A DNA stretch of 64,000 nt from a virus, in IMG/VR virus record IMGVR_UViG_3300035698_012128, positions 1-64,000 of that record; one strand, 5' to 3'. This document shows positions 1-64,000 of the stretch, one piece after another. The notes under the pieces were generated by a model. It ran no database searches. It was not told the origin of the DNA and saw nothing but the letters and a program-made list of their open reading frames with translations. The translations under genes and the position numbers were made by a program. Positions within the stretch are counted from its first letter, which is position 1, and each line of letters starts with the position of its first letter.

Positions 1-563
1 ATAGTACAGGATATTTTAGTGGTGGAGTCTTTGAAAACGCAAGTGGCGTACCTGTGTTTTACTTGCGAGATGGTTCGGCAAGTACAAACAGAATAGCAAT
101 AAGTGGAGATGGTGATACTTATTTCAACGGAGGTAACGTAGGCATCGGAACACCGAGTCCAGACTCAAAACTGGAAATATCTGGAACTGGAGAACAAATA
201 TTAAAAATAACAAATACTACTAATTCAGTAGAAACTGTTTTGCGTTCACTAAACTCAGTAAATGAAGGTTGGGTAGGTACATTAACCAATCACCCTTTTA
301 GAATAGCAACGAATAACAATACGGCTATGTACATTGATGCTAGTCAAAACGTAGGAATAGGCACAACAACTCCAGACGCAACAGCGATACTAGACCTATC
401 TACAACAACGAAAGGACTAGGACTTCCAAGCTTAACAACGACACAAGTAAATGCAATAAGCAGCCCAAAGACGGGTTTAACGGTTTACAACAGCACAGAA
501 TCAACACTATGTTACTATAACGGGGCGGAGTGGAGAGTGGTTACATCAATAGCAATGCCTTAA
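1..563 (+). CDS. Tail fibre/spike-like protein, C-terminal part (truncated by window start)
   Basis: Frame is open from base 3; repeated GNVGIGTxxP motifs typical of Bacteroidetes-phage fibre proteins. Confidence 0.65.
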   Translation, partial: STGYFSGGVFENASGVPVFYLRDGSASTNRIAISGDGDTYFNGGNVGIGTPSPDSKLEISGTGEQILKITNTTNSVETVLRSLNSVNEGWVGTLTNHPFRIATNNNTAMYIDASQNVGIGTTTPDATAILDLSTTTKGLGLPSLTTTQVNAISSPKTGLTVYNSTESTLCYYNGAEWRVVTSIAMP

Positions 564-635
564 TATTGATATATTATGAGTAACAACATTCAATATAAAT
601 TAAAATAATAATATTTATTAATAAAAACAACAGAT

Positions 636-2051
636 ATGGCAGATGATAGAATACAAATAATACAATATCAGTCTAATATGACCGTCAATGGGGTTGAGGT
701 GCAAAAGTACAGATTAGTTCCTATAACTCCAGTATGGGCTTCAACCCCAACATTACTAAATGAGTATAATTATTATTGGAGGGAACAAAATAATACTTAC
801 TCAACTTCTACACCTTACAAAGAATGTAACGCTGTTAATAATGATAATAATTTTATCACAAAAGGAACACCAGGATATGAAAATATACTAGAAAATAATG
901 AATTACTAATTAAACGTTCACACATAGGCACTGGTTTGGTTTATTTTGAAGTTAAAGTAGCTAGATCTAGTTATCCTGATTTCCAGTTTGCTGTATCCAC
1001 ACACAGTACCAATGGTAATAGATACACATGCCCTGAAACCTTTAGAGATGTCTTTATTGACCCTAATGGTGTTGGTAAAGTAAATAATTATAATACATCT
1101 TCTGATTATTATTTAGGTAATGGTTCGGCGTATGTTTGTACTGTAGAAGATGATGGTTTATATAATCAACCATTATCAGGTGAAACTCCATTTAATTGGT
1201 GGTTTGGCCCCCCTTTCGGGAATAATTATACAAATAATGGTGGTGGAGCTCCTAATAATTCTCCAGAGGTAGTTGGAGGTGTTACGGTTAGGAAATTTAA
1301 CAATTATATTAATCGTGCATCTATGAATAATGAATTTGTTAGTAGGGATATTTTAGCCGTTATAGGAGCTATACCTTTTCAATGTAATGGAAATGGAACG
1401 TGTGGGTCTTATTCTGAGGTTAATGCTACTTGTCATGGATTTGCTTCTTTAGTATTAACTACCTCAGTATTAAATAAAACCAATACAACACCATCACCCA
1501 CCCCCACCCCCACAACTCCACCATTACCTTGCTTCCCCCTTTGTGAGGAATATATGATTACAAACAATAGTGGTACGTCAGTATCAGTAACATATGAAGA
1601 TTGTATAGAGGAAGAATATCAAGAAATACTAACAGCAAATGAATCTAAAATAATATGTAGAAAACCAACAGGAACGGTAATTACTAGAAATTTAACTGGT
1701 GCAGTAGTTGGTGATGCTACAATATCTTCTCAAGGTAATTGCATTAATTGCATACCATATGTTAATTCCATGGGGGGGACACCTATAATAGATACTAATA
1801 CTCATCTTCACACTAGGAGGTTGGATATTGTGTTTGATCCTATAACAAGAATTGTTACCGATAGATCTACATTTACCATGTTAGATACAAAACAATATAA
1901 GGTGGATGAAGGGGATTGGGAGTCACCCCCACTTAATAAAGATTTAACTAACCTTATCGGAAAAGATGTAACTATTTTTGTTAGATTTTTTACAAATAGC
2001 ACCCCATCTCAATTCCCAAACATGTTCACGGCTTTTATAAATAATAGATAA
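636..2051 (+). CDS. Putative virion protein with Pro/Thr linker and Cys-rich domain
   Basis: 471-aa ORF in the tail module after an ATATTTAT motif; TPSPTPTPTTPP linker. Confidence 0.5.
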   Translation: MADDRIQIIQYQSNMTVNGVEVQKYRLVPITPVWASTPTLLNEYNYYWREQNNTYSTSTPYKECNAVNNDNNFITKGTPGYENILENNELLIKRSHIGTGLVYFEVKVARSSYPDFQFAVSTHSTNGNRYTCPETFRDVFIDPNGVGKVNNYNTSSDYYLGNGSAYVCTVEDDGLYNQPLSGETPFNWWFGPPFGNNYTNNGGGAPNNSPEVVGGVTVRKFNNYINRASMNNEFVSRDILAVIGAIPFQCNGNGTCGSYSEVNATCHGFASLVLTTSVLNKTNTTPSPTPTPTTPPLPCFPLCEEYMITNNSGTSVSVTYEDCIEEEYQEILTANESKIICRKPTGTVITRNLTGAVVGDATISSQGNCINCIPYVNSMGGTPIIDTNTHLHTRRLDIVFDPITRIVTDRSTFTMLDTKQYKVDEGDWESPPLNKDLTNLIGKDVTIFVRFFTNSTPSQFPNMFTAFINNR

Positions 2052-2052
2052 T

Positions 2053-4575
2053 ATGGCAACACAAATAACGATAACAACAACCCCTATTTGGTTTAACCCT
2101 CAATTATATAGGGGGCATAATGTAACAGAAGTATTTCCTGATTATGATATACCATCTAACAAATGGGCATCTTGGAACGCTACAGATAATATTCATTTAG
2201 TTAAGAGTCCAACATATTTAGGTTGGAAATACATAGATGATTCTGCGGCTGGTATATCATATCCTCGAAAGCCAGGAACAGAGGAAACATTATATATATA
2301 TGATGGTACTTTTAATACTGTTGCTAATAATTTAGATCCATCATGGGCTGGAGTGCAAGCTCATTGGATAACAGCATCTAACGATGCTATGGCAAATGAT
2401 ATAGCTGGAAATTATATAGATCTCCTAAATCGTTCGGCAAAATGTATTTTTCTTAATGGAGAATTTAATCAGGGTGTTGATAATACAACCAGGGACGAGA
2501 ATGGAGATACTGATTCTGATAAATTTAATAGAGTAGTAAATAAATTGGGAGAGAGATTCAAACTCCTATACCCAGATAAAATATTAGGATGGTGGCAAGG
2601 TAGTCATTATGATGCTAATAGATTTTTTAATTTCTTTAGTAATGATGATTATGTAGCTCATTATTCATCTCCTATACCCCAAAATTATGAATTCGCGAAT
2701 TATGGTATATCATTTGCCGATGGTTATGGTCAAGGGGCCGATAGAGGGGGAGATGTATTATATAGTATGACCCAGTATGGAGAAGCTCCTAGATACTTAG
2801 ATAATGATATTAATTACATAACGACATGGTGGGAACAACAAGAAAATCAGAATGGTACCCCTTATTTTTATAGAGATATACCAAATGTTGGGGTTAAAGC
2901 ATTCTTCATAAGAACAGCTAAATCGGCTTGCTTATGTTTTAATGCCGCACTAGCTTCATTTACCTACCTTAACGGGGTGGATATTTGGGGAACTAGTTTT
3001 AATTATAATAAAGATAATAATACTTATTATTTAGCAGATAATGATAGGAATGTTGGGGATTATAATTCATATTTTTATGAGTGGAATAACCACCAAACTA
3101 ATTGGTTTATGTTAGCTATGTATTTTACCTCATTACCTGAAGTAAAGACATTAATTGAATTAAGAAACCAATGGACCTTACCTGAATTTGAATGGGAAGG
3201 TAGTATTATATCAGGAAACCATAGATACCCATCATATGGTAGGAGATTTGCAGTAAATACACACGGATTACCAATAGTTAGAGTACAATATAGCAATGAT
3301 ACATCAGAATGTTTGATATTTGCATGTTACCCATGTAACCCAGATGCAACATCTAAAAGTACAGTAAGAGTATTTGATGACGTAACAGGATTAAATACTA
3401 GTATTGAATTAATAGGTGGGTGGGCTAAATTAGAACACATTAAAAATATAAATGATGGGGATGGAACAACACCTACACCCACACCAACATTAACCCCAAC
3501 ACCAACTAATGGAGGTGGTAATGGAGCACCAAATAATTTAGAAAATAATGCTGTTATAGGATACTGGAATTCATATCCTCTTAAAACAATAAATTTACCT
3601 TCATCTAACACAGACCAATACTTTATATTCCAAGAGGTAACAGCAGACTATAATAATTTATATGAACCCGATGTATATGAATCATTGATACCAAGAGGTA
3701 AAAATATAATAACCGAAAATTCAGTAACATTCACAGAAGGATATGATTCAGGATTATATAGTTTATTATCTGGTGGTAATTCAGGAAAGGGGGGATTATT
3801 AACTCCTTCTGGTTTACCGCTACCTGACCAACATAATTATGATTATATAGAACAGTATGATGAGGATAATGATATAACCCAACCATTTTGGGTACAGTCA
3901 GTAATTAATTCGTGTTCTATATTACAAGACGGTACTGTAACTGGTGAGTGGAGCCCTGGTGATATTAGTTACCCAACACAAATAAAGATATTTAACAATA
4001 TTAATGATACACCTACGAGGTGGGTTATACAGAATTTAAATAACCAATTCCCAACATCTTATGAAGGGGATTTAGTAGATGATATATTCATATTTAGAGG
4101 TCCGTGGTATATATATAATTACGGTACATCTATAAACCCACACACATCATCACTCAATTATGTAAATGATGGGTGTATATATATACCGGATGATTACCCA
4201 AATAGTGAAAATTCACAGGGGGGTTTATTAGGTCCAAATACTTCTAGTATTACAGATGATTTACTTTCTAGAGGGTATGTATCTATTATAGCAGATGATG
4301 GTTATGATACCCCTCTTCAAATTAAATATACTAACACTGAATCTACTTCAACTTGTCCTGAATCCGAATCTTCTTTAAGTTATAGTAATGGTAGTACAGA
4401 TGCTGCTCCCTTAGGTGTTGGTTCTGTATTATCATCTACCACAGATAGTGTAACTCCTTTTAAATCTGGTTCTTATACATTACTAGTAGATGGAGTGTTT
4501 TATGTAGTTGTAACTGATGATAATGGTGTAGTATTATCCATATCGTCTTGTAGTGGTAATGCAGATCCTATTTAA
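2053..4575 (+). CDS. Putative virion-associated multidomain protein with Pro/Thr linker (possibly carbohydrate-active)
   Basis: 840 aa, aromatic-rich N-terminal domain, TTPTPTPTLTPTPT linker. Confidence 0.45.
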   Translation: MATQITITTTPIWFNPQLYRGHNVTEVFPDYDIPSNKWASWNATDNIHLVKSPTYLGWKYIDDSAAGISYPRKPGTEETLYIYDGTFNTVANNLDPSWAGVQAHWITASNDAMANDIAGNYIDLLNRSAKCIFLNGEFNQGVDNTTRDENGDTDSDKFNRVVNKLGERFKLLYPDKILGWWQGSHYDANRFFNFFSNDDYVAHYSSPIPQNYEFANYGISFADGYGQGADRGGDVLYSMTQYGEAPRYLDNDINYITTWWEQQENQNGTPYFYRDIPNVGVKAFFIRTAKSACLCFNAALASFTYLNGVDIWGTSFNYNKDNNTYYLADNDRNVGDYNSYFYEWNNHQTNWFMLAMYFTSLPEVKTLIELRNQWTLPEFEWEGSIISGNHRYPSYGRRFAVNTHGLPIVRVQYSNDTSECLIFACYPCNPDATSKSTVRVFDDVTGLNTSIELIGGWAKLEHIKNINDGDGTTPTPTPTLTPTPTNGGGNGAPNNLENNAVIGYWNSYPLKTINLPSSNTDQYFIFQEVTADYNNLYEPDVYESLIPRGKNIITENSVTFTEGYDSGLYSLLSGGNSGKGGLLTPSGLPLPDQHNYDYIEQYDEDNDITQPFWVQSVINSCSILQDGTVTGEWSPGDISYPTQIKIFNNINDTPTRWVIQNLNNQFPTSYEGDLVDDIFIFRGPWYIYNYGTSINPHTSSLNYVNDGCIYIPDDYPNSENSQGGLLGPNTSSITDDLLSRGYVSIIADDGYDTPLQIKYTNTESTSTCPESESSLSYSNGSTDAAPLGVGSVLSSTTDSVTPFKSGSYTLLVDGVFYVVVTDDNGVVLSISSCSGNADPI

Positions 4576-4626
4576 TTTAAAATTTATTTTATATATTTAT
4601 ATATGGATAAAAACAAAAAATGAAAA

Positions 4627-5070
4627 ATGAAAAAAACAAAAAGCTTATTATTACATCAAATCGATTTGTTAGGTTATGAAATATACGGAGTACCTGACCC
4701 AACCACTAAAATTAATACTGGTGGTATATTATCTAATGAATGTTCTTTATTATTAAAATATAACATACATTCTATAGGTAATACCATTAGGAAAGACAGG
4801 GAAATATTAGGTGATTTAAGGAATGAATTAATCAAAAAATATGGGGATAAAGATAAAGAAGGAAATGTAGCTATATTTCATGTATTATTGGATCCTAAAG
4901 ATGAGAATAAAACCATCCCAAATCCAAAACTCGAATTATTTAATAAGGAATTAAAAAAACTATTAGACAAAGAGATATCATTTGAGTATGATGAAATAGA
5001 TATAAACGATTACAAGAATATCAAAACTACTGAGTTTTATCCAATCCTCTTCTCTTTAAGTTATGAATAA
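4627..5070 (+). CDS. Hypothetical phage protein
   Basis: 147-aa ORF after an ATATTTAT motif. Confidence 0.6.
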   Translation: MKKTKSLLLHQIDLLGYEIYGVPDPTTKINTGGILSNECSLLLKYNIHSIGNTIRKDREILGDLRNELIKKYGDKDKEGNVAIFHVLLDPKDENKTIPNPKLELFNKELKKLLDKEISFEYDEIDINDYKNIKTTEFYPILFSLSYE

Positions 5071-5290
5071 GTTTAGTAATATTGTGAGGGCTTGGGTCAT
5101 ATCTTTAGACCCAAGTCCAGAACAACAAGAAATAGCAGAATCTAGGATAAACATATGTGATGGTTGTGAATTAAAAAGTTATAATAAATTTCTTGACCTG
5201 TGGTATTGTGGTGGATGTAATTGTCCTTTAAAGAAAAAAATATATACAAGTAAAAAAGAAGATTGCCCTAAAAAAATATGGATAAAATAA
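5063..5290 (+). CDS. Small Cys-rich, putative Zn-binding protein
   Basis: CDGC...CGGCNC...CP..W; overlaps both neighbours. Confidence 0.6.
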   Translation: MNKFSNIVRAWVISLDPSPEQQEIAESRINICDGCELKSYNKFLDLWYCGGCNCPLKKKIYTSKKEDCPKKIWIK

Positions 5291-5535
5291 CCCCAGAAGA
5301 ATTTAATAAAATCAATAAAATCATTGATGATTTTCATAAATCTATATATGATTTAGGTGATGTGGATTATAATATTAAGTTACTAAAAAACAGAATAGAA
5401 GAACTTAGTTCGGAAAAAAATGATATATTAAATAGTATTAATAATTTAAAAATAGAAGAAGATTCCGTATTGAGATCGTTAAAAAGTAAGTACCCTAACA
5501 AAAATATAAACATCCAAACTGGTGTGATTGAATAG
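5278..5535 (+). CDS. Small coiled-coil protein
   Basis: 85 aa with heptad pattern. Confidence 0.55.
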   Translation: MDKITPEEFNKINKIIDDFHKSIYDLGDVDYNIKLLKNRIEELSSEKNDILNSINNLKIEEDSVLRSLKSKYPNKNINIQTGVIE

Positions 5536-5608
5536 AACTCTATATGCGTTTCTTAATTTTAACAAAAATATTTAATATTTATATTTGAATAAAAAAAGAA
5601 GCAATTAA

Positions 5609-7333
5609 ATGACAGAACAAATTATATCTCCTGGAGTTTTCACTAATGAAAACGATAAATCTATCATCCAGAGAGGCCCTCAAGTTGCCGGTGCTGCTGT
5701 TGTTGGTCCTACTGCTAAAGGTAGACCATTAGTACCTACAGTAGTTACATCATACAGTGAATACCAATCTATATTTGGGGAAACATTCAAATCTGGTAGT
5801 CAATATTACGAATATTTCACATCATTAGCGGCTAAAGAATATTTTAGTGGTGGAGGTGATTCATTATTAGTAACTAAAGTAGTAAGTGGTTCAGTATATA
5901 ATACATATGCCGACGCTAATTTACCTAAATCAGGTTCATCCTCTCATACATTAGGGAATTCTTCATTCACCTTAGAATCTTTATCTTTTGGGGATGATAT
6001 GAATAATAGTGGTTCTATGGGTAGTGGAGGTACTTTAAATGATGGTAATTCAACTAATATTAGATGGGAAGTATCAGGTGTTAATTATACTGAAGGAACA
6101 TTCAGTTTAGTTATTAGAAGAGGTGATGATACAACATCAAACCCTAATATCTTAGAAACTTATAATAACCTAACATTAGATCCAAATGACGCGAATTATG
6201 TATCTCGTGTGATCGGAGATTCAAGACCAGTATATGTTGCCGAAAGTGGTGATGAAGGTGCTTATGTTACTTATGAAGGTTCATACCCCAATGCAAGTAA
6301 TTACGTTAGAATCAAAAATGTAAAACAAACAATTGTAGATTCATACGATAATGAAGGTGATTTTAAATCAGCAGCCAATAAACAATATTTACCTGACATA
6401 GGAAGTGGGTCATTTGGTGGAGCTTTTAGTGGGGGTGTAGCATCTACAAGTAGAGAACAATTAATGTTTGAAAATATAACACCCACTAATAATCAAGGAT
6501 ATACAGTAGGTGAATACAGATTGGGGTTAAGTCTTCTATCAAATAAAGAAGAATATGATTTTAATGTATTATTATGTCCTGGTTTATTTATGGATAGTAC
6601 ATTAATATCAGTATGTGAAAGTAGAGGAGATGCCTTTGCTATTGTTGATCCAACTATATATGGTGCAACAAAAACAGCCGTAATAACAGCTGCTGCTGGT
6701 TCATCATCTAGTTACGCAGGTGTCTATTGGCCTTGGGTACAAATATATAGTTCAAATTTAGGAAAATCAGTTTGGGTCCCAGCATCAACTGTGATGGGTG
6801 GAGTATTCGCATTTAATGATAATGTAGGAGGTATTTGGGCCGCACCCGCAGGGTTAACTAGAGGTGGGATTGGTTCTATAATTAGAGCAGAAAAAAAAGT
6901 ATCTTCATCTTCACGAGATAAATTATATAACGCTAATGTCAATGTATTAGCCAGTTTTCCTGGTGAAGGAGTTGTATCATATGGCCAAAAAACACTACAA
7001 AAAAGAAAAACATCTTTAAATAGAATTAATGTCAGACGATTGTTAAATGATATGAAAAGATTTGTTACTATTGTAGGTAGAGGAATTGTTTTTGAGCCTA
7101 ATACAACAGTAACAAGAAATAAATTTCTTAATAAAATAAATCCAAAGCTAGATTCATTGGTTCAAAACCAAGGTTTGTATGCTTACAAAGTGGTGATGGA
7201 TGATTCAAATAATACAGCAGAAGTGATTGATAGAAATCAGTTGTTAGGTCACATTTATGTACAACCTACAAGAACTGCTGAATTTATTGTATTAGATTTC
7301 ACATTACAACCAACAGGAACGGAATTCCTTTAA
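5609..7333 (+). CDS. Contractile tail sheath protein (T4 gp18-like)
   Basis: SPGVFTNEND N-terminus; YWPW, WAAPAGLTRG, RINVRRL, FEPN and PTRTAEFIVLDF motifs. Confidence 0.95.
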   Translation: MTEQIISPGVFTNENDKSIIQRGPQVAGAAVVGPTAKGRPLVPTVVTSYSEYQSIFGETFKSGSQYYEYFTSLAAKEYFSGGGDSLLVTKVVSGSVYNTYADANLPKSGSSSHTLGNSSFTLESLSFGDDMNNSGSMGSGGTLNDGNSTNIRWEVSGVNYTEGTFSLVIRRGDDTTSNPNILETYNNLTLDPNDANYVSRVIGDSRPVYVAESGDEGAYVTYEGSYPNASNYVRIKNVKQTIVDSYDNEGDFKSAANKQYLPDIGSGSFGGAFSGGVASTSREQLMFENITPTNNQGYTVGEYRLGLSLLSNKEEYDFNVLLCPGLFMDSTLISVCESRGDAFAIVDPTIYGATKTAVITAAAGSSSSYAGVYWPWVQIYSSNLGKSVWVPASTVMGGVFAFNDNVGGIWAAPAGLTRGGIGSIIRAEKKVSSSSRDKLYNANVNVLASFPGEGVVSYGQKTLQKRKTSLNRINVRRLLNDMKRFVTIVGRGIVFEPNTTVTRNKFLNKINPKLDSLVQNQGLYAYKVVMDDSNNTAEVIDRNQLLGHIYVQPTRTAEFIVLDFTLQPTGTEFL

Positions 7334-7374
7334 TAAGTAATATATTTATAATAAAAATATTAAAACAAAGATAA

Positions 7375-7860
7375 ATGGCAATATTAGATTCAAATGAAAT
7401 GATGTTTCGTAGTTTCGAACCTCAAGTGGCTAATAGATTTATAATGTATATAGATGGTATCCCATCATATCTTATAAAGAAAACTAGTGCACCCGGTTTC
7501 GACGCAGGTGAAATTAAATTAGATCACATAAACACATACAGGAAAATAAAGGGGAAAATAGAATGGGACGACATGAATCTTTCATTATATAATCCTATAA
7601 CTCCTTCTGGAGCTCAGTCAGTAATGGAATGGGCTAGATTAGCTCACGAATCCGTGACTGGAAGAGATGGTTATTCTGACTTTTATAAGAAGGATATAGT
7701 AATTAATGTCTTAGGACCTGTTGGTGATGTTATTAGTGAATGGATTATCAAAGGAGCATATGTGAAAAATGCCAAATTTGGTGAATTTGATTGGGCTGAT
7801 GATCAGTACATGAGTATTGATGTAACAATTGCTATGGATTATTGTGTATTAAATTACTAA
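7375..7860 (+). CDS. Tail tube protein (T4 gp19-like)
   Basis: Follows the sheath gene; NRF, WDDMNL, YKKDI, FGEFDW motifs. Confidence 0.9.
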   Translation: MAILDSNEMMFRSFEPQVANRFIMYIDGIPSYLIKKTSAPGFDAGEIKLDHINTYRKIKGKIEWDDMNLSLYNPITPSGAQSVMEWARLAHESVTGRDGYSDFYKKDIVINVLGPVGDVISEWIIKGAYVKNAKFGEFDWADDQYMSIDVTIAMDYCVLNY

Positions 7861-7883
7861 TATTCATTATATAATATTAAATC

Positions 7884-7919
7884 TCCTACTACCACTTTAT
7901 TGTGGAGTAGGATTTTTTT
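7884..7919 (+). terminator. Intrinsic terminator after the tail tube gene
   Basis: TCCTACT-A-CCAC / GTGG-AGTAGGA stem followed by a T-run. Confidence 0.75.
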
Positions 7920-7956
7920 ATATATTTATATATGAAAACAAAAAACAAGTTATTTT

Positions 7957-8730
7957 ATGAGTGAATTAAATATACCTATAGAAACTATTGATCTACCATC
8001 TCAAGGTAGGGGGTATGGGGTAGACAATCTATTAAGTTCTGGAGTTATTGATGTTGGTTATATGACTGCTCGTCATGAAGATATACTAACAAACAAAAAT
8101 TACATAAACAATGGTACAGTAATTGATAAATTACTTATATCTTTGATAAAATCTAAAATTAATTATGAAGATTTATTATTAGGAGATAAAGATGCTATAA
8201 TGTTTGCAGTCAGAATATTAGGATATGGAAAAGATTATCCAATGTCATTCTACAACAAAGACACAGATCAAAATGAAGACACAGTTATTGATTTATCCAA
8301 GATAGAGGCTAAGCCTCTTCACCCAGACTTTGAAAATGCTAAATCAAATAATTTTAAATACCAACTCCCTCAATCAGGAACTAACATAACAATTAAATTA
8401 TTAACTCAGAAAGATAATAGAATAATAGAATCCGAAATTAAAGGATTATCAAAAATAGATAACAAAGCTTCTTATTCAGGTTCTACTAGATTAAAACATA
8501 TTATTACTTCAGTAGATGGGAACGACGATTTAAAAACGATAAGAGAATTTGTCGACAATAGCCTCAGAGCATTAGATGCCCTCGCTTTACGTAATTATTA
8601 TTCATTAATTAATCCCGGGATCAATTTAAAGGTAGATATAATTAAAAAGGATGAAAATGATGAAATCACTTACACAGAGGAGGGTGTAGACCTTAAAATA
8701 GGTCTTCGATTTTTTTGGCCTGAATTATGA
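7957..8730 (+). CDS. Baseplate hub assembly / tail assembly chaperone (gp26-like)
   Basis: LPSQG, MTARHEDIL and C-terminal FFWP; lies between tube and tape measure genes. Confidence 0.75.
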   Translation: MSELNIPIETIDLPSQGRGYGVDNLLSSGVIDVGYMTARHEDILTNKNYINNGTVIDKLLISLIKSKINYEDLLLGDKDAIMFAVRILGYGKDYPMSFYNKDTDQNEDTVIDLSKIEAKPLHPDFENAKSNNFKYQLPQSGTNITIKLLTQKDNRIIESEIKGLSKIDNKASYSGSTRLKHIITSVDGNDDLKTIREFVDNSLRALDALALRNYYSLINPGINLKVDIIKKDENDEITYTEEGVDLKIGLRFFWPEL

Positions 8731-8959
8731 TTATAGGAAAAATGTTTTTGATCAAATACATAATATAGTATACCACGGTAATGGGGGGTATGATTGGAAT
8801 ACTGTGTATAACATGCCTGTGTGGTTGAGGAAGTATACATTTAAGATGATTGAAGAATATAATTCTAAATCACCAGACGATGATAATACAAAACCTACAC
8901 CAAAAAAACCTCAACATATTATGAGACCCTCTATAGATTACTCATCAATTTCTAAATAG
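8711..8959 (+). CDS. Frameshift extension of the tail assembly chaperone (not in ORF track)
   Basis: The +1 frame is open from the T7 run (8710-8716): FFGLNYDYRKNVFDQIHNIVYHGNGGYDWNTVYNMPVWLRKY...; no ATG at its 5' end. Confidence 0.7.
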   Translation, partial: FFGLNYDYRKNVFDQIHNIVYHGNGGYDWNTVYNMPVWLRKYTFKMIEEYNSKSPDDDNTKPTPKKPQHIMRPSIDYSSISK

Positions 8960-8998
8960 TAATATAGCTATAGATATTTATACGAAAATAATATTAAA

Positions 8999-10852
8999 AT
9001 GGCAAAAGATAAACCTTTAGATAATCTTGATCTTGAAGCAAATAGTAAACACCTTCATGACACCAGTAAAATACTAGAAGATATTGGTGTTGAGATAAAA
9101 AGACTAATAGGGAATAACAAAGATCTATTCAGAGGTATAGAAACATCTATTGACAGCTATACTAAAATAAAGAATATAGCTAGCAGTTTAGTAACTATGT
9201 CTAAAGAAGAATTAGTAAGTAAAGGTAAAGTATCAGCATTAGAAACATCAATAGGTGTATTAAAAAGTAAAATTTTAGAAGGTGAACTAACTATACAAAG
9301 TATATATGAAAAGAAATCATTATTTGCCGCTGAAGGGAAATTAGATTTAATGTATAAAACAGTAGACACTAAGTTTGAACAGGTTCAGCTAGAAAAAGAA
9401 TTATTAAAATACGCACAAGAATATCTAGCTTTATCTAATCAAATAAGATCAGGTGTAATTTCCAATGTCGAAAGTATTGAAGATTTAATAAGAAATATAC
9501 CAGGTATTAATAGTATGTTTGGTGGATTCTTTAGTAGGTTTAGTAGAGACGTAAAAGCAGCATATGTTCAAGGAGGTGGTGTTGGTGTAAGTATTGCTAA
9601 ATCAATGAGAAAAATAGCACCTTTAGCTATAGTATTGGGGTTAGTAAAATTAGTTCAACTAGCATCTGAAGCTAATAAGGAAGTTATTGAAATTGGTAAA
9701 TCAATGATGTTAAATTACGAACAGGCCACTAAAGTTAGAGAATCTTTTATAGATATGGTAAATGCTTCTAGTGACAATGTTATAACATTAACTAAAATAC
9801 TAAAATCTAATAGTGCCATTAGCAAAACTATGGGATTTACAGCTGCCTTTTCAGCCGATATTAATACCGAGTTTATCAATATAACTGAAAGGATGGGTGT
9901 TTCTGAAGAATCAGCAGCTAATTTAGCTAAAATAACTATTGCTACTGGTGGAAGTTTAAAAGAAAATAAAGAAACTATATCAGGAATCGTATCATCTGTA
10001 TCAGAACAACGTGGAGTACAATTAAATATTAGAGATATTATTGAAGAAACTGGACAGCAAGCTACTTCATTATTAACAACATTCAAAGGTAATCCAATAG
10101 AATTAGCTCGTGCTGTAACTATGACTAAGGCATTAGGAACTAGTTTAGATAAAGTTAGTAAACAAGCAGATAGTATATTAAATTTTGAATCATCTATAGA
10201 ATCAACATTAAAAGCTTCTTTATTAACAGGAAAAATGATAAATCTTGAAAAGGCTAGAGAATTAGCACTGAATAATGATTTAGGAGGTTTAGCCCAAGAG
10301 TTAGTTAATAAAGAAATTGATTTTAATTACTTTAGCAATCTTAACAGGATAGGACAAGGAGCAGTAGCAGAAGCTTTGGGTTTAAGTACAACTGAATTAT
10401 CAGATCAATTACTATTACTTGAAGCTCAACATAGATCTATTAGTGATATACAGTCAGTAAATGGTAAAATGGCAGCCGATAGAGCATCTCAATTAAGTGC
10501 TCAACATAAATTTAATAATGCTGTTGAAAAATTAAAAGACATTTTAGTTAGAATAGTTGATGGTCCTTTAGGTAGTATGTTAGAAGGGACCGTATCTATA
10601 TTAGATTTTATAGGTAATGCAGGAGCAGGATTTAAGTCAGCTCCACAAACTATCCAAGGAAATATGGTTAGGTCTAACCCAAGAACAAATAGTAACAATG
10701 TAAGTAATAGTAGGGTGGAAGCTTCACTAAGAGAATTAGTAGATCTACAAAAAGTGGCATCAAAATCAGTACCATCAATAATTGTTAAACCAAGTGAATT
10801 GGTAGGTCCTACATTTAATGCAGCATCAAAAAATACTTTTTACTCTGCCTGA
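8999..10852 (+). CDS. Tape measure protein
   Basis: 617-aa helical Ala/Leu/Ser-rich protein directly after the chaperone. Confidence 0.8.
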   Translation: MAKDKPLDNLDLEANSKHLHDTSKILEDIGVEIKRLIGNNKDLFRGIETSIDSYTKIKNIASSLVTMSKEELVSKGKVSALETSIGVLKSKILEGELTIQSIYEKKSLFAAEGKLDLMYKTVDTKFEQVQLEKELLKYAQEYLALSNQIRSGVISNVESIEDLIRNIPGINSMFGGFFSRFSRDVKAAYVQGGGVGVSIAKSMRKIAPLAIVLGLVKLVQLASEANKEVIEIGKSMMLNYEQATKVRESFIDMVNASSDNVITLTKILKSNSAISKTMGFTAAFSADINTEFINITERMGVSEESAANLAKITIATGGSLKENKETISGIVSSVSEQRGVQLNIRDIIEETGQQATSLLTTFKGNPIELARAVTMTKALGTSLDKVSKQADSILNFESSIESTLKASLLTGKMINLEKARELALNNDLGGLAQELVNKEIDFNYFSNLNRIGQGAVAEALGLSTTELSDQLLLLEAQHRSISDIQSVNGKMAADRASQLSAQHKFNNAVEKLKDILVRIVDGPLGSMLEGTVSILDFIGNAGAGFKSAPQTIQGNMVRSNPRTNSNNVSNSRVEASLRELVDLQKVASKSVPSIIVKPSELVGPTFNAASKNTFYSA

Positions 10853-10880
10853 TATTGATATTTATTAATAAAAACACAAT

Positions 10881-11105
10881 ATGGGATTAATAGATAAAAT
10901 AGCAGAAACTGAATTTGGGTATAAAGGTTCGAAACCGGAGTTTGACGGAGAAACACCTAATTCTACATTACACAATCAAAGTTCAAATTTAGGTATACCA
11001 TCGATAGATACTCCATCTTCTATATTAGATGAAAACGATATAAATAACCTTAATAAATGGAAAAGTAAGACAGGGAAAAAGTATATGGACAATTTACCAA
11101 CATAA
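10881..11105 (+). CDS. Small tail/baseplate-module protein
   Basis: 74-aa ORF after an ATATTTAT motif. Confidence 0.55.
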   Translation: MGLIDKIAETEFGYKGSKPEFDGETPNSTLHNQSSNLGIPSIDTPSSILDENDINNLNKWKSKTGKKYMDNLPT

Positions 11106-13040
11106 ATGGGATTATTTGATAAGTTAGGTGATACACAGTTTAAAAATCTTCGTGGAGGTGAAGATAATGGCTATTCTATACATAATGATCATAAGAACCC
11201 AACAATCAAAAATAACCTTAGAGATTATAGTAATGAAAATAAAAAAAGAATAACTAATTTTCTTAAAACCCCTATGGGGATTAAGTATTTACAAAACCAA
11301 AATAATCTTCAATTATCATCTGTTCAATTAGAAAAAAATTATAGAACCATATTTAAAGGAGGGGGGAAATTAGGAAATATAGTTAATTCTATAAATAATA
11401 GACTTAATACAGATTCAATAGTTTCTAAAACTTTTTTAAATACATATAATTACGATAATACGTTAAAACAAATTGGTAGTGATCCTAATCTAGGATTACA
11501 TTATGATAGATTTGGGGTAGATGGTATATTAGATGAAAAGCTAAAATACTTTAATATATCAACTAATAATAATAGTGGGGATAGTTCAAATAATAGACTT
11601 GTCAAAATACAAAAACAATTACAATTAGGTATCCCAAATGATGATAATGATAATTCACATAACCCATTAAAAAATATAATAAATAATAGTGTAAATGTAC
11701 TAACTAACCAATTTTTACCTAATAGACCTGTTATTTCGGGATTAATAAATAATGCTGCTACTTTAGGTACTAGTTTTCTAACAAAGCAACACCCAAAATT
11801 TAATAAATTTTTAGGTAATATTAACAAAGGTATAGGAGTAGGTCAGAACATATTATCAACAATCCAAACTATAGCAAATACTATAAAACCTAATAATAAA
11901 TTTAATGATATTACAAATTCAATATTATTTTATTCTAATATTGGTAAAAAATTAACAAATCCAGAAAATGATATAATATATTCATATTCTGGAGGACCTG
12001 ATTCATTAAATGGACTAGGAGTAACAAATATTAAAAGGTATGATTATACAAATAAACAATTAGATAATGTTTTATCCAATATAAAAGACAAAATATCTAA
12101 TATTTCATATAACCGTATAACCGTATTTAATAATTCTATTAGCTCTTACATATCTACTAGTGGGTTTGATTTCGATTATAATTATTTTTTGCTAAGTGCT
12201 AAACACGATAATAATGTTTATGGTGATATTAAATCAACTACTAGTTTAGGTATTAAATATACAACTATTAGAGCCAAAAATGACGCTAATAAAATAAGCT
12301 CTGAACAAAATAGAGATAGATTAAAAGGAAATAACATAACTTACGGAGTTAATATACCTGGATTCGATAGAGTAAATAAGGATTATAAATATTTTACTAA
12401 TGATAGTGGTAAAACACCAACGTATGATAGGAATGATAGGAAGGATATAATATTAGCCTTTGCTATTATTGACCCTTTCACATTAAACGAAAATAGAATT
12501 GTTTTTACAGCATTTTTGAATGGGTTTAGTGATAATACTTCAGCTACATGGACTTCAACTAAATATTTAGGAAGAAGTGAAAAACACTATGTGTATGATG
12601 GGTTTGAAAACAACATATCATTTAATTTCCAAATGCCTTGTTTTAATAAAACTGAATTATTGGAAAAACATAGAGCTATAGGTCAATTAAAATCTTCACT
12701 ACAAGGTAAATATGGGGATAATATATTGGGTGGAGTTATTACAAAGATATTTTTAGGAAAATATTTAAAGGGAGAGTCATGTATTATTACTAATTTATCA
12801 TACACTATACCTGATGATACGGGATGGGATGTAGAAGAAGAATTAGCTCATGTCATAAATGTTAGTGTTAATGCTACTGTGTTATTTAATAAATTACCTG
12901 AATATAGAGAATTTGGAGGTGCTTGGGGTCATAAAGGTGAATCTAGTTATATTAAAGACACATTAGGAACTTTTCTTTCTGAGAGTCAAGTACAGAATAC
13001 TACATCTAAAGCTTTAAGTAAAATCAATGAGGTACAATAA
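11106..13040 (+). CDS. Baseplate / tail-tube initiator-like protein
   Basis: C-terminal FTAFLNGFSDN..W....YLGR..YVYDGF..ISFNF tube-like fold; module position. Confidence 0.6.
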   Translation: MGLFDKLGDTQFKNLRGGEDNGYSIHNDHKNPTIKNNLRDYSNENKKRITNFLKTPMGIKYLQNQNNLQLSSVQLEKNYRTIFKGGGKLGNIVNSINNRLNTDSIVSKTFLNTYNYDNTLKQIGSDPNLGLHYDRFGVDGILDEKLKYFNISTNNNSGDSSNNRLVKIQKQLQLGIPNDDNDNSHNPLKNIINNSVNVLTNQFLPNRPVISGLINNAATLGTSFLTKQHPKFNKFLGNINKGIGVGQNILSTIQTIANTIKPNNKFNDITNSILFYSNIGKKLTNPENDIIYSYSGGPDSLNGLGVTNIKRYDYTNKQLDNVLSNIKDKISNISYNRITVFNNSISSYISTSGFDFDYNYFLLSAKHDNNVYGDIKSTTSLGIKYTTIRAKNDANKISSEQNRDRLKGNNITYGVNIPGFDRVNKDYKYFTNDSGKTPTYDRNDRKDIILAFAIIDPFTLNENRIVFTAFLNGFSDNTSATWTSTKYLGRSEKHYVYDGFENNISFNFQMPCFNKTELLEKHRAIGQLKSSLQGKYGDNILGGVITKIFLGKYLKGESCIITNLSYTIPDDTGWDVEEELAHVINVSVNATVLFNKLPEYREFGGAWGHKGESSYIKDTLGTFLSESQVQNTTSKALSKINEVQ

Positions 13041-13323
13041 TAATACTATATTAAAAACAAAAAACGGTAATAGATACTATAAACAAAAATTTTATCCTGT
13101 TATCCCATACTCTGATGATGATGATTATGCGATCACTACACATGGGGATAGGTTAGATATAATAGCTTATAGATATTATAATGATGTTTCTTTGTGGTGG
13201 ATTATATCTAAAGCTAACGATAATATATCTAACGATTCATTAGTTCTTCCCACAGGTATACAGATACGAATACCTACAAATATAAATAAAATATTAATTA
13301 ATTTCAATAAAATAAATAATTAA
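13027..13323 (+). CDS. LysM-like baseplate wedge protein (gp53-like)
   Basis: GDRLDIIAYRYYNDVSLWWIISKAN...G.QIRIP. Confidence 0.85.
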   Translation: MRYNNNTILKTKNGNRYYKQKFYPVIPYSDDDDYAITTHGDRLDIIAYRYYNDVSLWWIISKANDNISNDSLVLPTGIQIRIPTNINKILINFNKINN

Positions 13324-13328
13324 ATGTT

Positions 13329-16300
13329 ATGTCAATTTTTACTAAAAATATACACCCTAACATAAAAAACCAATTAGCTATAAGACAAAACATAATGGGT
13401 AAAGGTAATAGAACACCGGCAGACCTAACTTGGCTAAATAATAAAAATGCTTTCTTAAGATTATCTTCAGGAGTAAACATAGATGATTCTAACACTCCAG
13501 CAAAAAATAACATACTGCAAGGGGGGGTACTAAAAGACGTTAATTTTACAAATGGTTTTAATGCGGAAATGTATGAAGGTGTTGGAGAAGATAATCTATA
13601 CTCTCCCACATTTAATGGAATAAAACATAAACATGGAGTTAGACCTAAACCAGGTATAACATCAGTTTCGATACAACATAAACAAGCATATGGTTCTATT
13701 AGAAGTGCTACTATTAATTTTGAATGTTGGGATATAGCTCAGATAGAATTACTAGAAAAATTATATATGAGACCTGGATTTTTATGCTTATTAGAGTGGG
13801 GGTGGTCAATTAGTTTGGATAATGAAGGGAAATTAAATAAATATGAAGATCATGTTGATTTAGAAGAATTTTTTTCTGGTTTCAAAAAACCATTATTAGA
13901 ACAATTGGCAGATATTAATACCAAGTCAGTAAAAAATAATGGTAGTTACGATGCTTTTCTTGGATTTGTAGTCCAATATGGGTGGAAATTAAGAGAAGAT
14001 GGAGGTTATACTTGTTTTACTGAAATAATGTCTACTGGGGAGGTAGTTGAATCACTTAAGATAAATGTTCCATTAACATCTTCGGGAAATATATTTAATA
14101 TAAAAACCCAATGGACTGGGTTATTAAATTATGAACCGGATGAATTTGGAAGTCTAGATGATGAGCATTATGATATACATAACGCTAATCTAGATTATTC
14201 TGGAACTAGAGTACTTGAAGTAAATATATATAATAATCTAGCAGTATCATATTCAAAGAACATAATGGTGGGTTTAATGGATGAGATATGGCAAAGAACA
14301 AATATGCGCGGTCATGCTTATGCAGCATCAAATTTTACCGGGAAAATGCCTTATATAAGTCCCACGGATAGTAAAAAACATTATATAGAATTTTGGGGTT
14401 ACAATTATAAAGATGCAAATGATTATAATACGGAAGTAGGAATCCCAGAACAAGACCCTAGGAATGTATTTATTACTATGAAAAGTTTAGTCGATCTTAT
14501 TAATAATTTTATTATTATTAAATCTAAAGATGCTAATATAAGTAAGCTAGAAATTGAGGGGATGAAAGGTGTATATCACAAATTGATGTACTCAACAAAC
14601 CCAAATATATGTTTTATAAATAATACAAAATGGTTAGAATTTATATCTGGTATTAAAGTTAAGAGTGGGAAGGATGTTGAATATGATAAGAAGACTAAAA
14701 TAGATGAATTTATTAATAGATATCCTTTGATATATAATGGTATGAATAATTATTTAATATCTGGGGACTTTGGTAAGTTTAAGTCTGCAGTTATTAATGA
14801 GTATAATAATAATCCTTTATTAAAGAAAGGACCATATGTACATTTTTTTGGTGGTAGTGGGGAGTTAAGTTTGGAAGGAAAAATAGGTGAAATAATAAAC
14901 ATATCTTACATAATATTAAGAGGGGTTGAGTACAATATTGAAAATGAGGGTAAAAAGATATATATAGACCCTAGTTTTTTTGGTATAGATGGTGGGGGTG
15001 AAATTAGTATGGAAACAAGATATTGGACTTTTAATAACTTGAAAGGGGGGAGATTAAATTCAGTTTTTGGGAAAGGAACACCACTTTACTTTAATGATAT
15101 AATACCAACTTACACCAGTATACTATCATATTTTGATTTATTTGGGGCTAATATTACTGATATTATATCTCGTACTTTACCTAACAGTAGTGTAGTAAAT
15201 ATCAACAATGAATTGATGGCTTTTGAGTCAAATAAGAAGAGGTTTGAAGATAATATTGAGGAAATAGCGGAACAAAATAAATCAATTACAGACGATCTAA
15301 GCAATTATAAAAAAATTGTTGATGAATTAAAAGTATTTGATGTAGATGATGGAGATAAAACATCATGTTTATTGGAAAATATATATGTTAATGTAAAGCA
15401 CATAAAAAGTCAAGCATTAACTATAAGTGATGGTCCTTCTGAAGAAGGTGATTTACACTTAGGTGGTTTTATTAAAGGTATAGTTAAAAACATACAACGT
15501 ACTATTGGGGATATTAATAATTTAGAAATCCACATTGGAGATGATGGGATATGTCGTGTAATAGACTTAAATTATTCTAAAAAACCACCTGAAATTTTTA
15601 ATTTAGAAATCGGAACTAATAAGTCAATTATAAAAAACATTGAATTAGAATCCCAAATATTTTCAGATCAACTATCACAAAATGTAATAGCAGCCCAATC
15701 TTCAGTAGATGGGAATAGTGTAGGTGGAATTAATAATTCAGCATATATATCATTTAATGATGGTGTAACTGATAGAAATTTACCTACAAAAACTGTATTC
15801 TCAAATACTAGATTTAGTAGTAATGGTGTTGAATTAATAAACTCTTTAAGTTACATATATGATTATATAATTAATTTTATATCACAAGATAACGAAACCG
15901 AAGAATATTATAGAAGAAGTAGATATTATAATGAAGGTGATAGTTTTTCCTATGGTAATTCATTAAAAAGTATAATGAATTTAGTGTCTGGATTATATGT
16001 AACAGATAATGTTAATAGTTTAATTTTACCCACGAAGTTAAGTGTGAAAATAGATGGGATTTCCGGTTTGATTGTGGGTGATATAATTAGCCTCGATAAG
16101 CAATTTATACCACTTAATTATAAATCAAAAGATTCTTTAAATTATATAATAGTAGGAGTAAACCACTCAATAGAAAATAATGCTTGGGAAACTTCATTAG
16201 TTATGTATCCTAAAATTATGGATGATAAGTTAAAAGTTAATGATCTTAAATTTATAAATCAAGGAATTGATATAATAGTAGATTATAATGCTAATATAGA

Positions 16301-16898
16301 TGAAAGTATTATATCGCTAAGTTCAAGAAAAGACAGAGCATTACTACCACCTGATAATACACCATCTCCATCTCCATCTCCATCTCCACCCCCAGATCCA
16401 ATTACATCTAGTTTAACCCCAGTAGCTGATAAATTAAGGAAAACTTTAAAGGAATTAGGATATACTGAAAGAAATAGATATTTATCGGAAAGGGGGGATA
16501 TCCAACCTATCATGGGTGCGGTAGCAGATGCTGTTTTTAGGATGATAAAATATACAGCTCCTGATGTGATGGTTACGGTTACCAGCGGAAATGACAAATT
16601 TCATTCTACATTAAACTCAAGACATAAAGATGGAAGAGGAATAGATTTTACCGTTGACTCTACATCATATGATGGTAAAGCAGTCGAATATGTAGAAAGT
16701 CTATTATCTTCCTTTAGTGCAGCTAATGACCCCGATTTTAGGTATTTAAACGAGTACATAATAAAAACTACAAACTCAACCGGTAATCACTTCCATATAT
16801 CTTGGGGGAAAGGTTTTGAGGGACTCCAAAACTTAATACAAGCTCGGAAAATATCTACGTCAGAATCTATTTTAAGACAATATAAAATAACACTGTAA
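13329..16898 (+). CDS. Baseplate hub protein with C-terminal M15-type (LAS) Zn peptidase
   Basis: RPKPGITS and LLEWGWS hub motifs; PSPSPSPPP linker; SRHKDGRGIDF and HFHIS. Confidence 0.75.
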   Translation: MSIFTKNIHPNIKNQLAIRQNIMGKGNRTPADLTWLNNKNAFLRLSSGVNIDDSNTPAKNNILQGGVLKDVNFTNGFNAEMYEGVGEDNLYSPTFNGIKHKHGVRPKPGITSVSIQHKQAYGSIRSATINFECWDIAQIELLEKLYMRPGFLCLLEWGWSISLDNEGKLNKYEDHVDLEEFFSGFKKPLLEQLADINTKSVKNNGSYDAFLGFVVQYGWKLREDGGYTCFTEIMSTGEVVESLKINVPLTSSGNIFNIKTQWTGLLNYEPDEFGSLDDEHYDIHNANLDYSGTRVLEVNIYNNLAVSYSKNIMVGLMDEIWQRTNMRGHAYAASNFTGKMPYISPTDSKKHYIEFWGYNYKDANDYNTEVGIPEQDPRNVFITMKSLVDLINNFIIIKSKDANISKLEIEGMKGVYHKLMYSTNPNICFINNTKWLEFISGIKVKSGKDVEYDKKTKIDEFINRYPLIYNGMNNYLISGDFGKFKSAVINEYNNNPLLKKGPYVHFFGGSGELSLEGKIGEIINISYIILRGVEYNIENEGKKIYIDPSFFGIDGGGEISMETRYWTFNNLKGGRLNSVFGKGTPLYFNDIIPTYTSILSYFDLFGANITDIISRTLPNSSVVNINNELMAFESNKKRFEDNIEEIAEQNKSITDDLSNYKKIVDELKVFDVDDGDKTSCLLENIYVNVKHIKSQALTISDGPSEEGDLHLGGFIKGIVKNIQRTIGDINNLEIHIGDDGICRVIDLNYSKKPPEIFNLEIGTNKSIIKNIELESQIFSDQLSQNVIAAQSSVDGNSVGGINNSAYISFNDGVTDRNLPTKTVFSNTRFSSNGVELINSLSYIYDYIINFISQDNETEEYYRRSRYYNEGDSFSYGNSLKSIMNLVSGLYVTDNVNSLILPTKLSVKIDGISGLIVGDIISLDKQFIPLNYKSKDSLNYIIVGVNHSIENNAWETSLVMYPKIMDDKLKVNDLKFINQGIDIIVDYNANIDESIISLSSRKDRALLPPDNTPSPSPSPSPPPDPITSSLTPVADKLRKTLKELGYTERNRYLSERGDIQPIMGAVADAVFRMIKYTAPDVMVTVTSGNDKFHSTLNSRHKDGRGIDFTVDSTSYDGKAVEYVESLLSSFSAANDPDFRYLNEYIIKTTNSTGNHFHISWGKGFEGLQNLIQARKISTSESILRQYKITL

Positions 16899-17323
16899 TG
16901 TATATACCGAAAAATCAAATTGTAGTATCTCAATATATTGGTATGGGTAAATTAGTGTATAAAAGTAACCAGAATTCATATTCCGGATATTACCATATAA
17001 TAAATGGATATTATTATATAGGTTCACACCCACAACGATATCCTATTCAATTAGAATTAGTAGATAAAAAAGAAATTAAAGTTAATTCATTAGTAGTCAA
17101 TAAAAATGAAATACCTAACAGTATAAGATATATTATGTATAATTCTACAACAAGTATAATTAAAGAAATATCATTTGATGTTTGGAGTACTTTAAGTATG
17201 GATAATAAAAAACAAGTTTATGTAATTAATTTTAATAAACCTCAATTTCAATTTGATATTGATATAAATAGAATAGAACGTGATATACCTTTAATAAAAA
17301 ATTATTTAAATCTTAATTCTTAA
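16898..17323 (+). CDS. Hypothetical tail-module protein
   Basis: 141 aa, TAATG-coupled to the hub gene. Confidence 0.55.
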   Translation: MYIPKNQIVVSQYIGMGKLVYKSNQNSYSGYYHIINGYYYIGSHPQRYPIQLELVDKKEIKVNSLVVNKNEIPNSIRYIMYNSTTSIIKEISFDVWSTLSMDNKKQVYVINFNKPQFQFDIDINRIERDIPLIKNYLNLNS

Positions 17324-17347
17324 AGTTTCTTACATATCTTCGAACTA

Positions 17348-18655
17348 ATGTTTTATATAATAGAAAAAAGTGAACAATTAGTACAGTTAGAAAATATACA
17401 AAGTTGTTTTGTGTACATGGTACAAGGTAATTCACACGTCCACCCAGTATTAAATAATATCAGTCTAATATACATAAGGCCTAAGGACTATCATAAAGGG
17501 TATATATTATGTCTAGATCACTCAGAAAGTAAATCCCTAGAATTAATCGAGGTAAAACAATTTATTAATAAAATTCCATACGTGTATGTAGTTGATAAGA
17601 AACAATATTTACACCATTTTCCTGATGTGAAAAATCAAATAATTGATGTAAGTTTATATAATAATATCCATAATAATTCAGATTTGAAATTGGATGAATT
17701 AGATTTAAAAATAAATATTGATTTCGCTAGAAAATTCCCAAATATTGATTATAATAGGTTGATACCAATATCAAAACACTACCAGAAATGTAATGATGTA
17801 TTCAATAAAATTAGTCCTATACTAGACCAATTTATGATTAATGGTATTAATGATGATATTTTCAAATTCTACAACAATCAATGGGTTAATGCATTCTATA
17901 ATATTGAAAAAGAAGGAATTAAAATAAATCAAGATCCATACGTAGAACATTTCTATGATAACATTAATTATCCTTCCCACAGTTTATATAAAGGTATACT
18001 ATATGGTTATTATAATTTATGCACTAAAACGAATAGACCATCTAATTCATTCAATAACCTGAATTTATTAGCTTTGAATAAGAGTAATGGTGAAAGGGGA
18101 TTAATAATTCCTAAAAATGATGAGTTAGTAGAGATTGACATAAATGGTTACCATCCCCGAATACTAGGTAAAATATTAAATATTGACATACCTGAAAATG
18201 AAGACATATATGAATACTTAGGTAATTATATTGGTTTAGATAAAACAAGAGATGAAGTAAAAATATTAATATTCCAGCAAATATATGGGTTTATACAACC
18301 TAAATACAGAGATAAAAGATTTTTCAAAGATATAGCTAAGTATATAGATTACATTAATGAAAATAAAATTATAGAAAGTCCTAGTGGGAAACTGTTTGAT
18401 CTTAACATAATTAAAAAACCTAATACTTTACTTAATTATATCATACAAAACACAGAAACGTATTATAATGTATTAATACTTAGTAAGATACAACCATTGC
18501 TAAATGATGTTAATAGTAGTATAATAATGTATAATTATGATAGTATATTAATAGATTATGATTACCGTGATGTCGGATTGATTGAAGAGATACAACAGTT
18601 ATTTCCATTCAAGACTGTAACTAAACGAGGAACTAATTATAATTTTCTAGAATAA
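17348..18655 (+). CDS. Family A DNA polymerase-like protein (compact)
   Basis: TNRPS, motif A EIDINGYHPRIL, motif B RDEVKILIFQQIYG, NYIIQ, motif C YNYDSILID. Confidence 0.8.
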   Translation: MFYIIEKSEQLVQLENIQSCFVYMVQGNSHVHPVLNNISLIYIRPKDYHKGYILCLDHSESKSLELIEVKQFINKIPYVYVVDKKQYLHHFPDVKNQIIDVSLYNNIHNNSDLKLDELDLKINIDFARKFPNIDYNRLIPISKHYQKCNDVFNKISPILDQFMINGINDDIFKFYNNQWVNAFYNIEKEGIKINQDPYVEHFYDNINYPSHSLYKGILYGYYNLCTKTNRPSNSFNNLNLLALNKSNGERGLIIPKNDELVEIDINGYHPRILGKILNIDIPENEDIYEYLGNYIGLDKTRDEVKILIFQQIYGFIQPKYRDKRFFKDIAKYIDYINENKIIESPSGKLFDLNIIKKPNTLLNYIIQNTETYYNVLILSKIQPLLNDVNSSIIMYNYDSILIDYDYRDVGLIEEIQQLFPFKTVTKRGTNYNFLE

Positions 18656-18691
18656 CGTATATTTATATGTGAATATAATCAATAAGTTCAC

Positions 18692-19081
18692 ATGACTAAT
18701 AAACTGTTTTGCACATTTTCAAATATTGAATCTTTAGACCACAACATAAACCACATATTGACTAAAAATACGGTATTATATAATAACATATTTATATTAA
18801 GTATTGAGGGCAATAAAGAATTACTAATAACATATAATTTGGATTCAATTAACTTAAATAATAACTTAATTCTCCCAAACACAATACTAACACATAGAAA
18901 AAGAGAGTCAAACACATTATATACTATAAATGCTTTAAATGCTTTAATAGTAAAATTAAATGGTCATCTAGACACAAAGTATCCAGTAAAGTGGAGTGAA
19001 TATAACAACTCAATAATGTTAATTCAAGATAGTGAATTGAACATTCTAAAAACCAAAATATATGATATTGTAAAAACTTAA
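18692..19081 (+). CDS. Hypothetical phage protein
   Basis: 129-aa ORF with LFCTF and HRKRESNTLYTINALN. Confidence 0.65.
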   Translation: MTNKLFCTFSNIESLDHNINHILTKNTVLYNNIFILSIEGNKELLITYNLDSINLNNNLILPNTILTHRKRESNTLYTINALNALIVKLNGHLDTKYPVKWSEYNNSIMLIQDSELNILKTKIYDIVKT

Positions 19082-19146
19082 GTTTTTCTTTCGTATATTC
19101 GACCAAAAGTAAGTTTTAATAAGTATTTCAAATTTAAACAATAATT

Positions 19147-19968
19147 ATGGATTTAAAATCAATTCAAGGGAAAATAGACTCCCTAAAAAAACCGTCCTCA
19201 TCTGGTAAAGAAAAGTATGAGAAAGTAGATTATGAGAAAATCTATTTCAAACCTACAGAAGGGAAAACTCAAGTTAGAGTATTACCATCTAAGTTTAATT
19301 CTAAGATGCCATTTTTTGAAGGTAAATACTACTACGGTATTGCCAAATATCCTATTATGGCTTTGAGTAATTGGGGAGATGCTGATCCTATTGAAGAATT
19401 TATAGATCATCTTAAACAAACAGATGCTAGTGGTAACTGGGAATTAATTAAAACACTAACACCTAAAATCCGTATTTCAGCACCTGTTGTTGTAAGGGGA
19501 GAAGAAGAAAAAGGAGCTAGATTATGGCAGTTTGGTAAATTGATTTATGAGCAATTCCTAGAATATGCTGTAGATGAGGATTACCAGGATTATGAAGATG
19601 TGGAAAGTGGGAGAGATTTTACTATCGATGGTAAAATTGATGAATTAAATGGCAGGCCTTATATCAAATGTAGCTTAAGACCTAAAGGTAAACAAACTGT
19701 ATTATCTACTAATGCCTCCGAGGTGAATAGTTGGTTGGATAATCAACCCGATATTTTAGATACCAGCATTAATAGACAGCATAGTTATGAAGAATTAAAG
19801 ACTATTCTAGGTAATTTCTTGAGTGCTAAAAAACTGTTAGGAGATGAAGAAGATGAAGGTGATGGGCAGGAGGCAAAATCAAGTATAGATTTTTCTAAAA
19901 AAACTAATTTTGATGATGACGTAACAGACAGTAAGAAAGATGAAGTAAAGGCATTATTCAATAAATAA
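19147..19968 (+). CDS. Single-stranded DNA-binding protein (gp32-like)
   Basis: VRVLP, LWQFGK, GRDFTI motifs, acidic C-terminal tail, adjacent to RecA. Confidence 0.8.
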   Translation: MDLKSIQGKIDSLKKPSSSGKEKYEKVDYEKIYFKPTEGKTQVRVLPSKFNSKMPFFEGKYYYGIAKYPIMALSNWGDADPIEEFIDHLKQTDASGNWELIKTLTPKIRISAPVVVRGEEEKGARLWQFGKLIYEQFLEYAVDEDYQDYEDVESGRDFTIDGKIDELNGRPYIKCSLRPKGKQTVLSTNASEVNSWLDNQPDILDTSINRQHSYEELKTILGNFLSAKKLLGDEEDEGDGQEAKSSIDFSKKTNFDDDVTDSKKDEVKALFNK

Positions 19969-19971
19969 TAA

Positions 19972-21024
19972 ATGGCAAAAACAAAACCAATCACTGATAC
20001 TAAAGGCAGATTTGATTTAGCGGAATTTAAAAAACATAAATTTTCAAGTCAATCTGTCAAGTTTAAATCACAAGAATGGATAAAATTATCCCCAGCATTC
20101 CAGGAAGCTACAAACCTTCCTGGAGTGCCTAAGGGGCATATAACTCTATTAAGAGGCCATTCAGATACAGGAAAAACAACTGCTCTTTTAGAGTGTGCCG
20201 CTCAATGTCAGCGGGATGGTGTATTACCAGTTTTTATTATAACAGAGATGAAGTGGAATTGGGAACACGCTATGGAAATGGGGTTGCAAGTTAATGGTGT
20301 AACTAACGAAGATGGGGAGATAATAGATTATGATGGGTTTTTCATATTTACTGATAGATCATCATTAAACACAGTAGAGGATATTGCTGAATTAATCAAT
20401 GGTTTATTAAAAGACCAATATGAAGGTAAATTACCTTATGATTTATGCTTCTTATGGGATTCAGTAGGCTCTATTCCTTGTGCTATGTCAGTCGAAAAAT
20501 TAAAGAACAATAACGAGTGGAATGCTGGTGCAATGTCTACACAATTTGGTAACGGTGTTAATCAAAAAATCATGTTATCTCGTAAAGAACATATGCCTTA
20601 TACTAATACATTAGTAGCAGTTAATAAAGTATGGGTAGATAAAGCAGCACCCGGACCTATGAGTCAGCCTAAAATGATGAATAAGGGGGGAACTACAATG
20701 CATTTTGATTGTTCGGTAATGATTACTTTCGGTAACATAAAAAATTCTGGAGTCAGTAAGTTGAAGGCCACTAAAGATAAGAAACAAATAGAGTGGGGAA
20801 AAAGAACTAAGGTTCAAGTAGAAAAAAACCATGTTACCTCCTTAGCTACTAAAGGTCAATTAATAATGACTCCGTATGGTTTTATAGGGAATGAAGATAA
20901 AGATATAAAACAATACAAATCTGAACATTCTACTGAATGGGCTACTTTGTTGGGAGGTAAAGATTTTAAGATGGAGGAAGAAGAAGTTACAGATTCAAAT
21001 ATAGAAACATCAGATAATGAGTAA
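19972..21024 (+). CDS. uvsX: RecA/UvsX recombinase
   Basis: Walker A GHSDTGKT, Walker B FLWDS, GG..M.F, VEKNHV. Confidence 0.9.
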   Translation: MAKTKPITDTKGRFDLAEFKKHKFSSQSVKFKSQEWIKLSPAFQEATNLPGVPKGHITLLRGHSDTGKTTALLECAAQCQRDGVLPVFIITEMKWNWEHAMEMGLQVNGVTNEDGEIIDYDGFFIFTDRSSLNTVEDIAELINGLLKDQYEGKLPYDLCFLWDSVGSIPCAMSVEKLKNNNEWNAGAMSTQFGNGVNQKIMLSRKEHMPYTNTLVAVNKVWVDKAAPGPMSQPKMMNKGGTTMHFDCSVMITFGNIKNSGVSKLKATKDKKQIEWGKRTKVQVEKNHVTSLATKGQLIMTPYGFIGNEDKDIKQYKSEHSTEWATLLGGKDFKMEEEEVTDSNIETSDNE

Positions 21025-22030
21025 ATATCAAAATTTCTTTAATAACTTAAAGGAAGAAACGAATAAGGAAGGAGAGAAAATATTATTGATAGATGCTATG
21101 AATATGTTTATTAGGAATTTTACCATAAAAAACCAAGTTACTCCTAACGGACATCATGTTGGGGGTATGGTAGGATTCCTAATATCATTAGGTTATGTAT
21201 CTAAATTATTTAGACCTGATAAAATATATATAGCGTTTGAGGGGGAGGGAAGTAGTTTAAAGAGAAAATTTATATACCCTAAATATAAGGCAAATCGAAA
21301 TCTTAAATCATTAACAAAATGGCAATATTTTGAAACTAAGAAAGAAGAAGATGAGTCTTTAGCCGACCAGTTAGATAGATTAATGTCTTATTTACATTGC
21401 CTCCCTGTTGTACCCATAATGGTAGATGGTTTGGAGGGAGATGATGTTATAGGATACATTTCTAAACAAATTGAGAAAGATGATAATATTGTAAAGAGTA
21501 CTATCATCTCTGCTGATCAGGATTTTTTACAATTAATATCTAACAAAACCCAAATATACAGTCCACGGAAAAGACAAACAGTTGGGATAAGTGATGTTAT
21601 TAAAGGGTATGGAACCCATCCTAATAATTTTATAATAAAAAAAGTTATTGAAGGTGATAGTTCCGATAATGTACCTGGAGTAAGAGGTATAGGACCTAAG
21701 AAAATATTAAAACATCTTCCAGAATTATTAAATGAAGATTTATTTAACATGAAGTCATTATACGACAAATGTGATGACCATCCATTATCACCTGTATTTA
21801 CTAGTATAAAGAGATTCAAACATCAATTGGATATTAATCATAAATTAATGACTTTAAGAGATCTAGAATTTTCTGAATTCGACAATGATATAATGGACAA
21901 AGCTATCAACTCTGCATCCCCAAAACCAAGTCCTATAGATTTCATGTCATTAGTAAATAGTGATTTGATAAATAATTCATTTAAAAACCCAACATCATGG
22001 ATTAATAATTGCTTTAATTCAATTAAATAA
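21017..22030 (+). CDS. 5'-3' exonuclease / RNase H (FEN family)
   Basis: LLIDAMN, YKANR, EGDDVIG, SADQDFLQ, GDSSDNVPGVRGIGPK. Confidence 0.92.
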   Translation: MSKYQNFFNNLKEETNKEGEKILLIDAMNMFIRNFTIKNQVTPNGHHVGGMVGFLISLGYVSKLFRPDKIYIAFEGEGSSLKRKFIYPKYKANRNLKSLTKWQYFETKKEEDESLADQLDRLMSYLHCLPVVPIMVDGLEGDDVIGYISKQIEKDDNIVKSTIISADQDFLQLISNKTQIYSPRKRQTVGISDVIKGYGTHPNNFIIKKVIEGDSSDNVPGVRGIGPKKILKHLPELLNEDLFNMKSLYDKCDDHPLSPVFTSIKRFKHQLDINHKLMTLRDLEFSEFDNDIMDKAINSASPKPSPIDFMSLVNSDLINNSFKNPTSWINNCFNSIK

Positions 22031-22048
22031 CATTTTAAAAAACTATTA

Positions 22049-23413
22049 ATGGCAACAGCGTTAGATAAATTATCACAATATGGACATAGTTTTCAAAGTA
22101 AAGTAATAGGTGGTTTATTAAATAATAGAAATTTTTTACTAAATATAGCTAATTCAGTAGATTTAGATAATTTTGAAAATAATTCACAAAAATACATAGT
22201 AGGTAAAATAATAGATTACTTTAAAGAATATAATACAGTTCCTAATAGTGATTTTATACATAATGAGATAAAAAAATTAAAAGGACATGATGTATTACAA
22301 ATAGCTATTAACTCTGAATTAAAAAAGATATATAGTTTATATGAAGAAAATGATAAAGATTATATTATTAAAGAATTTAGTAACTTTTGTGTAAATCAAC
22401 AAGTTAAAAATGCCATAATAAAATCAGCAGACTTATTAAAAGATGGAGATTATGAAACTATAAAAAAATTAATTACAGATGCCGTTACAGATATTAACGG
22501 ATATAATAAAGGACACGAATATAGATCAGATGTAGAACATAGGTACAGGGAAAATGAAAGGAAAGCTGTAGCTTTACCTTGGCCTGAATTAAATGATTTC
22601 TTTCAAGGTGGGGTGGGGGCTGGTGATTTAATGTTGGTATTTGGTAATCCTGGGGGAGGTAAAAGTTGGTTATGTATATCAATAGTGTGCGAAGCCTTAA
22701 GACAAGGTAAGAATGTTATAATATATTCACTTGAAATGAGTGAAAGCTATGTGGGGAAAAGAGTAGATGCATGTTTAACAGAAATACCGGTACAGGATTT
22801 AAAAGATAATAGAGATGTGGTGGAAAGATCCTTATCTGAAATACCAGGTAGGTTAATTATTAAATCATATCCACCTAAAAGAGCATCTCTTAATACAATA
22901 GAAGCTCATTTAGATAAATTAAAAATAACAGAAGAATTCGAACCGGACCTAGTTGTGATAGATTATCTAGATTTACTAAAATCAGATTCAAAACGTGAAA
23001 AGAAAGATGAAATAGATGATATATATTATGAAGCTAAAGGCTTAGCTGCTGATAAAGGATTCCCAATTATATCCCCTTCCCAAGTAAATAGATCAGGAGC
23101 CCAGGATAATGTTATAGAAGGAGATAAAGCAGCTGGGTCATATGATAAAAACATGATTGCTGACATAAATATATCCTATTCAAGAAAGAGGAAAGATAAA
23201 GTAGAAGGTACAGGTAGGCTTCACATCATGAAAAATAGATATGGAGATGATGGTATAGTATTTGGGGTAGATCAGGTAGATTTATCAACTGGTGCTATGC
23301 GTATTACGGGGGTAATCAGTGAAGATGATGTGGAGGCTATGAATGTAAAAGATAAAAGCTTTAATAAAGGTAATGAAGTTGGGGATGCTTGGAAGTCTTG
23401 GTCTAGTAAGTGA
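22049..23413 (+). CDS. Replicative DnaB-like helicase
   Basis: GNPGGGKS, SLEM, VIDYLDLL, SQVNR, KNRYG. Confidence 0.92.
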   Translation: MATALDKLSQYGHSFQSKVIGGLLNNRNFLLNIANSVDLDNFENNSQKYIVGKIIDYFKEYNTVPNSDFIHNEIKKLKGHDVLQIAINSELKKIYSLYEENDKDYIIKEFSNFCVNQQVKNAIIKSADLLKDGDYETIKKLITDAVTDINGYNKGHEYRSDVEHRYRENERKAVALPWPELNDFFQGGVGAGDLMLVFGNPGGGKSWLCISIVCEALRQGKNVIIYSLEMSESYVGKRVDACLTEIPVQDLKDNRDVVERSLSEIPGRLIIKSYPPKRASLNTIEAHLDKLKITEEFEPDLVVIDYLDLLKSDSKREKKDEIDDIYYEAKGLAADKGFPIISPSQVNRSGAQDNVIEGDKAAGSYDKNMIADINISYSRKRKDKVEGTGRLHIMKNRYGDDGIVFGVDQVDLSTGAMRITGVISEDDVEAMNVKDKSFNKGNEVGDAWKSWSSK

Positions 23414-23454
23414 TATTTATCAACATAAAAATTAATTTAACCAAAATAAAATAA

Positions 23455-23691
23455 ATGAATATAAAATTTTTCACAGCAGAATGGTGCGGACCATGTAAAT
23501 CAATAAAACCCGAATTTCATTCACTAATGATTCAGTATCCCCACCATTCATATGAAATCATAGATATTGATACTAACCCACAATCAGTAATTAAAAATAA
23601 AATAAAATCCATCCCTACATTTATAGTAGATAATAATACTAGGATGGTAGGAGCACAAGGATTCAACCAATTAAAAAACATTATTAAATGA
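23455..23691 (+). CDS. trxA: Thioredoxin
   Basis: WCGPCK active site and SIPT. Confidence 0.93.
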   Translation: MNIKFFTAEWCGPCKSIKPEFHSLMIQYPHHSYEIIDIDTNPQSVIKNKIKSIPTFIVDNNTRMVGAQGFNQLKNIIK

Positions 23692-24638
23692 TAACAGAAC
23701 CAAGAGAAGCTTATAAACCATTTGAGTACGATCAAGCATTCCAGTATTTTAAAGACCAACATAGAGTGCATTGGTTAGCTGATGAAATACCTCTATCATC
23801 TGATTTGAGTGATTGGGATGAAAAATTAAACGAAAGTGAAAAAAATCTTATAGGGAACATATTAAAAAGTTTCGCCCAAACTGAATGTCATGTAAACGAC
23901 TATTGGTCCGAAAAAGTAGCAATATGGTTCCCTAAATTCGAAATACAAGCAATGGCCCGAGCATTTGCTGATTTTGAAAGTATCCATGCAGAAGCATACG
24001 CCCGATTAAATGAGGATTTGGGATTAGATGACTTTTCAGCATTTTTAGAAGATGAGGTTTCAAAAGCTAAAATTGATCGATTAGTCGAAGTACCGGGTGA
24101 AACTATGCGAGAAAAAGCACTGTCTCTCGCTATTTTCTCAGCCTTCACGGAAGGCGTTAACTTATTTAGTTCATTTGCTATCTTAATGTCTTTTCAATTA
24201 AGAAATTTAATGAAAGGAACAGGACAGATAGTGACATGGTCTGTAAGAGATGAATCTCTTCATTCAACTGCGGGGTGTTGGTTGTTTAGACAGGTAATGA
24301 AGGAATTTCCTGGATTAGATGATAATGATATGTTAATACAAGTACAAAAAGCAGCCAGATTGTCTGTTGATTTAGAAATGGATTTTATCGATAAAGCATT
24401 TGAGATGGGTGAGGTAGAAGGATTAACAAAAACCCAATTAAAAAACTATATTAAATCCCGAACTAATGAAAAGATGAGAGATTTAGGTTACAGTGATATC
24501 TACTTAGAAATTGATGACACATTACTAGCAGATATGGAATGGTTCGGACATCTGACAAGTGGAGTTGAGCATCAAGATTTCTTTGCACAAAGACCAACAT
24601 CATATGCCAAATCTACTGCGGATTGGGATGATTTATAA
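23688..24638 (+). CDS. nrdB: Ribonucleotide reductase class I beta subunit
   Basis: ESIHAEAY, EGVNLFSSF, RDESLH, DFF. Confidence 0.95.
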   Translation: MITEPREAYKPFEYDQAFQYFKDQHRVHWLADEIPLSSDLSDWDEKLNESEKNLIGNILKSFAQTECHVNDYWSEKVAIWFPKFEIQAMARAFADFESIHAEAYARLNEDLGLDDFSAFLEDEVSKAKIDRLVEVPGETMREKALSLAIFSAFTEGVNLFSSFAILMSFQLRNLMKGTGQIVTWSVRDESLHSTAGCWLFRQVMKEFPGLDDNDMLIQVQKAARLSVDLEMDFIDKAFEMGEVEGLTKTQLKNYIKSRTNEKMRDLGYSDIYLEIDDTLLADMEWFGHLTSGVEHQDFFAQRPTSYAKSTADWDDL

Positions 24639-24645
24639 TATTTAT
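24638..24645 (+). promoter_or_regulatory. Putative late-promoter motif ATATTTAT (representative copy)
   Basis: Also at 611, 4593, 5575, 7342, 7922, 8974, 10858, 18659, 23413, 29923, 35939, 41541 and 42286, each shortly upstream of a start codon. Confidence 0.65.
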
Positions 24646-24649
24646 TATT

Positions 24650-24997
24650 ATGGATAAAAAACGAATACAACATCTCGCAGGTATAAAGGAGATAAAACTT
24701 AGACCTCCAACTGATATAAGAAGGTTATTAAATAGTTTAGATGATATAATTTTAATTGACTTCTTATACTATAAGTGGGAAGCGGGGTGGAGTGATATAG
24801 TAAGGGATTTTAATCTGAATGATGACCCAGAAACATTTAATAAATTAAAACAACTACATGCAGTAAAAAGTTCTCTACTTATTAAAGTATTCGATATTAG
24901 TTGGGTCAGGGACAATATATATGATTTGCATGCCTATAATAATGTTCATCTCGTGGCACCTAACGGGGATGATATAATTATGTTAATATTCTATTAA
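24650..24997 (+). CDS. Leader-bearing array protein 1 (RIQHLAGIKE-IKL leader)
   Basis: Paralogous to the next two ORFs; ATATTTAT 4 nt before the ATG. Confidence 0.7.
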   Translation: MDKKRIQHLAGIKEIKLRPPTDIRRLLNSLDDIILIDFLYYKWEAGWSDIVRDFNLNDDPETFNKLKQLHAVKSSLLIKVFDISWVRDNIYDLHAYNNVHLVAPNGDDIIMLIFY

Positions 24998-24998
24998 A

Positions 24999-25328
24999 AT
25001 GAAAAAACTAACACAAATATTAAAAGAAATAAAATTACGTGAACCGGTACCTGTATATGAGATACTTAATTCTCTAGATCCCGTATTGTTAGTATTTTTT
25101 TTCGAATATGATTATACAATGTCTGAAGAACAGTTCATTGAGGAACATGGTGGAGATTTAAACCCTCTTGAAATTTCTCAATTGAGGAGCTTATTTAGTG
25201 TGAAATCAATGTTCCGTGTAGAAGTATTTCTTAAAGATAAATCTGAATTATTTACTAATTTAGGAGGGTATAGCAACATGCATTATATAGGTGATGATCC
25301 CGATACTTCAATTGCTATATTATATTAA
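24999..25328 (+). CDS. Leader-bearing acidic array protein 2
   Basis: MKKLTQILKE-IKLREP. Confidence 0.7.
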   Translation: MKKLTQILKEIKLREPVPVYEILNSLDPVLLVFFFEYDYTMSEEQFIEEHGGDLNPLEISQLRSLFSVKSMFRVEVFLKDKSELFTNLGGYSNMHYIGDDPDTSIAILY

Positions 25329-25337
25329 AATTAAAAA

Positions 25338-25664
25338 ATGAAAGAACTAACAAAAATATTAAAAGAAATAAGATTAAATGAACCTGTAGACATAAATTCT
25401 ATATTAGGTTCACTTCGGCCAATTGTATTATTAAGTGTATTTGAGTATGATAGTGAATTAGATGTAGAAGAGTGGATGGAAGAAAATAACGATTTACCTA
25501 ATGAAGTTAAAAGTAAAGTAAGGCAAATATTTAAGATAAAATCAAGATTTCACAAAGTAGTGATACCAAGTTCATCATCTAAAACCTTCCATAATTTAGA
25601 AGATTACCATAATATGTATTATTTCAATGATGGTGCTTGGGGAGAAATGTTATTATTCTATTAA
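25338..25664 (+). CDS. Leader-bearing acidic array protein 3
   Basis: MKELTKILKE-IRLNEP. Confidence 0.7.
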   Translation: MKELTKILKEIRLNEPVDINSILGSLRPIVLLSVFEYDSELDVEEWMEENNDLPNEVKSKVRQIFKIKSRFHKVVIPSSSSKTFHNLEDYHNMYYFNDGAWGEMLLFY

Positions 25665-25665
25665 A

Positions 25666-26031
25666 ATGATGAAACTAATACAAATATTAAAAGAAATAAA
25701 ATTACATACACCTGGGATTCCCAGAACTAATGAGGACTTATTGATATTAATGAATTCAAATTTAGATAAAGTAGCTGATTTTATAGGTGTTGAAGTTGAG
25801 GCAAAATCAAACCCTTCTGATAACCTTAATAATTACCGGGTAGACATAAATATTTCTTATGAATTAGATTCAAGACAAAATATAATTATGACCTTAGAGG
25901 ATGGAGTAGTTTTATTCTCATTAGATCTTAAAACATTTTTATTATACCCCGAAGATGAAGAAGTGGTAGATACAATGAATATTTTTGGGTTTCCTGTATT
26001 CTATCTCATTACATCAGTACTACCTTATTAA
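25666..26031 (+). CDS. Leader-bearing acidic array protein 4 (start revised from 25627)
   Basis: MMKLIQILKE-IKLHTP; ATG follows the upstream stop; close paralogue of the next ORF. Confidence 0.7.
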   Translation: MMKLIQILKEIKLHTPGIPRTNEDLLILMNSNLDKVADFIGVEVEAKSNPSDNLNNYRVDINISYELDSRQNIIMTLEDGVVLFSLDLKTFLLYPEDEEVVDTMNIFGFPVFYLITSVLPY

Positions 26032-26033
26032 TT

Positions 26034-26411
26034 ATGAAACTAATACAAATATTAAAAGAAATAAAATTACATACACCTGGGATTCCCAGAACTAATGAGG
26101 AATTATTAGAATTAATGAATTCAAATTTAGATAAAGTAGCTGGTTTTTTGGATGCCAAGATGGAAGAGAAAGCTGAAGATTCAGAGGAAGATAATGATGA
26201 TATATTATATAATTATCAGGTAAATGAAGATACTCCTTATGAATTAGATTCAAGACAAAACATATACATTTCTATAAATGATGGAAATTTTGTATTCACA
26301 TTAGACCCAAAAACACTTTTATTAGACCCTGTAGATGAAGAGCTTTTAGATATTATGAATATTTTTGGGTTTCCTGTATTTTATTTCCTCACAGCTGAAA
26401 TAGATTATTAA
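26034..26411 (+). CDS. Leader-bearing acidic array protein 5
   Basis: MKLIQILKE-IKLHTP; very D/E-rich. Confidence 0.7.
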   Translation: MKLIQILKEIKLHTPGIPRTNEELLELMNSNLDKVAGFLDAKMEEKAEDSEEDNDDILYNYQVNEDTPYELDSRQNIYISINDGNFVFTLDPKTLLLDPVDEELLDIMNIFGFPVFYFLTAEIDY

Positions 26412-26413
26412 TT

Positions 26414-27529
26414 ATGAAACTAATACAAATATTAAAAGAAATTGGACTTAATACGCAAGGAGAAAGTACATTATCACTTGGAGAAGTATTCTATATTGGC
26501 GATGATTACAAAACTATTAATTATGATATAGAAAAACTTAGAGAGTATGTTATGTCTGGATTAAAATCATTCCGAGAACAATGGGATAAAGATATAGGTG
26601 ATGGTTCTTGGAGAGAAGCACAATTTACTGATGAAGAATTGAAAGGGGTGGTAATGGAGTTTGATAACTTGTCCGAGAAATGGATTTCGTTTCTTGACCA
26701 AGTAGTGGAAAATTGTGTGATGGATCATGGAGAAGATTTAGAAGCATTAAAACTTCGAATAGATAAACAACATAATAAATTTCCTTCATATTTTAATGAT
26801 ATGTTAAATAATTATAATCAAAACGACCCACTAGATGAAATAAAACTCAATCCAGGAATTGCTAATACTATATCACTAGGTGATGTTTTTTGGGTAGGAG
26901 ATGAAAGAATATTTTATGATGAGGTGAGGTTAGAAAAATACGTATTGGCCAATATAGGATTGCTAAGTAAAGTATGGGATGAAGAAAATAATGACCCTGG
27001 CTCTTGGAAAAGAGAAAAAATAACCATAGAAGATCTAAAATCTACTATAGCCAGCTTTAATGATGGTGAACCCGAGTGGTTTAAAGTTATTAATAATTTA
27101 CACAATGAGTACGTTGAGGATTTCGGAGAAGATAAAAAACTATTTAAGTTAGAGGTTGATAAATTACATTTAGAATTTCCTTCATATTTTAATGATATGC
27201 TGAATGACTATATTCAAAACACCCCTCTAGATGAAATAAAACTTAATTCCCCACAACCATATTATCACAAATCTCAGTGGTTGGAAGATAGAGAAGAATG
27301 GGATGAGGAATCGGTGTATGATGAATGTAGTGCTGCATTCAACACTGGGGAAGAATGGTTATGTAATGCCAAAACTTTTTACTTCAGTTTATTATCAGAT
27401 ATGAAAAGTTCCTTTAATAGGGAAGAAATAAGAAGAGTAATTCATCTAGAACTATATATAAACAATCCAACAGAAAAAAATATAGATGAATTTATTGAAC
27501 AACTACGAAAATTAGGTATGATAAAATGA
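26414..27529 (+). CDS. Leader-bearing three-unit polyprotein-like array protein 6
   Basis: MKLIQILKE-IGLN; two internal FPSYFNDMLN..Y.QN.PLDE-IKLN junctions. Confidence 0.7.
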   Translation: MKLIQILKEIGLNTQGESTLSLGEVFYIGDDYKTINYDIEKLREYVMSGLKSFREQWDKDIGDGSWREAQFTDEELKGVVMEFDNLSEKWISFLDQVVENCVMDHGEDLEALKLRIDKQHNKFPSYFNDMLNNYNQNDPLDEIKLNPGIANTISLGDVFWVGDERIFYDEVRLEKYVLANIGLLSKVWDEENNDPGSWKREKITIEDLKSTIASFNDGEPEWFKVINNLHNEYVEDFGEDKKLFKLEVDKLHLEFPSYFNDMLNDYIQNTPLDEIKLNSPQPYYHKSQWLEDREEWDEESVYDECSAAFNTGEEWLCNAKTFYFSLLSDMKSSFNREEIRRVIHLELYINNPTEKNIDEFIEQLRKLGMIK

Positions 27530-28089
27530 TGAAACTAACAAAAATACTAAAAAATATACTATTAGAAGGAGAAAATTATGATTATGGTGCTGTGATATTA
27601 AATATAGATAATACACCGTTTAATCATGTTTATAGCTTCATTGAAGATAGTGAACTGTATGATGGGGATGAAATGGAGAAAGGTATTGAAGATGAACCAC
27701 ATTGTACTTTAATATATGGTTTAACCGAACCTACGGATATAACAACCATACAGAATATAATTAAAAACTATACATTTGGGAATCTAATAATAAATAACCC
27801 ATCATTATTTAAAAAGAAAGGTTATGATGTTTTAAAATTTGATGTGGTCGAAGATAATGTGAGCAATATTAATAAAAAACTACTAGAATTACCTAGTGAT
27901 AATTTATATGGTGAATACCAACCTCACATAACTATAGCATACTTAAAAAAGTTTAAGGGTGAAGCCATAATAAAAAGATTAAATAAAAAAGGTTACAACT
28001 CATTTGAAACAGTACCTACTGATGTTGTTTATTCGAGTATAGACGATACAGTTACTAATATACAAATAAGAAAAGATATAATAAAATAA
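27526..28089 (+). CDS. 2H phosphoesterase (Acb1/T4 gp57B-like candidate) with array leader
   Basis: Two HxT motifs (EPHCTLIYG, YQPHITIAY); N-terminus MMKLTKILKNILLE. Confidence 0.8.
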   Translation: MMKLTKILKNILLEGENYDYGAVILNIDNTPFNHVYSFIEDSELYDGDEMEKGIEDEPHCTLIYGLTEPTDITTIQNIIKNYTFGNLIINNPSLFKKKGYDVLKFDVVEDNVSNINKKLLELPSDNLYGEYQPHITIAYLKKFKGEAIIKRLNKKGYNSFETVPTDVVYSSIDDTVTNIQIRKDIIK

Positions 28090-28099
28090 GTAATAATAA

Positions 28100-29827
28100 A
28101 TGAGTAAAATTGAAGTATCTACCGTAGGGTGGAAACCGGGTAAAGAATACCCTGAATGGATGGATGATATAGCTTTAAGTATGGTATCTAAAGGGTATTT
28201 ATTACCCCACGAAGATGTATTTAAAGCATTTAAAAGAGTGAGTAAAGCATCAGCTAAACGCTTAAAGAAAAGAGAATTAGCCCATTACTTTGAATTGGCT
28301 ATGGTTAAAAATTGGTTATGTAGTGCATCTCCAGTTTTATCTAATATGGGAACTGAAAGGGGAATGCCTATATCATGTTTTGGTATAGATGTCGAAGATA
28401 GCATTGACGGTATTGGGGGTGCCAATTCTGAATTGATGAAATTAACATCACAAGGTGGTGGTGTAGGTATGGGTATATCCCGAATAAGAGGTAGGGGTAA
28501 AGAGATTAGAGATAATGGAGTTTCTGAAGGTGTGGTTCCGTGGGTGAAAATATATGACTCAACAATATTAGCCACCAATCAAGGTTCTGTTAGGAGAGGA
28601 GCTGCTTCTGTTAACCTAGATATTAATCACCCAGACATTGAAGAATTTTTAAATATTAGACGTCCTAAAGGAGATGTAAACCGTCAATGTCTTAATTTAC
28701 ATCAGTGTGTTGTTATAAATGATGAATTTATGGATAACCTAAGAGAGGGAGATGCTAAAGCAAAAAAAGTATGGGGAACAGTATTAAAAACAAGACTTGA
28801 AACCGGTGAACCTTATATAATGTTCGAGGATAATGTAAATAAACAAAGTCCAGAAGCCTATAAGAAGAATAACTTAAATGTTTCGATGACAAATATATGT
28901 TCTGAAATATCATTATATACAGATCCGCTACATTCATTTATATGCTGTTTATCTTCATTAAACCTAGCAAGATGGGACGAATGGAAAGAATACAAATTTG
29001 ATAATGGAATGACATTACCCGAACTAGCTAGTTGGTTTCTGGAAGGTGTATTGCAGGAATTTATTGATAGAGCAAAAAACATAAAATATATGGATAATAC
29101 AGTCCGTTCAGCTATCAAAGGTAGAGCAATTGGGATTGGTGTTTTGGGATGGCATTCATTATTACAATCAAGAAACATCCCCTTTACAGGTATCCAATCA
29201 ACTGCTTTGACTAGAGTAATATTTAAATTTATCGAAGAAGAAGCTACTAAATCATCTAAAAATCAAGCATTAGAATATGGAGAGCCTGAGTGGTGTAAGG
29301 GCACTGGATTAAGACACACTCATAATATGGCAGTAGCCCCTACAGTATCAAATGCTCATATATCTGGTGGTGTGTCACCATCAATAGAACCTATACCTGC
29401 TAATGTTTATACATTAAAGACAGCTAAAGGGACGTTTATTAAGAGAAATAGAATACTTGAAAAATTATTAGACGATAAAGGATATAATGTACCTTCTGTT
29501 TGGGAACAAATATTAAAAGATAAAGGTTCAGTACTAAATTTAGCTGATTATATTTTAAGTGATGAAGAGAAAAGTATATTTTTAACTTTCAAAGAGATAA
29601 ATCAATTAGAAATAGTCAGACAAAATGGGGTTAGACAAGAATTTGTGGACCAAGCCATATCTTTAAATTTATCATTTGACCCCGATGTATCTCCTCGAGA
29701 AATAAGTGAGATTCATAAAGAAGCGCATAGATTAGGTATAAAAACTTTATATTATCTTAGGACTGAAAGTGTTTTACGTGGGGATACATTACAAAGGATT
29801 TCTGAATGTGTCTCCTGTGAAGGATAG
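28100..29827 (+). CDS. nrdA: Ribonucleotide reductase class I alpha subunit (short, no obvious ATP cone)
   Basis: ISCF, GGGVG, TNICSEI, APTVS, KTLYY, C-terminal CVSCEG. Confidence 0.95.
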   Translation: MSKIEVSTVGWKPGKEYPEWMDDIALSMVSKGYLLPHEDVFKAFKRVSKASAKRLKKRELAHYFELAMVKNWLCSASPVLSNMGTERGMPISCFGIDVEDSIDGIGGANSELMKLTSQGGGVGMGISRIRGRGKEIRDNGVSEGVVPWVKIYDSTILATNQGSVRRGAASVNLDINHPDIEEFLNIRRPKGDVNRQCLNLHQCVVINDEFMDNLREGDAKAKKVWGTVLKTRLETGEPYIMFEDNVNKQSPEAYKKNNLNVSMTNICSEISLYTDPLHSFICCLSSLNLARWDEWKEYKFDNGMTLPELASWFLEGVLQEFIDRAKNIKYMDNTVRSAIKGRAIGIGVLGWHSLLQSRNIPFTGIQSTALTRVIFKFIEEEATKSSKNQALEYGEPEWCKGTGLRHTHNMAVAPTVSNAHISGGVSPSIEPIPANVYTLKTAKGTFIKRNRILEKLLDDKGYNVPSVWEQILKDKGSVLNLADYILSDEEKSIFLTFKEINQLEIVRQNGVRQEFVDQAISLNLSFDPDVSPREISEIHKEAHRLGIKTLYYLRTESVLRGDTLQRISECVSCEG

Positions 29828-29867
29828 TGGTGCCCTACTCGCTTATCATTTAATTTTATAACAAAAG

Positions 29868-29901
29868 AAGAACCTTTTCAAAACATTTGGAAAGGTTCTT
29901 T
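29868..29901 (+). terminator. Hairpin after nrdA (probable terminator)
   Basis: AAGAACCTTTTCAAA / TTTGGAAAGGTTCTT inverted repeat. Confidence 0.65.
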
Positions 29902-29958
29902 GAATTATAAAAATTCTTTATTATATTTATATATATAAAAAAACAAAAAAACAATTAA

Positions 29959-30765
29959 ATGATTAAACCATATTTTCTTAACATAACAAAAATCCATCTA
30001 GATGGTAATTATTCACCTGTACATTCAATAAATATGGACAATGTCAGACGAAATATTGAACAAAATAAAGAGTATATTTCCCAATATGTAAATCTTCCAT
30101 TAGGAGATAGATTAGATTATTTGTTATCAATGTATGTTGATGAAGTCCAACAAACAGATGATGTTAGTCGTTATCGCAAGATAAATTTTAAAGAGTGGGT
30201 AAATGACATAAATAATTTCATATCAGTCCAATCAGATACCAAAGATAGGTTCCAAAAATTAGCAGGAATTATCCCAGAAATTAAATTACAAGAACCTGCA
30301 GATTTAGATAGTTTGTTTGATAAAGGGGTGTTTGATGATATAATGGATCCAATTAATAAAGGATTACATACTAATATAAGAAGTGAGTTTAAAAAACATA
30401 AAAATGAGGTTGTTAATGGTGTGATGGAAGGTATAGATGAAGAAGAATTGGATGAAGAAGATGAGGATTTTGATGAGGATAAAGATTTTCTAACATCTAC
30501 TTTGACTATAATGATCTTTGGTAAATTATATATGCCTGCATTTTATGATTCTTTGGTAAGTAGTGGGTTTATATTAAAGGAGGATGAAGGTGGTGAGGTA
30601 GAATGGGAAGTACCAAATGATTGGATGAAAGAAGATGGATTATTATCTTCAAAAATGTTAACATCATATGGTATTATATGGGGGTATTGGTTCTCAGATT
30701 TAGATACTGATGAGAGAGAAAGTTTGGGTGATGTATTAGATGATGAAATACAAAATAGAAAATAA
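29959..30765 (+). CDS. Array-related protein with internal RFQKLAGIIPE-IKLQEP motif and acidic C-domain
   Basis: Motif shared with the 24650 and 41553 ORFs; EEELDEEDEDFDED tract. Confidence 0.7.
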   Translation: MIKPYFLNITKIHLDGNYSPVHSINMDNVRRNIEQNKEYISQYVNLPLGDRLDYLLSMYVDEVQQTDDVSRYRKINFKEWVNDINNFISVQSDTKDRFQKLAGIIPEIKLQEPADLDSLFDKGVFDDIMDPINKGLHTNIRSEFKKHKNEVVNGVMEGIDEEELDEEDEDFDEDKDFLTSTLTIMIFGKLYMPAFYDSLVSSGFILKEDEGGEVEWEVPNDWMKEDGLLSSKMLTSYGIIWGYWFSDLDTDERESLGDVLDDEIQNRK

Positions 30766-30772
30766 ATTAAAC

Positions 30773-30846
30773 ACGTGCGAATGTTCCTTGGCTTGGCGAA
30801 TTGGTCTCCAAAACCGATTGGGTTGGTTCGAAACCAACCGCACGTG
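30773..30846 (+). tRNA. tRNA-Trp(CCA), isolated, irregular D arm
   Basis: ACGTGCG/CGCACGT acceptor stem, TTGGT-CTCCAAA-ACCGA, GTTGG-TTCGAAA-CCAAC. Confidence 0.8.
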
Positions 30847-30872
30847 CTGGTAACAGTAAATAATTATAATTT

Positions 30873-31130
30873 ATGAAAAACAAAAAATCAAAACACCTTA
30901 AAGAAGGTCGTACAAAAGGTAATAAAAAACCCAATGCAGAAACAAGTAGACAGGTATTACCCCCACCACCACCAAAACCTCCATTAAGTAGAATTACAAG
31001 AGAAGGAGTAATTAATACTTGTGGGATCTGTCATTCATCTGTTATAAAAGATGGGTTTATGGGTATGATTGGAAGTTACGTATGTATTAATATAGAATGT
31101 AAAAATAGTAAAACATGGATGGTGAGATAA
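30873..31130 (+). CDS. Small basic protein with Pro tract and Zn-ribbon-like Cys pairs
   Basis: CGIC...CINIEC. Confidence 0.55.
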   Translation: MKNKKSKHLKEGRTKGNKKPNAETSRQVLPPPPPKPPLSRITREGVINTCGICHSSVIKDGFMGMIGSYVCINIECKNSKTWMVR

Positions 31131-31247
31131 ATGAATTAAAAAACAAAACGTTAGAGTTGAAAAACAAAGATAAACCTACTATTAACGAAGTAGAGAATAT
31201 ATTAACTATAGTAGAAAAATTGATCGAAAAATTAAAAGTTACATTAA

Positions 31248-32108
31248 ATGATAATAAGTTTTAGTGGTAAAATTGGAAGTGGTAAAGATGAATGTGGTAG
31301 AATAGTTCAATTATTAACAGCAGATCCATATGATGACCCTGAGTTTTGGAAGGATGTTCTTGACCATCCCCTGTTAATGCTAGATGAGTGGAATGGGAAT
31401 TTTGATTTTGGTCCATTTAAAAACAAAAAATTCGGAGGAAAATTAAAAGATTGTGTATGTTTATTATTAGGTTGCACAAGACATGATTTGGAAGATATAG
31501 AATTTAAAAACAAAGAATTAGGAGAAGGATGGTGGAAATATAAATTGCATGATGGAAGTGTATACAGATTTGTAACTAAAAATCAGTATATGGAATCAAA
31601 AAATGAAAATAAATTTATAATTAAACTTACTCCTAGACTTTTCATGCAATTATTAGGTACTGAAGCAGGGAGAGATATAATCCATCCTGATATATGGGTT
31701 AATACTCTAATGGCTGAGTATAATAAAAATACATATATACGTTACAGAGAAGATAATACTACTTTACAAAAACTTGATCCACCTAATTGGGTAATTACAG
31801 ACTTAAGATTTATAAATGAGTTTGATAGAGTAGAAAAAGAAGGTATTACTATTAGAATTAATAGACATATATCCCTACGGTATCCTGAACAATGGAATTT
31901 ATATAAAAATAAAGATGATTTTGATGAAAAAGATTTCCTTAGTATATTAAAGGATAAAGATTTCGAATTATATGAGGTAATAACACATAGGGGAGAATGT
32001 GAATTAGATGATTGTTTTGCCTTCGATTATATAATCCAAAATGATGTAACCAAATTACAATTATTTAATGTTATTAAACAAATATTAGAAAAAGAAAAAA
32101 TAATATGA
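31248..32108 (+). CDS. Deoxynucleoside monophosphate kinase
   Basis: GKIGSGKD, TPRLFMQLLGTE.GR, ITDLRF.NE. Confidence 0.9.
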   Translation: MIISFSGKIGSGKDECGRIVQLLTADPYDDPEFWKDVLDHPLLMLDEWNGNFDFGPFKNKKFGGKLKDCVCLLLGCTRHDLEDIEFKNKELGEGWWKYKLHDGSVYRFVTKNQYMESKNENKFIIKLTPRLFMQLLGTEAGRDIIHPDIWVNTLMAEYNKNTYIRYREDNTTLQKLDPPNWVITDLRFINEFDRVEKEGITIRINRHISLRYPEQWNLYKNKDDFDEKDFLSILKDKDFELYEVITHRGECELDDCFAFDYIIQNDVTKLQLFNVIKQILEKEKII

Positions 32109-32902
32109 AAATATCACATGAAGTACCTTTATATCTACTAGAAGGTAGTAGGAATTTTAACGATTACCATTATTGTTTGCCCCATTTTGTAAGTAATAGT
32201 ATTTACAAAGAATTTTATGTAGCTGCTTCGAATAATGAAGAATTTACCATATTGGATAATGGTTTGTTTGAGGGCACTGTAGTTAATGATGCTGAATTAA
32301 TTAAACTCATAAGTGATATTAAACCTGATATTTTTATAATACCTGATGAATGGAATGAACATCTTATATCTTCGGCTAATGCCAAAAGATGGGTAAATAA
32401 TCATAAAAATAGAATACCCGATAAAACTAAACTAATGGGGGTACTACAAGGTAAAACCTATGCAGAACTTTTGTTGTGTTATGATTTATATGTTATGTTA
32501 GGGATTACACATATAGCAATCAATCATTCTTCGGAAGGATTTTTGGATCTGAGTAATAAAACCCCAAATATAGCTTACAATAAGATGGTAGGAAGGAATA
32601 GATTTATGACCCTACTAGAACAAGATGATAATTTTAATCCAGATTTTTATTATCATCTATTGGGGATTAATTTAAGTCAGGAAGGTCAGTTGTTAAGTAA
32701 ATATAAATGGGTTAATTCAATAGACACATCAAATCCTATAATATATGCTATAACTAAAGGTAAGTATCCACACCATTTAGGTGGGGTTATAGCAAAACCT
32801 TCAACTAAGTTAGAAGCATTTTTCTACGATCACAGACATGATATTATCCATGATAATATAATATATAACGTAAATCAATTTAAAAAATCAATTAATGGGT
32901 AA
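32105..32902 (+). CDS. TGT-superfamily transglycosylase (DpdA-like candidate)
   Basis: ILDNG, IPD, GVLQG, HLLG, SIDTS motifs; overlaps queD. Confidence 0.6.
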   Translation: MKISHEVPLYLLEGSRNFNDYHYCLPHFVSNSIYKEFYVAASNNEEFTILDNGLFEGTVVNDAELIKLISDIKPDIFIIPDEWNEHLISSANAKRWVNNHKNRIPDKTKLMGVLQGKTYAELLLCYDLYVMLGITHIAINHSSEGFLDLSNKTPNIAYNKMVGRNRFMTLLEQDDNFNPDFYYHLLGINLSQEGQLLSKYKWVNSIDTSNPIIYAITKGKYPHHLGGVIAKPSTKLEAFFYDHRHDIIHDNIIYNVNQFKKSING

Positions 32903-33362
32903 ATTTACAGCAGAGAAAGTGTTTGATGGGTACACTACATGTTTTAGACAGTGGAAAGCCGTAAATACTCATTGCAGTTTCTTACATGGTTATGGTGTAT
33001 CATTTAAAGTATGGTATGAAGGTGAATTAGACTCTAATAATTGGGTATTTGATTTTGGTAGGGCTAAAAGAAGTGAGATAAAAATACAAGGTAAAAATCC
33101 CAAAGAATGGTTAGATTGGTTGTTAGATCATACTACTATAATAGCTAAAGACGATCCCGAACTAGGGGTATTTTACGGATTAAACCATAAGAAAATTATA
33201 CAACTAAGAGTAGTAGAAAATGTAGGTGCTGAGCGTTTTGCCGAATTTCTATATCATAAACTTAATGATTGGGTTGTAGAAGATTCTAATGGGCGTGTAA
33301 AAATAACGAAAATAGAATTTAGAGAAAATAACAAAAACAGTGCAACATATTATGGTATATAA
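32895..33362 (+). CDS. queD: 6-carboxy-tetrahydropterin synthase
   Basis: CSFLHGY, WVFDFG, LDH, AERFA, final RE. Confidence 0.88.
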   Translation: MGKFTAEKVFDGYTTCFRQWKAVNTHCSFLHGYGVSFKVWYEGELDSNNWVFDFGRAKRSEIKIQGKNPKEWLDWLLDHTTIIAKDDPELGVFYGLNHKKIIQLRVVENVGAERFAEFLYHKLNDWVVEDSNGRVKITKIEFRENNKNSATYYGI

Positions 33363-33501
33363 CAAAGAAGTAAACCCTCATTTCCAAGACGAATTAAAAA
33401 AAGTATTAGATAAAATATATGATAATAGTTCTAATGTTAGTTATAAAACCTTAGGTTATCTAAAAAATATAAGTAATAAAAGAACGATTATGAAATAAAT
33501 T

Positions 33502-33720
33502 ATGGGACAAATTAAACAAGTATTAGATTTTTTAGATAGAAATATTTTGGTGGGGGATCAGGTAGTATATACTACTTCCTCATCAGGGTGTTTACAATTA
33601 GGTAAAATTCTAGACACAAGACCAAATAAAGATGGTTTTGAGTATGGGGAAGTTAAAGTTATTGGCATACATAACACTAAGGCTGGTTGGACTTACTCTG
33701 ATAGATGTTATAGATTATGA
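33502..33720 (+). CDS. Hypothetical protein
   Basis: 72-aa ORF, ATGA-coupled to the next gene. Confidence 0.55.
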   Translation: MGQIKQVLDFLDRNILVGDQVVYTTSSSGCLQLGKILDTRPNKDGFEYGEVKVIGIHNTKAGWTYSDRCYRL

Positions 33721-34142
33721 ATGAAAAAACAAAAACGATGATAATATCCGGATTTCCAGGAATAGGTAAATCTTACCTATTTCATAACTCCTCATTAAAT
33801 ATATTAGATAGTGATAGTAGTAATTTTGATAAAAAATATTTCCCTGGTAATTACATAAAACACATAAAACACAATATTATGCTTTATGATGTGATATTGG
33901 TGAGTAGTCACGGTATTGTACGGGAAGCTCTTGTTGGGGAGAAAATTGAATTTCTTTTGGTTTACCCCAATATCGACATGAAGGAGGAATTTATAGAAAG
34001 ATACAAACTCAGAGGAAATAATGAGGGTTTTATTAATCTGTTGGATGTTAATTGGAATGATTGGATTACACAAATGCAAAAACAAGATAGTTGTAAAAAA
34101 ATTGAGTTAAGCACCGGACAGTATTTAAGTGACGTAATATAA
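33717..34142 (+). CDS. P-loop kinase-like protein
   Basis: IISGFPGIGKS, DSDSS. Confidence 0.7.
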   Translation: MNEKTKTMIISGFPGIGKSYLFHNSSLNILDSDSSNFDKKYFPGNYIKHIKHNIMLYDVILVSSHGIVREALVGEKIEFLLVYPNIDMKEEFIERYKLRGNNEGFINLLDVNWNDWITQMQKQDSCKKIELSTGQYLSDVI

Positions 34143-34194
34143 GGATTAGCCTATATCCTAAACATACCTGGCAAAAACAATTATAGTAAAAACA

Positions 34195-35058
34195 ATGAAA
34201 AAAGAAAATGTTGTAGTCTCACTTTCTGGTGGGATGGATTCGAGTACCTTATTATTAAAAACTCTGGTAGAGTATAACAATGTAACCGCAATTAGTTTTG
34301 ATTATGGGCAAAAACATAGGATAGAATTAAACAGAGCACAAAAATTAGTAGATTATATTAATTATACCAAGATTAAAAAAGATGCCGAGGAACGTAATGT
34401 TTTATCCTATGTTCCTATTAAGTATCAAGTTATTAAATTAGATGGGTTATCAAACCTACTAGAATCAAATTTAGTAGAAGGTGGAGCAGATGTTCCTGAA
34501 GGTCATTATGAAAATGATAACATGAAAGAAACTGTTGTTCCTAACAGAAATAAAATGTTTTCATCAATAATCCAAGCTATTGCTCTATCATTAACAAATA
34601 AAACAGGTCATGGTTGTGATATAGCATTAGGAATACATGCAGGTGATCATGCCGTCTACCCAGATTGTAGACAAGAATTTAGAGACGCAGATGATCATGC
34701 TTTTAGAATGGGTAATTGGGATGCGGACGAAGTTAATTATTATACCCCATACCTTAACGGTAATAAATTAAGTATATTGAGAGACGGTCTTGAATTATGT
34801 AAGACGTTAGGATTAGATTTTGATGAGGTTTACCGTAGGACTAATACATCTTATAAACCATACCCTAGTGGTAATAGTGATTATAAATCCGCTTCTAGTG
34901 TTGAACGTATTGAAGCTTTTATAGCTTTAGGTCGACCTGATCCGGTACAGTATGAGGATGAAACAGGACCTGTGTCCTATGAAGTTGCAAGATTATCAGT
35001 AGAAAAGGTATTAATTGAAAAGTGTGAGGATGAAATTTCCTCATTATATTTGTACTAA
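34195..35058 (+). CDS. queC: 7-cyano-7-deazaguanine synthase
   Basis: SLSGGMDS, FDYGQKH, VPNRN, HAGDHAVYPDCR. Confidence 0.95.
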   Translation: MKKENVVVSLSGGMDSSTLLLKTLVEYNNVTAISFDYGQKHRIELNRAQKLVDYINYTKIKKDAEERNVLSYVPIKYQVIKLDGLSNLLESNLVEGGADVPEGHYENDNMKETVVPNRNKMFSSIIQAIALSLTNKTGHGCDIALGIHAGDHAVYPDCRQEFRDADDHAFRMGNWDADEVNYYTPYLNGNKLSILRDGLELCKTLGLDFDEVYRRTNTSYKPYPSGNSDYKSASSVERIEAFIALGRPDPVQYEDETGPVSYEVARLSVEKVLIEKCEDEISSLYLY

Positions 35059-35342
35059 TGAAATTAAAAAAACAAATAACCTCTATAGAACATCAAATAA
35101 GTAAAATTGAAGGGGAAGTAGAAAACTTTATAACAAAACACGTTTATGGTTTTACACAACCTGAAATGAAAACATTATTACAATACTTCCCCTCATGTGA
35201 TATTGCTCGATATAATGATGCTATGATAGGTAATACTGGAATGTTTATAGATGGTGAATTTATCACATACCGTGTAGATGTAATAACAGCCTTATATTGT
35301 GGTTTAGAAGACAGAAGTAGAAATTTTTTAGAATTTGATTAA
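35058..35342 (+). CDS. Hypothetical protein
   Basis: 94 aa, TAATG-coupled. Confidence 0.55.
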   Translation: MKLKKQITSIEHQISKIEGEVENFITKHVYGFTQPEMKTLLQYFPSCDIARYNDAMIGNTGMFIDGEFITYRVDVITALYCGLEDRSRNFLEFD

Positions 35343-35536
35343 TGGCAAAACTAACAAAAGTAACAAGATTAGAAGTAATTAACCACCAAGATGGTATAGG
35401 AAGAGAGTACACCAAACATAATTGTGAGAGTGTAGAAATTAGCTTACAAGACGATGGTAGAACATTAAAAGTATTTATAAGTAAAAAACAAGATTTAAAT
35501 GGCAGAATTCTCAAAACAATATTTAGAAAAAAATGA
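35342..35536 (+). CDS. Small hypothetical phage protein
   Basis: VTRLEVINH..GR..SLQDDGRTLKVF. Confidence 0.6.
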   Translation: MAKLTKVTRLEVINHQDGIGREYTKHNCESVEISLQDDGRTLKVFISKKQDLNGRILKTIFRKK

Positions 35537-35744
35537 TCAAGGTAATGTAAAACCCTCTATTGACATAGATCTTATAGGTGAAGGGTTGGTACATGATCAA
35601 TGGACCTCAGCCAAATGTGATGGGTATGGTTTCATTGGTATCGCAAAGTTAAATGGTAATTTATTATTAGCTATGCCTACCGGAGGGTATGAAGAAGGTG
35701 ATCCTCTAGTACAATGGTTTCCATATTCTGATATAGTAAAATAA
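35499..35744 (+). CDS. Hypothetical protein
   Basis: 81-aa ORF in a coupled run of genes. Confidence 0.55.
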   Translation: MAEFSKQYLEKNDQGNVKPSIDIDLIGEGLVHDQWTSAKCDGYGFIGIAKLNGNLLLAMPTGGYEEGDPLVQWFPYSDIVK

Positions 35745-35887
35745 TGAACGAAATAATACATAGTATGCACCATTTACTTGGTATGTGTGGGGAATCTCAC
35801 CTTAACATATTCACTTTTATATCTAGTGAATCTTCGAATTTCTTTCATATATTAAACCGAATAAAAAGTATAATAAATGGATTTTGA
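35744..35887 (+). CDS. Small 47-aa protein (not in ORF track)
   Basis: MNEIIHSMHHLLGMCGESHLN...; TAATG-coupled to the upstream ORF. Confidence 0.5.
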   Translation: MNEIIHSMHHLLGMCGESHLNIFTFISSESSNFFHILNRIKSIINGF

Positions 35888-35959
35888 TAAAGTAGTAATA
35901 AATCCAAAGTAGCATTTATGGTTTATCTCTACTCTTGTATATTTATCATCAAAAAATAA

Positions 35960-36607
35960 ATGAATAAAAATACAAAAATATATGCTGTAATTAATTGTTA
36001 TAATAATTATAATGATGTATATGTAGGTAAAACAATAAACAATACTAGAAAAAACGATCATAAGATAAAATATGGCTATAATATCGATTTCGTGGTGTTA
36101 GATGAAATTAGTGGAACAGATAGAAAAGATTGGAAACCATTAGAAACTTATTGGATACATCAATTCTATCAATGGGGTTTTAATGTTCAAAATAAGCAAA
36201 TGATTGGGGGTTGTGGAGTGGAATTTCATTCACAAGAATCCAAAAATAAAATAAAATATTCTAAATCACAAAAGCCCCACCCACTACTAAATTTAAAAAT
36301 TGATAAATATTATAAAGATATAATAAATATGTACACCATGGGGGTATGTCCCTCGAATATAGGGTTAAAATATAAATGTCATAGTGATGTTATTAAAAGG
36401 GTTTTGAAGAGTAAGGGTGTGGAGTTAAGAAGTGCATCTGATTCCCAAAAATTTAGAAGTGGGGAGAAGAGGAGAAAAGATTTATGGGGTAGTATGAATA
36501 ATATATTAGACTTACATAACAAAGGTGAAAGTTATACTTATATTGGGAAATTGTATAATACCAGTGATGTTCAAATAAAATTAATGATAAATAAAAATAG
36601 ATTATAA
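35960..36607 (+). mobile_element. Free-standing GIY-YIG-like homing endonuclease
   Basis: IYAV...VYVGKT...R...H...E..WI...GF...N; NUMOD-like HSQESKNKI and two HTH-like repeats; own ATATTTAT motif. Confidence 0.7.
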
Positions 36608-37410
36608 TGGATTTCGATAAAATAGTACCCGTATTAGAGTTATATGGACCTGTGATACAATCAGAAGGGAGTAAGGTTGGTATACCTCACATTGTTGTTA
36701 GAACTACTGGTTGTGTTATGAGGTGTCATTTTGGTGAAGGTGGGTTTTGTGATTCATGGTACACTAGTATTCATCCCGAAAAAGGTAAATACACCATGAA
36801 TGATATAGTAAAATTCATGATGAAATTTCCCGAATGTAATCATTTGATGTTGACCGGTGGTTCTCCTACTATGCACCCCCAACTATGTGATACGATTGTC
36901 CAATATTTTAAGAACTTCCATAGAATTACTGATGATAATGGAACTATTATTCGTGAGGGGGTTGTAACCTTAGAAACTGAGGGTTCTCATATTATGGTGA
37001 CTACATTTCCTATTGATTTGATATCACTTTCACCTAAATTCTCCAACAGTATTCCGGTTGAAGGGATGATGACACCAATAGGTAAAAAAGTAACAGCTGG
37101 TATGGTGAGGCAACATAAAAAAAGTATGAGTAATACTAGAAATATGAGAATATTACTAGATAATCATACCGATTACCACTTTAAACCTGTTGTAAACCCT
37201 ACAGAAATGCCAGAGGTATGGGATGAAGTACTTGAAATGATTGAGGAGTTAAACATTCCCAAACATAAAGTATGGATAATGCCTCCTGGAGATACTAAAG
37301 AAGAATTAATTAGGATATATCCTATGTTAATGGAATTCTGTGCAGAAAATGGATATAATTTTACAGGTAGAGATCACATTATTGCCTTTGGTGATAAAAG
37401 AGAAGTATGA
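36607..37410 (+). CDS. queE: 7-carboxy-7-deazaguanine synthase (radical SAM)
   Basis: IQSEG, RTTGC, Cx3Cx7C (CVMRCHFGEGGFCDS), TGGSP, ETEGS, SLSPK. Confidence 0.92.
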   Translation: MDFDKIVPVLELYGPVIQSEGSKVGIPHIVVRTTGCVMRCHFGEGGFCDSWYTSIHPEKGKYTMNDIVKFMMKFPECNHLMLTGGSPTMHPQLCDTIVQYFKNFHRITDDNGTIIREGVVTLETEGSHIMVTTFPIDLISLSPKFSNSIPVEGMMTPIGKKVTAGMVRQHKKSMSNTRNMRILLDNHTDYHFKPVVNPTEMPEVWDEVLEMIEELNIPKHKVWIMPPGDTKEELIRIYPMLMEFCAENGYNFTGRDHIIAFGDKREV

Positions 37411-37467
37411 TGATAAAAGATATATTGATGTGGGTAAGAATGTGGGTACTATCTTTTTGGGTATAAT

Positions 37468-37722
37468 ATGATAGAAAATTCAATGATGCCATTTACTAGA
37501 TTTGAGACTAAATTGAAAAAACTAGGTATAAATATAACGTGTTGTAGTAATTACCCATGGGTGTATTTATTAACAGTAAATGGAGAAAAAGTAACAGAAA
37601 AATTCCATTCAAAGCACAATTTTACATTAGGTTACTATCCTATAAAAACAACAGAAAAATTTAAATTTTCAAATATCGATCAAATTTTTAAAACAATAAG
37701 AAAATATGTTTATAATAATTAA
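37468..37722 (+). CDS. Hypothetical protein
   Basis: 84-aa ORF (NYPWVYL..VNG..V.E). Confidence 0.55.
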   Translation: MIENSMMPFTRFETKLKKLGINITCCSNYPWVYLLTVNGEKVTEKFHSKHNFTLGYYPIKTTEKFKFSNIDQIFKTIRKYVYNN

Positions 37723-37909
37723 TAATATTCTTACTTACATAAAATTAATCAGGGGTTTCATACGATTATGGATATTCAGTTTCTGCCCCCAATGTAATAG
37801 CTCTGCACCTGAATTATATGATTGTAAGGTGTGTGAGTGGCCTCCTCCATATTCATTTTATGGAGATAAATCACTAAAATCAAAAGCTTGGGGAAAATAT
37901 ATAAAATAG
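37706..37909 (+). CDS. Small Cys-containing protein
   Basis: CPQCNSSAP...CKVC. Confidence 0.5.
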   Translation: MFIIINNILTYIKLIRGFIRLWIFSFCPQCNSSAPELYDCKVCEWPPPYSFYGDKSLKSKAWGKYIK

Positions 37910-37923
37910 AACAAAACAAAAAA

Positions 37924-38316
37924 ATGAAATTAAATAAAAATACACAATTTAAATTTATCTTAAGACTGAATGAGGGGAGTTGGGGTAGTATGAGAAAAGG
38001 TGATACTACTGAAGCTACTATAAATTTATTAGATGATTATAATGGGTTAGCCCGATTCCCTATTGATAAAAGATGGGACATAATGCACTGCGAACTTGTA
38101 ATTGATGAGGAATCAATGTATGGGGATGAGGAAGTAAGTTGTGTGGAAGAAAAGCCATGTTGTAACGATGAGCAAGTAGATGAGTTAGTAGAAGAAAAAT
38201 TATGTGATGAAGACATATATGATAACATTTTGGGTCGTGAAGAAATAGAAAAACAAGAAGAAGATATTCTGGATATTTTTAAGCAGAATTTTTTCATCAG
38301 ACAAATTTTGTCATGA
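37924..38316 (+). CDS. Hypothetical protein (ATG at 37924 preferred over TTG at 37888)
   Basis: A-rich leader before MKLNKN. Confidence 0.5.
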   Translation: MKLNKNTQFKFILRLNEGSWGSMRKGDTTEATINLLDDYNGLARFPIDKRWDIMHCELVIDEESMYGDEEVSCVEEKPCCNDEQVDELVEEKLCDEDIYDNILGREEIEKQEEDILDIFKQNFFIRQILS

Positions 38317-38392
38317 TCTACAAAATTAGATTGATAATTCTTTTAATTTAAGGTTTCTTTCGTATATTTATGGTAGTAAAAAATAGAATAAA

Positions 38393-38555
38393 ATGTCTAA
38401 TAATAGAAAATGTAATTTTAGTATAATTTGTAGTGTGAGCTATTCGAGCTTATCACCGCAGCATAATTATCCTAATATATATACAGAGACTTAAGACAAT
38501 CAAAATACATAATGTTTGTTGGTAAATTTAGGTCTCATTTGAGACCTATTTTTCT
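38393..38555 (+). promoter_or_regulatory. Putative leader-peptide attenuator upstream of the tRNA cluster
   Basis: 33-aa ORF 38393-38494; GAGACTTAA (38486-94) complementary to TTAGGTCTC (38528-36); terminator TAGGTCTC-ATTT-GAGACCTA-TTTTTCT. Confidence 0.6.
38529..38555 (+). terminator. Intrinsic terminator
   Basis: Perfect 8-bp stem followed by a T tract. Confidence 0.8.
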
Positions 38556-38575
38556 GTCTAAAAGGTAGTTTTAAT

Positions 38576-38595
38576 AAAAGTTTCTTATTATATTT
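38576..38595 (+). promoter_or_regulatory. Putative early/middle promoter motif AAAGTTTCTT-N3-TATATT (representative copy)
   Basis: Variants near 17322, 19081, 38350, 40138, 42962, 44119, 44708, 47552, 55978, 56990, 59581, 60547 and 63033. Confidence 0.65.
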
Positions 38596-38638
38596 AGTAA
38601 TAAGAGTATAGTTAATTGACGTATTAGAAATTTGTAAT

Positions 38639-38726
38639 AGAGGGCTGGCAGAACTGGCACAATTGCACTAGTCTTGAAAACTAGAGACCGGTAAACGGTT
38701 TATGGGTTCGAATCCCATGCCCTCTT
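38639..38726 (+). tRNA. tRNA-Ser(TGA)
   Basis: CTAGT-CTTGAAA-ACTAG, long variable arm, GGTTCGAATCC. Confidence 0.92.
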
Positions 38727-38732
38727 CAATAA

Positions 38733-38803
38733 TGCCTTGTAGTGTAACGGCAGCACGCGTGGATTTGGCCCTCGCAGCATGGGTTCGAATCCCGTCAAGG
38801 TAT
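38733..38803 (+). tRNA. tRNA-Gln(TTG)
   Basis: TGCCTTG/CAAGGTA acceptor stem, loop ATTTGGC. Confidence 0.85.
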
Positions 38804-38804
38804 C

Positions 38805-38953
38805 TAAGTAGTAGAACAACTGATAGTTCAGCTTGCTAACAGATAAATTAAATTATAAGTCTGGTAAACAGGTTCAAAGTAGTTGAGAGAGGTTTAATAT
38901 CAATAGTACGTAAATTCAACTTTGTGGTGTAGGTTTGAGTCCTACCTACTTAA
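38805..38953 (+). ncRNA. 149-nt tRNA-like RNA with greatly extended anticodon and variable arms
   Basis: TAAGTAG/CTACTTA acceptor stem, GAAC/GTTC D stem, GTAGG-TTTGAGT-CCTAC T arm. Confidence 0.7.
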
Positions 38954-38973
38954 AACATTAATTAAAAACAATT

Positions 38974-39294
38974 ATGGCATTAGATTTAGAAGTACTAAGA
39001 AAAAAACTAGATGATGCTTTAGTATCAGAAACAAAAGAGAGTTTTGAAAAATGGTTCGAAAAAACTAGAATTGAAACTACTGAAAAAGATGTATTGAACC
39101 GTAACTACCATTTTCATATAGATGGTAATAAGTTAATTATCCAAAATTATTCTTATATGGATAGTGGGTGGTATGTAGAAGTAGATAGAAAAAAAGTATC
39201 GTTATATGAAGTATGGGAGGGTAATAAACCTCAAAAATACGGTGATTACGATACCATTTTAGAAGCTTTAAAAGATACGGTTAATTTAAGTTAA
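38974..39294 (+). CDS. Hypothetical protein in the tRNA cluster
   Basis: 106-aa ORF with A-rich leader. Confidence 0.6.
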   Translation: MALDLEVLRKKLDDALVSETKESFEKWFEKTRIETTEKDVLNRNYHFHIDGNKLIIQNYSYMDSGWYVEVDRKKVSLYEVWEGNKPQKYGDYDTILEALKDTVNLS

Positions 39295-39343
39295 GTTATG
39301 AATAGTTTACTAAACTTCTATTGAAAATAAAAAGTTTAAAATT

Positions 39344-39422
39344 CGGAATGTAGAGGAGTCAGGTTTATCTCGTCTGCTTTGGGAGCAGAAGCACGTGGGT
39401 TCAAATCCCGCCATTCCGACCA
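39344..39422 (+). tRNA. tRNA-Pro(TGG)
   Basis: TCTGC-TTTGGGA-GCAGA; encoded CCA. Confidence 0.93.
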
Positions 39423-39428
39423 AAAAAT

Positions 39429-39504
39429 GCCTTCGTAACTCAGTTGGTTTCAGAGTACCGTGCTTTTAACACGGGAGTCGGGAGTTCGAATCTCTCCGGG
39501 GGCA
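39429..39504 (+). tRNA. tRNA-Lys(TTT)
   Basis: CCGTG-CTTTTAA-CACGG. Confidence 0.93.
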
Positions 39505-39567
39505 CTAAAGTAGTATACGTTATGAGTCAAACAAACTTCACAGTAAATGAGATTAAAGAGTTAAAAT

Positions 39568-39642
39568 GCTCCCATAGCTCAGTTGGTATAGAGCGCTGAT
39601 TTTACACGTCAGAGGTCACAGATTCGAATTCTGTTGGGAGTA
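39568..39642 (+). tRNA. tRNA-Val(TAC)
   Basis: CTGAT-TTTACAC-GTCAG. Confidence 0.9.
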
Positions 39643-39718
39643 CGAGGCGGAACGAAAACCGAAAGAAAGAAACAGGAAAAACTTCGTGAGTTGTGTATCT
39701 CATTAAAAATCCACAAAT

Positions 39719-39802
39719 GCCAGAGTTAAGCAGGTGGTGTGCTTAGTAGACTGTAAATCTATACTCATTGTGAGATTGGGGGTTCGATTCCCTTCTCTGG
39801 TA
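39719..39802 (+). tRNA. tRNA-Tyr(GTA)
   Basis: GTAGA-CTGTAAA-TCTAT, long variable arm. Confidence 0.9.
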
Positions 39803-39820
39803 CTAAAACATATACAAAAC

Positions 39821-39889
39821 GGGATAGATTCTTCGGAGAAACCAGATCTGTAAAATCTCACCTAGTAGGTTCGATGCCTGCCTATCCCA
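39821..39889 (+). tRNA. Atypical short tRNA with GTA anticodon
   Basis: GGGATAG/CTATCCC acceptor stem, TTCT-TCGG-AGAA mini D arm, AGAT-CTGTAAA-ATCT, GTAGG-TTCGATG-CCTGC. Confidence 0.7.
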
Positions 39890-39895
39890 CTAAAT

Positions 39896-39967
39896 TCCTC
39901 TCTCATATAATGGTAATTATTCCTAACTGTTAATTAGGCTATCGTGGTTCGAGTCCACGGAGGGGAG
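39896..39967 (+). tRNA. tRNA-Asn(GTT)
   Basis: CCTAA-CTGTTAA-TTAGG. Confidence 0.9.
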
Positions 39968-39976
39968 CAATTAAAC

Positions 39977-40050
39977 AGACATATAGCTCAGTTGGTTAGA
40001 GCACCTGGCTGATAACCAGGTTGTCGTGGGTTCAATTCCCCCTATGTCTA
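39977..40050 (+). tRNA. tRNA-Ile(GAT)
   Basis: CCTGG-CTGATAA-CCAGG. Confidence 0.92.
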
Positions 40051-46292: not shown

Positions 46293-47555
46293 ATGTTTGG
46301 AATAGATATACCAACAATAGAAGATATAGTAAATTTTGTCAAAATTCAAATGACAACAAATCAATGGTTCCAAACCGTTGGTTTCTTTGGAGTTTTAGCG
46401 GCAGTATGGCAGTATGCCAGAGCATGGCCTTCATATATATGGACCCGAATAAGAAGGAAAATAGTATTTACAGCACATATAGAGCAATATAGTGAGTTTT
46501 TTAAATACATGGAGAGGTATATTGATGATCACTACAAAAAATCATATAGGAATGTAGAGGTGTTAATTAAAAGACAACCAGCTCAAGAAGTATTTATTAT
46601 AGGTTCAGATAATAACGAGAAAAATAAAAAAAGTTTAGTATATAAACATTTCCAAGATTTGTTTTTTATACCCATTGGTCTTACTATTCTTAAAATTAGT
46701 AAAGATAGAGATAAACTAGAAAACGCTCACCATATAGATACTACTTTTATAAATAGTTACACTATAACTGGATTATTTGCTCAGAAATCAATAGATGCAT
46801 TATTAAAGAAAATATATGATTATAATATTGATTTAGAAGAACAGGAAGAAAATAGAACAAGAATCCACATTCATAATAAAGATTATTGGGAACCTATAAA
46901 TAATATTGTCCCTAAAAATTTAAATAATATAATACTAGAAGGTAAACAAGAATTATTAGATGATCTTGACGCATTTCATAGTAATAAAAAATGGTATACG
47001 GATCGAGCAATTAAGTATAGTAGAGGTTACCTATTTGATGGTGAACCTGGTAATGGGAAGACATCATTAGCATTAGCAATAGCCAAACATTACAATAAAG
47101 ATATATTCATACTGAATCTGAATCAAGTAAATAATAGTGAATTGATATCATTATTTTCAGAAATAAATAGAGATTCATTACTATTAATAGAAGATATTGA
47201 TGTTTTCTTCCAGCATGATAATACTCGAAAGTTAAGTAAGGGAGAATTAGATTTCTCAACATTACTTAATTGTCTTGATGGGGTATTTAGCGCCGATGAT
47301 ATTGTAACCATATTTACAACAAATCATAAAGAGGCATTAGATAGTGCATTAACTAGGAGTGGGAGAATTGATTACCATAAAACTATAAATAACCCTAAAT
47401 GTAAAGAGGTATCAGAGTACTTATCTATATTTTACGATACTGATATTAAAGTGAAAGTGGATAATAAAAAATATTGTATGTCTGATATACAGAATTTTTG
47501 TTTATCGTTTAAAGAAAATCCGGATGCAGTTATTAGTATAATCAATAAACAATAG
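46293..47555 (+). CDS. BCS1-like membrane-anchored AAA+ ATPase
   Basis: N-terminal TM, WY...I.Y.RGYLFDGEPGNGKTS, IEDID, LLNCLDG, TTNH, R.GRID. Confidence 0.85.
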   Translation: MFGIDIPTIEDIVNFVKIQMTTNQWFQTVGFFGVLAAVWQYARAWPSYIWTRIRRKIVFTAHIEQYSEFFKYMERYIDDHYKKSYRNVEVLIKRQPAQEVFIIGSDNNEKNKKSLVYKHFQDLFFIPIGLTILKISKDRDKLENAHHIDTTFINSYTITGLFAQKSIDALLKKIYDYNIDLEEQEENRTRIHIHNKDYWEPINNIVPKNLNNIILEGKQELLDDLDAFHSNKKWYTDRAIKYSRGYLFDGEPGNGKTSLALAIAKHYNKDIFILNLNQVNNSELISLFSEINRDSLLLIEDIDVFFQHDNTRKLSKGELDFSTLLNCLDGVFSADDIVTIFTTNHKEALDSALTRSGRIDYHKTINNPKCKEVSEYLSIFYDTDIKVKVDNKKYCMSDIQNFCLSFKENPDAVISIINKQ

Positions 47556-47604
47556 CTTTCTTTCGTATATTATAATAATTAAAAAATAAATAAATAAATA
47601 TATA

Positions 47605-48294
47605 TTGGAAAATAGAAGAAAAGAAACAGACCCTAGATCCTTAGAAATTTCATCTAATGGGAACTCGAACGGGCTATCTAATATCCCTACACAAACTCAA
47701 TCTCAAAAAGATAAGATGATTAAGAAAGCATCAAAGAAATTTGGTGAATTTTTAACTGAGTTGGGAGTAGATTGGGAAAGCGATCCTAATAGTGCTGAAA
47801 CACCCCAACGTGTGGCCAAAAAATATGTAAATGATTTATGGGCTGGGAGGTATGAATCACCACCTACTATTACAAGTTTCCCAAGTGATGGATACACAGG
47901 TATGGTTTTAGAGGCAAATATACCTTTAACTAGTATGTGTTCACATCATCATGAATCTATATTAGGGGTGGCTCATGTAGCTTATATACCTGGGGGTGAC
48001 AATAGGGTTATTGGGTTATCTAAAATTAATAGGTTGGTTGAGTATTTTGGAAGAAGAGGAGCCATTCAAGAGCAGTTAACTATGGCTATACATAATGCTA
48101 TGGATATCGTGTGTGAAGGTAATATAGGAGTAGCTGTTAGTGTTGTTGCTAAACATCAATGTGTATCTTGTAGAGGAACTAAACATCAAGGTGCTTCTAT
48201 GGTAACCAATCATATAACTGGGGTTTTTAAAGAAATAGCAGAAGTAAGAAAAGAGTATTTTGATTCTATTATGATGTCTGAAAATTTAAAATAG
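47605..48294 (+). CDS. folE: GTP cyclohydrolase I
   Basis: ETPQRVAK, SMCSHH, GLSKINR, IQEQLT, HQCVSCRG; TTG start. Confidence 0.95.
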   Translation: MENRRKETDPRSLEISSNGNSNGLSNIPTQTQSQKDKMIKKASKKFGEFLTELGVDWESDPNSAETPQRVAKKYVNDLWAGRYESPPTITSFPSDGYTGMVLEANIPLTSMCSHHHESILGVAHVAYIPGGDNRVIGLSKINRLVEYFGRRGAIQEQLTMAIHNAMDIVCEGNIGVAVSVVAKHQCVSCRGTKHQGASMVTNHITGVFKEIAEVRKEYFDSIMMSENLK

Positions 48295-48735
48295 ATGAAA
48301 TATAAAACAAAATATGATTGGGATTGGATTGAAAGTGCTTGTGCATTATTAGCTAAATCTGCTTTGGCAAATGATATTAAATTTATATCGGGGATACCAA
48401 GAGGAGGACTTATTCCGGCCGTTATAGTTTCTCATAAAACCGGTATTCCATACCACCCCTTTGGAGAATTAAAGTCTCTTACTGATATTGAGGGTGTAGA
48501 AAAGCATAATATACTTGTGATAGATGACATAGTAGATAGCGGAAGGACTATGAGTAAACTTGATAAAGAATATATAACGGCAAGTTTGGTATATGTAGAA
48601 AACAAATTGTTTACCCCTTATATTTATTATTTCACTAAATATAGCAAGGATTGGGTTCAATTCCCGTGGGAGATCGATAGTTCAGAAACAATTCAAGATT
48701 ATTTAAATAAAATAGATAAAATAAAAAATGGATAA
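48295..48735 (+). CDS. Purine phosphoribosyltransferase-like protein
   Basis: GIPRGGLIP, LVIDDIVDSGRT, WVQFPWE. Confidence 0.9.
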   Translation: MKYKTKYDWDWIESACALLAKSALANDIKFISGIPRGGLIPAVIVSHKTGIPYHPFGELKSLTDIEGVEKHNILVIDDIVDSGRTMSKLDKEYITASLVYVENKLFTPYIYYFTKYSKDWVQFPWEIDSSETIQDYLNKIDKIKNG

Positions 48736-49267
48736 TAATAGTAAATTAAGAATTTTAAGAGACATAAAACAGAATAAATATGTACCATTTGTCACTGAAG
48801 TGGAGAAGTTTAATAATAGTATGGGTAAACCAAATAACAATACCCCGAACATCCCTAACATAAAAGCTTGGGAATTTGTTTATAATTTTATTATAGAGGA
48901 AAATAATGAATACAAAGAGGCCTGTATTGATAAAGATATTGTGGGTGTTTTAGATGCATTATGTGATATTATATACGTGGGTGTTGGTAATTTAGCTATG
49001 TTGCACGGCCTTAAAGATAAATTAATACCGGCATACGCCGAAGTTCAAGCATCTAATATGTCTAAATCATGCACTACAGAAGAAGAAGCCGCAGAAACTG
49101 TTAAAGAAAGGAGTGAAGAATTGCAAGTTGATTGTCATTACGAAAAGGTGGGAATGCACTGGGTAGTTTATAGGAGTAGTGACAAAAAAGTGATGAAAAG
49201 TATAAAATACTTTGCACCAAACTTGAAACAATTTTTCACACAACAAGAATTAGATAATATAAAATAA
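48728..49267 (+). CDS. MazG-like / all-alpha NTP pyrophosphohydrolase
   Basis: EENNEY, DALCDIIYV, EVQASNMSK, KVMK. Confidence 0.8.
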   Translation: MDNNSKLRILRDIKQNKYVPFVTEVEKFNNSMGKPNNNTPNIPNIKAWEFVYNFIIEENNEYKEACIDKDIVGVLDALCDIIYVGVGNLAMLHGLKDKLIPAYAEVQASNMSKSCTTEEEAAETVKERSEELQVDCHYEKVGMHWVVYRSSDKKVMKSIKYFAPNLKQFFTQQELDNIK

Positions 49268-49287
49268 TTTATTACTGTTATATACAC

Positions 49288-50553
49288 ATGAATAATAATA
49301 AAAACACAATATTCGTACAAATAGCATCCTATAGAGATCCTGAATTATATAATACATTGACTGATCTGTTGGAAAAAGCAAAATACCCCAATAACCTGCA
49401 TGTATGTGTCGCCAATCAATTTGGTAGGGAAGATTCTGATGGTGATTTAGATGTTTTTCGCAAGATGAAAAATTTCCTTATCATGGATATACCCTGCAGC
49501 CAGTCAAAAGGAGCTTGTTGGGCAAGAAACACGATCCAACAAGAATATGATGGTCAAAAATATACATTACAGTTAGATTCCCATCATCGATTTGTTGAAG
49601 ATTGGGATGTTAAATGTATAAAAATGATTAAGGATTTACAAAAAGAGGGGAGTGAAAAACCACTATTAACTTCATACTTACCATCATATGATCCTGAAAA
49701 TGATCCGAAAGGGAGGGTAATGGAACCTTGGTGGATGCAATTTGATAGATTTATACCTGAAGGTGCGGTATTCTTCCTACCAGCAAATATACCAGTCGAG
49801 AATAGAAATAAACCAATTCCCGCCAGGTTTTACTCTGCTCATTTTTGTTTTACATTAGGACAGTTTGCCATAGAGGTACAACATGACCCTGAATTCTACT
49901 TTCATGGTGAAGAAATAAGTATAGCAGTTAGAGCTTACACTCATGGGTATGATTTATATCACCCTCATCAGATTATAGCATGGCATGAGTATACTAGGAA
50001 AGGTAGAACTAAGCAGTGGGATGATGATAAAGATTGGGGGAAGAAAAATACATTATCACATAAAAGGAATAGAATGTTGTTTGGGATGGATGGTGAATGT
50101 TCACCATGTGAACAAGCAACCTTAGGAAGATTTGGTTTTGGCATAAAACGAACATTAGATGATTATGAGAGGTATGCTGGGTTAAGATTTATGGATAGAT
50201 CAGTTCAAATGTATACTGTTAACAATTATTTTGCCCCAAATCCAGTTATAGACGATTACGAAGAATACAATAATTCATTTATCAATTTATTCAAACATTG
50301 TATAGATGTAGGGTTTGCTCAAGTCCCTAAAAATGATTATACATTTTGGGCAGTAATATTTGAGGATAAAGATGGTAATTCATTATATAGAGAAGATGCA
50401 GATGAAGTAGAAATTAGAAAGGTAAAAAATGATCCTGATGGGTATTGTAAAATATGGAGGACATTTAATACAGATATTAAACCACATAAATGGATAGTTT
50501 GGCCTTTCTCAGCTGAAAATGGTTGGGAAGACCAAATAACCGGATTATTATAA
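49288..50553 (+). CDS. GT60-like (Skp1/polypeptide GlcNAc-transferase family) glycosyltransferase
   Basis: IFVQIASYRD, GACWAR, LQLDSHHRF...WD, FHGEE, HGYDLY.P. Confidence 0.8.
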   Translation: MNNNKNTIFVQIASYRDPELYNTLTDLLEKAKYPNNLHVCVANQFGREDSDGDLDVFRKMKNFLIMDIPCSQSKGACWARNTIQQEYDGQKYTLQLDSHHRFVEDWDVKCIKMIKDLQKEGSEKPLLTSYLPSYDPENDPKGRVMEPWWMQFDRFIPEGAVFFLPANIPVENRNKPIPARFYSAHFCFTLGQFAIEVQHDPEFYFHGEEISIAVRAYTHGYDLYHPHQIIAWHEYTRKGRTKQWDDDKDWGKKNTLSHKRNRMLFGMDGECSPCEQATLGRFGFGIKRTLDDYERYAGLRFMDRSVQMYTVNNYFAPNPVIDDYEEYNNSFINLFKHCIDVGFAQVPKNDYTFWAVIFEDKDGNSLYREDADEVEIRKVKNDPDGYCKIWRTFNTDIKPHKWIVWPFSAENGWEDQITGLL

Positions 50554-50554
50554 T

Positions 50555-51439
50555 ATGAGAGGTAACACAGTATTTGTAACATGCATATATAATAATTTAT
50601 ATGGTACTGAACTTGGAGGTAGAAATAATAGACAACATCATTATTTTCACTCACTGAACAATATTATAAAGAAGACCCCAAATTCAGATTTTATAATATA
50701 TACCTCACCTGATGAGTATGAGGATATAAAATTATCATTCCCTTATAATAATTGTAAAATTCAACAGTATGATCTGAATAATAATTATTTCCAAAAAGAG
50801 TTTGATAAATACAAAGACAGAAAATCGGCACAGACATCAGATAGATGCTTTGAAATACAATATTCTAAATTCTACTGGATGTATCTCGCCCTATATGATG
50901 AAAACATATATAAAAATATATATTGGATAGATGCGGGATTAAGCTATTCTGGATTAATACCTGATAAATATCTAGAATGTAAAGGTTTAAGTTGGGGGGG
51001 TGATGATTACTACAAATCAGAATTATTTAACGATAAATTTACTTCCAATTTAAATAAATTTACAAAGTCAAAAATCCTATTTATTGCAAAAGAAAATATG
51101 AAAAATTTCTGGAGTCAGGAAATGGTAGAATATATGGATTATGATCAACAACACCATATTATTGGTGGATTATTTGGTGGGAGGAGATCGAAAGTATTAA
51201 GTATGACTGCAGGTTTGATACCTCTTATTAAAGCAAAGATTAATGAGGAGAAAACCATACAATGGAGTGAAGAGCAATTCATGACATTGTATTATTATCT
51301 TAACAAATCTAGAGCAAGAATAAAAACATTTGATACTTGGTGGCATGAAAATAATTATGCTAATGCAGAAGAGATACCTTCTGATATATACTTTAGTGAT
51401 AAAAAAAGTTTCTATAATATATTAGAAGAATTACAGTAA
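50555..51439 (+). CDS. HtrL/WlaTC-like glycosyltransferase
   Basis: SKF, YWIDAG, GGLFGG, EEQ. Confidence 0.7.
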   Translation: MRGNTVFVTCIYNNLYGTELGGRNNRQHHYFHSLNNIIKKTPNSDFIIYTSPDEYEDIKLSFPYNNCKIQQYDLNNNYFQKEFDKYKDRKSAQTSDRCFEIQYSKFYWMYLALYDENIYKNIYWIDAGLSYSGLIPDKYLECKGLSWGGDDYYKSELFNDKFTSNLNKFTKSKILFIAKENMKNFWSQEMVEYMDYDQQHHIIGGLFGGRRSKVLSMTAGLIPLIKAKINEEKTIQWSEEQFMTLYYYLNKSRARIKTFDTWWHENNYANAEEIPSDIYFSDKKSFYNILEELQ

Positions 51440-51445
51440 AATAAT

Positions 51446-53104
51446 ATGAGTAAAACAACAATAGTAACCTCTTTATATGATTTAAATAGAGGTGATTTAG
51501 ATAATAATTTTAAACGCTCATTCGATGATTATGTAAATAATTTTAAAAAATTACTACTAGGTGATTATAATTTATATATATATTTGGATCAAAAACTAGC
51601 AGATGAATTATCATTAATATTAACAAGTCCTAATATCTATCTGAAGATAATGGAGTTAGATGAATTGAAAGAATGGTTTGGGTTTTACAATGATGTTAAT
51701 GAAATTAGAAAGAAAAATGATTGGAGATCACAGGCCGATTGGTTAAAAGATTCACCCCAAGCTAATTTAGATATGTACAATCCATTAGTTATGTCTAAAA
51801 TGTTTATGTTGAATGATGCTAGTATATATAATCCTCACCAATCTGAATATTTTTATTGGATAGATGCGGGTATAAGTAATACTGTTCATCCCGGTTATTT
51901 CTATCACGATAAGGTATTTGGTAACTTAGAAAGTTATATTAAAAGTATAGACAATAAATTTACTTTTATATCATATCCTTATGAAAACGATGTTGAAATT
52001 CATGGTTTCGAAAGAAAAGGTATGAATATATTCTGCCAATCAGACGATATAAATTATGTGTGTAGAGGAGGGTTTTTTGGTGGTAGGAAAAAAGAAATTA
52101 ATGAATTAAATAGTCTGTATTGGAGTTTATTAAGTGATACTTTAGATAAAGGATATATGGGTACTGAGGAAAGTATATTTACCATAATGTCTTATTTATC
52201 ACCCCATAACATACATAGATTTGAAATAAGTGGGGATGGTTTGGTTTGGCCCTTCTTCGAGTATATTAAAGATAAAGAATGGGAAGATGTAAAAGTTGAG
52301 CATCCGTATTTGTATATATTAACTTATAATTCTCCAAATCAACTTCAAACATTACTTAATAGTTGTATTGATTATGATCCTCAATTAATGGATATGAACT
52401 TGGTATTAATCAATAATTCAACAGATAGAAGTTTAGATGATAAATATAATGACATATGCGTAGCTTATGGTATCGAAGAAATAAAATACGATAATATTGG
52501 GATATGTGGTGGACGGCAAGCAGTAGCCGAACATTTCAATAATACAGGATCTGATTTTTATTTGTTTTTTGAGGATGACATGAATTTTTACATAGAAAAG
52601 CCACCAAAACCATGTAAACTCGGGTTTAATAGATCGACACCTAATATTTTAAATCGCATATTAGAGATAATGATCAAAGAAAAATATGACTTTATTAAAT
52701 TATCATTTACCGAATTTTTTGGTGATAACTCGGTTCAATGGGCCTGGTATAACATACCTCAAGAAGTAAGAGATAAATATTTTCCTAATCAAAATAAATT
52801 ACCTGAACATGGTTTGTCTCCAAATCCTCCATTAGTAGAATTTGATAATATTAATTTTATACATGATTTGGGGTATGTGAGTGGAGATGTTTACTATGAT
52901 AATTGGCCTGCTATGTTTTCGAGAGAGGGGAACAGAAAAGTATTTTTAGAAACAAAGTGGGCACATCCATTCGAACAAACATGGATGTCTTATGTATTTC
53001 AGAAACAACAAGAAGGTGAAATAAATTCAGCAGTATTATTATTATCACCAATAGAACATGATAGATTTGAACACTATCCTGCAGATGAAAGAAGAGAAAA
53101 TTAA
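51446..53104 (+). CDS. HtrL-like domain fused to a GT-A glycosyltransferase domain
   Basis: TTIVT.LYDL.R, YWIDAG, GGFFGG, GTEES; second domain NIGICGGRQ, FFEDD. Confidence 0.72.
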   Translation: MSKTTIVTSLYDLNRGDLDNNFKRSFDDYVNNFKKLLLGDYNLYIYLDQKLADELSLILTSPNIYLKIMELDELKEWFGFYNDVNEIRKKNDWRSQADWLKDSPQANLDMYNPLVMSKMFMLNDASIYNPHQSEYFYWIDAGISNTVHPGYFYHDKVFGNLESYIKSIDNKFTFISYPYENDVEIHGFERKGMNIFCQSDDINYVCRGGFFGGRKKEINELNSLYWSLLSDTLDKGYMGTEESIFTIMSYLSPHNIHRFEISGDGLVWPFFEYIKDKEWEDVKVEHPYLYILTYNSPNQLQTLLNSCIDYDPQLMDMNLVLINNSTDRSLDDKYNDICVAYGIEEIKYDNIGICGGRQAVAEHFNNTGSDFYLFFEDDMNFYIEKPPKPCKLGFNRSTPNILNRILEIMIKEKYDFIKLSFTEFFGDNSVQWAWYNIPQEVRDKYFPNQNKLPEHGLSPNPPLVEFDNINFIHDLGYVSGDVYYDNWPAMFSREGNRKVFLETKWAHPFEQTWMSYVFQKQQEGEINSAVLLLSPIEHDRFEHYPADERREN

Positions 53105-53121
53105 ATTATAAAATTAAATTA

Positions 53122-54909
53122 ATGTACCAGGCAATATACACCAATTCTTACCAAAAAACAGGTATAAATAGTTATGTTAGAGATGATAAAAGAGGGTGGT
53201 TAACATTCCAGTATAAACCTTCTATTTATAAAGTAACACCTAAGGGTGAATTCAATACATTAGATGGTAAAAAAGTTGATAGAGTTGATAGTCAAGTATA
53301 TAAATGGGATAAAAATAAAAACCCACATGATTATTATGAAATAGATATACCTTGGGACACTAGAGTATTAGTTGAAGGCTATCTAGATCAAGATGAAGCA
53401 CCTTCATTCCATAATATAATGTTCTTTGATATTGAAACAGAAATATTAGAGTCTTTAGATTTTGATAGTATAAGAAATGCTGATAAACCAATAACATCAA
53501 TAGCATTGTATGATGTCAATGCTAAAGAATATATTTGCTATGTGTTAGATAGTGAAGAAATAATGGTAAATAGAAATTTAGATGGTAAAAAAATTATTAG
53601 AGCGAACAATGAGCAAAAGATGCTCGAGATGTTTTTAGAAAAATGGGTAGAAATAGACCCAACTATAACATCTGGATGGAATAGTTATTTTTTTGATATC
53701 CCATACTTATATTACAGAATGAAACGTGTTCTCGGAGAAAAACAAGCATCACGTTTATCACCTATAGGTATTATAAAAGAACAATATAGAGAAGGCTCTG
53801 AATTAATAATTGGTGGTGTTAATCATTTGGATTATATGTTGTTATTCAAGAAATATATAACAAAACAAGAACCATCATATGCGTTAAATGCCATAGGTAC
53901 TAAATACGTTGATTTAGGTAAATTAGAATATGAAGGTTCATTAGATAAACTTTTTAGGGATGATATAGATAAGTTTATTGATTACAATATACGAGATGTT
54001 GAAATATTAAAGGTGTTGGATGAAAAAATGCAATTTATATTATTAACAGTTAATATATGTCATTTATGTCATGTACCTTACAATAATATATACCAAGCTA
54101 CTTCATTAAATGAAGGTGCTATACTAACTTACTTAAAACGAAAAAATATAGTATCTCCAAATAAACCAACTACATATAATCCTGGACTAAAGGAGTTAAA
54201 TAAAAAACGTGCAGAACAACGATATAGTAACGGAGAAATAACAACAGAAGAACGAGACCGAATATTTGAGATAGCAGATTATGCTGGTGGTTATCTACTA
54301 GAACCAGTACCTGGGTTGTATGAGTGGGTATCTGATTTAGATTTTACATCATTATACCCATCTATAATTCGTAATTTAAATATGGGTATTGAGACCCTAT
54401 TATTTAGGGTTAAGAATAAAGATAAATACGACAATCAATTAGGATTGGATGATTTAAAACAATACCCCCCAGATGATATAGCTACCATTGAGAAAGTAGA
54501 TGAAAAGTTTAATATTGTATCATCCACAATACCATACGGTACTTTAGTAAAGTTGATCGAAGATAATAAATATATAGTATCAGCAAATGGAACTATATTT
54601 AGATCTGATAAAAATAGTGTTATAGTTGATGTATTGAATGATTGGTTCAACAAAAGAAAACATTATAAAAAACTTATGAAAGAATCTTACAAAGCGGGAG
54701 ATAAGGAAAAAGGTGAGTATTATAATAGATTGCAATTCACCTATAAGATTAAGTTGAATGATGTTTATGGAGTTTTTGCTCAATCAGGTTGGAGATATAC
54801 TGATGGTAATTTATTCATAAGTAAAGCGATTACATTAACCGGTCAAAGGTTAACCCAAGAAAGTATAAAATTTGTTAATAACGAAATAAATAAAGAATTA
54901 AATGAGTGA
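53122..54909 (+). CDS. Family B DNA polymerase, N-terminal part (exonuclease, motifs A and B)
   Basis: FDIET, GWNS..FD, YNIRD, DFTSLYPSII, KIKLNDVYG, ITLTGQ; lacks the DTDS motif. Confidence 0.92.
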   Translation: MYQAIYTNSYQKTGINSYVRDDKRGWLTFQYKPSIYKVTPKGEFNTLDGKKVDRVDSQVYKWDKNKNPHDYYEIDIPWDTRVLVEGYLDQDEAPSFHNIMFFDIETEILESLDFDSIRNADKPITSIALYDVNAKEYICYVLDSEEIMVNRNLDGKKIIRANNEQKMLEMFLEKWVEIDPTITSGWNSYFFDIPYLYYRMKRVLGEKQASRLSPIGIIKEQYREGSELIIGGVNHLDYMLLFKKYITKQEPSYALNAIGTKYVDLGKLEYEGSLDKLFRDDIDKFIDYNIRDVEILKVLDEKMQFILLTVNICHLCHVPYNNIYQATSLNEGAILTYLKRKNIVSPNKPTTYNPGLKELNKKRAEQRYSNGEITTEERDRIFEIADYAGGYLLEPVPGLYEWVSDLDFTSLYPSIIRNLNMGIETLLFRVKNKDKYDNQLGLDDLKQYPPDDIATIEKVDEKFNIVSSTIPYGTLVKLIEDNKYIVSANGTIFRSDKNSVIVDVLNDWFNKRKHYKKLMKESYKAGDKEKGEYYNRLQFTYKIKLNDVYGVFAQSGWRYTDGNLFISKAITLTGQRLTQESIKFVNNEINKELNE

Positions 54910-55102
54910 TAAAGAACATTTAAAGTGGATGTATAATAAGTTATCCAAAATACACGGGGAACATATTGGGTTTGACTACATGATTAAATTTAAAAAAATT
55001 ATTGATAATTATAATGTACCACAACTCATTGGTTTTGAAGAATTTTGGGTATTAGATGAAGATGGTAAATTAGATAGAATGGAAGAAGCTGATGGAAAAT
55101 AA
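54902..55102 (+). CDS. 66-aa hypothetical protein inserted between the PolB halves
   Basis: Overlaps the upstream stop and the downstream start. Confidence 0.6.
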   Translation: MSDKEHLKWMYNKLSKIHGEHIGFDYMIKFKKIIDNYNVPQLIGFEEFWVLDEDGKLDRMEEADGK

Positions 55103-55979
55103 AAGATATATTATAACAAGTGATACAGATTCATTGTTCTTCGAATTGAAGGACTTGATATTGAAACAATGTCCTGATATTGATATTAATTCAAGGGAAG
55201 ATGTTATACCCATAGCACTAGATATAACAGATAAATATCAGAAAAAAACTATACCATTTTTAGAGGAACTGTCTAGTTCTTTATTTAACGTACCTAATAG
55301 CTATTTTGAATTAAAACAAGAAGTGATATTAGAACGTGGTTATTTTTCAAAGAAACGTAGATATGCCCAATTTATAGTTAATAAAGAAGGCATACCAACA
55401 GAAGAATTAGATATGAAGGGGTTAGATTTAATGAAGTCTAATTTCCCTAAAATATTTAAGGATTTTGGGGAACAATTATTAATTGATGTATTATATGGTA
55501 AAACAAAATTATATGTTGATAAAAAAGTACTAGCGTTTAAATCATCTATTAAAACAATGGATTGGAAAGAACTACTCAAACCCACAGGATTAAAACATTT
55601 GGGTAAGTATATAGCATCCCCTCCCGAACCAGGTACTATATTTACTAAATTAAAAAGTAGATGTCCTATCAACACACGATCCGCTATATACTATAATGAT
55701 TTAATGAAATTTCACGGTTTAAACAAAATGTATCCATTATTTAATATAGGTGATAAAATGTATATTAGTTATTTAAAAAATAATGAGTATGGTATTAAAT
55801 GTATAGGATTTAATGGTTTTGATGATCCACCATTAATAAAGGAATTAATTAGTAAATATATTGACAAAGATGAATTATTTGATAGTGCATTGAAGAATAA
55901 AATTGAGGGATTGTATAGTGATTTAAGCTGGGGTGTACCTGTATGGAACGAGAGATTTAATAAATTTTTTAAATTTTAA
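55092..55979 (+). CDS. Family B DNA polymerase, C-terminal part (motif C, thumb)
   Basis: SDTDSLF, KKRRYA, KGLD. Confidence 0.92.
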   Translation: MENKRYIITSDTDSLFFELKDLILKQCPDIDINSREDVIPIALDITDKYQKKTIPFLEELSSSLFNVPNSYFELKQEVILERGYFSKKRRYAQFIVNKEGIPTEELDMKGLDLMKSNFPKIFKDFGEQLLIDVLYGKTKLYVDKKVLAFKSSIKTMDWKELLKPTGLKHLGKYIASPPEPGTIFTKLKSRCPINTRSAIYYNDLMKFHGLNKMYPLFNIGDKMYISYLKNNEYGIKCIGFNGFDDPPLIKELISKYIDKDELFDSALKNKIEGLYSDLSWGVPVWNERFNKFFKF

Positions 55980-56027
55980 AATTTTCTTTATTATATTTAA
56001 TTATATTAAAAAAATAAAAACAAGATT

Positions 56028-56228
56028 ATGGAATTAGAGATAGTAAATAGTGAAGATAAAAAAAGTGATGAAACTAGGTCAAATAAATCTTTAATGGAAA
56101 TGGTGTATATTAAAGGTATATCAACTCAAATAGACGAAATGAAATTCCCAAGAATTTCTAATTTAAATAGTCTATTAAATCAAATAGGTTATGAAATAAA
56201 AGAAATCAAGGTAAATGAAAGTAAATAG
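56028..56228 (+). CDS. Hypothetical protein
   Basis: 66-aa ORF. Confidence 0.5.
   Translation: MELEIVNSEDKKSDETRSNKSLMEMVYIKGISTQIDEMKFPRISNLNSLLNQIGYEIKEIKVNESK

Positions 56229-64000: not shown

Follow-up and report, generated by a model that had tools for sequence, protein, structure and literature searches.

The phage and the locus

The DNA analysed here, referred to as the window, covers the first 64 kb of an IMG/VR virus record of 94.7 kb (IMGVR_UViG_3300035698_012128; completeness estimate 58%). Its G+C content is about 30%, and every gene lies on the + strand, as do the parts of the region described below. It contains 25 tRNA genes, 24 of which form an array at 38639-45754 that begins with tRNA-Ser(UGA) and tRNA-Gln(UUG) (38639-38804; ARAGORN and Rfam). 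The region 5' of the array is laid out as a promoter-like motif (P1), a small ORF, an intrinsic terminator and a second promoter-like motif (P2), with a conserved 20-nt element (38610-38628) between P2 and the first tRNA. A preliminary description of this DNA had likewise given tRNA-Ser as the first gene downstream of the ORF, and this gene is tRNA-Ser(UGA), starting at 38639. Further small ORFs occur among the tRNAs of the array, for example at 40188-40292.

The sequencing run that best matches the window is a salt-lake metagenome, which is probably the source sample of the phage. By its NrdA protein, the closest cultured phage is Flavobacterium phage vB_FspM_immuto (61% amino-acid identity), and the start codons of the window are without Shine-Dalgarno sequences and are preceded by A-rich leaders. 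Owing to these two features the host is probably a member of the Bacteroidota. Leader-peptide attenuation has been reported to be likely in Flavobacterium, with candidates described in Flavobacterium psychrophilum (PMC9723704).

P1 (38352-38370, with its core at 38353-38370) and P2 (38580-38596) are perfect matches to a phage-specific motif with the core GTTTCTT, 1-3 nt and TATATTWA, after which TATAATAA usually stands. Strict copies of the motif number about 23, all of them intergenic, on the coding strand and located 16-41 nt 5' of start codons or just 5' of tRNAs, and its TATATTWA half is similar to the Bacteroidota -7 box, TAnnTTTG (PMC9723704). To judge from their sequence, P1 and P2 would act as promoters, P2 being the putative own promoter of the array. 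The ATG of the small ORF lies 22 nt 3' of P1, a spacing within the range seen at real genes of the phage, and the promoter-like motif noted earlier in front of the ORF proves to be a copy of this recurrent phage motif. Several copies stand directly 3' of terminators, and terminator-then-promoter junctions of this kind are found at 45961/45984, 79034 and 87326. A scan with the sigma-70 consensus was set aside, its score being at chance level, and the sequence GAGAC/GGTCTC, present in three copies, was rejected as a DNA operator as it is not repeated near other promoters.

Terminator and antiterminator

The intrinsic terminator upstream of tRNA-Ser, rightly called perfect in the preliminary description, occupies 38527-38553 (5' arm 38529-38536, loop, 3' arm 38541-38548, T-run 38549-38553). 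Its hairpin (38529-38548) has 8 bp, four of them G-C, and a loop of 4, is followed by T5 and is worth -11.2 kcal/mol; it is the sole terminator-like site in 37800-39400. The 5' arm can pair instead with a strand at 38486-38495, which is composed of the last two sense codons of the ORF, its TAA stop and one more base. The resulting antiterminator helix (38486-38495/38527-38536) comprises 10 bp including two G-U, slightly more than the pairing between ORF end and terminator arm that had been claimed, and encloses a small hairpin, H2 (38499-38523). Folding of the two alternative structures, a check proposed in the preliminary description, gives the antiterminator as the minimum-energy fold of the RNA before the terminator 3' arm is made, and the two states lie 1.7 kcal/mol apart (-36.1 versus -34.4). 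When the 5' arm is added, the upstream RNA gains -9.2 kcal/mol in stability, compared to -2.8 ± 2.1 kcal/mol in dinucleotide shuffles, 4 out of 500 of which reach the observed gain, and compared to only -1.0 to -3.5 kcal/mol at the other five perfect terminators of the genome, none of which has such a pairing. The antiterminator pairing in the window is stronger than chance. Its upstream strand overlaps the stop codon of the ORF, and a ribosome at the stop would, by geometry alone, cover the strand.

A T-box-like or preQ1-like riboswitch was rejected, Rfam giving no support for either in the window region or in L160, one of the related contigs described below. Specifically, the T-box family (RF00230) has no match at E <= 1 in positions 37800-39400 of the window or in L160, and the UGGU at 38520-38523 is buried inside a helix. 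The best cis-regulatory Rfam match on a relative is, notably, Thr_leader (RF00506), which scores 23.1 bits on L160 (E = 0.079), below its gathering score of 55, and has no match in the window.

The leader ORF and hairpin H1

The leader ORF (38393-38494; ATG at 38393, TAA stop at 38492-38494) has 33 codons and is found where the preliminary description had placed a 33-aa ORF with seven Ser. Serine accounts for 7 of the 32 codons after the start (P = 0.006 against the genome Ser frequency, uncorrected for the choice of amino acid). The codon usage of the ORF looks non-coding: it scores -7.1 bits, where genes of the phage score +5.8 ± 4.0 per 32 codons in frame and about -7 off frame. No peptide relatives of the 33-aa leader were found among 1.84 billion cluster representatives or in PHROGs, which gave no match to the ORFs of the relatives either, and a HMMER search with the peptide returned two low-complexity multi-stretch matches only.

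An imperfect hairpin of about 22 bp, H1 (38418-38475), is present inside the ORF in both the minimum-energy and the centroid folds. The run of GC-ending codons pointed out earlier is real and sits in the H1 stem, as do most of the Ser codons. The Ser cluster of the window is therefore largely a consequence of the self-complementary AGCU in this stem, and it is peculiar to the window; the leaders of relatives are not Ser-rich (about 4 Ser per 45 codons in L160). The proposal that the leader senses serine is thus not supported, and tandem regulatory codons for a single amino acid are not present, the Ser cluster being found in the window only and not conserved. H1 was rejected as a degenerate tRNA, ARAGORN and Rfam being silent, and the His, Asn and Tyr codons near the ORF end were rejected as sensors, as a ribosome stalled there would cover part of the antiterminator strand. 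In neither the window nor the relatives does H1 include the antiterminator strand, so that a 1:2 helix that sequesters this strand is not formed. On its own, the window does not tell an attenuator from a small RNA gene or from chance.

Relatives in uncultured phages

Several routes to relatives gave little. A blastn search with 37900-39300 against cultured phages matched nothing, exact leader and terminator strings were not found in IMG/VR, the promoter motif used as a probe gave chance single matches only, and the flanking proteins of 106 and 142 aa yielded no useful relatives as queries. QueE has relatives of 47-57% identity which are not syntenic: neither in immuto nor in three metagenome contigs is QueE followed by tRNAs. 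A scan of IMG/VR with QueE gave no relatives. Leader variants were absent from contigs of four salt-lake DNA runs, of which only the likely source run covers the leader. Relatives were reached through a scan with NrdA (contigs at 74-79% identity), followed by the use of the 20-nt pre-tRNA element as a probe.

In the three NrdA relatives L149, L152 and L160 a tRNA array starting from tRNA-Ser(UGA) is located 8-10 kb downstream, and in L152 and L160 the order Ser(UGA)-Gln-Pro-Lys-Val is that of the window. A small ORF, an intrinsic terminator, a P2-like motif and the 20-nt element precede tRNA-Ser in all three. The pattern of the 20-nt element recovers 105 stretches of IMG/VR viral contigs, mostly just 5' of tRNA arrays, and the same small ORF is present at 47 loci among them, representing about 35 distinct sequences. 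These contigs, which number about 35, share one order: promoter, ORF of 44-51 codons, spacer hairpin, intrinsic terminator, second promoter, 20-nt element, tRNA-Ser(UGA) and array. In almost all members a promoter-like TATATTTAT motif ends about 20 nt 5' of the ORF ATG. Of the 21 distinct intervals from terminator to array, 20 (the window and 19 relatives) contain a P2-like motif, the exception being L255; the array would hence not depend on read-through alone, P2 being kept, and the earlier caveat about a second promoter-like motif downstream holds more strongly than it was stated. The module of the relatives is absent from the cultured phages searched.

The window leader was not recovered with an nhmmer profile built from the module of the relatives (best E = 2.6, at another place); it has 22% peptide identity to the relatives and only short motifs in common with them. 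The window leader has the same position and architecture as the family and no detectable sequence homology to it, and its equivalence to the family is based on position and architecture. It has either diverged beyond recognition or been replaced; in both cases the architecture has outlasted the sequence.

The 20-nt element is also found ahead of arrays that start with tRNA-Leu or tRNA-Asp. Upstream of the element there are, in addition, small-ORF-plus-terminator modules which are unrelated in sequence (L263/L273, L276/L250, L277/L217, L310 and L288). In each of these the ORF carries a copy of the 3' arm of its own terminator, and 0-2 of 100 shuffled-arm controls reach the observed energy. As the complementary strand begins 23-47 nt 5' of the stop codon, a simple stop-masking model may not apply to these modules, and the wider pattern that they form is suggestive only.

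Reading frame, codon positions and covariation

The ORFs of the relatives fall into six length classes between two conserved blocks, and the frame is preserved in all of them. With one exception the stop codon is at a fixed place, and 3' of it indels of 1-2 nt occur. When pairwise differences are summed over the leader ORF, codon positions 1, 2 and 3 give 11.2, 10.3 and 12.7; the per-site values for NrdA from related contigs are 0.116, 0.065 and 0.334. In the conserved columns of the ORF the synonymous sites are conserved as well. The near-equal change at the three positions, combined with the kept frame, indicates weak selection on the amino acids and constrained synonymous sites. A leader ORF with a regulatory role would be expected to show this combination of a kept frame, constrained synonymous sites and little selection on the peptide. 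The RNA stretches that code for WSDSLC and YNNEPK, the best-conserved motifs of the peptide, pair with each other as the strands of a single 12-bp helix. This intra-ORF helix, at the place equivalent to that of H1, is 90% paired and nearly invariant, and covariation is for this reason neither for nor against it.

The terminator of the relatives is 98% paired and has 3 compensatory pairs. The terminator 5' arm has its complement in the 8-10 nt at the ORF end, which are its best partner within the ORF in 33 of 36 sequences; in this main family the complementary strand ends 1-3 nt 5' of the stop codon. Cognate pairs have a mean of -10.3 kcal/mol versus -8.5 kcal/mol for swapped pairs, a difference reached in 0 of 10000 permutations. 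Compensatory changes among related phages, another check that had been proposed, do preserve the antiterminator pairing. In three sequences GATCTGGG with CCCGGATC is changed to GATTTGGG with CCCAAATC, a synonymous Leu change being involved, and the terminator 3' arm changes in step. Elsewhere CCGAG/CTCGG alternates with CCGGG/CCCGG (A-U in 8 or 9 sequences, depending on the set, and G-C in 9 or 10) with G-U intermediates in three or four sequences; these are counts of sequences that are mosaic and related to one another, and not of independent events. An A-C mismatch occurs in five sequences, which use a shifted GGTACC/GGTACC pairing that has only 2 nt in common with the terminator stem.

Folds of truncated RNAs give the antiterminator, enclosing the spacer hairpin, in 8 of 9 sequences, the window among them. 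In shuffle tests the observed value is reached in at most 3 of 200 shuffles for 7 of 12 representatives; in many relatives the pairing is just 5 G-C-rich bp and not individually significant, and the tests are weak in these 5-bp variants. The mutually exclusive geometry of terminator and antiterminator that had been described for the window therefore recurs in about 35 related contigs, with compensatory changes and with the frame kept.

Proposed mechanism

The balance tips slightly towards a transcription attenuator of the leader-ORF, ribosome-sensed type that precedes the phage tRNA array. Transcription from P1 would give a short transcript carrying the 33-codon ORF, whose last two codons and stop would constitute the 5' strand of the antiterminator and tie up the terminator 5' arm 33 nt downstream. 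With a ribosome close behind RNA polymerase, on or near the stop, the strand would be masked, the terminator would fold and the P1 transcript would end at about 38553. With the ribosome absent, late or stalled further upstream, the antiterminator would form first and the polymerase would pass P2 into tRNA-Ser and the array, the read-through output being added to that of P2. The distance from stop codon to terminator arm, 33-45 nt, would suit a ribosome that trails the polymerase closely, by analogy to the classical trp model. The input of such a switch would be general translation performance and not a single amino acid. The sequences show the two exclusive structures, with their conservation and covariation, and the kept frame of the ORF in relatives; we infer from them promoter activity, translation of the window ORF, masking of the strand by the ribosome and the biological purpose.

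Two consequences follow for the reach of the proposed attenuator. Since P2 is conserved, read-through can only add to a basal tRNA transcription, and since P2 is located between terminator and array, the switch is not the sole control; its dynamic range may be small given P2. Lacking a helix to sequester the antiterminator strand, an untranslated RNA should read through, unlike that of the trp attenuator. The module suggests that phages may tie part of their tRNA transcription to ribosome performance. A broader extension, which we regard as doubtful, is that it represents an undescribed and widespread class of phage attenuators, in which transcription of the tRNA array would be under feedback from the translation capacity of the cell and the array would be an inducible counter-defence or a homeostat. 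Slow ribosomes, caused by a tRNA-cleaving defence of the host or by late exhaustion of the tRNA pool, would then leave the leader unfinished, the terminator would be bypassed and the supply of phage tRNAs would rise. An inducible counter to anticodon nucleases, as suggested in the preliminary description, fits current views of phage tRNAs (PMC10264068, PMC11464382, PMC11555353) but is pure conjecture and is not supported here.

Alternative explanations

The same landmarks could belong to an autonomous micro-gene followed by an insulator, in which P1, ORF and terminator would yield either a small protein or an RNA that is stable and structured. The terminator would then do no more than insulate the P2-driven array, and the pairing of ORF end and terminator would act on the stability of the released mRNA or on its translation, and not on transcription. 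Such a unit would own its promoter and terminator, as found, and the conserved P2, the terminator-then-promoter junctions elsewhere in the genome, the other small ORFs among the tRNAs and the conservation of WSDSLC and YNNEPK in relatives are all in line with it. We nevertheless consider it unlikely: both peptide motifs come from paired strands of a single RNA helix, the conserved columns are conserved at synonymous sites too and the variable ones change at all three positions, unlike those of NrdA, and the window ORF combines non-coding-like codon usage with a peptide for which the searches found no homologs. It also leaves unexplained why the partner strand tracks changes in the terminator 5' arm. 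The switch may also be real but not set by the ribosome: an RNA-binding factor of phage or host, or a small molecule, would stabilise one conformer, perhaps via H1, or the antiterminator would simply render the terminator constitutively leaky. Conservation of H1 and of long leader stretches at the nucleotide level would suit a factor or ligand, and so would the unrelated modules in which the strand starts outside the cover of a ribosome at the stop. An RNA- or protein-binding element would, however, have no need of a frame and stop position kept over six length classes, nor of a strand that overlaps the stop (window) or ends just before it (main family) although the sequences are unrelated, and no Rfam family is above threshold in the window or L160. 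This makes a switch set by other means than the ribosome rather improbable.

A narrower form of ribosome sensing, in which the leader would respond to a shortage of Ser-tRNA or to cleavage of host tRNAs by anticodon nucleases and phage tRNAs would be induced as a counter-defence, has several points in its favour. The seven Ser codons, including the rare TCG and AGC, are located 30-60 nt 5' of the antiterminator strand, where a stalled ribosome would leave the strand free; tRNA-Ser(UGA) is first in the array in the window and in the relatives checked; and phage tRNAs do counter tRNA-cleaving defences (PMC10264068, PMC11464382, PMC11555353). The Ser enrichment is, however, not common to the relatives and in the window follows from the AGCU-containing H1 stem, and similar modules precede the arrays beginning with tRNA-Leu or tRNA-Asp, which renders a sensor specific for Ser or for anticodon nucleases quite improbable. 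One may finally ask whether an ORF and a complementarity, both fortuitous, simply lie beside an ordinary terminator. By our own estimate a 33-codon ORF after a promoter in DNA of 30% GC is about 5% likely, and the codon usage of this one looks non-coding. The shuffle controls and the other terminators of the genome disagree with a chance pairing, and the architecture recurs with different sequence, and with covariation, in about 35 relatives, so that coincidence is a very remote explanation. The ribosome-sensed attenuator remains the reading that we favour.

Significance and comparison with known systems

Phage tRNA arrays are now viewed as anti-immunity measures and as buffers of the tRNA pool, and the control of their expression is largely obscure. 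No description of attenuation upstream of phage tRNA arrays was found in the full-text literature searched. If the proposed attenuator is real, it would be, to our knowledge, the first described feedback link from translation performance to phage tRNA supply, and would extend leader-ORF attenuation to viruses and to RNA genes as cargo. The module is compact (about 200 nt), and the alignment of the family supplies natural compensatory variants. Even if translation turns out to have no effect on the switch, the kept frame together with the three-way covariation would point to an unexplained regulatory RNA in many uncultured phages.

The tRNA clusters of T4- and T5-like phages contain internal promoters, small ORFs and stable RNAs, and the present array is similarly interspersed with promoters, small ORFs and structured RNAs; we know of no leader-ORF attenuator at the head of T4- or T5-like arrays, and the literature searched describes none. 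The T-box riboswitch also combines a terminator/antiterminator switch with the state of the tRNA pool as input and with translation-related genes. It binds uncharged tRNA directly, via a specifier loop and a UGGN bulge, whereas the sensor proposed here is the ribosome, and neither specifier loop and UGGN elements nor an Rfam match were found. In the pheM-pheST operon of E. coli a leader peptide controls an operon of the translation apparatus, and translation of the leader thus regulates, by attenuation, part of the machinery that translates it, as is proposed for the phage module. Unlike the latter, pheM-pheST is specific for Phe codons, controls a synthetase and not tRNAs, and is bacterial and not viral.

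The closest comparison is to class I leader-peptide attenuators, which are known from the amino-acid operons trp, his, thr, leu and pheA in Proteobacteria. Here the cargo is a phage tRNA array in place of biosynthetic genes, no amino acid is represented by a run of codons, and a conserved promoter stands between terminator and cargo. With no region 1 that sequesters the strand, the phage module is two-state and not three-state. The trp system offers a parallel in energy: its antiterminator is less stable than its terminator and prevails solely through being formed first. The features shared with class I attenuators are a short leader ORF, a terminator 5' arm that can pair with an upstream strand instead and a position of the leader stop at which a ribosome would, here by geometry, mask this strand and favour termination.

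Small ORFs and a conserved element upstream of tRNA arrays

A conserved 20-nt pattern, AGTTMATTGACRTATTRGA, lies at positions 38610-38628 of the window and at loci L207-L311 on other IMG/VR viral contigs, and an exact pattern scan recovered it in 105 stretches of such contigs. The first tRNA of the array begins 8-15 nt after the element, and the matches are mostly located 3' of a terminator and 5' of tRNA arrays or other non-coding stretches, with a minority (a few) falling inside coding DNA. Its role could be that of an RNA leader, processing signal or protein site, or it could belong to a promoter. In some relatives (L258, L268, L272, L221, L226, L308 and others) a putative tRNA-like gene pair, beginning with GGGGCGGTGGTAAA and followed by a second T-arm-like stretch, is found between the terminator and its downstream promoter-like motif on one side and the 20-nt element on the other.

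Sequence-unrelated small ORFs precede the same element at L263, L273, L276, L250, L277, L217, L310 and L288, and each includes a stretch nearly identical to its own downstream terminator's 3' arm. The resulting ORF/terminator-arm duplexes range from -10 to -16 kcal/mol, values equalled by 0-2 of 100 shuffled-arm controls, and a compensatory change from CTG/CAG to TTG/CAA distinguishes L277 and L217 from L310.

The leader ORF of the window ends with TAA, whereas its counterparts in relatives end with TGA (TAG in one), and the array includes a tRNA of the ochre suppressor type (anticodon UUA; 44855-44929), as called by ARAGORN. Past the leader TAA the frame continues through five codons, another TAA, nine codons and a TGA (38492-38542). 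The nine-codon stretch spans the 5' arm of the terminator and its TGA lies at the junction of the loop and the 3' arm. Since this in-frame extension crosses the 5' arm, ribosomes would enter the terminator if both TAA codons were suppressed.

Promoter-like motifs and the limits of the array

The phage-specific promoter-like motif consists of GTTTCTT, 1-3 nt and TATATTWA followed by TATAATAA. About 23 strict copies are present on the coding strand of the whole record (e.g. at window positions 29912, 40142, 42964, 44122, 45984, 55982, 56994, 60551 and 63037), and its 30-nt consensus had no match in any other IMG/VR contig. The copy at 40142 is perfect and is followed by a hydrophobic 34-codon ORF (40188-40292) and, 8 nt past its end and with no terminator in between, by tRNA-Met (region 40142-40375). 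Directly 3' of tRNA-Gln, a stretch of ~150 nt (38805-38953) with T-arm-like sequence at its end received no call by ARAGORN or Rfam, and may represent a degenerate or expanded tRNA-like RNA. Sequence scans identified a terminator closing the array and a promoter motif immediately downstream of it (together 45961-46001); the length of the terminator stem varied between scans, at 11-12 bp. Terminator-promoter junctions therefore bracket the array on both sides.

What the first reader, a model, noticed from the sequence alone, without database searches (positions are those of the whole stretch)
38805..38953. 149-nt tRNA-like RNA with intact elbow but hypertrophied anticodon and variable arms
Seen: a perfect 7-bp acceptor stem, 4-bp D stem and 5-bp T stem in canonical spacing. 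The roughly 97 nt between them can form an extended anticodon-position arm (GCTTG..CAGA/TCTG..CAGGT) and a long variable arm (CAAAG..GTTGA/TCAACTTTG), with no 7-nt anticodon loop. It starts almost immediately after tRNA-Gln. Inference: an RNase P/Z-processed non-decoding RNA (decoy for tRNA-targeting defences, scaffold or carrier), or a tRNA with an unrecognised intron.
Basis: partly seen in the sequence, partly recalled or inferred. Interest (0 to 1): 0.72.

Follow-up and report, generated by a model that had tools for sequence, protein, structure and literature searches.

The report
Oversized anticodon-less tRNA relic in phage
Inside the tRNA gene array of an uncultured salt-lake phage sits a 149-base gene that keeps the ends and elbow of a tRNA but has background-like sequence where the anticodon should be. 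It is most likely a disrupted tRNA that is still cut out like one, an ordinary example of a kind known from phages T4 and T5.

Summary
The tRNA frame at 38805-38953 is real. It has a 7-bp acceptor stem, a 4-bp D stem and a 5-bp T stem, all Watson-Crick and in canonical spacing. The elbow is matched: G18-A19 in the D loop faces U55-U56 in the T loop. A strict descriptor hits only true tRNAs and this element in the window, against 0.013 hits expected per shuffled window.

The 97 nt between the frame halves show no sign of selection. Their fold is no better than shuffles (z +0.08) and their GC equals the genome's. No single excision restores an anticodon stem-loop. The element also lacks the C74 present at all 24 tRNAs checked. 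Rfam and default ARAGORN do not call it.

I found no homologue in the phage database, IMG/VR, 50 related or comparison records searched with a covariance model, a metagenome scan, or public runs, which hold only identical copies. Covariation therefore could not be tested.

Best reading (0.5): a disrupted, redundant tRNA, closest to an AT-rich tRNA-Pro, that is co-transcribed and probably still excised by RNase P. Main rival (0.28): a selected non-decoding tRNA mimic like T4 rnaC or T5 RNA1. The intron reading is not supported.

This scan has reported similar oversized tRNA-like genes in other phages. Interest is low to moderate.

The parts
38805..38953 (+). whole 149-nt tRNA-framed element (X149)
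   Evidence: ARAGORN gives exactly these ends only with -i and -ps90
38805..38811 (+). acceptor stem 5' strand (UAAGUAG), followed by U8 A9
   Evidence: pairs with 38946-38952, 7 of 7 Watson-Crick; pair probabilities 0.84-0.97
38814..38829 (+). D arm: 4-bp stem and 8-nt loop AACUGAUA (A14, A15, G18, A19, A21)
   Evidence: p 0.73; the GA in the loop matches U56
38831..38873 (+). arm 1 at the anticodon-arm position: GCUUG/CAGGU base with two G-U pairs, CAGA/UCUG inner helix, 16-nt A/U loop holding AAAUU twice
   Evidence: no excess stability; no anticodon loop
38875..38924 (+). arm 2 at the variable-arm position: GUUGA/UCAAC helix with a 29-nt loop; its CAAAG/CUUUG base is weak
   Evidence: 0.75 for the helix, 0.09 for the base
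38929..38945 (+). T arm GUAGG-UUUGAGU-CCUAC (U54, U55, U56, A58, G53-C61)
   Evidence: The same 17-mer occurs in 50 IMG/VR contigs, in 28 of them inside a normal tRNA called by ARAGORN
38946..38953 (+). acceptor 3' strand plus discriminator A; the next bases are AAC, so there is no C74 and no CCA
   Evidence: C74 at 23 of 24 tRNAs as tabulated; the exception, His, encodes CCA by ARAGORN's end
38573..38600 (+). promoter-like repeat ahead of tRNA-Ser; likely start of the transcription unit that holds X149
   Evidence: repeat families D8/D9 recur at 40135, 42958 and 45140; terminator-like hairpin upstream at 38529-38548 and none between 38600 and 39500
38639..38804 (+). tRNA-Ser(UGA) and tRNA-Gln(UUG) immediately upstream
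38974..39294 (+). 106-aa ORFan that starts 20 nt after X149
   Evidence: (its only database match is itself)

Best explanation
X149 is a tRNA-derived gene that has lost its anticodon arm. It keeps a complete tRNA frame: acceptor stem, D arm, T arm and a matched A19:U56 elbow. The 97 nt in between look like unconstrained AT-rich sequence. It lies in a tRNA operon, one base after C74 of tRNA-Gln and 20 nt before a small ORF, with no promoter or terminator of its own. Inferred steps: it is transcribed with the array. RNase P cuts at 38805, because RNase P needs only the acceptor/T-arm stack and the elbow. The tRNA 3'-end enzymes cut near 38953. The result is a roughly 150-nt non-decoding by-product. 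The same cuts free the 3' end of tRNA-Gln and give the ORF's mRNA a short leader. Its likely origin is a redundant AT-rich tRNA. The nearest sequence is a tRNA-Pro(UGG) of a related contig, and a GC-richer tRNA-Pro(UGG) sits 390 nt downstream. Shown here: the frame, the lack of an anticodon loop, the background-like insert and the lack of homologues. Inferred: transcription, processing, origin, and the absence of a function of its own.
For: The frame is real and not chance. The elbow and core tertiary bases are present. Rfam tRNA scores only 17.1 bits against a threshold of 29, and only for an alternative partial reading with the anticodon arm deleted. Default ARAGORN is silent. All 20 amino acids are already served by the 25 called tRNAs. 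The insert's fold equals shuffles (z +0.08; +0.5). Insert GC is 0.309 against 0.308 for the window, while real tRNAs are 0.44-0.57 with one at 0.356. The arm 1 loop is low-complexity A/U sequence. No excision restores an anticodon arm. C74 follows the discriminator at all 24 tRNAs checked (His by its encoded CCA) and at the hidden Tyr-like gene, but not at X149. No homologue was found; related arrays put an ORF or tRNA-Asn after tRNA-Gln. The best match of both halves among 86 tRNAs is the L103 tRNA-Pro(UGG) (scores 28 and 34 against null maxima of 22.2 and 22.7; 23.1 bits with model R1). ORFs embedded in the array start 17-25 nt after a tRNA 3' end, and X149 fits that pattern.
Against: All 16 frame pairs are Watson-Crick and the tertiary A19:U56 pair is matched. 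That is more order than an old, freely decaying pseudogene should keep, so either the disruption is recent or the frame is under selection. Relative to the L103 tRNA-Pro, the stem differences are compensatory (pairs 1:72, 2:71 and 12:23) and none breaks a pair; the homology is only suggestive. T4 rnaC/rnaD and T5 RNA1/RNA2 show that oversized tRNA-like genes in phage arrays can give stable RNAs. Oversized frames also turn up in unrelated phage contigs. One real tRNA here is as AT-rich as the frame. Expression and processing could not be tested at all.
Confidence: 0.5

Rival explanations
1. X149 is a selected, non-decoding tRNA mimic of the T4 rnaC / T5 RNA1 kind. The frame ensures RNase P processing, possibly CCA addition and stability. 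The two extra arms are the working part: they bind or titrate a host or phage protein (decoy or sponge), or serve as a scaffold.
For: The frame and elbow are perfect. Size and position match the annotated stable RNAs of T4 (139 and 119 nt) and T5 (144 and 125 nt, 'tRNA-like stable RNA with unknown functions'). Other oversized tRNA frames of 97-156 nt occur in unrelated phage tRNA regions. Model R1 scores two of them at 38 and 29.7 bits, the first biased by how it was retrieved. Other spacers of this same array are significantly structured, so the array does hold non-tRNA RNAs.
Against: The insert shows no excess folding energy, has background GC and has no homologue. It lacks the C74 rule of the array. 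There is no anticodon loop for anticodon nucleases to bind. No Ro60 gene was found in the record, which is only 58% complete. By their MFE, the T4 and T5 RNAs are much more GC-rich and stable.
Confidence: 0.28
2. X149 is a tRNA gene with one or more unrecognised introns. These are removed to give a decoding tRNA, as proposed for oversized tRNAs of Lak megaphages.
For: ARAGORN with introns allowed and the threshold lowered to 90% calls tRNA-Leu(CAA) with a 62-nt intron on exactly these coordinates. Lak phages of Bacteroidota hosts are reported to carry tRNAs with conserved introns (PMC6784885).
Against: The ARAGORN model has a mismatched anticodon stem, an insertion point at 33/34 and an unpaired 20-nt variable region. 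An exhaustive search finds no single excision that gives a clean 5-bp stem with a 7-nt loop. No group I intron or ribozyme match appears in Rfam even at E up to 10. No RtcB ligase was found in the incomplete record. No amino acid lacks a tRNA.
Confidence: 0.04
3. X149 acts in cis as a 5' leader element of the downstream 106-aa ORF. A tRNA-shaped structure would set the mRNA's 5' end or control its translation or stability, like the t-elements of plant mitochondria.
For: The ORF starts 20 nt after the element, the same 17-25 nt spacing seen after Trp, Met, Arg(ACG) and Cys. There is no promoter-like site between the element and the ORF. t-elements are a published precedent for tRNA-like structures that define mRNA ends (PMC1920247, abstract as listed).
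Against: tRNA-Gln immediately upstream could do the same job, so the element is not needed for punctuation. The ORF is an ORFan with no relatives to compare. Nothing links the insert to the ORF.
Confidence: 0.1
4. X149 is a chance arrangement of complementary AT-rich words and is not tRNA-derived.
For: The genome is 31% GC. The first bases (UAAG) coincide with the usual C-UAAA trailer after tRNAs, and AAGUAGUA recurs after tRNA-Lys and tRNA-Leu(UAG). The overall MFE is not better than shuffles.
Against: The descriptor gives 0.013 hits per shuffled window and none on the opposite strand. The element sits inside the array on the array's strand, and the rare U56 is matched by A19.
Confidence: 0.02

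Closest known systems
Phage T5 RNA1 (144 nt) and RNA2 (125 nt), annotated 'tRNA-like stable RNA with unknown functions' (NC_005859)
   Same: They are genes inside the phage tRNA array and abut tRNAs. They are 125-144 nt long. They have an acceptor-like closing stem and a canonical T arm, with 50-70 extra nt where the anticodon and variable arms belong (fold).
   Different: There is no sequence similarity beyond the T loop. The T5 RNAs are GC-richer (0.42-0.50) and fold far more stably (-37 to -38 kcal/mol against -28). They have been seen as stable RNAs; X149 has no expression data, no homologues and a background-like insert.
Phage T4 species 1 and species 2 RNAs (rnaC 139 nt, rnaD 119 nt; NC_000866)
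   Same: They are small RNAs encoded at the end of the tRNA cluster directly after a tRNA. rnaC has a canonical T arm next to its 3' end. Their function is unknown. From my own knowledge, not tested here: they are matured by the tRNA processing pathway.
   Different: They are not homologous. rnaC has only a weak acceptor stem and no clear D arm in the MFE, whereas X149 has the full frame. The T4 RNAs are known to accumulate.
'Intron'-containing oversized tRNAs of Lak megaphages (Devoto et al. 2019, PMC6784885)
   Same: They are oversized tRNA genes in phages of Bacteroidota hosts that bacterial tRNA finders do not classify.
   Different: The Lak genes give a recognisable anticodon arm once the insert is removed, and their inserts are conserved across cohorts. 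X149 does neither.
tRNA pseudogenes and tRNA gene fragments in prokaryotic genomes (for example PMC9897764, title and abstract as listed)
   Same: It is tRNA-derived sequence that standard models score below threshold and that cannot decode.
   Different: X149 is not a truncated fragment. Both ends and the elbow are complete, and only the middle has been replaced and enlarged.
Bacterial and phage Y RNA-like YrlA (Rfam RF02553; PMC4201824)
   Same: It is a non-coding RNA with a tRNA-like domain.
   Different: The Rfam YrlA score is 16.2 bits against a threshold of 69, and the match spans the tRNA-Gln T arm plus the X149 D arm. No Ro60/TROVE gene was found in the incomplete record.

Membership tests
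Canonical tRNA (Rfam RF00005 / ARAGORN) | Covariance-model score at or above the gathering threshold of 29 bits | tested here: not met
   No match at gathering. At E up to 10 there is only a 17.1-bit match for 38876-38953, with the anticodon arm deleted.
Canonical tRNA (Rfam RF00005 / ARAGORN) | 7-bp acceptor stem, D arm and T arm in canonical spacing, with core tertiary bases | tested here: met
   U8, A14, A15/U48, G18, A19/U56, A21, U54, U55, A58 and G53-C61 are all present.
Canonical tRNA (Rfam RF00005 / ARAGORN) | 5-bp anticodon stem with a 7-nt loop (U33, purine 37) | tested here: not met
   Absent as encoded and absent after any single excision.
Canonical tRNA (Rfam RF00005 / ARAGORN) | Gene-end rule of this array: C74 directly after the discriminator | tested here: not met
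   All 24 tRNAs checked and the hidden Tyr-like gene have C74 (His by its encoded CCA); X149 has A.
Phage tRNA-like stable RNAs (T4 rnaC/rnaD, T5 RNA1/RNA2) | Encoded within or abutting the phage tRNA cluster, on the same strand | tested here: met
Phage tRNA-like stable RNAs (T4 rnaC/rnaD, T5 RNA1/RNA2) | About 120-145 nt with a tRNA-like acceptor/T-arm end and extra internal structure | tested here: met
   149 nt with the full frame. The internal structure is not above chance.
Phage tRNA-like stable RNAs (T4 rnaC/rnaD, T5 RNA1/RNA2) | Accumulates as a stable processed RNA in infected cells | not testable with these tools
   No RNA run is listed for this phage and there is no cultured host.
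Phage tRNA-like stable RNAs (T4 rnaC/rnaD, T5 RNA1/RNA2) | Sequence or covariance homology to the T4 or T5 genes | not tested
   Only read side by side, where I saw no similarity beyond the T loop; T4 and T5 were not searched with model R1. The group is a kind, not a defined family.
Intron-containing tRNA | A canonical cloverleaf is restored after removal of one insert at a defined site | tested here: not met
Intron-containing tRNA | Recognisable self-splicing intron, or a splicing/ligation enzyme encoded nearby | tested here: inconclusive
   No Rfam intron or ribozyme match. No RtcB, but the record is only 58% complete and host enzymes are unknown.
YrlA / Y RNA | Rfam RF02553 score, and a Ro60 (TROVE) gene in the genome | tested here: not met
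   16.2 bits against 69; no TROVE match (incomplete record).
tmRNA | tRNA-Ala-like domain (G3:U70) plus a tag reading frame | tested here: not met
   Pair 3:70 is A-U. ARAGORN tmRNA mode finds nothing even at 80% threshold. No ATG lies within the element.

The most novel reading that the evidence does not exclude
X149 is a functional member of a broad, still undescribed class of phage 'giant tRNA-like' RNAs. The conserved tRNA frame buys RNase P processing, stability and access to tRNA-binding proteins. The fast-evolving insert is a lineage-specific cargo, for example a sponge for a host defence or RNA-modifying protein. That would explain why no sequence homologue is found.
Probability: 0.15. 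Interest if true: 0.65.

Novelty: new member of a known kind. Interest (0 to 1): 0.3.

Why it matters
It matters little on its own. It is one more oversized tRNA-like gene in a phage tRNA array, without homologues or expression data, and it may be only a disrupted tRNA. Its value is as a data point. It shows that the tRNA frame, including the covarying A19:U56 elbow pair, can outlast the anticodon arm. It also shows that this array mixes canonical tRNAs, a hidden reduced tRNA-Tyr-like gene and several structured spacers. If such frames are generally kept for RNase P processing or as protein-binding handles, they bear on the function of the T4 and T5 'stable RNAs', which are still annotated with none.

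Tried and rejected
Searches that found no homologue:
- blastn of 38600-39300 against 50,697 phage records.
- Exact 24-mer of the T arm plus acceptor in IMG/VR.
- BLAST of the element in 20 related IMG/VR records gave only short AT-rich chance hits.
- blastn with word size 7 of the element and all array spacers against all fetched loci; only an AT-rich promoter-like spacer matched.
- Loci fetched around relatives of the neighbouring ORF and of QueE. A few related contigs hold tRNA arrays, and there tRNA-Gln is followed by an ORF or by tRNA-Asn.
- A metagenome scan with the 3' end of this phage's tRNA-Gln gave one unrelated contig.
- Covariance model R1, built from the single sequence, was run over 50 records. 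Beyond the element itself it hit only two oversized frames that I had retrieved by T-arm identity, so they are biased, plus AT-rich chance matches that lack a T arm.

Other checks:
- Public runs: four salt-lake DNA runs hold identical sequence with no variants in the element. No RNA holder is listed.
- The two halves of the element are not significantly similar, so a tandem duplication is rejected.
- The alternative acceptor pairing from the internal AAGUAG repeat has probability 0.00.
- The insert is not a copy of anything else in the 94.7-kb genome. The best match is an 18-nt A/U word.
- The insert does not match the phage's promoter-like repeat in its spacing (by eye).
- TROVE, RtcB and CCA-adding enzyme families were not found in the record, which is 58% complete.
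- Literature searches found no paper on this kind of element in Flavobacteriia phages. The T4 genome review is not held in the paper library.

Full report
**What is there.** The window is the first 64 kb of a 94.7-kb IMG/VR virus record estimated to be 58% complete.
- The phage is AT-rich (31% GC) with a contractile tail. Its sheath, QueC/QueE, DNA polymerase and GroEL resemble those of Flavobacterium phage immuto and Tenacibaculum phages.
- Its DNA occurs in four salt-lake metagenome runs.
- ARAGORN finds 25 tRNAs that cover all 20 amino acids plus a UUA-anticodon tRNA. Twenty-four of them lie between 38.6 and 45.8 kb on the + strand; Rfam confirms 23 of these at gathering threshold and the last, Asn, at 49.9 bits in the E-value run.
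- The element (X149, 38805-38953) begins one base after the discriminator-plus-C of tRNA-Gln and ends 20 nt before a 106-aa ORFan.

**The frame is real.** The frame consists of:
- a 7-bp acceptor stem, then U8-A9;
- a 4-bp D stem with an 8-nt loop;
- a 5-bp T stem with a 7-nt loop that abuts the acceptor 3' strand;
- a discriminator A.

All 16 pairs are Watson-Crick. A strict descriptor of this arrangement hits six true tRNAs and X149 on the + strand and nothing on the - strand. In 150 dinucleotide shuffles it gave 0.013 hits per window.

The T loop is UUUGAGU, with U56 instead of the usual C. The D loop AACUGAUA has G18-A19 instead of GG. I retrieved every IMG/VR contig with the identical 17-nt T arm (50 contigs). 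Of 28 bona fide tRNAs among them, spanning many isotypes, 25 have GA rather than GG in the D loop. A19:U56 is therefore a regular covarying form of the elbow pair, and X149 has it. A14, A15/U48, A21, U54, A58 and G53-C61 are also present.

**It is not a working tRNA.**
- Rfam gives nothing at gathering. At E up to 10 it gives 17.1 bits for an alternative partial reading, 38876-38953, with the anticodon arm deleted.
- Default ARAGORN is silent. That model has a U-C mismatch in the anticodon stem, an insertion point at 33/34 and an unpaired variable region.
- An exhaustive search over all single excisions finds no mismatch-free anticodon stem with a 7-nt loop. The best one-mismatch solutions are non-canonical.
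- All 24 tRNAs checked encode C74 right after the discriminator (23 as tabulated, plus His, which encodes CCA), usually followed by UAAA. So does a hidden Tyr-like gene. X149 has A-A-C there.

**The insert shows no sign of constraint.**
The CAAAG/CUUUG base of arm 2 is only 0.09, and the alternative acceptor pairing from an internal AAGUAG repeat is 0.00.
- Folding energy is no better than chance: whole element z -0.56, 97-nt insert z +0.08 and +0.5.
- Insert GC is 0.309 against 0.308 for the window. The frame is 0.346. Real tRNAs are 0.44-0.57, apart from one AT-rich tRNA-Arg at 0.356.
- The arm 1 loop is a low-complexity A/U run.
- As an internal control, several other spacers of the same array are significantly structured (z -1.8 to -2.3).
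- The insert is not a copy of anything else in the genome. The two halves of the element are not a tandem duplication.

**Homologues.** I found none.
- blastn against the phage database.
- Exact words in IMG/VR.
- BLAST in 20 related records, and short-word blastn against all fetched loci.
- Covariance model R1 over 50 records. It returned only two oversized frames that I had fetched by T-arm identity, plus AT-rich matches that lack a T arm.
- A metagenome scan anchored on this phage's tRNA-Gln gave one unrelated contig.
- Public runs hold only identical copies and no RNA libraries.

The nearest relative (sheath 66% identical) has a dense array in a different order, with tRNA-Asn after tRNA-Gln. 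In other relatives tRNA-Gln is followed directly by an ORF.

**Origin.** Among 86 tRNAs from the window and its relatives, both the 5' 35 nt and the 3' 35 nt of X149 match best to one gene, an AT-rich tRNA-Pro(UGG) on the related contig L103.
- The scores are 28 and 34 against null maxima of 22.2 +/- 2.4 and 22.7 +/- 2.3.
- R1 also picks out this tRNA at 23.1 bits, and no other ordinary tRNA in the loci searched.
- The shared part runs into the 5' strand of the anticodon stem (CUUGCU) and then stops.
- Stem differences between the two are compensatory (pairs 1:72, 2:71 and 12:23) or improve pairing.
- The window phage has a different, GC-richer tRNA-Pro(UGG) 390 nt downstream.

This suggests, but does not prove, that X149 is an older tRNA-Pro made redundant and then disrupted.

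**Known analogues.**
- The T5 record annotates RNA1 (144 nt) and RNA2 (125 nt) as 'tRNA-like stable RNA with unknown functions' inside its tRNA array.
- T4 annotates rnaC (139 nt) and rnaD (119 nt) directly after tRNA-Arg.
- Folding shows that T5 RNA1 and RNA2 have a closing acceptor-like stem, a D-like arm and a canonical T arm around 50-70 extra nucleotides. X149 has the same plan.
- Lak megaphages of Prevotella are reported to carry oversized tRNAs with conserved 'introns' (PMC6784885).
- My descriptor and the T-arm set also turned up oversized frames of 97-156 nt in unrelated phage contigs.
- Earlier notes of this scan describe similar finds in other phages. I used those notes as leads to the T5 record and the Lak paper.

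X149 works like these RNAs in its layout. It is not a sequence relative of any of them.

**Mechanism and verdict.** The operon context supports co-transcription. A promoter-like repeat lies at 38573, a terminator-like hairpin lies upstream of it, and neither occurs between tRNA-Ser and tRNA-Pro.

RNase P and the CCA-adding enzyme are known to need only the acceptor/T-arm stack and the elbow. The intact frame should therefore be cut at 38805 and trimmed near 38953. This is an inference, not something shown here. The cuts would release a roughly 150-nt RNA that cannot decode. They would also finish the 3' end of tRNA-Gln and give the ORF's mRNA a 20-nt leader, the same 17-25 nt spacing seen after four other tRNAs in this genome.

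I put 0.5 on 'disrupted redundant tRNA, still processing-competent, insert without a function of its own'. I put 0.28 on 'selected tRNA mimic of the T4/T5 kind', 0.10 on a cis role for the downstream ORF, 0.04 on an intron-bearing tRNA and 0.02 on chance.

The perfect frame is the main argument against simple decay. The background-like insert, the missing C74 and the absence of homologues are the main arguments against a selected cargo.

The element is a new member of a known kind, and interest is low to moderate.

Noticed in passing
window 39821-39890 (+): A hidden 70-nt tRNA-Tyr(GUA)-like gene lies right after the canonical tRNA-Tyr. It has a 7-bp acceptor stem, a T arm, a 4-bp anticodon stem with loop CUGUAAA, and the C74-UAAA trailer. 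The D arm is replaced by a mini-hairpin with a C(UUCG)G tetraloop. ARAGORN calls it only at 80% threshold or in mitochondrial mode. Its fold has z -1.99. Rfam and default ARAGORN miss it.
   Followed up: partly
window 44230-44379 (+): The 150-nt spacer between tRNA-Leu(UAG) and tRNA-Thr is closed by a long terminal stem (AGUAGU with ACUACU, similar to X149's acceptor sequence). Its interior is GC-richer and it has no T arm. Fold z is -2.17. There is no Rfam match and no homologue in the fetched loci. It is a candidate small RNA.
   Followed up: partly
window 42034-42159 (+) and 41301-41358 (+): Two further structured spacers lie in the array. One is 126 nt with a 12-bp closing stem (z -1.79). 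The other is a 58-nt hairpin with an 8-bp stem (z -2.29). Neither has an Rfam match.
   Followed up: partly
window 38573-38600, 40135-40162, 42958-42985, 45140-45167; also 38343-38371 and 44112-44140: A repeated promoter-like motif (AAAGTTTC, then 5-7 nt, then TATATTTA) precedes blocks of the tRNA array. It probably marks the transcription units.
   Followed up: no
window, 3' ends of all tRNA genes between 38.6 and 45.8 kb: All 24 array tRNAs encode a single C after the discriminator (His by its encoded CCA), usually followed by UAAA. Only two (Pro and His) encode a full CCA. AAGUAGUA recurs just after tRNA-Gln, tRNA-Lys and tRNA-Leu(UAG).
   Followed up: partly
IMG/VR loci L181-L229: In phage tRNAs whose T loop has U56 (UUUGAGU), the D loop carries GA instead of GG in 25 of 28 cases. 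This is a clean A19:U56 covariation of the elbow pair across many isotypes.
   Followed up: partly
L185 (156 nt), L187 (111 and 114 nt, adjacent, sharing an internal ACUUACAAUACU motif), L186/L208 (about 100 nt), L213, L188, L196, L206, L222, L227: These are oversized tRNA-framed elements in unrelated IMG/VR phage contigs that default ARAGORN does not call. I did not check their contexts or conservation.
   Followed up: partly
window 45665-45754 (+) and 44855-44929 (+): One is a 90-nt tRNA with a CAU anticodon whose length suggests a long variable arm. The other is a tRNA with a UUA anticodon that would read the TAA stop.
   Followed up: no
L098 724-1115 and L099 677-1068 (records G002, G003): ARAGORN calls a 392-nt tmRNA gene with a tag peptide next to the small tRNA cluster of two related phage records of 133-161 kb.
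   Followed up: no
window 30847/30873, 38953/38974, 40375/40397, 41531/41553, 43753/43771: ORFs embedded in or beside the array start 17-25 nt after a tRNA 3' end. This suggests that tRNA processing sets the 5' ends of the mRNAs.
   Followed up: no
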